64,000 nucleotides of DNA. Origin: Tubulanus polymorphus (lineage: Eukaryota > Animalia > Nemertea). Below, piece after piece: positions 1 to 64,000 of the stretch. A program made the position numbers and the translations under genes. Location of the stretch: positions 2,832,778 to 2,896,777 of the forward strand of contig NC_134030.1 of the NCBI RefSeq assembly GCF_964204645.1, written 5' to 3'. Within the stretch, counting starts at the first letter, position 1. Each line of letters opens with the position of its first letter. The notes below the pieces were generated by a model. The model ran no database searches and was not told the DNA's origin. It saw nothing but the letters and a program-made list of their open reading frames with translations.

Positions 1-160
1 GCCACGGCACAAAACCCCGCCTGATCAGCCACAGCACACGTTCATGCGCAGCTTAGTTGTACAAAGACGTGGAGCGCCAATCCAGATTGCCTGGTTGGGT
101 TTTGCACCGCGACAGAATCTTGTGATGCCATCAGGTTTGAATCCCTGCCGAGGGAGGATG
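1..160. mobile_element. Partial copy of the 5403-5740 MITE family
   Basis: Shares gccacggcac...ccc, catgcgcagctt and gatgccatcaggtttgaatccctgccg...ggatg. Confidence 0.65.
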
Positions 161-363
161 TACACTACTATAGATGCTGTACGCATATAACTTTCTATAT
201 ACCATTTTCTTAATGAACTAATTTGCTTAATAGACAATGAAATAAATCTATGTTCTAAGATCATGATTTTGTTCAACATCGATATGTGTCACTATTTGAC
301 CAGATTTGACCTCAATTTACATCAGGGACCAAAACGCCGCCCTTTCATTCTTGGACCACTCAC

Positions 364-3300
364 CCTCGACACTTTTCTTCGCCGTGACGTCGTTATTCTC
401 ACCGGCTCCGCCGAGGTAACCTTCGTTTTCGAGACTTTGCAGAAATCTCGACGTCGTTTTCGGGAAAGACTGTAACGCTAACGTCATATACTTCTCACGG
501 ATTACGAGAGCTTTGATTAAATCTTCCGACGCTTCTTTAAGATCTTCGAGCGGTACCTTTAATTTCAATTAAATAACATCATTTAATTTCATACATTAAA
601 TGTAGGGTACACAAATTCCCTGACTTTCCCTGATTTCCAGGTAAGATGCTGCACCTGGTTTTCTTTTTGAAATATATCATTAATGAATACAGATAGGGAA
701 GGTCCACTGTGAACCTTGAGGTTCTCATAGAAAACCGGTAACATCTTGCAATTTGACATCTTAATGTTATATTTGAATTATATTCAATGATTGAAACAGC
801 TGCCGATACCTTCGCTCAGTGGTATCGACAACAAGTCGAAACGTTCAAATAAAGTCCCTCAATTGACAAAAAATCATCCCTTATTTTCTAAAAGTTTCGC
901 GATTTATTGACTTGTGCACAGGACAGTTGTGCATCATCTTGTATCGAAAAACTGTTTAAAATTTTCTCCAGACCCCGGCTTTGATTTGCACACCCCCGAC
1001 CCCGAGGTCATATAGATCAGTCGCTGGTACACGTAGATACACGTACCCCACTGGCGTGTTCTCCACTGATACTGATACGTTGAAAATTAGGTATCAATTC
1101 ATCGTCTTCATCATCAAATTCCATCGAGGACGACACCCGCACTTCATCATTGTGTAACGACCTACAATCACATTAACAATCGTCAATCAGCAGGAAAATA
1201 TCTCTATAGAAAACATGCAACAACAAAACAACCTGGAGATACAAACATCAACTCAAATGATACAAAATACTGAAATCACAGGGGCCTGACAACTTTATTT
1301 ACTCCCAGTGGTATCCTAGGTACGACATATAATAACAGTACGGTACCAGTATCTAGGATACTGGGGCCGGTTGCATTGACTTAACAGTCTAAGACCAACT
1401 TAGTTCTATAACAACTTAAGACCAGTCTTAAGATTTAAGACCACTTTATTGGACTTAAGTCACGACTGTGCAACTGGCCTCTGGTCCTCCAAAATTGGTG
1501 TTAAATCTTAAGACTAGACTTCAGTTGTTAGATAAGCTATATAACTACGATCAATGCCATCAATGTGCACCTGATCTGCAGGGGGTTTATAGCTGTGTCA
1601 GACCCATGTGGCTGAAATAGCAAAATAAAGATACAGAGTTTCCTAACAATCCAGGGCCCAGTTGCACAGTTGTGACTTAAGTACAAAAGTAGTCTTAAAT
1701 CTTAAGACTGGTCTTCAGTTGTTAGATTGGCTACAGAACTAAGTTGGTCTTAGACTGGTCTTAAGTTTAAGCCATGACTATGCAACTGGCCCCCGGACCC
1801 AGTTCCACAGTTCAGAGTTCATTCATTGAAAGTGAACTAATTTCAACTCTGACTGTGAGACTGGATCCAATTCTAAGGTGGTGGCCCTGGGAAAGGGAGA
1901 GGGAACATCTTACAGTCAAACTCGCTTAAGTTGTCATAGCAAGGACGATCATTATGTCAATGACTTATCCAAATTGGGACTGAAAATAATGAAGACTTTA
2001 CTGATGACGACTAAACCCGAGATTGACTGTAGTTGATGCAGAGTGAGTACTCACTTGTTACCGGTAAACGACGGACTGATACAAGAATAAAAAGGCAATA
2101 GAAGTAAACTGGAGGAGGAATCTCTGTGGAAATATCGCGGCATAATTCAACCACAGCCGTCAATGATAGTAGAATGTGTGAACGGAATGTGGAGTAATAC
2201 ATGTAATATACCGGTATCATCATATCTGATTACTAAACACAGGAAATATATACACGTAATATGAGCTTATTAATCAACATACCAATAATCATAATCAACT
2301 AATCACCAAATAAGCAACTTTCAAATCAAAAGCAGTTAAATTTAACATGCGATATAGTCTGCGTATTCAATAGCCATAAACTGGGGGAGGGGGGCAATCT
2401 GGCCCTAGTCAAACTAGCGCTGGATCAGGACCGAGACAAATTTGGTCCGCGTTTAATCAGAGAGCGCATTCACATGTAAATCACTCGCTCATTACAAAAA
2501 TGCTATCAAAATGATGCTGCGGCAAGTGAGGTGAATCACTTCCACAACCAATAAGCGTCCTCACGGAATAATGTGATGCATGCTAAAATTTGGCACAGGC
2601 ATGGTGCCAAATTTTTGTTAGCTTAATAGTATTTCTATGAATTTGGCATGTTAGAAAAGCGACATAAACAAAAAACACGCTACTTCTACTAGAAATAATG
2701 AAAAACAACTCGTTTAGACGAAGAAACTTGTAACATATTGCAGTGCATACCCTACGAGTGGTGACCCCTGGTGGGGAGGTAACATCTCACCAGACAGTGT
2801 ACGCTTCCTAAAAACAAATCATAATTCTAAATCCCACGCGTTGTTACTCTACACATTTACGTGAAACTGACATTGATAATATTTCTGAAAAGAATGCGAC
2901 ATTTGATTATACAATCTGAAAACGAATACAGGAACCTTCAACTTGAAAGCGTAAAATACCGACCGCCATATTGTTATTCGCCATAGATTCATGACTGTCA
3001 AATTGAAGAAAAACCAACAATCCAAAGTAAAACTAAAAAAGCACTTTCGTGTTTATAGTTATAATTGATATCTTAGAAAATAAAAATTGTTTTTGAAAAT
3101 GGCACATAACAATTGAAGCGATTTTTCAAAAATCTTCTTTAAAGTTTTACTTCATATAGAAGTTTTTTTCTTCTAAAAACTTGAGGTAGCCGCATTGATG
3201 TGACTGAGTTATAGACAAGACTAACACGGATTGTATTCGTTATACATTGAATAAAATATTCAATTTAAAAGCAGCTGATTTAAATATCGAAGCGAGATAA

Positions 3301-6300
3301 GATAACGCAATCAGTCAATTATCTCCAAGTTTAAGCTCCAGCTAATTCTATAACATATATAGTATCTATAAGAGCTCGATAGGAAGGAGTCAGTTCCAGT
3401 GTGTCATATCAGAGATATCATTACACTGTCCGGCAGGTTTTGAACGTGTTCGTTTCAACCAGAAAACACTCTACCTATTTCTACCTATTCTGGAATAGTA
3501 AGAAGCTAGTGAATTTGTAATCTGGAATCGGAATGCATTCAATCGAAACCTGCCTCATATCATGTCTTTCAACCGAAATTGATAAATTTTCAATCTATTC
3601 GACCTCAAGACTTTGTGGAACCGACTCCGCTTGAGAACATTGAACATGCTAAATCCACATCAATCATGCATACTTTTTATAAATGATACTCTGGGGTATT
3701 AAACTATAAGGGAAGGGATGGGGAAAGTGAGGGTCGTGAATTTCAAATACAAATCATCGATTCAGTAATTGACCCAGCAGTTTTCTGATAAAGCAGACGC
3801 CTTTAACAAATAAAAACAAATATAAAAGTATAAAATAGTTCGGTAGCCGATTGATAAAACATAAACAGTCTATTTCAGTGGACAGTTCCTGAATCTTAGA
3901 TAGACGAATGAATCTTAATCAGTTTCATCTCAAGAGTCTGGAAAACTGTCGAACTGAACACTCGGATATTAACAAAAAAATAGACAAAAATTACTGATAT
4001 ACGATAAATAGATATGGATAGACGATGACAACCAGCAGATATATAGAGTACATACTCATTAAAATTGAGCGTGCAGCTCATACGTGTCGGAGATGAGGAT
4101 AATTCATTCGATAGCAATTCACTAAAATAAATTCATTCATAACACAATTATAGATTAAAACATCTCTTCTACTTAAGACAGTAACAGGGACTAGAGGGAC
4201 GGGGTGGACGGTTTCATTTAAAGGGCAGTTATTAGAAAAAATGGTAAATTCCGTAAAGCCAAAAAAGGCCCTTCACGAGACGGAATCCGCGCCATTATCC
4301 AAAGTCCGTTTGGACATTAGAGGCCCTCTTCTAAAGATATGGGAGGTCCATGCGCGTACATGGAAAGGTTGAGGTCTTTGGTAAATCAGACACCTGATCA
4401 CTTAGCTTCATGTACCAAAAACAATTTTCGATCAATATCTATGAATTCAATTTACATAGGTACATGAAACTAGGATTACAGGTTTATATTAATTAGAATG
4501 ATTAGATTAGATTGTGATATGATATATTCCAACACCATGCATTAATAAACACGCCCCCACACCATATAGACCTATCAGCAAACCTTTGATTATAAACCCA
4601 TTGATTGTACAGTATAACTTGCATTTAGGCAGAAATTCGGACTGGTCAAACGTAATTTCTAGGTCTGGAACAGTTCATTTTCCTATAAAAAATCTCTCTC
4701 TAAGCTTGATTTTATAAATTGGATACTTGTTGGATAACTACTTCATCTCTAAAAGTATGAAAAAATGGAAACTACATTAAAAACTCTATTGTTTCAAACG
4801 AAAAATACCTCAGACCTATGACAAGTATGACATAGGTAGACCTATGATCCGATGGCTAAAACTTTCTTGGTGCAGAGTTTGTTCAATTTGTATTTCTATT
4901 TCCTGTAAGTCGTTTTTTTTTAGTAAATATCCCTTAATCCGAATTATGCCGAATTAAGTCGGAATTTTTCTAAGACAGATGTATTTTGCCAGTAGGCCTA
5001 CCAAATTTTCCAACTCGTGCAAGTTTTACCGTCTATTTTGAAGGTTTCTACCCGAAACACCACAGCCACGGGTTTATTTCTATTAGAAATGATGTTTATG
5101 ATTATATAATTAATAGGAGATGCCGCATTCGATAATTTCAGAAGAAAGTTAAAATTTCACCAAACCTTCGCGAAACATCGGATGAATAAAAGTTAGTTTG
5201 TATAGGGCTAAAACAACAAAGAAAATCACAGAAGTCATCAGTGCCGTATTATCATTACTATTATATTAATATCATGATTAATATCATTATCGAAAAAACA
5301 AAGCAGTTAATTTTCATCAAAACACATGTGAAATGATGAGTTTGTTGAGAGAACTAGCATATCTTAGACAAGGAGAATTCATTAGCATTGTCTATTTAAA
5401 CAGCATCCTCCCACGGCAGGGATTCGAACCTGATGGCATCGCTACACTCAGCCACGGCACGAACCCCTGCCACAGTAGACCGGGTGCGCAGGTACATGCG
5501 CAGCTTTGCCGCGCGAAAACTTGCGGCACCAATCAGATTGCTCGTTGTATAATCGTTGAGATCAATTTCACGGAAGAACTTTAAATGGTAAAACCCGTGC
5601 TCAAATAAAATGGGATATCTGATTGGCTGATAATGACATCATCTAAGCTGCGCGTGTAGCTGCGCACTCTAGTGTGGCAGGGTTTCGTACCGTGGCAATC
5701 TCGATGCCATCAGGTTCGAATCCCTGCCGGGGGTGGATGTTTAAACAGAGGTACAATAGGAGACTAGATTATTTTCATCGCTTTATTTATCACAGTGAGA
5801 AAAATCTAAAGTCGAGTAAAAAGCAATTTTGGTCGTTGAAAATTGAATCCAACACGATTAGAATATAAAAAAGCTTCGATGTATAGTGGTCTCAGAAAAC
5901 TTTAGAATTTCCTGCGTTCAATTGTGAAAATTTGTTTTCATTGTTGTATAAATTTTTCATCAGGATTCTTACAGATCAGGGTTCCTGAACAAAAGTTCCC
6001 CAATAATCATCTCACTGATATTCACCTGACCATTGACCAAAACATTATCTGATTAAATCATAAGATCTCTGCAGCGGGGGCCGTTGAGAGTTTTTTTGCG
6101 ACTCGTAAAAAGTCCAGAATTCCCTGATCTGTAAGATTCACGGATTAAATGCTTTTCTAAAACTCGTTATAAATGTAGCGTTCTTACTTTTTGCTGATTT
6201 GTCGTTGAATCTGATGTCGACAATGTTCGATCTCTTCGATCGGATATTGAGGCATGTAATACGGTTCGCTGATCTCGTTCTGTTGTTGAGTCGACGAACG

Positions 6301-7343
6301 CTTGCGGAAAATCTCCGTCATTTCTTCGCTCTCTTTCTCGTCCATCATCATTCGCTTCGGGAATTTTATTCTGGTCGTCGGTGATTTTAAACACGTCGGA
6401 CTCGTCGTCGTCGTCATCAACGAGTAATGATTCGTTTGATCCTCGCCCGAATCGTCACGATGAATTCCTACCGATAATCGCAACAATGAAATTAGTTGTC
6501 AGTGGCGGATTCAAGGGGTCAAATCCACCATCGATTTACGAATTCCCTAAGTTTTCCCTGATTTTTCCATGTTATCACAGAAAATTCCCTGGTTAAATCC
6601 CAAAGAATTTTCTAGATAAGAATGTTAGGCCTACAGTGTTGATAAAGAAACGCGCCGTCAATAACGCGTGCAAATTGCAGGTGTTTCGCAAAATTTATCA
6701 AATTCCTTCAATTTTTCCCTGATTTTTTTTCTAGATTTGTCTGATTATGCTGATTCTGTCAGACATGTCTTCAAAAAGACCGGAGTGACCATCACTACCT
6801 CCTGTATACTGCACATCCCACATAAGTCATAAGTCTAGATCGGTAAAAAGGCCTTATGCTACTGTAATTTTTTTCTTATTTTTAATACCCTCAACCCACT
6901 AAGCGCGACGCAGGGCCTTATAAGTGGGTTCGATGTTTCTTTTTCCCAATGGGGGAGAGACCAGAGAAGAACCTCCGACCAAGAAACTCTGTCGCCACCC
7001 GGGTTTGAACCCATAAACCCTGGATTGTCGGGAGACCAGTGACCGGCGGCTTAAACCACTCTGCCACTGCGCCTCTCATAACACACACTGGTCCTCCTAC
7101 AGCTCTACACTGAGTTAAAGTAGTGAAGAGAGGTGCGGATCTGCACTTTTACCGTACATCATATTTCCTACATGTTATATAGGCAGTAATGCAGTACCGT
7201 ATATGGTGCAATGATTGATTACAAAACAGTGTAATTTTTCTGATTAGTGATTAATTTAATAATAATAATGGAATGACTTTATTCACACCTGCTGGAAGAT
7301 GAACATTCTCAAAAGACGACGCATTTGTCTCTCTTGTTGACAT
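364..7343 (-). CDS. AMPD2: AMP deaminase, 5' portion (gene continues beyond the left window edge). Exons approx. 7289-7343, 6188-6467, 2751-2807, 1047-1161, 364-556
   Basis: The spliced translation gives EPYYMPQYPIEEIE, FQRISISGEHASG|VPLEDLKEASEDLIKALVIREKYMTLALQSFPKTTSRFL, the conserved N-terminal block of AMPD2-type AMP deaminases. GT-AG boundaries have compatible phases. Confidence 0.88.
1364..1480 (+). mobile_element. PIF/Harbinger-like MITE, family A
   Basis: TIRs GGGCCGGTTGCA...TGCAACTGGCC(T), CTG target duplication on both sides. Other copies at 1655, 24401 and 43689. Confidence 0.8.
1655..1792 (-). mobile_element. PIF/Harbinger-like MITE, family A
   Basis: Inverted copy of the 1364 element, flanked by CAG/CCG. 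Confidence 0.8.
5403..5740. mobile_element. Palindromic MITE with ~110-bp TIRs containing a B-box-like GGTTCGAATCC
   Basis: catcctcccacggcagggattcgaacctgatggcatc... versus ...gatgccatcaggttcgaatccctgccgggggtggatg. A related copy lies at 1-160 and a fragment at ~16590-16620. Confidence 0.75.
6891..7111 (-). mobile_element. tRNA-derived SINE (AMPD intron 1)
   Basis: A box TGGCAGAGTGG and B box GGTTCAAACCC on the minus strand; close homologue at 13778-13994. Confidence 0.75.
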
Positions 7344-7745
7344 GTTGTTGAAAGCTTACAAAAATGTCAGACAAAAACTGTAACTATATTATACGGCGCA
7401 CAAAACGAATACTTATTTTGACAGTTCGATAAATTAAACCCAACCCGGAAGTAAAATAGTGAAATCCGTATTCGTTGCAATCCGTTAGAACCAGGGATCT
7501 CATTGAATTGAATTGGTTAAATACCGGTGCAGACATCGTCAATCGAATCGATTGATGAAAAGCGATTGACGATTGACGATTAGCGAATGACGATTGACGA
7601 CATCGGCGCAGGTATTCGGTAGGTTAAACGCAGTCGGCTGCAGTCTGACACATACTCGATGCAATCCGCTCGAGTCTGAAATAAGCCGCAACGCGGAAGT
7701 CTTCCGTCAAGTTGTCGTCGATTTATCGCGGATTTTGCCGTCAAA
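7344..7745. promoter_or_regulatory. Compact bidirectional promoter between AMPD and MARS1
   Basis: Only ~400 bp separate the two divergent ATGs. ETS-type CCGGAAGT at 7445-7452 and opposed CGGAAGT/CTTCCG at 7694-7706. Short GACGATT tandem at ~7550-7600. Confidence 0.6.
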
Positions 7746-10700
7746 ATGATCATTTACAGCGATCAAAACAATATCTACTCATTACCTGTATATATAGGAG
7801 TCAGTATCAGTGAGATAGCCGTCGATATTCGTGAAACAAAGCGAAACAGTGAGTAACATGTGGAACCATTCTCTTAGTCTGTGTGTATTCTGTTTAAATT
7901 ATCTTCGTTTATCGTGTTTCATTTTCAGCGAACATTGTCCCGTATCTGCGTAAAGGCCAGTTACCAGTATTAGAGATTAGTCAAAATGAATATGTGTTTT
8001 CAGTGAATGCTGCCATCAGGTAAGCTTAACTAGGCTAATGCTTAAATAGAGGCTGTAGACTGACTCAGAATAAGAGAGAGTGAGGGTGTGAACTCTATTT
8101 AATCCCATATTTATATTTCAGATACTTGTTAAAACAAGCAAATAAAGATTTCGATGATTTGCAAATTGATTCCTGGTTAGAATGGCAAGCCACAAAATTA
8201 CAGGTAAAATAGTTACAACTATTTTAAAGCTGGTTTTGATTGGTGGTTTCTACTGATTCGGGATTTTTTCTGTCGCGTTTGTTTCGACCGCAATTTGCTC
8301 TACTTATTCCACATTAGCATAATCTGTTAACTGATAGAAGCGGCCGGTTGAGATTTTGTAATCTGGAAATGATAATGCGCATATTGAAATATGATAAAAG
8401 TGTCCAATTGTCAAGTTTGTTTTTATTCATTTGTTATTTTCAGCCTTGTGTCATTGCTTACCTGATTCAAGCGATCGGTCACGGAAAGAACGACTCGTCT
8501 TTAGAAACGAAAGTGAAATCGTGTTTGAAATACTTGGAAAAGTCATTAAAAGGCACTTGCTTGGTGAAGGTGTGTGTGATAATACTTTGATAAATTGAAC
8601 GTGTTGTACTGTATATTCTAACTGATTTTATAGGAAATTATACAAGATTTATGTGTTTGTTGTTCCAGGACACATTAAGTGCTGCTGATATAGTTGTGTG
8701 GAGTTCTGTTTATCCATTATTCTGTGAGAAATCACCTTTTAAAGGTAAACACAAAATGTTTATATCCTAGAATACTTCTATTTGTAGATATAAATTAGAA
8801 TCTCACAATTGATGAAAGTTTTTTCCATACACATTTTTCTAAATCTGAGATTGTTAGGGAAAATCCTGAAACTCTGTCAGAAAATAATAAGCAATATTGT
8901 GGTGTTTACACTTAGCCTTACACATATACTGTTCTCTTTATAAATGACAGGTGCTGCCAGTGAGTTTCCTAAAGTCGCTGCCTGGTTTTCGAGTCTTCAT
9001 GGCCAGAAATCATTTCAGGACGCTGCATTACGTGTGACCGGTGAAGAGGGTCTTAAATCCTGCAAGGTAATTACGCGAGGCCTTACATTGCCTCAATTGT
9101 AAGATTTCATGAAGGTTATATAAGTAAAACAGGTCGGAAATATTTCCTTTAGCTGATATTTGATTTGACTAAATCTTTATAGTCATCTTCAGAATACTAA
9201 AGTTGCAAAAAAATTATGAGATATAAATCCTGAATAAAAAGATACTCGAAGGCCTTTTTCGATTAGAAGTTTTTCTCAAATGGAAATCGCCTAATTTCAG
9301 GAATTTTTGCTGGCCCAGCCCGTGCCTGTATTAAATGATGGTATAATACCGATAGCATCAAGTAAACCTTCCAACAAATCAAACAAATCAGATTCGAAGA
9401 CGAGCTCGTCAGCGACGCAACAACAGGATGTTCCGGCGTTACCTACAGTTACAGCTGAAGAGATAGAGAATGCTGAGAAAGCTTGGCTCGATGAGAAACT
9501 GCTGAAATCTCCTATCCAAGTCAAACATCCTAAGTATGAGTTATTGTAATGAGGTACCATCAATGCTGCTGTGGCAAGTGAGGATCCGTCAGGTTCGCTA
9601 GTGCGCTACGACATCCTCAGTAGAAAAATGGAACTTATGACTATTCGATGAGTTGTTTGCTGATATTTCATTTTGAAAGCCTGAAAATCAAAATTTCAGT
9701 GAAAATTAATCTTCACTGCAAATATTAATTTACCCAGTGTAGTGATGTGCACTGCTGGTACCTGAAAAATGGGTCGAGTCAGAGTCTCGATGCGATCTAG
9801 TTTGAATCTATGCGTATTTAACAGGTTCATATAGTAAACCTATGAATATTGATGTGATGTTTTTTTCTTATTCAGGAAACCAATGAAAGGTCAGAGGAAT
9901 ATATTGATAACTAGTGCCCTGCCGTATGTAAATAATGTTCCGCATTTAGGTAATATAATCGGTTGTGTTCTAAGCGGAGATGTTTTTTCGAGGTAATATA
10001 TTTTCAAATTTCTTTTATTCTTGAATATAAAGAAACATTTAAAATTTGAAATCGAGTTATTATCATTTTCCGTGATTTGCTATTTTCAGATATTGTCGAA
10101 TGCGTAATTATAACACGCTGTATATCAGCGGTACGGATGAATATGGAACTGCGACTGAAACGAAGGCCGTCGAGGAAGGTTTAACTCCGCAACAAATTTG
10201 CGATAAATACAACAAAATACACACGGAAATCTACGACTGGTTTAATTGTGATTTCGATCATTTCGGACGCACAACGACCGAATGGCAAACCAAGTATGTG
10301 TTCATTCGGTATTGTCTTGATGTAAATTACCACTGTAAAGATTGAAAATAGAGTCTGAAATGTGTCATTGAGCTGATGTTTTATTCAACATTTTGACTTT
10401 ATCCTAATAGTCATCTTTGGGAATACTGAGTTAACACAAAATTATGGGATAAAGTTGCTAATTAAGCAAATAGAACCTAGGGGTGATATACAAACCAGTA
10501 TGTTTCAAATTGTCTTCTTGTTACAGTTAACTCCATTTAACCTTAAGTTGATCATCTTGAATTAACTCTAACCGCCTTTGAATTTGCTTTGCACGTTTGA
10601 GAGAATTGATTGGTTCCATAGTCTCCTGGACCCAGTTCCACAGTTGTGAGTTAGAGTTAACTCTGAGGTTAAGTTAGTTCATTTTCAATGTTTTAACCCA

Positions 10701-13700
10701 GGGTAAAATCTTAACTCAGAACTGTGGAACTGGACCCAGTATATTTATTAATGCTGGTTGTTGAAAGCCGTATTTCATTGATGAGCTGCTGCTCTCTCGT
10801 TACAGAATTGCGCAAGACATCTTCTGGAAATTGCACGGTAAAGGTTACATATTGAAAGATGAAATCCAGCAGTTGAAATGTGAAAAGTGTGATAGGTAAT
10901 TCATTCATTCAGAATCATTAATCTTTGATCTGAATTATGTATACTACTAGTATACAATTTTAGGAATACAATACTAGTACACTACTTATGTATATTACTA
11001 GTAGTTACCGACTGTTTTGTAGATATCTTGCCGATCGATTTGTGGAAGGAATCTGCCCGTTTTGCTCGTATGAAGACGCTCGCGGAGATCAATGCGATAA
11101 ATGTGGGAAACTGATAAACGCTGTTGAACTACGTGAACCGAGGTGTAAAGTGTGCAATGAAAAACCAATCACTAAATCCACTGAGCATCTATTCCTAGAT
11201 CTTCCCAAGGTACATTTTCAATTCCTCCTGTTACCGATTTCAAAGTTATCTCAGGATGGCCACTTACCTGGAATCAGATTGTTCTCTATCTGTTATTTGT
11301 CCTATTTCAGCTCGAACCCGAACTTTCTGATTATCTGGAGAAGTCGTGGAGCGAAGGTTTGTGGACGGCGAACGCTAAACTGATAACGAAGTCGTGGATA
11401 CGAGACGGGTTAAAGCCACGATGTATTACTAGAGATCTGAAATGGGGAACACAGTGTCCACTGCAAGGATTTACTGATAAGGTTTGTCCGTTCACTTAAA
11501 CATGGTTTCTCACAGTACAGAGAAATTGAGAAAAACTGTGAATTTTGAACTAATATTCCCAGTTTGGAAACGTTTTAGAATTTGAGAGATTTTCCTCCAA
11601 TCAGGGAAACATTTGGATAATGCATTTAAATTTCATGTATTACATTTGCTAAGGGCAACTTTCTTCAGCGATTTTTCTTGATAATCACATTCATCCAGTC
11701 ACTGCTAAAATGTTGAGTATAGTAGTATGGTGGTATCTGTTCACGTTTATGAAGGCCCCACCCCATTTTCCATTTGGGAAAATTGAAAAATCACTGATGA
11801 AATACTTGGGAAAAACTGGGGGGAAAAGAATTTGTATAACTGTGGGAACTATACCTTAAAAGTAATGTAATGTAATTTATTTCATCATCAATTATAATTA
11901 CAAATAAGATTTATAACAAATAAGTAGATTGATGATGAGGGACCTGAACAGAGCCTTAAAGGCTGTACAATCACTAGGACGTTCAGGCCCCCTAGAGAAA
12001 AAAAAAAGAAGATTAATGGTAATGATAATAATAGTAATGCTAATGATAATATTAATAATATTTGAAATGATATTTATATTTGTAATTTGATGATTGTAGG
12101 TGTTCTACGTGTGGTTCGATGCTCCAATCGGATATCTATCAATCACTGCAAACTATATGGGAGAAGAGTGGATCGAATGGTGGAAGAATCCGGAAAATGT
12201 GGAACTATTTCAATTCATGGCTAAAGACAACGTACCGTTTCATAGCGTAATATTTCCATCGTCGCAGATTGGAACTCGCGATGGTTACACTGTCGTCAAT
12301 CATTTATGCGCTACAGGTATATTGAACGTTGTATTGTTGAATCAGTAAGGGTCCTTGATTCCGTGAAAACTCCTCTAAATTAAAGAAATATTCATACGTA
12401 CCTCAAATCTCATCTAAATTTGAGAAATTATCCCTTGAAACTCTTGAAAGTCAACGGATGTAATCAGTCTGAGTTGATAGTACTTTATTTCATGAAAGCT
12501 GATCTAAATTGAAAAAATTTATTTACAAATTACCTAAATTCTCTTTTGAATTTGTCCATGTATTTTAGTTAGTGACTACAATAAGTCAAATATCTATTTT
12601 TCATGGCCCCTTAATCAACAAGGCACTGATAGTGAACTCATAGTGAACCTCGTTGACATCTTTTCTTGTGAATACTCTTCAAATGCTGGAATAACAAAAT
12701 CTGATGAACCCTGTCAATTAGTTGTGAATCTGTAGAATTTCGTTTTATTAATTGCAGAATATTTAAATTACGAAGATGGTAAATTTTCTAAAAGTCGTGG
12801 AGTTGGTGTATTCGGTAGTCACGCTAAAGACACCGGAATACCGGCGGATATTTGGAGGTTCTATTTGTTGTATGTGCGACCGGAGTCTCAGGACAGCGCG
12901 TTCTCCTGGGATGATTTCCTACTGAAAAACAACAGCGAATTGTTGAATAATCTCGGCAATTTTATCAACAGGTCAGTAATAGATCTAGAGAGCACACGCA
13001 AAAATTCAAGGAATGTTAGATGGTCATAGCTTATACATGCCTACCTGTCTTCTCTGTCTATCATCGGTAGCCCTTCTTCTACTCCTGCCATCCTGAATGT
13101 CAGTGTGTTTCACATCACCAAATCCTTGGTTCTGGTACTTGTTCCTGAGAGGTTGATGCCAATAACTTTTGATGTTTATCATGTTTTGATGGTGAAAGTA
13201 CCAGTAAATGATATCTGAGGATATTTTATCCCGTAGTATAAGTGAAACAAGGAATTTGTGAGTTAATTCAAGAAATATTAGATCTGATTATTCTGGTTGC
13301 ATTCAGGTCTTTGATGTTCGTCGATAACAATTTCAAAGGAGTGATTCCGGAGATTGTACTGACGCAGGAAGATAAGGAACTGTTGGCCGCTATCAACAGA
13401 GAACTGAACTCTTTCATTACTAACATGGAACAAGTACGGTAAGAGATGGAAGTGAGCTGAAGATTTGAGTAAACATAACTTTCCTAAATTTTTTTGTAAC
13501 GAATGTTTGTACGAACGAATATTTCAGATTGAGAGACGGCATCAGAAATATGCTCACTATTTCACGCTACGGGAATCAGTATATACAGGCTAATAAACCG
13601 TGGGTGCTGATGAAAGGATCTGATACTGACAAGTAAGTTTTTAACGGGTATTTGTTCGATTTTACTCGAGAAAGCTTCAAGAAACGAGACCCAATTTTAC

Positions 13701-16272
13701 GGTTGTGAGTTCAGATTTGACCACTTGAAATTACTGAAACTACTTAACATATATCTTACTATAACTCTATTACTATAGTGTAGAGCTGTAGGAGGACCAG
13801 TGTGTGTTATGAGAGGCGCAGTGGCCGTGTGGTTTAAGCCGCCGGTCACCGGTCTCTCGACAATCCAGGGTTTATGGGTTCAAACCCTGGTGGCGACAGA
13901 GTTTCTTGGTCGAAGGTTCTTCTCTGGTCTCTCCCCCATTGGCAAAAAGAAACATCAAACCTGCTTATGCCCTGTGTGGCGCTTAGCGGGTTAAATAAAA
14001 AAAACTAGTGTGTATTATAAATCACATGTAGCTGATTGAGATTTCTTATAATAATAAGTACATAGTTCAAGTCCAAGAATGTCGTCTAATTAGTATAATG
14101 ATTGGAGTAACCACCTCAAATTTTGACATTTTCAATTCTTGAATACTCCTCAAAACTTTTCAATTCCGTAATGGCCGAGTAGTATGAACCATATCTAATA
14201 TAGTCATATTCATTTTAACTTATAACTGCAGTTTTAACATCGATGTGTAATGATTGTTTATTATATTTTCACACTCACAGATGTAGAGCTGGTACAGTAA
14301 TTGGTGTTGGTGCTAATATAACGTGTCTACTGATGACGTTAGTTCAGCCGTATATGCCCGCCATCAGTAAAACCATCCAGACTCAACTGAACGCTCCGAA
14401 CTCACTGATTCCCGATCAGTTCACTTGTCTCTTAAAGAAAGGTCATAAAATTGGAAAAGTAAGATTTTATTCTTTGTTCGCCTTCAGAATATTGTTACAG
14501 CAGGGCTCAGTAGTTGTGCTACTGGAAAACAGGGAATTTTCTTTTCTTTGAAAAACTCAGGGAATTTTGTTAAAAGAAACTTTAAAGTTAAGGTAGCGAG
14601 ATTGCACATAAAATCAAACAGTTTCGATCTATGTATTTGACTGTGTTAATTCAATGTATTCTTAGCAGAGTCAGGGAAAACAACGTTGTCGGACAATAGT
14701 CAGTTAAAAAGCAAGTCACATGGTTCCCACAGAACAGGGAAATTGGGAAAAACTTGGGAATTTTGAAATAATAATTCCCGGTTTGGAAATATTTGGGAAT
14801 TTGAAAAATTTTCCTCAAATCAGGGAAATATTTGGGAAATTCTTTACATTTCACATATTGCAATTGCCAAGGGTAACTTTCTTCAGCAGTTTCCCTTGAA
14901 AATCACCTTTTTTTAACCAGTCACTGCTAAAGTGTTGACTGTTGATCCACGATATCTGTTCATTTGCATTTGGGAACATTGAAAAATCACCCATGAAATA
15001 CTTGGGAATTTTGAATTCATATAACTGTGGGAACCATGAAGTCAAATAAAAGTAGTCGCCCTTAAAATTCTTAACGCGCGAGATAAGCTATTGCCCCTAG
15101 ATGAACTTAGATGGTCTAACATCTAAGTCTTGACTCTTCAATATGGTCTAGTTTCGCGACATTTTGATTTACTGAATATTTTCTAATCTACAACAGTTAA
15201 AAGTTAACCACTTTCATATAAAACTGAGTATAGCATCTAAAGTGAATATTGTTTATTATATTTTCAGCCGAGCCCGTTGTTCCAGAAGATCTCACCCGAG
15301 TTTATTGCTGAATTGAAATTGAAATACGCGGGCAGTGCTCCGGCGACCTCAACGGCTTCTAGTACTGTTATAGATCAGAGTTTAGTTACTAAACTAACTG
15401 AACAGGTGGCAGCACAGGTGTGTAGTAGATTTTGATTATGCTTGGTCCATTGTGAAGGGCATCAAAAGCACTGAATCGAAAGTGAATTACTATTATAAAG
15501 CCTGGTGTACATTTTTGTTGACTGGCCCAGTGAAATGGCATATGGGGAATGCGTGCTGAAAACCCAGCCAAACTGTGGGGTCTGAAACAAGATTTTGCTA
15601 AATCATTTAGAAAAGATTATAATTCATTTCTAGGGCGACGTCGTTCGAAAATTGAAAGCTGATAAAGTTGACAAGGGTCAAATAACTGCAGCGGTCGCCA
15701 TTCTGTTAGATCTGAAATCAAAACTAACAGCAGCTCAGGGTTCAGGTGCCGCTAGTGCAGGTACAGACGGCAAGAAAAAGAAAGGAAATCAGAGCAAAAA
15801 ATCAGCACCAGAAACACAAAGCGGCAAAACGAAACCGGCGAATGAGAATTCTCCTCCGAACTCGACCCCAGCGTCGGCTAACGGTCTCCCTGTAGACCAG
15901 GCTGTAGTTGATGATCTCACTAAACAGGTGGCAGCACAGGTACTATTTGAAGAACTGTTTCAAACCACTTCATTTGCTATATTTTGCAATCGAGACATAA
16001 CTAACTTGGGACGAACTACCGGTATCTATTTTAATGGACTGATTATCGGGATCTTTCCTATTTCAATTTTATGTCAAAACAGAAAATGTATTTGTATTTT
16101 CTAGGGTGATTTAGTGCGTCAACTGAAGACTGAGAAAGCCGAGAAAAGTTCCGTCGATTCAGCTGTGATGACATTATTAGATTTGAAAAAGAAATTAGCC
16201 CAAGCCCAAGGGATTGACGCCCAGGAATTGATAGGAGGTGGTGGAAAGAAGAAAAAGGGAAAGAAAAAATAA
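7746..16272 (+). CDS. MARS1: Cytosolic methionyl-tRNA synthetase (GST-like N-terminal domain, class I catalytic core, two C-terminal WHEP domains), multi-exon
   Basis: [19 protein letters not shown] (HIGH-like), [11 protein letters not shown], Zn knuckle CPFC...[33 protein letters not shown] (KMSKS-like), two QVAAQGDxVRxLK WHEP repeats. ATG at 7746, stop TAA at 16270-16272. Confidence 0.96.
10628..10737. mobile_element. MITE family B (GGACCCAGTTCCACAG TIRs)
   Basis: Inverted termini ccagttccacagtt...aactgtggaactgg. Related copy at ~1795-1870 and fragments at ~13688 and ~25340. Confidence 0.65.
11501..11853. mobile_element. MITE family C, diverged copy
   Basis: Colinear similarity with 14719-15038; CTTAAA near both ends. 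Confidence 0.75.
13778..13994 (+). mobile_element. tRNA-derived SINE (MARS1 intron)
   Basis: A box TGGCCGTGTGG, B box GGTTCAAACCC, A-rich tail; inverted homologue of 6891-7111. Confidence 0.75.
14719..15038. mobile_element. MITE family C (CATGGTTCCCACA TIRs, 6-bp TSD AAGTCA)
   Basis: Perfect TIRs CATGGTTCCCACAG/CTGTGGGAACCATG with AAGTCA on both flanks. Confidence 0.85.
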
Positions 16273-18288
16273 CAACTCATTCGTGGGGTGGTTTTATTGA
16301 ATGTATTAGTGTCAGTAGTTTTCGTGTGAATCCGTGAATTATTTATTCGGGAAAATAAAAGGATAAAATGTTGTAAAATTTTTCTCTGGTTCTTTTTGGT
16401 TATCATAATCAATTCCATTACTACAAATGGACACAGATCCACACGAATCAAGAGGATTTCATTTGTATTTAAAATAACCACCCAGGTTCGCAGTGTCCAC
16501 TGCAATCAACTGGCAATGTAGGTTACGATAATAACGGCCACTATGACGCGTGCGCACAGGAATGACGTCATCACTGACGGCGGCAAGGTCGCGAGCCATC
16601 AAGTTCGAATCCCGGCCGAAGGAAACGTCGCGCAAAACTCCGACCCATGCCAACCTCGCTTGCCAGAGTTTGAATTCCCCCCGCCGCGGCGGGCAAGCGA
16701 GGTTGACTCGAGCCGTGAGAATTCAATGCATTGTAACGATGTCGATGTTGCGGTTATAAACGAATTATAGACCTAATCGGATCCCGGAGTCCATGTAACC
16801 CATTGTAAAGAATCGACGTCCAATGTGTGTACTAATACGACACAACACCGTTGGCGAATATAACCCCGACCCCGGAATCCCCACTGGAGGGTATTCAAAG
16901 AATTCAGGTCACACATAAAGAAAGGCTATTGTATTGTTTGACTGTACGAATAGATCTATTTACTACCGACCCGGAACAAAAACTTGCCGTCGGAATATTC
17001 GACCTCCCCGGGCGGGTTCTTACGAGCGAGGCAGCACCCCGCCTTCTCGACGTGGATATTAACCAAATATACCAATGCAACAACACTTGTTGCATTTGAT
17101 CAGTCGTCCAAAACGAAGAGTCCATGATTTGATGATTTGAGTTGTTAGGCCTGTATATAAGACTGCATTCGAAGGAAATTGATGCAGTATTACATATACG
17201 ACTGTATCGAAGGAAACCGGTAAAATCTCCCAAATATCCCTTTCTGGGGGAAACCCTTTCCAAATCCAGTTCTTTTTTGTTGACGGCTATTTAGAGCTAA
17301 GAAATCTTTTTAAACTTGAATTTTTATTCATAGATTTTCATTAGGCCGATTTTTGACTTCAGCTTAATCATCCTCTAAGTCATAGAAAAGGAATTCAACT
17401 TGGAGGGATTTTGACTTCAGCTCGATGAGAGCCTCGATCTATTTCATACTAGGAAGGAAAGTCAACTTGAAGGGATTTTTTTGGCCGGGGCATTTTTGCC
17501 TGGAGGGATATTTACCTGGGGATTAATTACTACCGCGTATGAGACTGTTAAGAAATAGTAGGTACGCGTATATATAATGTAATTATGTGGAATTTCCACC
17601 TGTGAGATGTACACCTCAATAGTAAAACAAAATCCCGGATATTTTTGATGATTATCCTCGGGTAAAGGACAACATTGTTTTCAACCCGGATATAAAAACA
17701 CAGGTTTGTTTATGACGTGTGTGACAGTATACCGAACAAACGTGTACAGGAAAAAATCCGCGTCTAGTTGTATATGTGCGCGTCCCCTCCATACAACATT
17801 GTAACATAATGCGACTAATTCTAGATAATGTTCACAATTAAGATACCCTGATGTTTGTGGTTGTAGGGGTGGGCGCTGTTCACCAGACAGACTAATATAA
17901 TCAGCAATATTACACGAGTATTACATAGAGCAACAGCCGCGTAAGGGTTTTTACAATCCCCACCGACGCATTATATTTGGCAAGAACGTACGTATGCTTT
18001 TTTACCTTTCTAGAAGAAATAAAGGAAAAATAGTCATCAGGCCTAGGATTTTATGTACCGGTACTTCTTTCAGCTATATTATTTATTCACTCATTTACTT
18101 AATGTGCCCCGGCGTTTTATGAACCTCCGGGCTGTTTCCAGTAGAAGGACACCCGCAGCAGGATCGCATAAGCTTGCAATTTCGCATGACGTAATGTGTG
18201 TCATGAAATTAACTTGAAGATTTTCAATTATGTATACATTATATATGTACTTGTGTCACTGAGATTTAGTTTGAGATTGGTTGTTTAT

Positions 18289-18839
18289 TTATCGCAAAAG
18301 TCGATCATCTAATGATCGAATATCAGAATCGATATCAATCTTCGACCCTTTTTCTAATAACAAGGATTGAAGAACGCGTCTTGGCAGCCGATCGATCAGT
18401 GACCCGGGCATATGACCAGACGATTCTTCCGGAACGCTCGGCTTCAGACTCACCACAACTCCGTCGCGCTGATAGGTAATCGTGTCGTCACTCTCTACAG
18501 GTGCTGCTGAGACCACATGTATTCAAGAGCAAGAGAGAGAGAGAAACCGAAATGCCACAGTTAGGAATAGTTTCTGTGACCCCTCTACAATACTTGACAT
18601 GTTTCCGGCTTCTACACAATATAGTGGAGTGTGGGGTTCAAAATGAGAGGATTAATAAATGGCACTCTAAACCCTATCCCCCGATATTGGCCTGCCCCGA
18701 TACTTGGCCGGTTAATCTGTGTTTTTTTTTTCACGTATCGTACTTATTTTCATGAATCAATGATATAGGTTTCACCAGAAACTCGTTCGACTAACCGGCA
18801 CATAGAAATGGACTGAGGATGTTTTTCGTTCCGTTCCAT
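18289..18839 (-). CDS. Putative small two-exon orphan gene (~93 aa): exons 18776-18839 and 18289-18506
   Basis: Both exons are preceded on the minus strand by (TC)n pyrimidine tracts and AG. Phases match (G|CA) and AATAAA overlaps the TAA stop. The donor (GTGAAA) is weak and no homology is recognised. Confidence 0.35.
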
Positions 18840-21800
18840 TCGACGCGTCTTGAGTTGGGAGAGAGAGAGAGCAACATTTAATTTACGACACTATAAGCGT
18901 GTGAATGGCGTATATTTATTGATATCTGGGAGCTGAGACGAGACCTTTCACATTCTTGAGATGCCATCCCCAAGGGATAGGTTGAGGTTGGATCTCCGGT
19001 TTTTCATGATGTTATATATACATATTAGAGTCTGAAATATGAAGTTGGAAAAAGAACTGAACAGAGGGACGAGAAATTCACGAGTTAGATATGAACTTTA
19101 GAAAAAAGACGTGCGTGTATAGAATATTTCGAGGATCGCATTGACAGGGTCACGTGACGAAATGAAAGCTATACCGAAAGATAACGCGTCAGAGCTGACT
19201 GAATGTTCGAACGGAATATGTCTTTATAAAAAGCTAAAATCTTTAGATTAGAAATACGGATACGTATTTCAGAGAATAGAATATGAAGCCATTTGAAATA
19301 TATCAAATATAAAATGTTTAAAAAGATATGTATTTAGAAACTAAAATGGCGTCGTATTGTACGTATGTGATCTCTTTTGAAATAAAATGAAGACGGTGTA
19401 ATCGGAGATGTTTCAATTTCGACATTAAAATTTAAAAATGGCTGGTGATGTTTATATGTATTTCATCACCACCATCATCCCCAAGGCAATATGTGGGATG
19501 AAATAAATTTCAATCGTTTCACATCGTCACCACATGTATATATGTTCATACACCAGTATATACGTGGCTGATCCCCCTGTCTACTGACTCTCTGTACTGT
19601 CACATTATATGCAACAGCTTCAAACCGCACATGACAAACCTGACATTAAAGCTTCATCGATCTGAAGCCTCGCCCCCATAGGCAAGGGTGGGGAGCTTTT
19701 TGTCTATTTCAATCCAATCTGCGCGCACGCAGTGGCTGTGACCCAAATGGCTCGGAAATTGCTGACACTTGAAAATGTGACTAACAAAAAATACGATACC
19801 ATAAAAATATATGCTGGTTTAACCACCACCACGAATCTATGTGGCGCGGGTGTGGAATGTTTGTGTGACTGAGAAAAAAACTAGCATATATATAAATAAA
19901 TATAGATATATAATCATTTAAAGAAATGTATCTTCATCACACTGAGACATTGCGCGTCTTTAATATCAGTGTTGTCATAAAATTCGATTTTATAATTGAT
20001 CTATCGGCCCCGGGTCGGTGCGGGACCGTCGTAACCATTTGACTGTGGGAAAACGTAGGTTAGGAATATCTGGATTAGAAATTGCACGTCACAGCGCGTC
20101 AACAGGCTTAAATGGCTAATTGAAATTGGCTAATTGACGGCCAATATGACGTCAATGTGACACCCGTGGATCATTGGTGGAGTAGCCTCGTACGTCGAGT
20201 GTGGCGTCTAACCGGGCTGTCACAATCCGGAAAACTGCACCGACAGACTCACAGCCCCCGCGTGCCTCAGTTTATACGTAATTCGAGTTACCTTTGGACC
20301 GGGGTTCATAATATATGCAAATACATACAACAACCATTAGCTTCGTATATATAGACTGAATGTGTCACGACCCCAGCAAACTGCGACACTCAGGGTGAAC
20401 TAAAAGTCACCATCGAGCCGCACAATATATGCTAAAAATGCTGTGGTGTATCTACTATATATCAGTGATTGATATCAGGTGATATATTTCGGTTATGTTC
20501 GTTATCAAACTTTTACCCCATAAATTCATTGCACAAGAATAATAGGATCACGACCCCGACCGGGTACAAAGTCGACAACAAAATGCACCCGCATTAATGT
20601 AGGCTTAGACGTGCCAGAAATAACAGCTCCCCGAAATATCAGCTTATTCAAATAAAAACTATATGAAATAACTATAGGTTTTATCGCGTGTATGATCGAC
20701 GCGCGTCTGAATTTTCTTTTGAAACATTTTCAATTTTTTTTCGGCGTACTCCTCTCACGTCGAGAGAACGTAACGCGGCCAACGCCCATTTACTGCCGAC
20801 AAAAGAAGAGCGCGCATACTAACGTATGTATTAAATTCAGTCTCGTTTAACTATACGGATTTCCTCCCGGAGCTAGCGACTTGAGGACACACCCCTACAT
20901 GCTGCTCCCGCCGTCACCACCAGTCATCAATACATGCGCGTAAAAACATATATAAACGCAGCAGGTTTTTTTTCCAAATGTCAGAAGGATAATATCCTTA
21001 TTCGGCTTATTCCTGCCTACGTCGCATTTGCCGCCAAATGTCATATAACATACACAGCCAGGTTTTATTCGTGTTTGATAAACTTTTTGAGTTAAATCTA
21101 AAATTAATTATCGTGTAATTAGCAATTTAATTACGTTACAGATATTGGAAAAGGTGCATCTCATTTATACGGTATATTCGTCGCACTTGTTCCTTGTCAC
21201 TTTGTGAAAACGGCGCGTGGTGTTAGGAAACCTATTAATAGAATTTTCCCCACTCGAACAGGAAAAGCCGATCCTATCTCGTTCTGTATACCCTACAGGG
21301 GAAGTTTAGTCTAAACGTCAGCTGCCACGGCGCGTATATACCCACCGAGTTGAATTCACGTGTGTTACCCCACCGTCCAATCATCGCCAATAAAGCTGAC
21401 GTCACGCTGTGTGTGTGTGTGTCGGTTTGGAACGTTTCCAACACGACATGACCCCCACCCACTTAGCCGAGTTGTCAATAGTTGTAGGGGACGGGCATAT
21501 TGTATACGCAGAGAGAGAGCTTGTAGGTTTCGTACACCACACAAAGCCTTTTAATACGGCACAGGAGTGGAGGACGTTCTGTATGAAACTACAGTTGATA
21601 CGTACACATCCTAGCGAAGTTTTTACAAATTAATTATCTAAATAAAAAGGTAAGGTTTGTTGATATTTACTCGTTTATCCAGCACCGATATTTTGAACAT
21701 GCTTTTTGATAGTAAGCACTACAGGTATACAAGGAATAATTCAAACACGACGCATGTTGGAAATTTACAGATGGACCCGGCTTTTTTATCATAATATCAC

Positions 21801-22525
21801 GAATTATTACGGTTATTTCATATGCACGTATCGTCAGCACGTGATTGTGAAAGTGAATTGAAACTATGAACGGATATTATCTGTCTGTGCGGCGCCACAG
21901 CGATATTTTAGATGTAATGTGACACACATGTCGGTGCGCTGGTGGCTGTTGGTCTATCTCCGACCCAGTCAACGAAAGGTCACCGCACAGTTTAATATTA
22001 ACGGCGCTAAACCCGCGAGAACCCGTTTTAATCGCGAGGACAGACGTAGTCAACATGTGTCAACCCCGTGCAAAGAAGGCCAAGTGCTGATGGGTAACCC
22101 AGGGGTCAGTACTTGAAATATACCACTTGATTATTATTATTAAGCGTCGAACTACAACTCGGACAAAGTGTAACGCGAGTGGATCTATAGCGAGGGTGAC
22201 TCTAAACACTGGAACTCTGAACGCGGTTCCGTTCCTGCTTGTTTTTTATGTATATATATTCGTTTTGTATGGAGCTCATGAAAAGTTTGTGCTCGGTGGT
22301 ACGTATTCAAATCATGGTATATATATATCTTGTGAGTTTGGTATAGGAAACCGAATGCTGGGCATACAACAAGGAATCGATAGCTGGATCGGCGTCTTTA
22401 AAGGCGAATCGAGCAAGAATGTGATTTAGGAAGCAACTATTTTGGATTTTGATCAGCAATCAGCATTCGGCAAGCGATATCCTATTGTGCGATAGTCGTT
22501 TCTTTCAGGCTGTCACCGAGAAATA

Positions 22526-22551
22526 TACATCATCATCATCATCATCATCAT
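22526..22551. repeat. (CAT)n microsatellite
   Basis: About eight CAT units just upstream of the first NAB coding exon. Confidence 0.9.
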
Positions 22552-22652
22552 GAACGCATTGTATAAACTAATCTTGGATAACGATGTATTTCATACGATA
22601 ACCGATGATTAGTAATTAGTTTGAATATTGTTGTTCTCTGCAGGTGAATGCG

Positions 22653-25600
22653 ATGGCGAATAACGCTAGCAGTCCGTCATCGGGTTCAACGCCGACGAAT
22701 CCTTCTGAATTACAACTCTACCGCGTGTTACAGAAAGCCAACCTTATTCAGTATTACGACACCTTTATTAGTCAAGGTATTCATTTTGCACAAACCTCGC
22801 AATGTCGGTTATATCTACTTTTTCAGAACTGACAACAAACTCGATAAAACTCTGAAAATTCTATTTTCTAAGTCCGATATGTCACTCTTATTCAGTTATC
22901 TATTTACGACTCCATGAAGGTTCATGGAGCTCCACGGCCTGATGTAAATAAACGAATAAGTAAAAAGAAGGGAATCAATGGAAAAAGATTAGGTTAAAAG
23001 CGTATCGTTGGTCTTAGAAATAATGAATTGACAGAAATGATTTGATAAACATTTTATTCGCAGATTGAATACTACATGACGTATACTCCACCTGATAATG
23101 GCTGTTTAGTAAACAGCCGAAATGCTGTGGTTTCATATTATTAAATTCTATCGTACAAAATCTAAATTGTGGGATCTCTTCATTAACACACACACTCTCT
23201 CTCTCACTCTCTAGGAGGTGATGACGTCAAACAATTAGTCGAAGCAGGGGAGGAAGAATTCTTAGAAATAATGGCTCTGGTCGGAATGGCGAGTAAACCT
23301 CTTCACGTGAGAAGACTGCAGAAATCTCTTCAGGAATGGGTGGCGAATCCTGGTATGATTTATCAGTTAATTCTTATCTACAGTCCATAGTTCTCACTGC
23401 GATATAACTGTATGTTTGAATTCCCGTTAGAAAAGGGGAATTTATATGCAGATAGTAATGTATAATTTTGGTTAATTTTCAGCCTCGTTCCAGCAACCGG
23501 TTCAATCGTCGCCCGGGGGTCCTACAGTCAGTAGCATCCTAGCTGCCAGCCTTCAACAGCCGATCAGTGTACCGACATACCAGCCTAATTCGAGCAGTAA
23601 ACCGCGAACGACCAGCCCTCAATCCTCGCAACAACATGGCACCATATCGGCGCACACATGGACCCCTGGTCTGAATGCCGGGAGCCCATCTGCCGCGTCG
23701 ACCGCGTCGGATCATAGCGCCACGTCACCAGTTCAAGGGAACAACCCGTACCTTCTACAAACGCTTACAAGCCAATCGGTAATATCTCCGTGGTTTAGTG
23801 TGAATGAATGCATTTCCATTAATAGAACGAAAAAAATACTCGTCACGAAACGCTGCGAGTGATTTTAGAAAGAAAACCAGTTCTTTATACTTTGATTGAC
23901 CAATAGGACGATTCTATTATATAAATCCCACTATCAAACATTCCCAGTCCAGTCTCATAAATGCAAAAATTTCCTCTCTACATCGGCTACCTTTTTATTA
24001 AGATTTTCTTCTAAATGTTCGTGCGTTTTGTTTTTTGAAGGTTTCCAGCGATGCGCACGATCGTGATATGAATAGTGGCTCACCGGTACCTAACGCTCAA
24101 CTCTCCTCCTATCAGATCGATTCTATAGCTCAGGTGGCCGAGGTTTTCTGTAAAACGTTGCCTCCGGTCGAACAGAAACCGATGAACATGAAAAAGGACA
24201 TCAGTCGTGAAATACAGGTAAGATATATTCAAAAATAACGGTTCGTGCAAGTTAATCGATATCGGTCTGATGACTGACCAATCAGTGGACGCCGGCGCGG
24301 TTAGAGGCCGTATTCCATGTATTCCTGAATACACTGCTGATTGAGAAAAAGACCTATTTTGTGGTTTTCAATACCAGAATAAAGTAGAAAATAGTTCCTG
24401 GGGCCGGTTGCATAGTCATGACTTAGACTTAAGATCAGTCTAAGACCATCCTAGTTCAATAGCCAATCTAACAACTTAAGACCAGTCTTAAGATTTAAGA
24501 CCACTTTTTGACTTAAGTCACGACTTGTGCAACTGGCCCCTGGTGCGACTATTGTGATAATAGCTGGATTGATACGGGGTATTGTATTGTAATATATAAT
24601 AATTCTGTATTGTATAGAATGTCATTGACATGTCGTTTGACGCGCCGTCAAGAATGGACGCCATATACAAATACTCGGCTATTTACGGACGTTTCGATTC
24701 CAGTAGAAAGAAAGACAAACCGATGTCTTTACACGAGGTTAGTCCTGAAGTGAAATGAGTTAAAGAATTGAAAACTCCCCACTAGACCCAGGTGGGTGAT
24801 TAGCACCAAAATGATGAACATGAGCTGAACAAATGGGATCAATCAATACAGGGACACAATCCCAATAAAAGAAAGATTAAGAATCTTCGTGATTTTCTTC
24901 TTTTTCAAAGTATTTTACCTAATGCCTCGTTACCGACTCACTCACTCAATTAAGTTGCTTTCCCCTATATATATTTCTTCCACCCTTAATGATGGTCTCT
25001 TGACTAGAGAGAGGACAAAACTTAGTGTCGTTAATCTTTTGATTTTAATTCTCGATGAATTTCGTTTTAATCTCTTTGATTTGTATATAGTGGGTTTTAT
25101 CTTTTATCACGTAATTGTGGAAGTGTAACATGAATTAAATATTTACAGGTATCGGTGAATGAAGCTGCTGCTCAGATTTGTAAATGGCACCCAGCTCTAC
25201 TGACCCGACGAGATGAACTGTTTCCGCTAGCCAGGCAGGTCGTTAAACTGAGCGGTTACCAGTATTCGAAAGGTCATTCCAGGTAAGTGTTTTCAATCGA
25301 GCTGAAAAATCGCCTCATTCTTCAAACTGTTGAAACGCCAACACAGTTCTGAATTTAACTCTATAGAGTTTAAACATTGAAAATGACTCACAGTTTTACT
25401 CTAACTCTTAACCATAGAACTGCGGGTCATGATTTTCGATTGTACATCGAATAAACTTAGAATTAATTTGAATAAATCGAACTACTGTTTGGGCCGAGGT
25501 TCCAAACAAATACTTCATTTTCTTCTTCCTGTTTTTTTTTATGGATCTGTCGTAAACTTCTGGCCAGGGTTAGATTCTCTGGATAGGTAAATTGTTTTTT

Positions 25601-27320
25601 TAACGATTTGTACGATGCAAATCGCTAATCGATGTTCGATAATCGATGTTCGATGTCACCAGATGTAAAAAACTACTTTATTTCATTGAATGATATAACT
25701 AACGATATTCGTCGCTTTTTATGTTTAACACAATTTTTCACATGTCAGTAAAAGTATCCCACAATGAACAAATAACACGTATACGCACATACATGGTGCC
25801 TGGTGTGATCGCTTTTGATAGATGACACACGAAAATATCTATAAGTATATCCTATAAAGCTGTGTCTTACCCCGTGCCAAGCTTTGAAATAATGAACTTT
25901 TTTTTATCTGAAAAAACCCACAATTACGAAGTAACGTATTGAGGATTTTGACGTTCCGACTCAAATGAGCTTTAAGGCATTCTGTGAACAGCTGTTTTGA
26001 AAATACCTCGTAGCATTTTAGTTGAAACTTCAAAATCCTCTAGTAGTGCGTCCGGTCGTATTTTAAGTCTGTCTATGAAAATCAACTCTTTCTCTTCAAT
26101 TTAACAGGATGTCGGACCACGTGGATAAGAAACATTTAACCGATGTTGAAATGTTGTCAAACAGCAAAATAATTCAGAAAACAGAGGTAATCATTTCAGA
26201 TTCAAAAATCAAATGAAAGCTTCGGAAATTTTGTTATCTAAATACATTTCGTATCGGGTTCAAGCGTTCTTCGTTTAAACTACAATAAAGATGTGAATTT
26301 GAATTTTAAAGGAACAACTGATCGAAGTTAATCACGAACTGAACGAAATCATTCCAAAAATTGAAGAGTTAAAAACGAAAATGAACGATAGCGAAGACGA
26401 CGCTGATTTCACCGAATCGATACAAACGGAATTGAACGATTTGTCGGCTCGATATAAACAACTGACGTCAGAACAGACGACCTTGATTAATCGACAAAAG
26501 AGGGCGCAACTGCATTTACAAAATAGGAGCGTAGAGAGTAGCGAAAACGGTACAGGTAAGCATATATATAGAATATTGAAATTACTTATGATTTCAACTT
26601 AATTTCAATCAGATGTAGAATTAACAACCACTATATACAAATTGAAAAGATAAAAAATGTTTCGGACTCTAGAGACGGGACACCTGACAATGGTCTCTAG
26701 AGAGAGAAAGTGTGAAACTTTACGTCTTGTAGATTCTGAATTTAACATCGAACAATATAATTCATAGTCGTTTACGCAATTCTTTTATCTTTTCCCCACG
26801 TTTGAGTGCATGGACTGTTCATTCTATTATCAATTTGATGAGAATTCGGAACTATAATCTTTAACTGACTTAATGACTTCTTCATATATAACAGTAACTT
26901 AGAACTATATTTTTCGTTGCAGCATCGCCATCGCAGAGCGGTTCGTCATCACCACGCAGTACGCACGGGGACGACATGTACCCAACTCCTGCCAAGAGGA
27001 ATCCCGCTAAAACAAAAGACTATATTCAAAAATCTTTATTCGACGAAGGTTTGCGAATCGCTCAGCAATACGGAATGGGCGATTTCGCGGCCGAACTGAA
27101 CGATTTGAAACCCGAAGACGGCGGCGTGAACCCCGACGAAATTTGTTCCTCTGAGTCGAAAGATAGAATGACAACGAACAATAACGTTTCTAACATCGGC
27201 TGCTCAGGAGCAGGAGCAGGAGCAGGTGGAGAAGAAGGAGTGATATTGAGACGGGAACTAGAAAATCGTAACGGTAAAATGATAACTGACGACATCAGAT
27301 TACCGGATGAATCAGTCTGA
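22653..27320 (+). CDS. NAB: NGFI-A-binding protein (NAB, EGR co-repressor), about 9 coding exons (22653-22776, 23215-23352, ~23483-23778, ~24041-24217, ~24618-24737, ~25149-25282, ~26109-26186, ~26312-26556, ~26923-27320)
   Basis: NCD1: [65 protein letters not shown]2: [10 protein letters not shown]...[14 protein letters not shown]...[16 protein letters not shown]. Confidence 0.95.
24401..24539 (+). mobile_element. PIF/Harbinger-like MITE, family A (NAB intron)
   Basis: TIRs GGGCCGGTTGCA/TGCAACTGGCCC with CTG TSD. Confidence 0.85.
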
Positions 27321-28177
27321 TGGATTAGTTACAAATTGTCTCTTTACGTTCGTTTATCGTTCAGTTATATAAATTCTAGATGTTATTATTCTGTTTTGAT
27401 CGTATTATAATATATTCGTTATTTCACGGCTGGCTGCAGGAGACTATAGTTCGCACCACCCGGAAATAACGCCCACTCGTTTGTGGTGACATCCTACTGC
27501 GGGTTCGAGTCCCTATTTTACGAAGCTGGCGTATCGTACATTTTCTCTTGCCACCAAAAACAATTACTTTAACTGAAGAGTTGGATTCAGTATTATATAT
27601 TTTTATAACTAATCAAAAGAATTTATGATGTATTAATTCTTTCTTTAATGATAAAATCAAAAAGTGCAACATTTTTCACGAATGGTTCTATTCTATTCAG
27701 CGCTATGCAAAACGTGTATTATATACATGTTACTAAACTATTCCCTATTCTTAATTATATGGAATCGTAGAAAATTTGTTACATAATATTCGGTAAGGTC
27801 TATACTTTTTAATAATAGAGATTTGAAAAATCGATATGATTTCTTGAAGCTGTCCTGAGCCTATTATTTCTGGCGTTAATTGAGAATCCTGCGATACAAT
27901 TGTAAAAAACGAAGTGTTTCTAAAAATGGATATAAATACATTAACTTTATATTTACTTGTACAGATTTGCTATTTTTACGAGAAAAGATATATATTGTAA
28001 ATAAAACTGTCTCAGAAAAACAAATAGCGCCTAGATTCTTTTTATGATTGTTGAAGTCCGGTTTTCATGCGCACAGTTTAACCGAGGAATGGACCGTGGC
28101 TGGTCTGGCAATCACCATGTCAACAGTCCAATTATTGAGAGTCGTTGAATTCGAAAGAGATTCTGAACCAGACGAAA

Positions 28178-30897
28178 ATGATGACCGGTGATAATATTTC
28201 TCCGAGTGTTCTCGAAAAACATCTCGGAAAAGGAAACGGTAATCGATTAGAAACGACCGAATACGTTCATTCAAACGTAGACGACAATCAAAAGGGAGAT
28301 TTCAATAATTTGACGGACGCTGACGATTCTAGAAAAATCATCGATGAATTGCAAGAAAATAGACGCATTTCGGATTTCGTCGATGATATCATTTACAAGA
28401 GCGCTTTAGAAAACTGCGGTAGTTCCGATGCAGATTCTGAAGTCGAAAAGGCCGATGCCGCGGCGTCCACGACACCAACTTTACCAGCAGTTGAAGTGAG
28501 CATGTTTGATACCCTCGATTCCTCCCCACCACCAGTACCACCACCACCACCACCACCATACCAACTCAACGATGACAACCAACACGAGCAGGTATCGACT
28601 AAGAGCGAAGACTCGGATGAAGAAAGCTCCGTGACCTGCGGCGCACATCCGGACGGAAAGAAACAGGCGGACTGCCGAAAAAAATCAAAACCAAAGTGCG
28701 ATGAAGGTCCGTCGTCATCATTTCCTGACTCTCCGTGCACAGATTCTTTAGATCCTTTGATGTATTTGTTCAAGGGTAGGTTATTCACCATACTTGCATT
28801 AAAACTAAACAAAAACCACAAACTAGAAAACCATAATAGGCGTGCCTTTAAAACAGCAGATTACCTCATTGTTTGGCGACTCTCAAAACACAAGTTGGTG
28901 ACTCTTTTAGGCCTACAATGATCCTTTCGATTTCTCTGATACTTTTACTCGGTGTCAGGTCAAATCAGTTGAGGGAATATTTACAGTACAAATATGGTCG
29001 AATAAAGAGAGTCTCAGTATGAACGTACTGAGTAGGAAAATTGATATGTTCATAGTATAATCTCGGAGCAGACTCACAACAACATTTTTGAAGTTCACAA
29101 ATATCTTATTCAATTTACTTTGAATCTTCTACAACAACTGAATAATGTTTCACAGGAAGTGAATCGAGAATGACGGCCAAATCAGTCGACAAATACCGAC
29201 CTGTTCCCGAAAGTAAAAAGTGCAAGAAACGTCGGAAGCGGGCCTGTAAAGCAATGACCCCAGACTTGATGTTAGCTAAAGAGGCAGTAGATATAGAAAA
29301 CCGTTATAAAGTTCGAACAGAAATCCGTGAAATGGGAGATAGCGGAGAACAGACTGTTTACGTGGTGATTCCAGCGTCTAGATTCAGGTCAGCTTTTTTT
29401 TTCTCTTTTCTCTTTTATCAAAATTCTCCATTCTCTCATGGACCCCTTTCGGTGAGGACTTTTTGGATAGTCCTCGGTGCAGTTTCGGATGGATTGGGTG
29501 ATGTTTGGGGTCGGCTGCTTGTCCTTTCTGGTCCCATTGGGACCTTTATCGGGTGTGTGCTGCCGGGGGTGGGCGGGCTGGGCCGCCCGGAATGCTCTCG
29601 GGTCGGGTTGAAATAGACATTAGATTATATGCATTGTAGATTGTATTTTCAAGTTTAAAAAGTGACCGGCGGGGAGTGGTGTTCTTTGTAAATAGCTCAA
29701 ATGTTTCTCTCTCCTTTTATGTTATGTTATCATTTGTCAGTGTCTCTTTGTATTAATATTTTATTGCCGTGTCTGTCCTATGTAATTTTGTCGTTATACG
29801 GATGCAATAAATTTTGAATTGAATTAAATCGAATGTAATTGGTCAGCATATCATGAATTAATGTTCTATTAGAAAATTGGTTGATATTTTTGAAATCTAA
29901 AACCGTTGATAATCGTTCTATCTTCTGATAGATGTTGCGTGAATATGCACGTCGAAAAGGCTATAGGTGACGTCACAGAGCAATACGTACTGGAACAAGA
30001 CCGATTGAATAGAAAATACAACTCGATGTATGCGGAATACGTCAATGAATGCTGTAAGTTTTAATTGAATAAGTTGAATTGAATCAGTAAGATTTGTCCA
30101 CATCTGAATGAATGAATGAATGAATGAATGAATGGATTTATTTTTGCACTTCAAAATCAAAAGAATCTAAGCTGGGTACAGTTCCGCTGTTGTGAGGCCC
30201 CTGGTGGCTAACTATTTGAACTTGTTTCATGGCAGCGCCGCGCAAATTGACGGTTTGCATACACGCCATGTTTAGTTAGACCCACTACATACACATCATT
30301 CCAAATATTCGAAACGATATTCATTTCACACCTGACGATGGTTTCTAGTTAGAACGGTCATGACTTCTCTTATTTCAATAATATAATCTCTTATTTCAAC
30401 CTTCCATATTTGTATATAGTCTAATGGCTTTCAATCGTTATTATATATTGTCCGTGTTTGGGAGTGGCTATTCTTCTAGTTTGATGTTCATGTTTGTCAA
30501 GTCAGCGCCGCGATGGTCAAACGAATGATAGCTTCACATACACGGTGATTTCAAACAGGGGAAATCACTTGGCCATGCGCTGCGCTCTACTAATAGTGAT
30601 GTATGAATTATTCGTATACAATGATTTTATTCAATCTGTAGACGTTCGGACAACTATAGAAAAAGAAAGAGATTTATTGCAACGACGAGTTTATCAACTT
30701 GAAACGCAGGTATAACTAAACAAGTCATATTTAGCTCCTCATCTTTGGTTTATCGTAGATCGTGTTTTGAAGTCAGCTCATGCCATCCATTGCAGTTAAC
30801 CAACTCGAAAGTAGCGAAGAAGCGACGACAGCAAGCGAAAAAAGAGAGGCGCAGAATGCAGGAAAACATTGAAAACAACCCGGCCGATCACATCTAG
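28178..30897 (+). CDS. Uncharacterised protein (~370 aa) with an acidic/poly-Pro N-terminus and a basic coiled-coil C-terminus; exons 28178-28775, 29156-29387, 29932-30053, 30642-30709, 30796-30897
   Basis: Five exons join in frame with canonical GT-AG sites. Contains PPPVPPPPPPP, KKCKKRRKR and a heptad-like IEKERDLLQRRVYQLETQL...KKRRQQAKKERRR. Family not recognised. Confidence 0.65.
30105..30133. repeat. (TGAA)n microsatellite
   Basis: About seven TGAA units in an intron. Confidence 0.9.
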
Positions 30898-31561
30898 AAT
30901 CTAGACGCTGTTTCGAGGTAATGTTGGCATCAAAATGGTCAAAATGAGTTCAATCGCCAAATGAATGAGCAAAGATTAGTGAAAATATTGTGATCGTTCA
31001 TAGAGACGGAGAACGTTAAGACTATCTCTTTAATTCTGCAGCCCCTAGTACTGTCCACAAACAAAACTCCTTAGCCATTAAAACCTCAAAGATAAAACGT
31101 GTAAAGCCCGTAATAAACTTCGTAATTATACATAGAAAAATTGTTTTAACAATTGTGGTTGTTAAATTCATCATCTTATAAAATGACACACACGAATATA
31201 GAAAGTTTTACATTCGATCACAGAGTTCTTTGTGAAGGTAAAATGCCATCATTACATCGATCAATACTGACCACGAAATAATATTACCAGTTTATATCAA
31301 ATGTCTTGGCCGCATTCACTAAAACAAACACTTATTATCGCGGGAAAACAACAACACGCGGACGGTCGTTCAACTCGGGAATTACTCCTTCTCATCTTCA
31401 CAATAAATATATTCTTCATACAAAATTCCATTAGACGAACCGTTTAAAGGAATTGTTAAACAACTGACAAAAAAAATAAAACAAATCAAACCAGGACCCG
31501 GTAGAGTTTGAAGTTATAACTGATATGGGTTCTGGTCCAGAATGATATTACGTCTATCATC

Positions 31562-32522
31562 TCACAGATTCGAGAACAAGAATGGAAAACATGATTGTAG
31601 AATACGCATAAACCAACTGGGGCAAGTTTTCCCGGAGAGTTTATCTTTCCATATATCCATCAGATTTTCAGGGCTTAGTCTGTGCGTCGTGATGTAATCT
31701 TTCGATTCGCACCAATTTCTCGATGAAGACAACAAATTAATGCGACGATCGTCAATATGTTTTACACCTTTCATTTTACTAACTACAACACCCGTTAACC
31801 AGACATCTTCGTTGTTCATTAGTTTTGTTTCTAGAGCCGTTCTCCACAATTCGGGAATTATGTTCGCCGTAAAACCATACCCGGTACCGGAACAATAATC
31901 CGGGTAACGCGATAACGGCCACATTTTCCGACTAACATAAAATTTACTTTTAGGATTTCTGTCAACGCCCGGTCGCCTCACCAAGTAACACAAGAAATAT
32001 GCAGTTTGATCTGCGTGCGCATCTAACGCTGACGTATATTGCTCGGCGTCCAAATACATGTCATCGTCGACTTTGATGACGTACTTCACATTTCGGCAAA
32101 ATTCATAAACCCATTTCACCATAGCTCCCGATTTCATTGTCAATTTATAATACATTTCAATCATATTCATCTGTACGATATCACCGTATGTATCCATTTC
32201 TATGGACACAAACTTTTCCCAAAGTTGATCGGGAGATAATCCCAGCAAGAAAACATACCGAATATCACTAGTCGATTTGGCCCATGTTGCACGAATCGCC
32301 CGCCGTTGTTTATAGTTTTCCGAATGCGATATGATGACGACAACAGTTTTGGGGTTTCCCCGACACAATGTGGCATTGTTTTTAACGAATTTGATATCTC
32401 GCAAAGACCCGATATGAAATGACGGCGACCCCGTCATTTCCACTTCAGTCTGTATTACACCGAGCATTCCATAAATAAGATATAGTAAAACCAGACAAGC
32501 GGCTAGAACGATCCATCTAAAC
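31562..32522 (-). CDS. GT31 beta-1,3-galactosyltransferase-like, copy 1 (main exon; short first coding exon not located)
   Basis: Type II TM (RWIVLAACLVLLYLIYGML), RRAIRATW, YGDIVQ, LTMK, KVDDD (DxD), YPDYCSGTGY and EDVWLTG motifs of the GT31 family. Confidence 0.92.
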
Positions 32523-35126
32523 CTGAAAAAAAAAACAACAACAGAATTCAAAATAATTTTTTTACTGTTAATGTACGTGCATCACAATGGCATGTGTAAA
32601 AATATATCAATTCAATCGTACATAATCAGAATATAATCAGAAGGTTAAATTCGATTCAACCATTTTCTGCTAACTAGATACAACATTTTGGTCATACGTC
32701 ACACTGCTGATTTTGAAAGGACTAAATTCGCTATTCAGTCGACCACTCAATTCGGTCAAATCTAAGACGTTTCTGAAAGATTCGATTTATATCCAAATTC
32801 GTATTCAACAAAGCGTTGGACATAGACGAAATGAAACGACTCAATGGCCGTGGTTTAGCCCCCCCCGGCGTTAGAAAGAAACGGGTGGTCACGAAAACCT
32901 AAAGGAAATCTTTAATCGCCACAGTTATTCAGTGTATATGGTACCGTAGTACATTGAGATATACATGTTATTGGAGTAATTTTTTTATCAAGATAAACAT
33001 AATACCAACTACTCATTGAATTCATTCCATTACTTATTTCATTTCAACATGACAGACGTTCTAAGAATGTTCAATGCACCCTAAGCAGACAGGCATTGCC
33101 CTATAGCCAAAAGGTGCCTCGAAGATGTCGCTAGTTTGATTGCCACTTTCCCGACATATTCTATGCATATTACTCGCTAGAACAGATTCTCTTTTAAAGC
33201 TTTTCATTTCGAAAATAAAATCTTATACTTATATGTATTCAAATTCACCAGCTGCGAAGGCCTGTCTATTTGCTTAACATACATTACATACGGCAAATCC
33301 AATTCATACAAATAACAATTATTTGATTAAGGTACAAGGTTTTCAAATCGCGAAGCCATTTCAACGATTTTATAAAACTGATTTTAAAACAAATGGCGAA
33401 GCTTGTGTTTCGGGAACAACTTAATTAAGCCTGTCAAAGTAAATTCCTATTCGATACTAGTTTCATGATTTACCATTGATAATAATTGTCTGATTTATCA
33501 AATTCAAATAATACTATCTATTGATTATATTGGCGCTATTTGACGTCATCGCTGACGGCATATAGCTGAGCTGAACCATGCTGTATGTAGACTAAGCATA
33601 CGAATGTTTACTACAATCATTACTTATCAGCGCTGTTACAACAAACCTATTCAGCAGAATTGCACCGTAGTTGATCTGATAATCCAATATATTTTACCTT
33701 TTAAACACGATGTAACCCCATATCTTTTTCATCCTCAGTCTCGTATCGAAGCCGTTTTATGCGTGACAATTAGCGCCGTCAGGAAACTCGTCTAGTCGGT
33801 ATTGAGGCTATATGCCTGTATGCTTGCTGTGGAACGAGTGTCGACAATGCATGTATGATGAGACGTGCCGTAGCGCGCGTCATGTCTGACCAAATAAATG
33901 CACGCAATGTTCGAAATTAATCGACGAAAGACGTAGTATATAGACTAATGAATGGAGGTACAATCAAATAGGTTTTCACAGTATGTATTTTCAATAAAAC
34001 CCTTGAAAATGGTCGATACGGATTAAACGAACCGGTATTCTTCACTTCCCGAACTGACACTGCATTAATAAAAGTAGAAGATGTTCAACTCCTACGAGTC
34101 GCCGAACGGTCGTAGCTCATAGACTCAGATCGACTAGAATCAGCGACGGTCGGCAGTAGTCGCCGGAAACCAGTCGCCGACCAGTTGAGTCGCGTCGTAA
34201 GGTCGATCTGAGGGTAAAGAGTGAGAAACTATCGCTGATAAATGAAAACAAACCAACTTTTAGGAAAGATTTTTGTTTATTTCTGAATACAAGTTACTTA
34301 TCCTAGAATGAAATAAATTATAATTGAAATGAGTCACTGAAGTCGGAAGTCATTTGACTTGATAGTTAGGCTATTCATTTCTACTAATTTTGCGTTCGCC
34401 GTAGCGAGAGTTAAGCCTCATAGGGCGTAGTACTCTTTTATCACCTCCGAAGTCTCCGCCCGAAATCTCCGGTTGGCTCCACACAAAATCCGAATCACAC
34501 CACCTCGACAGAAAGGAGGTTTCGGAGACTCCAAAAAGTCACGTGACCAAAAAAGGAGTACGATTGGAGGCAAACGGATTCTCCGATTTGATAAAAGAGT
34601 TCGCCCATAGATGGCGTCTCCGCACGATAGCCACCAAACCATAACGGTAGTCCAATTTCAATTTCATTAATTTCAGTCCACGTTCTGAAATAGCGGAGCG
34701 GAGTCCGTGAGCATCTCCGGCAACTGTCATTACCTATTTTTTTCTGAGGATTACTTTTTTCGTGTAGTGGTGCCAGTCATCAAATCAGGTTACAATCCAA
34801 ACAATGCAATGTTTTTAATTTTCAATAACTCCCTTCCTATCGCATGTTGTCGTGGTTCAAGTACATGAGCTTGCTACTGCACTAATAAATGAATGTATAT
34901 CGCTTTTTGCGCATTTATCTCAAATTTCTATTTTAAATTTGTCAAAATATCCTCACCATCTGACTGTGAAAGACCCCCGTAACGACGATAAACGCCTGGG
35001 GAATTACCCTGGGACCACTGGTCAAATTTGGACCTAGTACCTAGCCGTCGTTCCACAAACAACCCGTTGTATGGAACCGGTAACATCAACGACTGGTATT
35101 CAGACTAATTTGGACCGGGAGTGAAT

Positions 35127-35443
35127 CATCTTCACCCGTCAAGGGATTCGAACCCACTCTGCTAAAGCCGTTCTCCGAACCCCTTGACCTCACGAGTCGT
35201 TGGAGTCGTCACTAGCCGACCAGAATCAGGTCGGGCCAATCACAGCGCTTGTTACAAACGACATTAGGCATCTATGGAATTTCCCGGTAAATGGACCAAT
35301 CAGCGAACACGTAGTGAACGCGGAAGTATTGTCGCGTGTCGATGTATGACGCAAAAGCGCCAGTAATGAAATCGCGTCTCGTGAGGCCAGGGGGCTGGTG
35401 AAAGCGAGTTCGGGAGCGATACCGGACCCCTGGCAAGCGAGGA
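35127..35443. repeat. ~320-bp interspersed repeat, copy 1 (B-box-like terminus, internal GC hairpin)
   Basis: Direct repeat of 37594-37916. Confidence 0.85.
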
Positions 35444-35486
35444 CGGGAGTGAATGAAAGGCCGTTACAACCACTATGTGACCGGAG

Positions 35487-36812
35487 TTATAACCAAACCT
35501 CTTCTCTTTCAGTCGTTTCATACCGTCGCGGTATATCAGTTGTAGACGCGCTACGAGTTCGATTTCGTTCGATACTCGTGATATTGTTCGGTAGCTCATT
35601 TTCCGCTATCGAAACCGATCTTGGTCTGGAATTTTGTTCAGTAGCCGCCATTTCGCCCGTTGAACCGAGTGGCGGTAGATCTTTAGCTAGTCTCGTGGCC
35701 GCGCTCTTGCGTCTGACCGGTGCTGTCGGTATTCGAGAATTGAACACGCCAGCCGGCGAATTGCGATTAAACGTTGAACTGCGCCTGCGCGTAGCTTCCG
35801 ATGGAGTTAAAGGTCTTCCTGTCGGTGATATAGGTGGCGACTCCCGCAGAGGGGATGTATCCCTCGACTTAGCGGTCGGTGGTGGTATAGAGGGCGCTAC
35901 AGGTGGTGGTAACGTGGTTCTCGCTGCCGATGACCTGCGTCTAGCCGGCGCTATAGGTGGTGGACCCTCGTCATCCGATAAATCAATTTTCGTCGACACT
36001 GGCGGCGGTTGTGGTGTCGGAGGCGGTTGGTTGATTCTCGTCGAAACGACGCTTATAATCGGAGATAATCGACTTCCTGTTGCCGCGGATTCGGAGTTTG
36101 TGTTGAAATGTGAACTTTCAGTTTGATATTTCGGTTCCGTATAACCGTTATAATTCTGATAGCTGACTAACGGAGTTGTTTCGTCCTCGCTGGTCGAGGT
36201 GGTCAGTCCCCGATTGTCCCGATGTGAGCGATATTTTTTCGAAACGAATTCGGGCGACGGTTTTTCCCGACGGGTACCGCCGCCGCCGCTGCTTGTCACC
36301 GGTAAAAGGGATGCCCGCTGAATACGGCGTATTTTACATACTAAAAATACGAGAATGCAGAATAAAGCCACCACTAAAACTAACGCGATTATCGAAACGA
36401 TGGCGACGATTTCAGAATTGTTGCTCACCCACGTGACAACATTTTGCCACCAAGCGGGCCCACCTGAAATTGTAAAAATATCAAAGAACATTATTTTGGA
36501 AATTGATCTTAGCTCCAACATCACAATACAAGTGCCCGTTCACACAATTTTGTGAATTTTCTACCCATAACAGTTCTAAAAATCTTCTATGGTATTTCAT
36601 TGAACCCACTTTATCTACTGACCATCACAATACCCGAACTAATTTCGTTTTAGACAAGCAATGAAAAAATATTTCATATGAATGAGACTGATTTCATAGT
36701 ATATGAACTATTGAACAATGTTTCTTTGACGATGTTGAATGATAACTGCCATTATCAGTTTGATTTTAAACTTACTTATGCCGGAGTCACCCATGAGAGA
36801 TGGTAGTTCCAT
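35487..36812 (-). CDS. Single-pass membrane protein (~337 aa) with a short ectodomain and a Pro/Ser/Arg-rich cytoplasmic tail; exons 36776-36812 and 35487-36463
   Basis: MELPSLMGDSGI|SGPAWW... joins in frame. One strongly hydrophobic helix (IVAIVSIIALVLVVALFCILVFLVC) is followed by KIRR, then multiple PxxP motifs, tyrosines (YQNY, YTEP) and a C-terminal EVWL. Confidence 0.75.
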
Positions 36813-37593
36813 TGATATCTAAACACAAACATATGAATCAACACTTATTAGTCCATGGTTTCCTCATGTGGAACACTGACGACAAATATTGAATTGATTT
36901 CTAAAAAGAAAAAGAAAATATGTTATTGGAAAATAGATTTTGTTGCCTAAAACGATTATGTCAAGAATTAAATCTTGTCTCAGACTATACGAATTAAGTC
37001 CAAAGTCCATATTCTGAACATATTTCCATGTTTAGGGAAGTAGAGATTTGGAGACCTTCACTTCACTTCACTTCAGAGCTATCTATTCCCTACCCGTGTT
37101 TGGTCAATCATCAACTCAGAGACCGTGACCGCCGCGACCAGCACCAATCACTCGATTCATTTCAATTAGTGAAGAATACAGAGAAAAATAATATTCTTAC
37201 CTTTGTATTTCCGTGTCTCGCTATGTTAGTCTTACACATATCTGTATACGTTTCTTATCATTCAGGTTATTGCGTTTGGAAAAGTTTTACATTCGCTACT
37301 ATCAGGTCAACTTTCGATCTTGTTTACTCCTGTGACGCGCAAATTAATTTTTGACTCAGTGGCTTGAGACGGAATAATCAGTAATTATAATGTATCTAAA
37401 CTAACTTCTTTTTTCGATCCCCCTCTCCCTCTTAAAAGGAAAACTGCAATAACACAGTTTACCTAATTTTTTCTAACAACGAATAAGAAAATAAGTAGAA
37501 TCATAGTCTAGCAATTCGAGTTTTCCTACGGATAATCATTTCAGAAACCGATATATTGAAAACAAAGAACTCATCAAAACATGGGGTTCGTAG

Positions 37594-37916
37594 CATCTTC
37601 ACCCGTCAAGGGATTCGAACCCACTACGCTAAAGCTGTTCCCCGAACCCCTTGACCTCACGAGTCGTTGGAGTCGTTACTAGCCGACCAGAATCCGGTCG
37701 TACCAATCACAGCGCTTATAACAAACCGTCAGTAGACTTCTGTTGGTTTTCCCGTTATTGACCAATCAGCGAACGTTTTACCGAACAAGGAAATATTTCG
37801 CAAATCGATATATGACGTCACGCGCGACAGCGCCAGTAATGAAATCACGCTTCGTGAGGCCAGGGGGCTGGTGGAAGCGAGTTCGGGAGTGATACCGGAC
37901 CCCTGGCAAGCGAGGA
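37594..37916. repeat. ~320-bp interspersed repeat, copy 2
   Basis: catcttcacccgtcaagggattcgaaccc...cccctggcaagcgagga is shared with 35127-35443. Confidence 0.85.
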
Positions 37917-39299
37917 TTGGTTCGTAGTGCTGTAATAGAAGTCCGATCGGTGTCTTTATCAGACACGATGGCAGTTTGTTTGTTTGTGTGTTCGTTTTTG
38001 CTTTACATGCGGATCCGTTGGTAGTATTTCTAACCTCTCATGTTGCCCGCACACTAGTGTAAGCAGGGCGGGATTCGTACCCTCATCCGCTTATTGCCAG
38101 CACTGGTTGTAGACTGGTTACCGGTGTCTAATTTCCAGGCGCACTAGACTGGTTGCCGGTCTTTACATTCTTCACTATTCCTGACTGGCGAATACAGGTG
38201 ACAGGCGACCAGTCTTAGAAGCGCATTTGTTTGAAATCGGTTCGTAGAAACCGGTTTATATCGTGTCCCAAACCGGTTAGTGAGAAGAAATGCGGTGATC
38301 TGAGTTAGCTTACCTACCGGCGGTAAGTTCCCGCCTTAGTCGAAAGTCGGTTTGACTCAGTGATGTTGTTTATCAGTACCGCCGGGTTATAAACCGGTAA
38401 GAATACAAGACGATTTTCCTACAAACCGGACGTGTGCAAACCCGATATTAAACGAATGCGCGACTGCGAATGCAGCGCACTGTGATAACTGAATGCAACA
38501 GCATCACCGCCTTTATCTCAGTCAGTGCGCGCAACTGGATGCTGCCACATGCAGTATGTAACAGCGCAGCGCATTAACCGGATTCGATAGCGAGTGTGAA
38601 ACGTTCATAACGACATGTTGTGCACGATTAGCGCCCGGTATACAATCGCCTGAACAAGAACCATTATGCACGAAAAGGAGGACTGGTTTTTTTGTGAACA
38701 TCTACACATTGTATACCTGTATGGAATGTGTCATGATTAGTTGCTGTATTGAACGACGCTACGATAATAAAATCCGACGATGAATTTTTTTTGTGCGAGC
38801 AATGCGTTCCTACACACATAGACATACACGTACGAACACTTCTTACACGTGGAAACTAATGAGATACCAGCTGTTTACGAGACACAAGCTGTGACAAGAA
38901 AATATTGGATAGTGGAACAACGTCTTGAACATGAACATCAACGTACGCTTAATCTTTCGCCGTTACATTGCCTTCTTGAACTGGGGCAACATGCATTATC
39001 CAAGGTTCGTAGTTTCTACGATTGAGATGATTACTTGCAGGTAGTTTTAATCACAGGGACTTGTCACAATTGATAGTGAATGAATAAAACCAATATCAAT
39101 GACCAGGTCCACTATCCCTGTATAATAAAAAAACTGTTATTTTTTATACAGTTGCAGGGATACTGGTACCCCCATCATTGGTCTCATCCATTATCAATCG
39201 TGACTCCCTGTGGTTTTTTGATCTTAAAATAGGGATTGTCCCTGTTGTTTATTTGGTTTGTAAATTTCGTTAGATTTTTTGATTGAGTGTCCCTTACAG

Positions 39300-39461
39300 A
39301 CCCACCACACCTGCCGGGAGCGAAACAGGGGGTTTGATTTGGAAATCGGAAATCGAAGTACAGATATAGTTGTTTGCTCGGCGGTCTAATTTACAGAATT
39401 TTCTTTTTTAAATCGAAGTACATAATTGGAAATTCGGTTCCGGTTCATTCAAACAATCTTC
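39300..39461. repeat. ~160-bp repeat duplicated at 40120-40271
   Basis: cccaccacacctgccggga...ggtttgattt...gtacagatatagt...ttccggttc.ttcaaacaatctt in both places. Confidence 0.7.
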
Positions 39462-41015
39462 CAAGCAGTCTGAAACGGCAAGCGACTGATTTGGATGAAT
39501 TTTCCTGGCTGCCTAATTTAATACATCAAGATTTTGGGAATAGCTAATTACAAGGGTGAAGATCATTTTGTCCATTTTTATATTTTTTTGGTCGTTTTCT
39601 ACTCCCTGTGGTTTTAACGAACATGTATATACATATATATCTGATTTTAGTTTCATCGTAGACTAAATAAAAGTAGTAGTAGTAGTTGAATCTTAATCAT
39701 TTGAAAAAGTAGTCGACAGTTCTTTCTGATACAAATTTGGCCGTAAAAGGTGGCGATTAGATATATTTCGTCTATGCAATCGCAGAGGAAAGTATTGTAG
39801 CTGTCGATGCAGGTTACGTACAATCCATATTCCTGTTGTTGGTATTGACATTAGTCTAGTACCTAGCCGTCGTTCTACAAACAACAGTTGTAGGGAACCG
39901 GTAACAACGACTGGTATTCAGACTAGTATTTACATGTTTTATTCTGACGACAAATGTTACATATTGCCGCGTGGCATGTATACGATATTAATATATTGCG
40001 TGAGGCGGATGTAATCGCTTATTGTTTGTTGGCTGCCTTTTTTTTTACATCGAAATAGAGATCGACTCGTTTGATTGGTCGATTTGGTCTTATATTTTTG
40101 ATTTGTTATCCCTAACAAACCCACCACACCTGCCGGGAATAGATGAGGGGTTTGATTTTGAATTCGGAAATCGAAAGTACAGATATAGTCGTGTGATCGG
40201 CGGGCGAAATTACGGAATGTTTTGCTAAATCGAAGTTGGGAAATTCAATTCCGGTTCGTTCAAACAATCTTCGAGGCGATTGGACGTCATGACTCATAAC
40301 TGTGGAAATGCATGTCCTGAAATTGAGTGCAGTTTGTTTCTGTGTCTATTCATGTATAAACCTATATTTACATACGATCAAGCCGGTTTTGACTATTATT
40401 ATATTTTGTATGTTTGCACCTCAGTTATGGGGGGTGAATAAATAGTTTGCAGTTTGTTCAGTTTTCACTTTTGTTTTTACATCCCGCCTACGTATACGCG
40501 TTTTTGGCAATAGTAAGGCTAGAAAACTGATACCTGTTTCTCATTTCTGATGAGTTTTAAAGTTGACCCGGCCGGCCGCCTATCTACATTTTCAAGCTAA
40601 CAATTACCGACCCGATAGTTATAGAAATGAACTAATTACAAATTTTACTGCAGTTTCCAAAATGTCCCGGCTGATTAGGAGAAACAATTAATCATTGTAT
40701 GTTAGCCTAAACGGGTGTCAAATATGAAATTATCTTTGAATGGAAGTATTTTTATTTTTCATAAACTGGTTTAATGACTTTTTAAAAAGTTGCTGCATAC
40801 GTTGCATTTTCTCGGTCTGGGCAGAATCTCTTTTGGTAGGATTGTGAACTCTGTGATACGTCGAGAGGTCTGATTGTGGTCGGGTATTCTGAACAAGAAC
40901 ACCCACACACATTATAGTTGTCGAATAAACACTATAATCCAAGTAAACTGTAGATAAATGAAGAAATCCCACACTTCTAATTTGAAATTATACTATCAAA
41001 TTTATTATTACGAAA

Positions 41016-41057
41016 CTACAACGTTTCGGCTGTTGACTAACAGCCATCATCAGGTGG
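41016..41057 (-). ncRNA. Minimal hammerhead ribozyme motif (third family)
   Basis: Minus strand CCAC-CTGATGA-T-GGCTGTT agtc AACAGCC-GAAAC-GTT-GTAG. A mutated relative lies at 23088-23130 (+). Confidence 0.65.
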
Positions 41058-41381
41058 AATGACCAGAAAAACAAGTTACAAAGCATATTAACTCACAGGA
41101 TCTAAAATAGAAGCAGTGTGTCAAAACTAAAGATAAACAGACCAAGCAATAAAACATCAAGGGGTACCGTGGAAACCACAGCAATTCTAAACAGTTCAGA
41201 GTAAAAACAAATCATGTAACTAAGTGAAGTGGACTGAAGAGTCTGGGCAGAATTTCTTTTGGTAGTAGAACGATAACCACACTCAAACGTGGTGAACGGA
41301 TAATAAGATAAAATCCCACTATTTACAGATTAAAAGAATTTAAAAACCAGAATTTATTTATTCGATCAAAAATATATAAAA

Positions 41382-41425
41382 GACACGACGTTTCGATCTC
41401 ACCCTAGAGATCATCGTCAGGTGTC
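41382..41425 (-). ncRNA. Minimal type I hammerhead ribozyme motif (Penelope-like element type)
   Basis: Minus strand GACAC-CTGACGA-T-GATCTC tagggt GAGATC-GAAAC-GTC-GTGTC: intact core, perfect stems I and II, palindromic ACGT in place of stem III, GUC cleavage triplet. Confidence 0.75.
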
Positions 41426-41487
41426 AACCGTATCGAATATTCCGTAAATGATAATTGTTAAAACCAGACACGTGGCAAGAACAATCC

Positions 41488-41529
41488 ACACCTGACGATG
41501 ATCTCTAGGGTGAGAGCGAAACGTCGTGT
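41488..41529 (+). ncRNA. Minimal type I hammerhead ribozyme motif (inverted twin)
   Basis: ACAC-CTGACGA-T-GATCTC tagggt GAGAGC-GAAAC-GTC-GTGT, with one mismatch in stem II. Confidence 0.7.
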
Positions 41530-41875
41530 CTTTTATATATTTTTGATTGAATAAATAAATTCTTTTAATCTGTAAATAGTGGGATTTTATCTTATTTTCT
41601 TTTGGAAGGATTGTGAACTCTGTGATACGTCGAGAGGTCTGATTGTGGTCGGGTATTCTGAACAAGAACACCCACACACATATGTATACAATTTTTTGAA
41701 GTGTATCTTAGGTAGAATTGACAAATAAATTTGAAGTTCATTTTTGACGGGTAAGAAATGAATGTTTGACGAGTAAAAGATTTAACTGCCAGGTCAATCA
41801 AATATTCACTTTTACGTCACTCCGTCGACTAGGAAAACTCATCTCACTAAAAACTGTTACTGTTGTATTTTTAGA

Positions 41876-42847
41876 TTCAAATGGATTTTTCTTGCCACGT
41901 GTCTGGTTTTAACAATTATCATTTACGGAATATTCGATATAAAGAAAAGAGAAAAGAAAGATATGAGATTGCAGAATATAACCAAAATGATGATAAGGAA
42001 TAATGTATCCAAAATGATGGAACCACCTTCGACCAATCATATCGGGTCTTTACGAGGTATCGAATTCGTTAGAAACAATATCACATTATGTCGGGGAAAC
42101 CCAAAAACTGTTGTCGTCATCATATCACATTCAGAAAACTATAAACAACGGCGGGCGATTCGTGCAACATGGGGCAAATCGACTAGTGATATTCGGTATG
42201 TTTTCTTGCTGGGATTATCTCCCGATCAACTTTGGGAAAAGTTTGTGTCCATCGAAATGGATACATACGGTGATATCGTAGAGATGAATATGATTGAAAT
42301 GTATTATAAATTGACAATGAAATCGGGAGCTATGGTGAAATGGGTTAATGAATTTTGCCGAAATGTGAAGTACGTCATCAAAGTCGACGATGACATGTAT
42401 TTGGACGCCGAGCAATATACGTCAGCGTTAGATGCGCACGCAGATCAAAGTACATATTTCTTGTGTTACTTAGTGAGGAATCCAGGCGTTGACAGAAATC
42501 CTAAAAGTAAATTTTATGTAAGTCGGAAAATGTGGCCGTTATCGCGTTACCCGGATTATTGTTCCGGTACCGGGTATGGTTTTACGGCGAACATAATTCC
42601 CGAATTGTGGAGAACGGCTCTAGAAACTAAACTAATAAACAACGAAGATGTCTGGTTAACGGGTGTTGTAGTTAGTAAAATGAAAGGTGTAAAACATATT
42701 GACGATCGTCGCATTAATTTGTTGTCTTCATCGAGAAATTGGTGCGAATCGAAAGATTACATTACGACGCACAGACTAAGCCCTGAAAATCTGATGGATA
42801 TATGGAAAGATAAACTCGCCGGGAAAATTTGCCCCCCGAAAAAATAA
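41876..42847 (+). CDS. GT31 beta-1,3-galactosyltransferase-like, copy 2 (main exon)
   Basis: Acceptor ttttag before 41876, TM FKWIFLATCLVLTIIIYGIF, catalytic region almost identical to copy 1. Confidence 0.9.
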   Translation, partial: FKWIFLATCLVLTIIIYGIFDIKKREKKDMRLQNITKMMIRNNVSKMMEPPSTNHIGSLRGIEFVRNNITLCRGNPKTVVVIISHSENYKQRRAIRATWGKSTSDIRYVFLLGLSPDQLWEKFVSIEMDTYGDIVEMNMIEMYYKLTMKSGAMVKWVNEFCRNVKYVIKVDDDMYLDAEQYTSALDAHADQSTYFLCYLVRNPGVDRNPKSKFYVSRKMWPLSRYPDYCSGTGYGFTANIIPELWRTALETKLINNEDVWLTGVVVSKMKGVKHIDDRRINLLSSSRNWCESKDYITTHRLSPENLMDIWKDKLAGKICPPKK

Positions 42848-43688
42848 CGATGGATATCTCTCACCTCTGTGAAAGCATGTTTTTATTTTCAGCAATGTAA
42901 GAATGAGAGAATTGAACATATTATCAAAATATGATAATAATTTGATGTAATTGTTGATACATGTAGTTTAGACTGGTGATTAATTAACTATCGTGAAGGC
43001 TGAGAAAGCTCAATCTCCATTTTCTCAAAAAATAATCTTTTCGATGTTTCATGATGCATACAATTCCCGGCTATCTGCCGAGTAAAAGCATAACCCCGAA
43101 TCGATCAATGCTTTTTTTATTTATTTATTCTTTATTTACGAATTAAATTACATTACAAAATTACAGATAATAATATGGTTATGTAATATAAGTCGATGGA
43201 TACCAGGAAAAGTTAAAAACTTGTAATCATAAAACATGGCCCTGGCACCCATGGAAATCACACACGCACACAATCTTCCACCAAACTATCACACTTGGAC
43301 AGGCACAAGCATGAAAATCATGACAAGGCAGTGAACAAGTGACACAAAAAATTCAGATCAGTATACATTTAACAGAGATTACATAACTATTGACCCATTA
43401 ACAGATGATGTTTGAAATTCTTTTTAAAAACGTAGATACTCTTCGACCCTTTCAGCTTCCAATTTCCATGTCCATCTGCCACACAATTTTCTGAATAAAT
43501 CTGATAATAATAGTTCATTTTCGTTCGATAATCCGTCAACGATAATGTAACACGTGTAGAAATCAAGTACGAACAAATTGAATTCACTCACCGGCAACAG
43601 TTGGTCAACACTGATGAAACCGTTGTTTGTAAATCACCATATGTTGTCAAAACTCAACCCCGATGCGAACATCTATGTAAGACTTCTG

Positions 43689-43814
43689 GGGTCAGTTGCA
43701 CAGTCGTGACTTAAGTCAAAAAGTGGTCTTAAATCTTAAGACTGGTCTTAAGTTGTTAGATTGGTGATAGAACTAAGTTGGTCTTAGTCTAAGCCATGAC
43801 TATGCAACCGGTCC
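43689..43814 (-). mobile_element. PIF/Harbinger-like MITE, family A
   Basis: Same internal sequence in reverse orientation, CTG TSD. A degraded partial copy also lies at ~57358-57461. Confidence 0.8.
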
Positions 43815-44188
43815 CTGGTATTAAACTCTAATCAGAGTACAATATTGATGAATGTTTTAAATGGTGGGGCAAACGTCTCAATTATTACGAAAAGAGGAGT
43901 TCAATAAAATAGTTCACGTGTTTATAGAAAACGTTTTGAGTTAATTTCGAATGTCTTGAAGAAAATAGAAATGAAAATCTCTTAAATTCCATTATCTGCC
44001 ACCCTCAATTATCCACCAAAATCGCTTGATAGTGGTGGATAACCGGGAGTCGACTGTATTGAGATTTTCATCATCATCATCACTGCCAGATGAAATATAT
44101 CAAATATGAGTATATTCAGTTATACGTCACTCCGTCGACTCGAAAACTTGTATTATTTCACTAAAAACTCTTACTGTTGTATTTTTAG

Positions 44189-45116
44189 ATTCAAATGGAT
44201 TGTTCTTGCCACGTGTCTGGTTTTCACATTTATCATTTACGGAATGATCGATATAAAGAAAAGAGAAAAGGGAAAAATAGAAAAGCAGCTGTCACCACCG
44301 TCACTTTACATCGGGTCTTTGCAAGATATCAAATTCGTTAGAAACAATGCCACATTGTGTCGGGGAAACCCCAAAACTGTTGTCGTCATCATATCGCATT
44401 CGGAAAACTATAAACAACGGTTGGCGATTCGTGCAACATGGGCCAAATCGACTAGTGATATTCGGTATGTTTTCTTACTGGGATTATCTCCCGATCAACT
44501 TTGGGAAAAGTTTGTGTCCATCGAAATGGATACATACGGTGATATCGTAGAGATAGATATGATTGAAATGTATTATAAATTGACAATGAAATCGGGAGCT
44601 ATGGTGAAATGGGTTAATGAATTTTGCCGAAATGTGAAGTACGTCATCAAAGTCGACGATGACATGTATTTGGACGCCGAGCAATATACGTCAGCGTTAG
44701 ATGCGCACGCAAATCAAACTGCATATTTCTTGTGTTACTTGGTGAGGCGACCGGGCGTTGACAGAAATCCTAAAAGTAAATTTTATGTTAGTCGGAAAAT
44801 GTGGTCGTTATCGCGTTACCCGGATTATTGTTCCGGTACCGGGTATGGTTTTACGGCGAACATAATTCCCGAATTGTGGAGAACGTCTCTAGAAACAAAA
44901 CTAATGAACAACGAAGATGTCTGGTTAACGGGTGTTGTAGTTAGTAAAATGAAAGGTGTAAAACATATTGACGATCGTCGCATTAATTTGTTGTCTTCAT
45001 CGAGAAATTGGTGCGAATCGAAAGATTACATCACGACGCACAGACTAAGCCCTGAAAATCTGATGGATATATGGAAAGATAAACTCGCCGGGAAAACTTG
45101 CCCACCGAAAAAGTAG
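44189..45116 (+). CDS. GT31 beta-1,3-galactosyltransferase-like, copy 3 (main exon)
   Basis: Same acceptor context and motifs as copy 2; near-identical catalytic domain. Confidence 0.9.
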
Positions 45117-47068
45117 CATGGACATTTCTATCAATCACCCTTGGCATGGCATGGGGCTATTTATTAGTACGAGTGACGAGTTGAGGGGGGGGGGGTAATA
45201 AACGATTTACCTACTTTTCTCATGGGGGTTACTATCTATGCAATGGAATGATCTCCACTTGTTTCTTCTCACCTGTTTTCCGTCGTTCTGAACAATGTTA
45301 AGGTAAACATTTGCGGAGCAGCGAAAGTCGTATAATCGCTTATATCGGTTGAAAATTTATGGTCTCGATTTTTCGAAGAAATCTATATTCCTAAGGTGGA
45401 TTTTATAAGTCGAAACTCGCCTATCTCGTAAAAACTTTTTTGGTCCCAAAATAAAAAAGATCACTCACTTTAAGTCGGAGGGCTTTCTGTCCATTGCAGT
45501 TAGATTTTTTTCCTGTTCGCTCCGAACCCTGTTTTTAGGTTGAAATCGACGATAAATATCAACAGACGTTATTTCATATGTGGTTGGTGTATCAGAATAG
45601 AAAACCCGAAATATGTTAGTATTTTGAAATCAATTCTTGTAGATGTTGATTAAATTTTTCCGTTTACTGAAATTATTCTCAAGTAGTTTTCGGTGGTGTC
45701 TCCAGTAAGTACCGGTAATTCAATTACATAGTACATATTGTCTGGCTTCATATAACATATTGGACGTCATTACGGCCATTTTGAAGTTGGGAGGAGGGAG
45801 GATTGTCAAGATTTATGCACAGATTGAGGGTTCAATAGTAGAAATATCGTACAAGGGGAATAGTACAAAGGGAGGGGCTTTGCTCGTTTCGTTAAAATGT
45901 ATTATTTTTGATATAGATTTATATAAATGTTGCTGTTTTTAGCGGCGTATTTTCATGCATAATACAAATGTTACGCAACCAGGTTCTAACTTTGCTTGTT
46001 TTCCTGCTATGTGGAAAACGGTGAAAGGAAGAAGATAAAGTAATAGGTCCAATAGTATACTATAGTAGTAAATTTGTTTTCTAAATCTTTTTCCAAATTT
46101 TACTTTGTGATATTTCTAGATGAATTAATTATGATGTAAAATAGCTTTTTTGTCGTAAATGCTGCAATAAATATTATTTCCTTTTGATTATATGTCGTGT
46201 GTTCTCTTACAAACACAGTTGTAGCATCGACTCCATGGTTGTAGGCACTGAACGGTGCGATATGCCATTTCTTCAATAGGCGGAGATGTGGGGTGTAACT
46301 CAGGTTTAGTGACATTCTGGAGATGAGGTTAGGGTAAAACCGTCAACCAGAAATGTGACATTCCAGGCCTAAAGCCCATGAGACTATCAAGGCCATGGGC
46401 GTGCCAAGCTTTCGTCGGCTGCAGGAGCTACAAAAAGGACGACCTAGTATTTTTTTCATCTTCAAACTATACCACCTGACGCTCAATATAGGCGGTAAAA
46501 AGCTTGGCATATTTCTTACATCATTACAGCCATTTTTATGACATTCGTGTTAAGCTTCCCCCTCTAAGCCGTACAACTATACATGTACATTACACGTACA
46601 CGTACATTTAGATATCTAAATGATACGTAGTATAATCCAAGTACAGTCCAGAAAGGGGTTCAACATTGAGCATTGCGATCATACATATCTAGTCCACGTT
46701 TCATTAATCTGTTAATTGAATTGATCAATTGTATCTATCGAACACGTTGCGTTACGACACGTTATGCAGAAGATTGATATCAATAATTGATAATAATTAA
46801 TAATGATAATTAATACCCGAGTTGAGTTATAGACGAAGAACCGATGTTTAAATAAGATGAGAAATGAAAATCCACCACACGAAACCTTTTAAGCAAATAA
46901 ATTAGAGGAGAATTTCGTTATTACAAGATAAATACAAACACGTGACCATAAATAGAGATATTTGAACACGATTGATAAAACACTATATCCGTGTTGAAGC
47001 GATGAAGAGAGAATCCCACAATGATAACGAAAAACTGTCCGAAAATGTTACTTTGAGCTTAGTAGTTC

Positions 47069-47110
47069 ATTCAACGTTTCGACTATATCCTAATAGTCAT
47101 CTTCAGGAAT
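47069..47110 (-). ncRNA. Minimal hammerhead ribozyme motif (second family)
   Basis: Minus strand ATTC-CTGAAGA-T-GACTAT taggat ATAGTC-GAAAC-GTT-GAAT. Degenerate relatives at ~9162-9198 and ~10386-10426. Confidence 0.7.
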
Positions 47111-47237
47111 AATGCAGAGATATTTGTAGTTAGTCAGAAACGGCATGGTCCTGCTTCACAAAAATGCCTTTTACTCAGGCTCGGTCTATTCGGTAACCCT
47201 TACATACCATTGGTACCGCAATTACACATATATATAT

Positions 47238-48507
47238 TGATCCGCAGCAAGATTCCGTAGTAACTAAAAAATGTTTGTAATGATGGTTTTTGTTTACGTT
47301 GGTGGTTTCTTTATGGGTATCAGACAGCAAACGATGTGTGCAAGTTGTTGTTTGATGCTTTGATCTACCAGCGCTGACAATAAATCAGCCAGGGGTAAAA
47401 ATAATTCTTCCTCGGTTCTTGTGCTGCGATATCTGGCAAACATTCAGAATTATTTTTAAAACTTAAGGATAGACGGAACTGTAATTGGTTGGGTCGGAAC
47501 GATGAGGTGCTTTGATAGTGTGGTTTGTGCAGGGATCTCACTGTTACTTCTTGATACTCCCGACTACTTTCTATAAAAGGAAGAACCGGAAGTATAGGGA
47601 GACATGGTTGTTTTGCTTTATCCTGTAGTATTATAGAGTTAGTTAAATTATAAATGAAAATTGGTATAATAAGTATAGGATGATTTTAGATTTGATAATT
47701 AATTACATTGTATTTCTGAATCAAAAGTTTACTATTGTTGATTGGAAAAAGAAACGATGAGTTTGTTCCATAATCTAGGTGAAAACTAAGTTTTGAAAAT
47801 ATATCTAAATTAAGTATCCTGGATGTTAATTAAGGACAAGACCTTTATAATCGCTTAAGTTTTATGGAAGTTTAATTGTGGCAAATATCAATACTAGCTC
47901 TCTAAGGTTTCTGTTGGTGTACATGTCTGTTGGTAACTCGTAGAGAATAGCTGCTCTCTCAACGAAGATAAGCAAGGAGTGAGTAAATCAAAGCGCGTTA
48001 TGACAGGAGGGTTGGAAAGAAAAGTTACTTTGGCAAATCAGTTTCTCAAATAATTTTAGATTAGCGAATCATTAAGGCTAATTCTACATGTCCAAAACCG
48101 TCATGACAGCTAGGTTGCTGCTCCTTGCCAAAAGTCGAACGGGAGAGTCGGCATTCTAGGAATGCCGATCTTTTCTATAAAAAGAGGCCCGCAGTCTTGA
48201 GAAAGCAGACTTACCAGGGACGCTCGTTAGAGATACTTGAGGTTTGGGTGGAAATACCAGAGTTAAGGCGGGTTACCAACAGTAGTGTACGATAGGAATT
48301 TGGAGTTAGGAATTGGACTGTGTACTATCTGGAGTTATTACTTTCATCAAGGTAAATAAAATCTATATTATTATTATTATATTCAATCAGAATTTCGGCA
48401 TTTTAGTTTGATTATTTGGGTTTGTGCACGGACACGTTCTCTCGCCAGGGACCGATCTTTACGTTTTATATTCAACGATTAAGGAGAGGATTGTGACCGG
48501 TGTATCA
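47238..48507 (+). repeat. 5' LTR (1270 bp)
   Basis: Direct repeat of 53610-54880. TATA-like ctataaaa at ~47571 and ~48175, AATAAA at ~48355. Confidence 0.96.
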
Positions 48508-48508
48508 T

Positions 48509-48526
48509 TGGTGCCGAAACCCGGGA
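48509..48526 (+). other. Primer-binding site complementary to the 3' 18 nt of tRNA-Phe(GAA)
   Basis: TGGTGCCGAAACCCGGGA lies one base after the LTR and is the reverse complement of the metazoan tRNA-Phe 3' end UCCCGGGUUUCGGCACCA. Confidence 0.9.
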
Positions 48527-48679
48527 TATCAATAATCTTCGGTTTACGATAAACTTTTTACATTAATTGTTTAGTTTTGTTCAAATGGTACATATCTTCG
48601 TATGCTCCCACTGTGGTGCGAGGAACGCATTCTCTAAGAAGCGCCGCACTACAACCAACTCAGCATACAAAAAGAAATT

Positions 48680-49043
48680 GTGGGGGTCGAACCCACCTAA
48701 TACCAAACCGTTTGAAATTCCGGTCGAGTTTCGGGAACCATTGTGGGATTCGAACCCACTGCCAACTCCGGTCGTCCCTGTTGAGACATTGCGGGATCCG
48801 AACCCGCGAAGTGCACGACCATTTGAGATTCCGGAGGAACTTCGAGAGCCGTCGTGGGATTCGAACCCACCACTGCACGCTCATGTGTAATACCGGAGGA
48901 GTGTCGGGGACCTCTGTGGGATTCTAACCCACTCGCCATGCAGGTCGACACCGATGGGGCTGCACTACAGCCATTGAGGGGTTCGAACCCTCCACCTTGT
49001 GAATTGCCAAAACCGTCCAGCCAGGATGGGGAATCGAACCTAC
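48680..49043. repeat. Array of seven 17-nt tRNA T-arm-like hairpins (GNGGG-RTYCGAA-CCCNC) in the retroelement leader
   Basis: Units start at 48680, 48743, 48791, 48854, 48916, 48976 and 49027. The reverse complement reads as GTGGGTTCGAATCCCAC (T-psi-C arm / B box). Confidence 0.85.
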
Positions 49044-49115
49044 ATCTGTCTTTTGGGTTGTCAATTTAAAAAAAAAAAATGTTATTTTAGATTAGTATTC
49101 GTTTAAAGATATACA

Positions 49116-50174
49116 ATGTCGACTGGAGGGGAGACGACGTACGGTGCGGGTGGCTCACGGGAACGATCCGCTGTAAGCAACGACACTGTTCTGCAGGCCC
49201 TCTCTGGCCTTCGCGAACAGGTGGACACAGCCACGGCGTTCATGAATTTCTCTTTGCTCCCTAAATTTACGGGACGAGACGACCAGTGCGTCACTGATTG
49301 GTTCAAAGGATTTGACCGTTTGGCCGACCTAAGGGGTTGGAACGATGACGCTAAAAAGAAACAGTTGTATTGGTTTTTGGCTGGCCCGGCCCTAATCTTA
49401 TTTAATGATCTTCGAATTGATCAGGGAACCGATGCGACCGGTGGCAAAGTTGTCACTCCCTGGGAAAATATTGTCCGTGCGTTTTGCGCGCAATTTAGCC
49501 CCACCTCGTGGGCTTTGGTCAAGGAGTCGGCTTTGACGACGATGCGACAGGGGGAGACACAACCGGTCGATAGGTTTGCGGAAGAGATTGATCGTGTGGC
49601 CTCGAGTTTGAAATTTTCGGACCACCAGAAAAAGATGTTACTAATTAATAACTCCCGCCCTGATATTTCTGTCTATTTGTTGTCACAGCGTCCTACGACG
49701 TTTAGGGATGCATGGGAGGCAGCCAGAATGGCGGAGCATATCGAACAACGTAAAGCTCTGTCGTCTCCCAAGGTATCGCAAATTGGGACCGAACCAAATA
49801 AAGCGATGGGTGACGTTATGGCTGAATTACGGGACATGTTCCGCCAAATTATGGACATCCAGAAGTCTACCCGTACTCAGCAGAATGATAGAGCCACATT
49901 TTATAGCGAAAGCCGCCCGTTACAAAGGTCACAGGATGGCCAGGTGGTGTGCTTTCAATGTCACGCCCCTGGTCATTACGCCAGGAATTGCCCGACGTGG
50001 CGTTACGACCAACAAAGGTCACCAAACCGGGACGCATTTCAGCGTGATAATCGCCGTCCCCAAAATGCTAGTAGGGGTCACTTTCGGTCACAGAATCTTG
50101 GGCATGATTCCCAACGGGTTAATCGAACATTTGGTCAGGGAAACGACCGGAGACCTCATCCTATGGACCGATAA
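49116..50174 (+). CDS. gag: Retrotransposon Gag
   Basis: Capsid-like LPKFTG...WF..F...A...GW, RQGETQPV motif and zinc knuckle CFQCHAPGHYARNC. Confidence 0.93.
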   Translation: MSTGGETTYGAGGSRERSAVSNDTVLQALSGLREQVDTATAFMNFSLLPKFTGRDDQCVTDWFKGFDRLADLRGWNDDAKKKQLYWFLAGPALILFNDLRIDQGTDATGGKVVTPWENIVRAFCAQFSPTSWALVKESALTTMRQGETQPVDRFAEEIDRVASSLKFSDHQKKMLLINNSRPDISVYLLSQRPTTFRDAWEAARMAEHIEQRKALSSPKVSQIGTEPNKAMGDVMAELRDMFRQIMDIQKSTRTQQNDRATFYSESRPLQRSQDGQVVCFQCHAPGHYARNCPTWRYDQQRSPNRDAFQRDNRRPQNASRGHFRSQNLGHDSQRVNRTFGQGNDRRPHPMDR

Positions 50175-50184
50175 GGGTGGGGTC
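50138..50184 (+). promoter_or_regulatory. -1 programmed ribosomal frameshift signal
   Basis: Slippery heptamer G GGA AAC in the correct gag phase (50138-50144), a 7-nt spacer and an 11-bp stem GACCTCATCCT/AGGGTGGGGTC. The -1 frame is open into ORF 50177-50530. Confidence 0.8.
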
Positions 50185-52133
50185 GCGCAATGAATGGTCA
50201 ACTGAGCCCTCGCCGGACTCGTTAATAAGGAGTGATTATTGGTGGGATGACACATATTCGGGTTATCATAGTTATGATGATGACAGTCCGGTAATTGATG
50301 ATTATATTTTTGATGATGATGATGATGATGATTATTATTATTTAGAGGACGATAGGGATGATATATTTGACATGTCATTTGATCAGGGCGACATGCTAGC
50401 TGATTCAGTTGACGATTATTTTGAACCTGAGGGGAACTGTAATGCAGATTACTTAGATGACACTGAACCTTTACATTTAGATAAGTTTATTGATTATCAC
50501 ACTCCTTCATGGGGTGCCGATGACGTATGACATTCAAGATCGTAACTTTGGGGATAGCTGGAGGGACAATTCTCAGTTGTCGTTAGATGGAAATTTTTAT
50601 ATGGATCAGGGATCCAATTTTGAGGACATCTGGAGGGACAATTCCCAGTTGTCGGCTACTTACGAGCATATAAAAAGACACAGGAGGGTTACGTTTAGCG
50701 ATCCGGTTAAATTGCAGGAGGTACGTGCTGATATGGCGTGCTCGGGTGACAATATTAGTATTGATAGGTCACACCCTAGAGGGGTTAATGGTCCGACGGA
50801 TTCGGCAGAAGATGACCTTTTTAGAGATAGGAAGTCTCATTTAGATTGTCACGAAGGCGCTTTTGATCAGTATAGGTACCCAGCAACCTCCGAATCAGCA
50901 ATACAATGTGATCTTGTGTCATCAGATTCAAGTAGTAGTAATAATTCACGATCGGAATGTCTTAATGATCAGAGTAATATGGAAACTATTTTGTCAAAGA
51001 TATCTAGTCAGGAGTCAATGTCGGAGAATTTGTGTCACTCGTTTGAAAGAGGACAGCACTTTCCTGTCACCTCAAATGCCAGCAGTTTTCACCATCCAGT
51101 TGGGGATGGAATGTCCCATGAACAGGACAGAGGTCAAGTTGTCCTCACGTCTAAACCGAATATGCCAATCAACGAAAAGGTTGGGATAGGAGATTCGAAC
51201 TCCGATTGTCAACCAACTGTTCACTGTCAGGAACAATTTCCACCTGTTACGATGACTTTAGGTAACACGTCAACCAACGACATAGGGTCCTTTTCCAGTC
51301 AGAACAACACTATTGGACAGGAGGCTTATTCCCCGTCAATCATGGCAACTGCCGCCAACCGAGTGACTGGTAGTCATTCAGGGACACCGTTAAACATTTT
51401 GATTGATACGGGTGCCGATATTTCTGTAGTGTCAAACAATTACTTCATCAATCATCCTCAGATATCGAATGGCCCTTTGCAGGAGGGACAATTTCAGTCC
51501 GCCCGTGGGGTAGATGGTACTAAGTTTTATTTAAAAGGTGTTATTTCCGTAGATTTTGTATTAGGAAATTTGGACGTGTCACATTCTATGTACGTGGTGG
51601 ATGGAGTCACCTCGGACTTCATTCTCGGAGTTGATTTCCTGGAACGAAACCAGGCAGTTATCGATTATGCTAAAAAGGCTCTCTTGTTGCCAGGCGCCGA
51701 CATAATTTACTTTAGTAATGATGTCATCTTGGGGAAATCTTCGTCGGTTAAAGTCACGCGTATGACTGTTATTCCCCCTTCATGCGATGTCACCGTAGAC
51801 CGTAAGTGGTTAATTGACAAGTCTCAGTCATCGATTGCAGCCTTTGAGCCTGTACATGATTTGAGAATGCGTGATCTCATGAGCGCAAGGTCAGTTGTTA
51901 GCGTCATGCCATCAAGGCATAGGCTTCGAGTCACGAACCCTACGTCACGACACGTCACCCTCTTTGAAGATACGTGTCGTAGTGATTCGTGGACAGATGG
52001 GTGGTCACTTGACCGATCACTCAAAACAGAGGCGAAGTCAGGACAGCTTCCTCGGCCACCGGAGGTGTCTATCACACATGTGGAAGACCCTCAGACGTCA
52101 GACGAAATTTGTAAGTATAATCGAATTATTTAG
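50144..52133 (+). pseudogene. pol: Truncated pol: acidic spacer + retroviral-type aspartic protease; frameshifted near 50525 and deleted downstream
   Basis: LIDTGADISVV and ILGVDFL protease motifs. The -1 frame ORF stops at 50530 while the protease frame overlaps from 50490. No YxDD or DDE motifs are visible before the 3' LTR. Confidence 0.85.
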
Positions 52134-53609
52134 AGTTTGGATCAAGATGCATACGTCCTATTGAAAATTATGAATTGTATACGGTAAGCGTCTCTTCAGT
52201 AGGTTATCGAAATATAATTACATAAGTATTGTGAAACTGAAGTATATATAACGCATTGTTGCCAATGAGTTAACTCCTGATCTGGGTTTAATCTAATACA
52301 GGAGATAAAGACAACTATAAATAAAAGTGAATAATAGCTTGATTGTCGTGATATTGGTTTTTTTTTTTTGCTGAAATATCACTAGTCTCTAGGGTTTATT
52401 ATCTGTAGTCTGAATGGATGTCATTAATTGTCAGTTAGAAAAGAAAGAGTTATGATATGTTTGAATAATCTCTGTATTATTATGATATTAATTGTAGGAT
52501 ACCCGTATCGGATGTGTTGGAATGAGACCGCCGAAGATACGATAGCACTAAGATGGAAGAATGCCTTCTGTCAACCGCAATAGATGTTGATGGGTACCCC
52601 CCTGATAGTGACCATATGGAGATGGGGACTTGTTGGGAGGTATCCTGAGACTCTATTCGACGCAACTGATAGTTTGAAAAACCAGCAACTGGTATGCTCT
52701 GGCCGAGATGGGTGATATTAATTCACCGATTCGTCAAATAACGAAGAAACGGAGCGAATATACGACATACAACAGCGAACTTTGGGCGTTGGTTTTAACG
52801 GGATAGATTCATGCTCGATGTTAGTCATGCGATTCTGGCCATGGTTAGTGGTGTTTGTCACTCGCGAAGACCAGTTATATACTCACAAACTTAAGTGATG
52901 AAGGGTGGACAAAGACACCTGGCCAATGCGATACGAAAAATGAAGAAGAGTGATAATTTCCGTAGACATTTTAGCGGAGTAAAGCCGAGTGTGTTCAAGA
53001 TGGCTCCCGTGTAGTTACATTAACATTCGATGGAATGTTGTTCGCTCAAGCCGTAAGATGCGAATACATTACTGTTCCGTTTCTATATTAACTGTGGAGA
53101 AAAGACTCCGATATAGTAACCGTAGTACTATAGCGTCTATGAATAGCGAGCAAGTATTCAGCTGAACATAAATGTGTTTTGCCGTACTATCAACGTAGCA
53201 GTACGCGCTTCGAGGAACTGCGGTGGATGACGTCATTCGTCCGTCCATGACGCACCTTGTTGTGTCTGGTAGCTGTTGCGTCACTTCGCGGTAAATTCTA
53301 AACTCAAACTGTGAACTGTTTTGTGCTTAACTTTCGAGTGTTTAGTGTGCGGGGACAGCGGTCTCGAATGAACTTTTTTCCGATTGGGTATCCAGAACTT
53401 TAAATGCGGTTTTATGATAAACTATATCCTGAACTTTAATACGCGTTTGTTGTGTTGAACTTTTAAACAGTTACTCGTTGCATGAATTGTTTTTTTTTTT
53501 GTGATTGATGTTCTTTTTCAGGATCTGTCTAGGGAAGTTTCAGCGCGATTTTCATGAGTCAGTCTAAATTCAAAATTTCGGGACGAAATTTAAACTGGAT
53601 AGGGAGTGA

Positions 53610-54880
53610 TGATCCGCAGCAAGATTCCGTAGTAACTAAAAAATGTTTGTAATGATGGTTTTTGTTTACGTTGGTGGTTTCTTTATGGGTATCAGACAGC
53701 AAACGATGTGTGCAAGTTGTTGTTTGATGCTTTGATCTACCAGCGCTGACAATAAATCAGCCAGGGGTAAAAATAATTCTTCCTCGGTTCTTGTGCTGCG
53801 ATATCTGGCAAACATTCAGAATTATTTTTAAAACTTAAGGATAGACGGAACTGTAATTGGTTGGGTCGGAACGATGAGGTGCTTTGATAGTGTGGTTTGT
53901 GCAGGGATCTCACTGTTACTTCTTGATACTCCCGACTACTTTCTATAAAAGGAAGAACCGGAAGTATAGGGAGACATGGTTGTTTTGCTTTATCCTGTAG
54001 TATTATAGAGTTAGTTAAATTATAAATGAAAATTGGTATAATAAGTATAGGATGATTTTAGATTTGATAATTAATTACATTGTATTTCTGAATCAAAAGT
54101 TTACTATTGTTGATTGGAAAAAGAAACGATGAGTTTGTTCCATAATCTAGGTGAAAACTAAGTTTTGAAAATATATCTAAATTAAGTATCCTGGATGTTA
54201 ATTAAGGACAAGACCTTTATAATCGCTTAAGTTTTATGGAAGTTTAATTGTGGCAAATATCAATACTAGCTCTCTAAGGTTTCTGTTGGTGTACATGTCT
54301 GTTGGTAACTCGTAGAGAATAGCTGCTCTCTCAACGAAGATAAGCAAGGAGTGAGTAAATCAAAGCGCGTTATGACAGGAGGGTTGGAAAGAAAAGTTAC
54401 TTTGGCAAATCAGTTTCTCAAATAATTTTAGATTAGCGAATCATTAAGGCTAATTCTACATGTCCAAAACCGTCATGACAGCTAGGTTGCTGCTCCTTGC
54501 CAAAAGTCGAACGGGAGAGTCGGCATTCTAGGAATGCCGATCTTTTCTATAAAAAGAGGCCCGCAGTCTTGAGAAAGCAGACTTACCAGGGACGCTCGTT
54601 AGAGATACTTGAGGTTTGGGTGGAAATACCAGAGTTAAGGCGGGTTACCAACAGTAGTGTACGATAGGAATTTGGAGTTAGGAATTGGACTGTGTACTAT
54701 CTGGAGTTATTACTTTCATCAAGGTAAATAAAATCTATATTATTATTATTATATTCAATCAGAATTTCGGCATTTTAGTTTGATTATTTGGGTTTGTGCA
54801 CGGACACGTTCTCTCGCCAGGGACCGATCTTTACGTTTTTATATTCAACGATTAAGGAGAGGATTGTGACCGGTGTATCA
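53610..54880 (+). repeat. 3' LTR (1271 bp)
   Basis: Identical to the 5' LTR by eye except one extra T in a T-run (~54836-54840). Confidence 0.96.
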
Positions 54881-57174
54881 ATATTTTGTTTATTTTGAAC
54901 GTTGCTTCTGTTCAGGAAAAACTCATTTTGTTGTAACATTACACGCAATTGTTCTGTAGTTTCTGTAGTCGAGGGATTCAGCATTTACCACGTTTTTTCT
55001 TTCTCATTCGACAAATTGTTTCCTCTTGTTCGCGAGTTTTTTTTTACTAAGCGCTTCACGCATTGTTTATATTTGTAAAGACTCATTCTTATCGGTTATT
55101 CGGCGTCGATGTTTAACATCTAAAGGTGAATAGTCATACTGAGTAGTTGGGCGTCGTTTCTTTTCACGCAAAATGGTAAATTCTTTGAGAAATCTCGGCA
55201 TCCGAATTTCACAGCCGGTCAAACATTGTTTGATATAATAATGATAACGGGTCGAGCAATGTCCTGCATCTCGAATATAGGTCCGAGTTTGCCCCGCGGC
55301 AGACTGACCCGACTGCGTCCACATACAGTTGTACAAGAGATTGCGCCAAATGAGGATTTATGAAAACGAATTTGGAAAATAATTTATTTATGACAGGATA
55401 TGTAGCATTCGCGGTATATCATATACATTATTAACAACTTCATCGAAGGTAAATTGATTGTTTATTGCAAACATGCAAACTTTGTCCATAATCGAATATA
55501 AAAGCTGTTTCGCTGCTGTGGACGTCATCGATATTATACTATTGAACGCGTAAACTAGATTACACGTTCATGATATTACGTAGTTTATAGCGAGATTAAT
55601 TCATCAGTAATTTAGATGGTTATTAAAAAGACAGCGCTGATCGAATTGCTGCGTCAGTACCAGCAGGCGAGACGTTTTATTGTTTACAAATGCGAATAAC
55701 AACTACGTGTTTGGATACATTGTATCTAAATACGTTATTAGTCAAGTCGATCATTTTCCTTTTCACGGATATGTACACAAAAACATTTCTATTTTTACAC
55801 AAAAACATTTCTATTTTTCTTTTTTGAAAATGCTTACTATTTCTTTCCAATAGTAGCTTTGTGATATTTGCATTTTGTTGGACTTTAAAAAAATGTAAAC
55901 CATCCTTTACTCAATATAACTCTCAGTAGTTCATTTATTAGATAAGCGTTCCGCGAAATATGAGAGTTGCACTCGAATTTAAACTCGAGCTTGAGTATAT
56001 GTTTTTGTTCATGCATATATGCGTGAAAGCTTAAAGACCACAGCTATCGGCCATGCCAAACGATGATCACTTGCCGTATATTACTTACAAAATATTGACG
56101 ACGTGATTAATTAGCGAATGAACACGTAGACAATTAGTAAGTTCTTATTGCAATCAAGTCAATAAGCGAGCGCGTGTGAGATGAGATTATTGGGATATAT
56201 GTTTATTTATGAATATAGTGACAAGTTCAAAATGGAATTGGACTAAAGAGAGCATCTTGTAACATTTTCTGTTACCGCTGAGTGTTTGAAACAATATCAT
56301 CAGCTCTCCCGATAACCGGTCTTTCTTCTGATTGGCTGAAAAAGTAGTCGATGATATCACGTGATTGCTGGAACGGCTATAGTTATTTAGCGATCAAAAA
56401 CATTCGTCAGGTGGGTTCAGGTCATCAGTGGCATATAGCTAACGATGGAAGTAGACACCATGATAATCGCGTGGACACTCTGATGATGAGAAACTAGGTT
56501 TAGCGTGATACCAGTTAAGGATATAAACATAAAACGAAGCTTTGATCGTTCAACTCTGTTTTTTAAACATTGTTTTTAGAAATGATAGAGACCAGTAGAG
56601 TATTCTTACCGCAGCAGAGATTGGTTGACTGCAAATCGATTCACGGATATGAATTTGTTATAGATTTTGACGCTGGTAAAACGCATCAGTAAAAGGTTAA
56701 TCTACAGGTGGTTGGCGAGAGATAAGAGAAACTGTTGTTAGTCTTCACCAGTAGAACTGCGTATATACGATTAATTATTCTTAATCACGGATTCAATGCG
56801 CTTACAGTATTCAGAACTCAGACGACACTGAGTGTTTCATTTCGTGAGCTGTTAGAACGCGTGTATGTGAAGGATTGCTTTCTTTTGAAATATCATGGGC
56901 TCGGTGCACAGAACGAAATTAAAGTTTCATCAGTATTCAGTTGTAATGACTAATGAAAATTTAATTCGTTCTGTAATGCAGGCCCTACAGTTGTAGATTA
57001 GGAATTTAGAAATTGTTCATTTCCAAATGGTTCACACAGAACTGTGGAAAAAAAACGTAGGCGTACTTTCGAAAATTCTAATCACTACGGATCTATAAAG
57101 CGTCGTATTGTGATAATCTGATATCTATATTTTAAGGAATAATCTGAGTCTCCAGCGGAAGAGAAATATCAAGT

Positions 57175-60100
57175 ATGGAAAATGTGGACGTAAATCGCGT
57201 GACGTCATCGTCGTTTATACCTATAGCTATAGCTTCAGTAGTTGGAATACTCATTTGCATAATGTTTTTCATATTCAACTGTCGCTATAGACAAATGAGG
57301 TAAGTCGTTTTTCGGATTCAGCGGTCAAGTTGCTCTGCCATGTCTTACGTATATCTCAGGCCAGTCTAAAGACCACGTTAGTTCTATGCACGGCTAATCA
57401 TACTTAAGACCAGTCCTAGACCATTTTCAGACTTGTAAGGCACGACTGCGCAACTAGGCCCAGAACTCAAACATTTACGCGATACGGCCGTGAACGAAAG
57501 TATTATAGATCTCCTTCTACAAAAGTCATAATCGTATTCATAATCTATTTTTTTTGCAGGTTGGTGAAAATGTCCAGTCCGAATATGAACAATATTTGCA
57601 TATTCGGTGCCGTTATGTTCTACGTTAGTTCGGTCTTTTACGGCCTTGACCTTTTTATGCCCGTGCATGAACTTCAGAAAACTGGCGTCCTCTGCCAGGT
57701 GAGATATACTGAATTCTGAGTGGAATTTTAGTGATAGCTGATAAAAGCTAATCAAAAATCAAAAATCAAAAACGGTTTGATTTTTCTAGAATTTCACGTC
57801 AACATTTATCAATTCTTTAAACGTTTGATACTATTTCTTGACAAATGAATTTAGTTTTTGATTTTTTGAATATTTGTTTGTACATGGTTGGGCTCTATCT
57901 AAAGGTATTATCTATTCTACTCGTCCGAGGGTATACCGGCCATTCTACTAGTCTATGAATGAATACGTTATTTTGTATTTTAGTCGTGGGTGTGGATTGC
58001 GTCTTTAGCTTTCACTCTATTGTACGGAGCGATGTTCGCTAAATCGTGGAGATTGAATCGAATATTTCGCGAATCGTCCGTGAAACGAGTCGTCATCCGG
58101 GACCAGACGCTCATCGCGGTCGTAGCCTCGTTGTTAGTTGTCGATATTACGTTACTAGGAGTCTGGCAGGCCGTCGATCCACTCACCGGAACTTTCCTTC
58201 ATATCAAAAATCAGGTAATTCTTCAATCTTCAGTTTTCTAATCCTAGCGTTTGGTTAATAATTTTGCGCCAAACCTGAATAGATCTGGATACCTTTTTTT
58301 CTGGATGTTTTGCTGATCGGATTCCAGCCGAATATTCGTTGAACATTCACTAAGCAAATGATTAATAATGTGCCCCATACGATAGGTCGTAATTGGCGTA
58401 AAACAGATTTGGGTACCTTTTATCAAAGATTTTTTGGTGCGCGGATTCAAGTCTCGGAGTCTCTCAAAATCTAACTGAAAAGGAAATGCAGCAAAATAGT
58501 TCACTATATTTTATCTAAAACAAAATTGTCTATTTTCAGATGAAAGGTCAGTCGTCGCTTTTGGGGAAAACCGCCGAGGATCCGCCTGTCATTCACGCTG
58601 CTAGGGTGTGCTCATGTCGCTATTTTCCGGCCTGGGCCACCGTGATGCTTATCTATAAGACGGCTATGCTCGTTTACGGCGCCTACCTATCGTGGTCAAT
58701 ACGTCACGTGACGTTACCCTCGATGAACGATTCGCCGTGTATCGTCCTAAGCTGTCACGTGACTATGATAACCGCGTGTTTGGGAATCGCGATGGCGACG
58801 CTATTTCGGGAAACACCGGATCTGCTTTACGCGAGTATCGCTTCCGCCGTTTGGATTTGGACGACCGTCACTTTGATGTTGATCTTCATACCAAAAGTAA
58901 GTCGGATCCTATATATACCGAAACTTCGTTAGATTGTATTGATGAAATACTCAGAACCTGTGTTGTATTAACAATCAAGCACTCAGAAAATAAAGCGAGC
59001 CCGAAAAGTTTCCATTAGTAATTGATTCATTTTCGATGTTTCGATTTTTTCCTGATAGTTATCGACAGGGATACTGAATTCTTACAGTACTATAGTAAAG
59101 GATCCCTATTGGGATAAAGTCGAAGCGTCAAAAATAAATCATTAGCCAAAGCAAGCGTTTTGGGACTCGTCTTTCTTTCTGAATGAATATAGCGTTAGAT
59201 TTTGAAATTTCAAGATTAAAATGAGTGTATATCAATGACCACACGAAATGGATTATATTAATTGTTTTGTTCCGGTGAACAGGTGAATTTGTGGCGTAAA
59301 AAGTCCGACGAAGAATCGCTTAAATTCGCCATCGCTTCGCAAGTTTACAACTCGTCCGAACAAACTTACGAGAAAATAGAAGAGGAAATGTATCATCTCG
59401 TGGCAGAAAACAGAGCTTTAAAAAAATCTCTATCGACGGTAAGTTTCAACAATTCAAATGTAAAGATTTTTTAAGGCGAGAAGATACAAAATATCCGTGT
59501 ATAAATGATGATGGCCAATAGTAGTCGAAACGTTGCTCGAAATATAATCATTTTAATATAAAACTTGTTCATTTTTGGCTGAATCTATTATGGGATTTCT
59601 CTCGCTAAATATTTTTACCTACAACAGGGAGTGTATACAATCGGGTTTTTTGTGTGTTTTTTTACAGAAGGATATGACGATCCAATCGTTACAGTTACAC
59701 GTTGTAACTGCTCAGGATAAATTACTGAAATTAGTCGAGTTGGATGAACGAGAAACTAATGAAAAACGCGATAGCGGTTTCGAGGTGGATACTTCCGGTT
59801 CGTCGACACACGAAAACGATTCCGGTCACGCCGGATCTCTGACGGTAACGTCGTTCGACGTCACTAAAATAAACGGCACGTTAGCCGAGCTCAACGACAG
59901 TTTCATCAGCGAAGTCGACACGGACATTGCCGAACCGTTTCGAGCACGAATAATGACGAGACAGATGAGTAGAAATAGCGTCTATAGTTGCGGTTCGGAA
60001 CGATACAGCGAGATAGCGCGCGAACTAGAGACAGTCGGTTCCATAACTCATAAACTACGCACGACAATACATTCCGAGTTGAGCTGTTGTCAGCAGAGAA

Positions 60101-60558
60101 AATCACACATTTACGATATGATCAGCTCCAGACAGGATATCGTCGGTTCTATAGCGGATAATTTTCAACTCGGGGATGATTATGACACGCATTCGTTCAT
60201 AAGTTCGTACCTAAGACGCGCCGCTACGCTGTCGTTATTTAGCTACAGTACGCAAGGTCGTTCGGATGATAACGTCTCGCAGTATTCCACCGCTCACAGC
60301 TCCATCAGCCGCATTTCACGACATTCCGGATACTGTACCTCGTGCGACAGCCTGAACGCGATAGGCAACGATAAGTTCTACCCGTCTTCGCCGAAATTCA
60401 AACGACATAGACGGCGCCACGGTCGCAGGCGTTCGAGGCGTAGCCGTTGGAAGCAGGAACCACGTGATAAAGTTTACACGATTCAAGAGCCGAGAGAACC
60501 GATGAAAAACGTTACTAATCTGGCCGTTAGGCGGGAAATCATCAGTACATTCGTCTAA
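57175..60558 (+). CDS. Class C GPCR, GABA-B-receptor-related 7TM protein without a Venus flytrap domain (GPR156-like, ~632 aa); exons 57175-57299, 57560-57698, 57984-58214, 58540-58896, 59283-59438, 59668-60558
   Basis: FN..YR..RLVKMSSPNMNN, GAMFAKSWRL..IF, W...DPL, YK..L..YG.YL.W.IR.V..PSMNDS, IFIPKV and a post-TM7 coiled coil are GABA-B/GPR156 family motifs. All phases are consistent. Confidence 0.88.
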
Positions 60559-61204
60559 AACCGACATCTACCGTGTAATAAATCGTCGATTCTACGATAT
60601 GTTTCTTTGTAACACTGAATATGTGCTCGTTTCTTTTCCGTAATAAAAACTATACGTAAATTTGATTTATTGATTTTACGAGATTTATTTTCTATGAATA
60701 TAAATATTGGCATTGGATTCTTTCGGGTACAAAAAACTTCATTTCACAAAAGACGGAAATGATCTCATCTCATCACATGGCGTGTAAACGCGTGTCATGG
60801 CTAACGTGGGTCGGACTAAAGCCTCGGACACACTGGGCACTGGACGAAATCACCCAGTGTGTCCGGGCCTTTATTGATAGTCATCAATTATGGCATATTT
60901 CATCGAGATCTGTTACGACATTCATTACTTATTATCTAATGACTTAACTGTGATCGTCGGGGATTCCACCTGTGGCAAGCGATATTCCGCCAGGTGTCCT
61001 AGTCAACAGTAAGACTTCTCTACTACGTTTCTTAATTTAATAGACTAATTTCAGGCTAAACGTAATAAAAATAGAACTAATTCTTAATGAAAGGTATGTC
61101 CTACGCTCTCAGGCGCCATCTAGCGGCGGGATTGCCAGTTGTATCGAATCGTCATTAGTTTGACGAGGAAGAAGTCATGGTTACTACCTATTATTAAATC
61201 CACG

Positions 61205-62737
61205 TCATACCGAGGTCGTATTCCTACCGAAAACGTGATGTTTGCGTCGATCGAATAGTGTTCGTAATGTGTTAATCATCATAGCTAAACATCTCAATTT
61301 AGACACGAATTTCAACGCTAACGCGCATGTTATGATAACTAAAACAACGATTACAAATAAACTCCACGAATATCGACTTTCGGGAACTTTCTTGGTATCG
61401 ATGATTTTAGTGGCTGGGCGAGTACGACAATCCAGTGACGTATTGTGCATTTCTGTCCACAGACTACGGAAGGTTTTGTCCGGAATTTCGGCGTAGGTGA
61501 TAATTTTGCGCCACAAACACGGATGTGGAACCGCGTGCGAGTGGAACTGCTCGCTGCCGACTAGATTAGCGTTTATCTGTAGTCGAACGATTCCCGTCAC
61601 GAAAACGTCTTCCATCGGAAAGTACGGTAAACTTTTCGCCGTCGAAAATAGTTCCTCGGTGATGTCATTCGAAAACGTATAACCGTTTCCGGCGCAATAA
61701 TCCGGATATATATCCGCGCTGAATTCCCGTTTCGAAATGTACCATTTACTGTTGACGTCGCGAACGACCGGGTTGTTGTGAATACGATGACACAAGAAAA
61801 ATCGTTTGGTCGCGCGGGACGTTTCGTTAAACGCGCGTAAAAGATTGGGTACATTTACGAATACGTCATCGTCGACTTTCATGACGTATTTCGCAGATTT
61901 CGCGCGCGTCATTACCCAGCGTAGGAACGCCACCGATTTTTCTGTCAATCGCGTATATTTGTCCAACATATCCATCTGTATGATATCCCGATGGACGGTA
62001 ATCTCACTGGATATCGACCGCGTTATATCGATTTTATTCGTCTTTCCTAATAAAAACACTAATTTCACTTTAGATCTATACGGTCGCTGTTCGAGGTACG
62101 TCGCCCACGTTTCTCTTACGAGTTTCCTTTTCGCGAAATTCCCCGGCGCCGAGAACACAACAATAATCAAATCCAAATCGTCTTCGTTCATGTCTTTAGT
62201 AATCGACATATTGAATAGTTGAGGCGGCGGATTGGCCGTGTTGATTTCGTACGGGTTTGACTTTGATTCGTTTAATGATATGACGCTGATTTCGTTTGTG
62301 CGATAAACCGTTATATTGCTTCTGGTAGATATGTTAAATGCAATCATTAAACAGGTTAAAAATGCAAAAACGACCAGCAAAGCTCTTCGACGAAACAGAA
62401 ACTTCGAGGCCCGAACTGAAAATAGAAGATATAAAGTTAATTGCTGCCTAAGAATTATTCAGTTTTCTGTTTCTCTCAAGGGTCCCCATTTTACTGTAAC
62501 CTCTCAATAGGGTTTACAATTATTCAACAAATAATCAGAATCAGAATCGATTTCGGATATTCATTGTCAATAAGTAACATATGCGGCATATTATTCAGTA
62601 GGCTGTCTGGTTTTGTGGTTTCACGCGGGTCTGATATTTTCATGTTGGCGCCCATCCGACTAGAAAATCTAACCATTTCATATTCTGATAAATGTATGTT
62701 TACCGGTGATTTCAGAGAAGAATAGACGGATCCTCAT
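61205..62737 (-). CDS. GT31 beta-1,3-galactosyltransferase-like, divergent copy 4; exons 62704-62737 and 61205-62415
   Basis: MRIRLFFSEIT|VRASKFLFRRRALLVVFAFL (TM), RKLVRETW, HRDIIQ, LTEKS, MKVDDD, YPDYCAGNGY, EDVFVTG. Confidence 0.9.
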
Positions 62738-64000
62738 GAGTATTAACCTACCCCAAACTGCCGTGCTTAACCTCTCCATATAACGACAAGCGATGCGACG
62801 CATTTTAGTATACGTGGACTTACTGTCCCAGCGACAAGCATATGTTCACCGGGCGACGTAGGCTGTTTGCTTATCGCGTCGTACATTGTACCGGCTAAAC
62901 ATACGCAACGTATATTTGACCACGGACGTATAAACTAGTTCACGATATGACGGGCGATGCCCTTTATTCATTAAGCCCAACGTCCACCTCGTAAACAGGA
63001 TACAGACATGTTTCCCTCACGTGCGTTTACGAGATTTCGGGGAAAACAACGTTTACGAGATCAAACACGTTTGATTCCGCGTGTTCATGTGCGTGTTGTG
63101 CGTTGGGCTTTTGGACGAGTGTAGTTTTCAGTTGCCGTTTGAGAATACATTAGTTATCCCGGATCGCAAACTCTATATCGACCGCACGCTATTATCAGGT
63201 TTACAGGATAAGATAGAGCGTATTTTCGTCGTAACGAACGCTTATTCCTGAATCGGCAGTACCAATCGAATCCGAAAGAGATTTGCCGAGTGCGATCAAA
63301 GAACTGAAATATTTCGACGAGTAAATTTTTGATTCCCACGGCTGCGAAATCAGAACTTTCACGAGAAAATCAGAAATTACTTTTCTTGCGTGTTGTAAAT
63401 GTTTTGTGCGCAGGTTTACATTACGTGTAGGTAATAATTACATACACGCGTCCAAGATACTTTTGAATCGTATAATCAAGAGATTTGTTATATCTTTAAT
63501 ACTTACGGGTCTCTCGTGTCCACACTGCCATCTTTATCTTGACACTATCCTGTAGACCTATCACTTATGTATATACCGTCATTCGGTCATTTATTATATG
63601 GAACGGCTATAGTAGTGACCAAAATGCTCATGTGTGTGCACACTTTTCACTTGTGCTGACGAGTGGTTCCCGTCTGGACAGGCCGAAAATCCACAAAGAA
63701 TCGTCCGGTAATAACAGGGCCATACGCTACCTTGATTTCGTGACGGTTTAAGAAACGTTAATTCGTCAAACAGTGACGTTGCTCACGACAAATAGAGGAA
63801 CAGTCCTTGTAGCGACACAAAAAGGCACTTTTTGAAATTCCATAAAAAATTCTTGTTTAAATTTCATTTCATTTCATTTTTGTTGTTCCACAAAAACATG
63901 TTTTGCACAGAACATTCATACATTTCATTTTAACAGTGGATAGTATTGTACAGCGAAGCAAATCGTTGACAAGTTTACGTAAAGAGACACATATACATGT

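What the first reader, a model, noticed from the sequence alone, without database searches (positions are those of the whole stretch)
48680..49043. Seven covarying anti-tRNA T-arm hairpins arrayed between the PBS and gag of an LTR retrotransposon
Seen: units GTGGG-GGTCGAA-CCCAC (48680), GTGGG-ATTCGAA-CCCAC (48743, 48854), GCGGG-ATCCGAA-CCCGC (48791), GTGGG-ATTCTAA-CCCAC (48916), GAGGG-GTTCGAA-CCCTC (48976) and a weaker TGGGG-AATCGAA-CCTAC (49027). The second stem pair switches T-A, C-G, A-T with pairing kept (compensatory change), while the 31-46-nt linkers diverge much more. Established: a 5-bp stem with a 7-nt TTCRANY loop is the tRNA T-psi-C arm / Pol III B box, and here it lies on the minus strand, so the element RNA is antisense to T-arms. 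Inference: the array may (a) anneal to or sequester tRNAs or tRNA-derived fragments (a multi-copy primer-activation or decoy platform against tRF silencing), (b) act as clustered TFIIIC sites (insulator or antisense Pol III promoter), or (c) record repeated capture of different tRNA 3' ends during reverse transcription. An eighth similar hairpin (GGAG-ATTCGAA-CTCC, ~51189-51203) sits inside pol. I do not know of such an array in a Gypsy leader.
Basis: partly seen in the sequence, partly recalled or inferred. Interest (0 to 1): 0.8.

Follow-up and report, generated by a model that had tools for sequence, protein, structure and literature searches.

The report
Coding repeats doubling as RNA hairpins
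The seven tRNA-arm-like hairpins are real, but they are the codons of a repeated peptide motif (L-W/R-D-S-N-P) in a small extra gene that this gypsy-type retrotransposon carries ahead of gag; codon choice shows the hairpin stems are kept as well, though what they do is untested.

Summary
Seven 17-nt units sit at the stated coordinates between a tRNA-Phe primer site and gag. Six have perfect 5-bp stems. The commonest unit is the exact reverse complement of the T arm of host tRNA-Leu.

The stretch is not a non-coding leader. Units 1-4 lie in an ORF (ORF0, 48585-48890) and read xxG-TGG-GAT-TCG-AAC-CCA-Cxx, which is L-W-D-S-N-P. Units 5-7 read the same motif in another frame, after a stop. Sister families in the same genome keep ORF0 open (180-218 aa). 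Their ORF0 has a conserved head and tail, dN/dS of about 0.2, and a second repeat gene, ORF0b.

Codon choice also keeps the stem:
- Stem codons are identical in 19 of 21 cases between families, against 83 of 152 elsewhere (p=0.0016).
- Codon resampling gives 1.6 perfect stems where 17 of 26 are seen.
- The proline wobble base tracks the first base of the W/R/G codon (U-A, A-U, C-G, G-C).

tRNA-related readings fail:
- No similarity to tRNA exists beyond the 17-mer.
- The equivalent of invariant C56 is the most variable loop base.
- 13 of 35 units lose the B-box core.

The purpose of the hairpins is unknown; I favour a cis-acting RNA signal. This scan reached the same reading on other copies in this genome.

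The parts
47238..48507 (+). 5' LTR (1270 nt, TG...CA)
   Evidence: Identical to 53610-54880 apart from a 1-nt indel. The flanks read ATAT on both sides, a possible 4-bp target duplication.
48509..48527 (+). Primer binding site complementary to the 3' end of host tRNA-Phe(GAA)
   Evidence: The pattern of the tRNA 3' end occurs 15 times in the genome. The two of the three fetched places that ARAGORN recognised as tRNA genes are both tRNA-Phe(gaa).
48585..48890 (+). ORF0 as it stands in this copy (101 aa, ATG to TAA). It contains units 1-4 read as LWGSNP, LWDSNP, LRDPNP and SWDSNP.
   Evidence: It is homologous to the open 180-218 aa ORF0 of sister families. The stop is present in 17 of 18 copies of this family.
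48680..48696 (+). Unit 1, GTGGG-GGTCGAA-CCCAC
48743..48759 (+). Unit 2, GTGGG-ATTCGAA-CCCAC, the exact reverse complement of the host tRNA-Leu T arm
48791..48807 (+). Unit 3, GCGGG-ATCCGAA-CCCGC (C-G at the second pair; the B-box core is lost)
48854..48870 (+). Unit 4, GTGGG-ATTCGAA-CCCAC
48854..49069 (+). Stop-free stretch in another frame (72 codons, no ATG) that reads units 5-7 as LWDSNP, LRGSNP and GESNL. It is a relic of the once continuous repeat gene and weakly resembles the end of ORF0b.
48916..48932 (+). Unit 5, GTGGG-ATTCTAA-CCCAC (serine TCT; the C56 equivalent is lost)
48976..48992 (+). Unit 6, GAGGG-GTTCGAA-CCCTC (A-T at the second pair)
49027..49043 (+). Unit 7, TGGGG-AATCGAA-CCTAC, degenerate
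49116..50174 (+). gag (Retrotrans_gag plus CCHC zinc knuckle)
50490..52133 (+). ORF with a retroviral-type aspartyl protease. Downstream, RT/RNase H/integrase are missing, with a deletion junction near 52303.
51188..51204 (+). Eighth hairpin, AGGAG-ATTCGAA-CTCCG. It is in the same codon register and encodes G-D-S-N-S.
   Evidence: The 17-mer is unchanged in four copies whose flanks are 84-99% identical.
53610..54880 (+). 3' LTR, preceded by a purine-rich tract (53595-53609)

Best explanation
The array is the repeat region of an accessory protein-coding gene (ORF0) that this Ty3/gypsy-type lineage carries between the PBS and gag. Each 17-nt unit is the codon string xxG TGG GAT TCG AAC CCA Cxx for the peptide motif L-W/R-D-S-N-P. 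In this copy and its family the gene is cut by a stop after unit 4, and units 5-7 survive in another frame. The gene's conserved tail and two further accessory ORFs of the sister families are absent. On top of the coding constraint, the 5-bp stem is maintained at the nucleotide level by the choice of synonymous codons and of the first base of the next codon. The same module therefore serves as a peptide motif and as a hairpin. Shown: the coding nature, purifying selection on the protein, excess conservation of the stem's synonymous sites, and covariation at one pair. Inferred: the hairpins act in the sense genomic RNA as a repeated cis-acting signal, for example binding sites for the element's Gag or accessory protein in packaging or dimerisation. 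On this view the T-arm look is a by-product or a relic of origin, not the selected feature.
For: Coding:
- ORF0 is open in 14 of 15 full-length copies of the sister families B and C.
- The head (CSHCGAKNAFSKKRR) and tail are conserved.
- B versus C dN/dS is 0.22/1.11 for ORF0, 0.15/2.27 for its tail and 0.15/0.84 for ORF0b.
- Five of the six unit spacings in the window are multiples of 3.
- The layout ORF0-ORF0b-ORFx-gag-PR-RT-RH is seen in B and C.

Stem kept beyond coding:
- At conserved residues between B and C, the codons that contribute stem bases are identical in 19 of 21 cases, against 83 of 152 elsewhere (Fisher p=0.0016).
- In 37 distinct units, Asn is AAC 37/37 and Leu(-1) ends in G 29/30, while its synonymous first base varies (TTG 23, CTG 6).
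- The residue after Pro varies (P/L/R/H) but starts with C in 32 of 37 units.
- Pro two codons upstream uses all four codons.
- Elsewhere in the element AAC is 39%, CCA is 25% and Leu-xxG is 46%.
- Resampling codons for the same peptides gives a mean of 1.6 perfect 5-bp stems (maximum 6 in 2000 trials), against 17 of 26 observed.
- The second pair is UA 20, AU 4, CG 3, GC 2, UG 2 and unpaired 4. None of 500 shuffles reaches the observed pairing or covariation score.

Cis-role hint: the deleted, RT-less lineage to which this copy belongs has amplified to at least 16 copies. Its A-type leader kept seven hairpin units while losing the ORF0 tail, most of ORF0b, and ORFx.
Against: - Only one of the five pairs covaries, and the units are paralogues, so independent events are few (about five unit lineages).
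- The covarying pair is broken in some family-B copies (CGG..CCC, CGG..CCA, AGG..CCC).
- The whole array folds no better than shuffled sequence on either strand (z -0.5 and -0.6), and in the minimum-energy fold only two units form their own hairpin.
- A 5-bp stem is weak.
- Compensatory-looking changes can arise without selection, by template switching within quasi-palindromes during replication or reverse transcription.
- G.U versus A.C mismatches do not tell which strand folds.
- No experiment or expression data bear on translation of ORF0 or on any hairpin function.
- The packaging/dimerisation role is inference only.
Confidence: 0.6

Rival explanations
1. This is a pure coding repeat. The hairpin is a by-product of the codons that happened to found the repeat. 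It is kept alike by recent duplication, by homogenisation among units, or by quasi-palindrome-templated mutation, and it has no function of its own.
For: W (TGG), P (CCN) and N/D codons fix three of the five pairs through the peptide alone. Arrays change unit number by duplication, with 111-nt and 63-nt duplications in B and C copies. Several copies carry broken second and outer pairs. There is no thermodynamic signal for the array. Inserted copies decay in stems as fast as in linkers.
Against: Synonymous divergence between families is near saturation (dS about 1), yet stem codons stay identical in 19 of 21 cases against 55% elsewhere. The proline codon only 4 nt upstream of the stem uses all four codons, so homogenisation would have to stop exactly at the stem edge. 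The residue after Pro varies while its first base stays C. Three non-U-A pair types arose with matching partners.
Confidence: 0.25
2. Anti-T-arm platform: the sense RNA pairs with the T arms of tRNAs or with tRNA fragments. It would act as primer activation, tRNA recruitment, or a decoy against tRF silencing.
For: The commonest unit is 17 of 17 complementary to the T arm of host tRNA-Leu (CAG/TAG/AAG). A loop that happens to match a T-loop complement is unlikely by chance.
Against: The primer is tRNA-Phe, whose T arm differs. Complementarity ends at the 17-mer. The base opposite invariant C56 is the most variable loop base (G 25, T 6, A 4), and the bases opposite A58 also vary. 3' tRFs include the acceptor strand and CCA, which no unit matches. 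The T arm of a mature tRNA is folded and modified (general knowledge).
Confidence: 0.06
3. The units are clustered TFIIIC sites (B boxes) on the DNA. They would act as an insulator or an antisense Pol III promoter.
For: Five of the seven units in the window, and 22 of 35 distinct units, carry GGTTCRANNCC on the minus strand.
Against: 13 of 35 units lose C56 or A58, the critical B-box bases, while the variable position 59 is conserved. The covarying pair (tRNA 50-64) lies outside the B box. No A box or tRNA-like body is present. Inserted copies do not protect the motif.
Confidence: 0.04
4. The units are a record of repeated capture of different tRNA 3' ends during reverse transcription, or else an ordinary non-coding minisatellite.
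For: The stem variants superficially resemble different tRNAs, and the array changes in copy number.
Against: No TGG-N-acceptor complement lies upstream of any unit, and the flanks are unrelated to tRNA-Leu. There is no Rfam tRNA hit at E up to 10. The linkers are homologous to one another as peptide (FEIPEEYREP...), and the whole array is in frame in sister families under purifying selection.
Confidence: 0.03

Closest known systems
Cis-acting RNA structures embedded in the coding or leader sequence of retroelements and RNA viruses (retroviral Psi/dimerisation stem-loops between PBS and gag; Ty1 and Ty3 cis elements inside coding sequence). From general knowledge.
   Same: The position is just downstream of the PBS. 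The stem-loops are short, overlap protein-coding sequence, and show suppressed synonymous change.
   Different: Here one 17-nt module is repeated 7-12 times and coincides exactly with a repeated peptide motif. No packaging or dimerisation activity has been tested, and the loops are not known NC-binding motifs.
Additional ORFs in LTR retrotransposons, for example those captured by bdelloid rotifer elements (PMC5408684, listed; only its title and abstract were read)
   Same: Extra genes beside gag and pol in Ty3/gypsy-type elements, lineage-specific and of unknown function.
   Different: ORF0, ORF0b and ORFx lie upstream of gag. ORF0 has no relatives in a 5.8-billion-protein word search, and a search of 1.84 billion cluster representatives gave only spurious hits. 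It matches no Pfam family and is predicted disordered.
tRNA T arm / Pol III B box
   Same: On the minus strand there is a 5-bp stem and a 7-nt loop reading TTCGAAT, with an exact 17-nt identity to the host tRNA-Leu T arm.
   Different: There is no other tRNA part. The T-loop invariants (C56, A58) are not protected, and conservation follows codons and the stem, not the B-box consensus.
Su(Hw) insulator array in the 5' untranslated leader of Drosophila gypsy (general knowledge)
   Same: An array of about 350 bp made of a short repeated motif with variable spacers, lying between the PBS and gag of a gypsy-type element.
   Different: The Drosophila array is a set of non-coding DNA-binding sites without hairpin symmetry. 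The present array is translated sequence with covarying stems.

Membership tests
Ty3/gypsy-type LTR retrotransposon | Direct LTRs ending TG...CA, a PBS next to the 5' LTR, and a purine tract before the 3' LTR | tested here: met
   The LTRs are 47238-48507 and 53610-54880 and are identical but for one indel. The PBS matches host tRNA-Phe.
Ty3/gypsy-type LTR retrotransposon | gag with a CCHC knuckle, then the pol order PR-RT-RNase H-(IN) | tested here: inconclusive
   gag and PR are present in the window. RT followed by RNase H was seen in a relative. Integrase was not examined. The window copy lacks RT, RH and IN through a deletion.
Protein-coding accessory gene (ORF0) | The frame is kept open across diverged copies, with dN/dS well below 1 | tested here: met
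   14 of 15 full copies in families B and C have no stop. dN/dS is about 0.2, and 0.06 in the tail. In the window's own family the frame is interrupted after unit 4.
Structured cis-acting RNA element | Compensatory base-pair changes | tested here: met
   One of five pairs shows UA, AU, CG and GC. None of 500 shuffles reaches the observed score. There are few independent events, and some copies break the pair.
Structured cis-acting RNA element | Suppressed synonymous change at paired bases | tested here: met
   19 of 21 against 83 of 152, p=0.0016. Codon resampling gives 1.6 perfect stems against 17 of 26 observed.
Structured cis-acting RNA element | Folding energy better than shuffled sequence | tested here: not met
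   z is -0.49 on the plus strand and -0.56 on the minus strand.
tRNA gene or tRNA-derived sequence | A cloverleaf, or at least acceptor/anticodon parts, flanking the T arm | tested here: not met
   ARAGORN finds none. Rfam gives no tRNA match at E up to 10. The flanks are unrelated to host tRNA-Leu.
Pol III B box / TFIIIC site | The GGTTCRANNCC consensus with C56 and A58 conserved | tested here: not met
   The consensus is present in 22 of 35 units. The C56 equivalent is the most variable loop base, and 13 units lose the core.
Pol III B box / TFIIIC site | TFIIIC occupancy | not testable with these tools
   This needs ChIP.
Minisatellite (non-coding tandem repeat) | Head-to-tail copies detectable as a tandem array, with no frame constraint | tested here: not met
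   TRF reports no array. Spacings are multiples of 3, and the array is an ORF in the sister families.

The most novel reading that the evidence does not exclude
One repeated 17-nt module is selected twice over. It is a short linear peptide motif in a disordered accessory protein, a multivalent W/R-D-S-N-P platform for some host or element partner. It is also an RNA hairpin that serves as a repeated cis signal of the genomic RNA, for example for packaging or dimerisation. That second role would explain why the RT-less, trans-mobilised derivative kept the hairpin units while losing the rest of the accessory cassette. The T-arm identity with tRNA-Leu could then reflect the origin of the module, or a residual interaction with T-arm-binding factors.
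Probability: 0.3. Interest if true: 0.7.

Novelty: new variant of a known kind. Interest (0 to 1): 0.5.

Why it matters
If the dual constraint holds, this would be a compact natural example of a repeated module that is read both as a peptide motif and as an RNA structure, inside an orphan accessory gene of an animal-type gypsy element. It would give a handle on two open questions. One is what the poorly understood extra genes upstream of gag do. The other is where the cis-acting packaging signals of such elements lie. It is also a caution: tRNA-like or B-box-like hairpin arrays can be produced by codons. Frame and synonymous-site tests are needed before tRNA biology is invoked.

Tried and rejected
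- Tandem Repeats Finder found no array.
- ARAGORN on the window and Rfam at E up to 10 found no tRNA. The only hits were 17-nt chance matches to a hairpin of a plastid 3'UTR family.
- Folding the whole array on both strands gave no excess stability.
- For ORF0, the following all gave nothing:
  - Pfam gave only a sub-threshold DUF7577 match, and nothing for ORF0b or ORFx.
  - The 5.8-billion-protein word search found nothing.
  - The ESM Atlas gave no credible neighbour.
  - The profile search of 1.84 billion representatives gave six weak hits. They are WD40 repeats, other repetitive proteins, and what look like translated repeat arrays, so I treat them as spurious.
  - The AlphaFold2 model has mean pLDDT 40 and shows no fold.
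- Literature searches for a T-arm or B-box array in a retrotransposon leader, and for the motif WDSNP, found nothing relevant.
- The within-family comparison of stems and linkers lacks power, because the 18 copies are nearly identical over units 2-7. Singletons hit stems at least as often as linkers.
- I tried to tell sense-strand from antisense-strand pairing by comparing G.U with A.C mismatches. The counts are about equal, so the test is uninformative.
Only tRNA-Leu and tRNA-Phe examples were read.
- A -1 frameshift site joining the two frames was considered. No slippery heptamer is visible in the overlap 48854-48890, so it was not pursued.
The alignment tools print majority lines, and these were not used.

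Full report
**Observation.** Units 1-6 are perfect 5-bp stems closing 7-nt loops. Unit 7 is degenerate. Start-to-start spacings are 63, 48, 63, 62, 60 and 51 nt. The second stem pair is T-A in units 1, 2, 4 and 5, C-G in unit 3, and A-T in unit 6. A hairpin scan of the whole 64-kb window finds the six good units and one more hairpin at 51188-51204. Its only other hits are five AT-rich chance matches. Tandem Repeats Finder sees no array, because the linkers are too diverged.

**The element.** The LTRs are 47238-48507 and 53610-54880. They are identical but for a single-base indel and end TG...CA. One base after the 5' LTR lies a 19-nt PBS (48509-48527). It is complementary to the 3' end of host tRNA-Phe(GAA). 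The corresponding tRNA pattern occurs 15 times in the genome. I fetched three of those places. ARAGORN recognised two as tRNA genes, and both are tRNA-Phe. gag (49116-50174) matches Retrotrans_gag and a CCHC knuckle. The next long ORF carries a retroviral aspartyl protease. RT, RNase H and integrase are missing.

Comparison with relatives places a deletion junction near 52303. At least 16 other copies share that junction, while full-length relatives have pol frames of about 1600 aa. The window copy is therefore a young, non-autonomous member of an amplified deletion lineage.

**The array is coding sequence.** An ATG at 48585, in a good context, opens a frame that runs through units 1-4 to a TAA at 48888-48890. 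It reads LWGSNP, LWDSNP, LRDPNP and SWDSNP. Units 5-7 read LWDSNP, LRGSNP and GESNL in another frame, which is stop-free from 48854 to 49069. Every unit has the same codon register: xxG TGG GAT TCG AAC CCA Cxx. Five of the six spacings are multiples of three.

A DNA search of the genome found at least 30 related leaders. Eighteen belong to the window's family (A), and 17 of them share the stop after unit 4. In the remaining copy the frames are continuous through all seven units.

Two sister families keep a longer gene. Family B has an ORF0 of 181-218 aa and family C one of 180-202 aa. Both have a conserved head (CSHCGAKNAFSKKRR), six to eight motifs, and a conserved tail of about 45 aa. Fourteen of fifteen full-length matches have no stop. 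Between B and C, dN/dS is 0.22/1.11 for ORF0 and 0.15/2.27 for its tail. For ORF0b, a second repeat gene just downstream, it is 0.15/0.84. B and C share the layout ORF0-ORF0b-ORFx-gag-PR-RT-RNase H. Family A has lost the ORF0 tail, most of ORF0b, and ORFx. Its units 5-6 weakly resemble the end of ORF0b.

ORF0 has no recognisable relatives:
- Pfam gave nothing above threshold.
- The word search of 5.8 billion proteins found nothing.
- The ESM Atlas gave no credible neighbour.
- The profile search of 1.84 billion representatives returned only WD40 repeats, other repetitive proteins, and what look like translated repeat arrays.
- AlphaFold2 gives mean pLDDT 40, which suggests a disordered protein or too thin an alignment.

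**The peptide alone does not make the hairpin.** The peptide fixes three pairs: GG of TGG with CC of CCN, and G of GAT with C of AAC if AAC is used. The other bases are free at the protein level. I collected 37 distinct units from representative copies of the three families.
- Asn is AAC in 37 of 37 units, against 39% AAC elsewhere in the element.
- The leucine before W ends in G in 29 of 30 units, against 46% xxG elsewhere. Its synonymous first base, just outside the stem, varies (TTG 23, CTG 6).
- The residue after proline varies (P 15, L 11, R 6, H 1), yet its first base is C in 32 of 37 units. Every leucine there is CTN.
- The proline inside the stem is CCA whenever the first codon is TGG, with few exceptions. 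The proline two codons upstream of W uses all four codons (CCA 11, CCT 7, CCG 3, CCC 3).

Between families B and C, at residues that are conserved, the stem codons are identical in 19 of 21 cases, against 83 of 152 elsewhere (Fisher p=0.0016). Synonymous divergence between these families is about 1. I also redrew codons for the same peptides from the element's own usage. That gives on average 1.6 perfect stems, with a maximum of 6 in 2000 trials, against 17 of 26 observed.

On an alignment of 35 distinct units, 93% of cells pair. The second pair is UA 20, AU 4, CG 3, GC 2, UG 2 and unpaired 4. No shuffle out of 500 reaches the observed pairing or covariation score. The proline wobble base therefore follows the first base of the W/R/G codon, and a peptide constraint cannot explain that.

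Caveats:
- Only one pair covaries.
- The units are paralogues, so the independent events number about five.
- Some family-B copies carry broken pairs.
- The array as a whole is no more stable than shuffled sequence.
- Templated mutation in quasi-palindromes could mimic compensation.

I rate the dual constraint as probable, not proven.

**tRNA-related readings.** The commonest unit occurs 103 times in the genome. About two thirds of these are in copies of this element. Among the rest are tRNA-Leu genes (CAG, TAG, AAG), whose T arm is its exact reverse complement. The match stops at the 17-mer. The acceptor strand and variable region of tRNA-Leu have no counterpart beside any unit. No unit is preceded by a TGG-N-acceptor complement of the kind seen at the true PBS. 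Neither ARAGORN nor Rfam sees a tRNA. This rules out captured tRNA 3' ends.

For pairing with T arms, and for TFIIIC binding, the conservation pattern is the wrong way round. The base opposite the invariant C56 is the serine wobble and is the most variable loop base (G 25, T 6, A 4). The bases opposite A58 and R57 also vary. The base opposite the variable position 59 is conserved. Thirteen of 35 units, including units 3 and 5 of the window, lose the B-box core. The primer tRNA is Phe, and its T arm is different.

**Decay of inserted copies.** Among the 18 family-A copies, singleton changes hit stems (14 in 70 sites) at least as often as linkers (29 in 245 sites). What it shows is that insertions are not protected by the host. 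It argues against a host-level DNA role and says nothing about selection on the replicating element.

**Reading.** The stretch is the repeat region of an orphan accessory gene, truncated in this family. Its codons also maintain a short hairpin. What the hairpin does is open. I favour a repeated cis-acting signal in the sense genomic RNA, for three reasons. This is where retroelements keep packaging and dimerisation signals. Coding sequence that overlaps such signals shows this kind of synonymous constraint. And the RT-less derivative's A-type leader kept seven hairpin units while dropping the rest of the accessory cassette. This last step is inference.

Other follow-up agents of this scan reached the same coding-plus-hairpin reading on other copies in this genome (s1-527001, s1-526871). 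I treated those notes as leads and repeated the tests on this window's own family and its relatives.

**Limits.**
- The host species was not identified.
- The one step that would alter a mobile copy is referred.

Noticed in passing
window about 52303, and genome places listed: The window copy lacks RT, RNase H and integrase through an internal deletion. At least 16 copies share the same junction, and these carry three different leader types (A, B, C). An RT-less derivative has therefore amplified and recombined with different leaders. Full-length relatives have pol frames of 1588-1699 aa.
   Followed up: partly
L003:1375-1501; also L010, L013, L015, L016, L018 (alignment): Several copies carry two to four tandem copies of a unit of about 32 nt made of the last bases of the LTR plus the PBS. 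This may be a trace of aberrant strand transfer.
   Followed up: no
window 51188-51204: The eighth hairpin (AGGAG-ATTCGAA-CTCCG) is in the same codon register as the array and encodes G-D-S-N-S upstream of the protease. The 17-mer is unchanged in four copies whose flanks differ by up to 16%.
   Followed up: partly
L031:5722-6159, L031:6255-7049 and the matching parts of L032 and L033: Sister families carry two more ORFs between ORF0 and gag. ORF0b (146 aa) has 2-4 further WDSNP hairpin units. ORFx (265 aa) is Ser/Pro-rich and has no Pfam match. They are 50-55% identical between families whose gag is 82-92% identical.
   Followed up: partly
window 49068-49080: An A-tract lies just before gag, and its length and composition differ among copies.
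   Followed up: no
L069, L072 (genome places C2:1903670, C6:22221321): The tRNA-Leu T-arm 17-mer also occurs outside recognisable tRNA genes and outside this element. These may be tRNA-derived repeats or pseudogenes.
   Followed up: no
window 48660-48951, minus strand: The units are near-palindromes, so the minus strand also stays open (ORFs of 74 and 84 aa reading GSNPT). This is a mirror artefact of the repeat and not evidence of an antisense gene.
   Followed up: no
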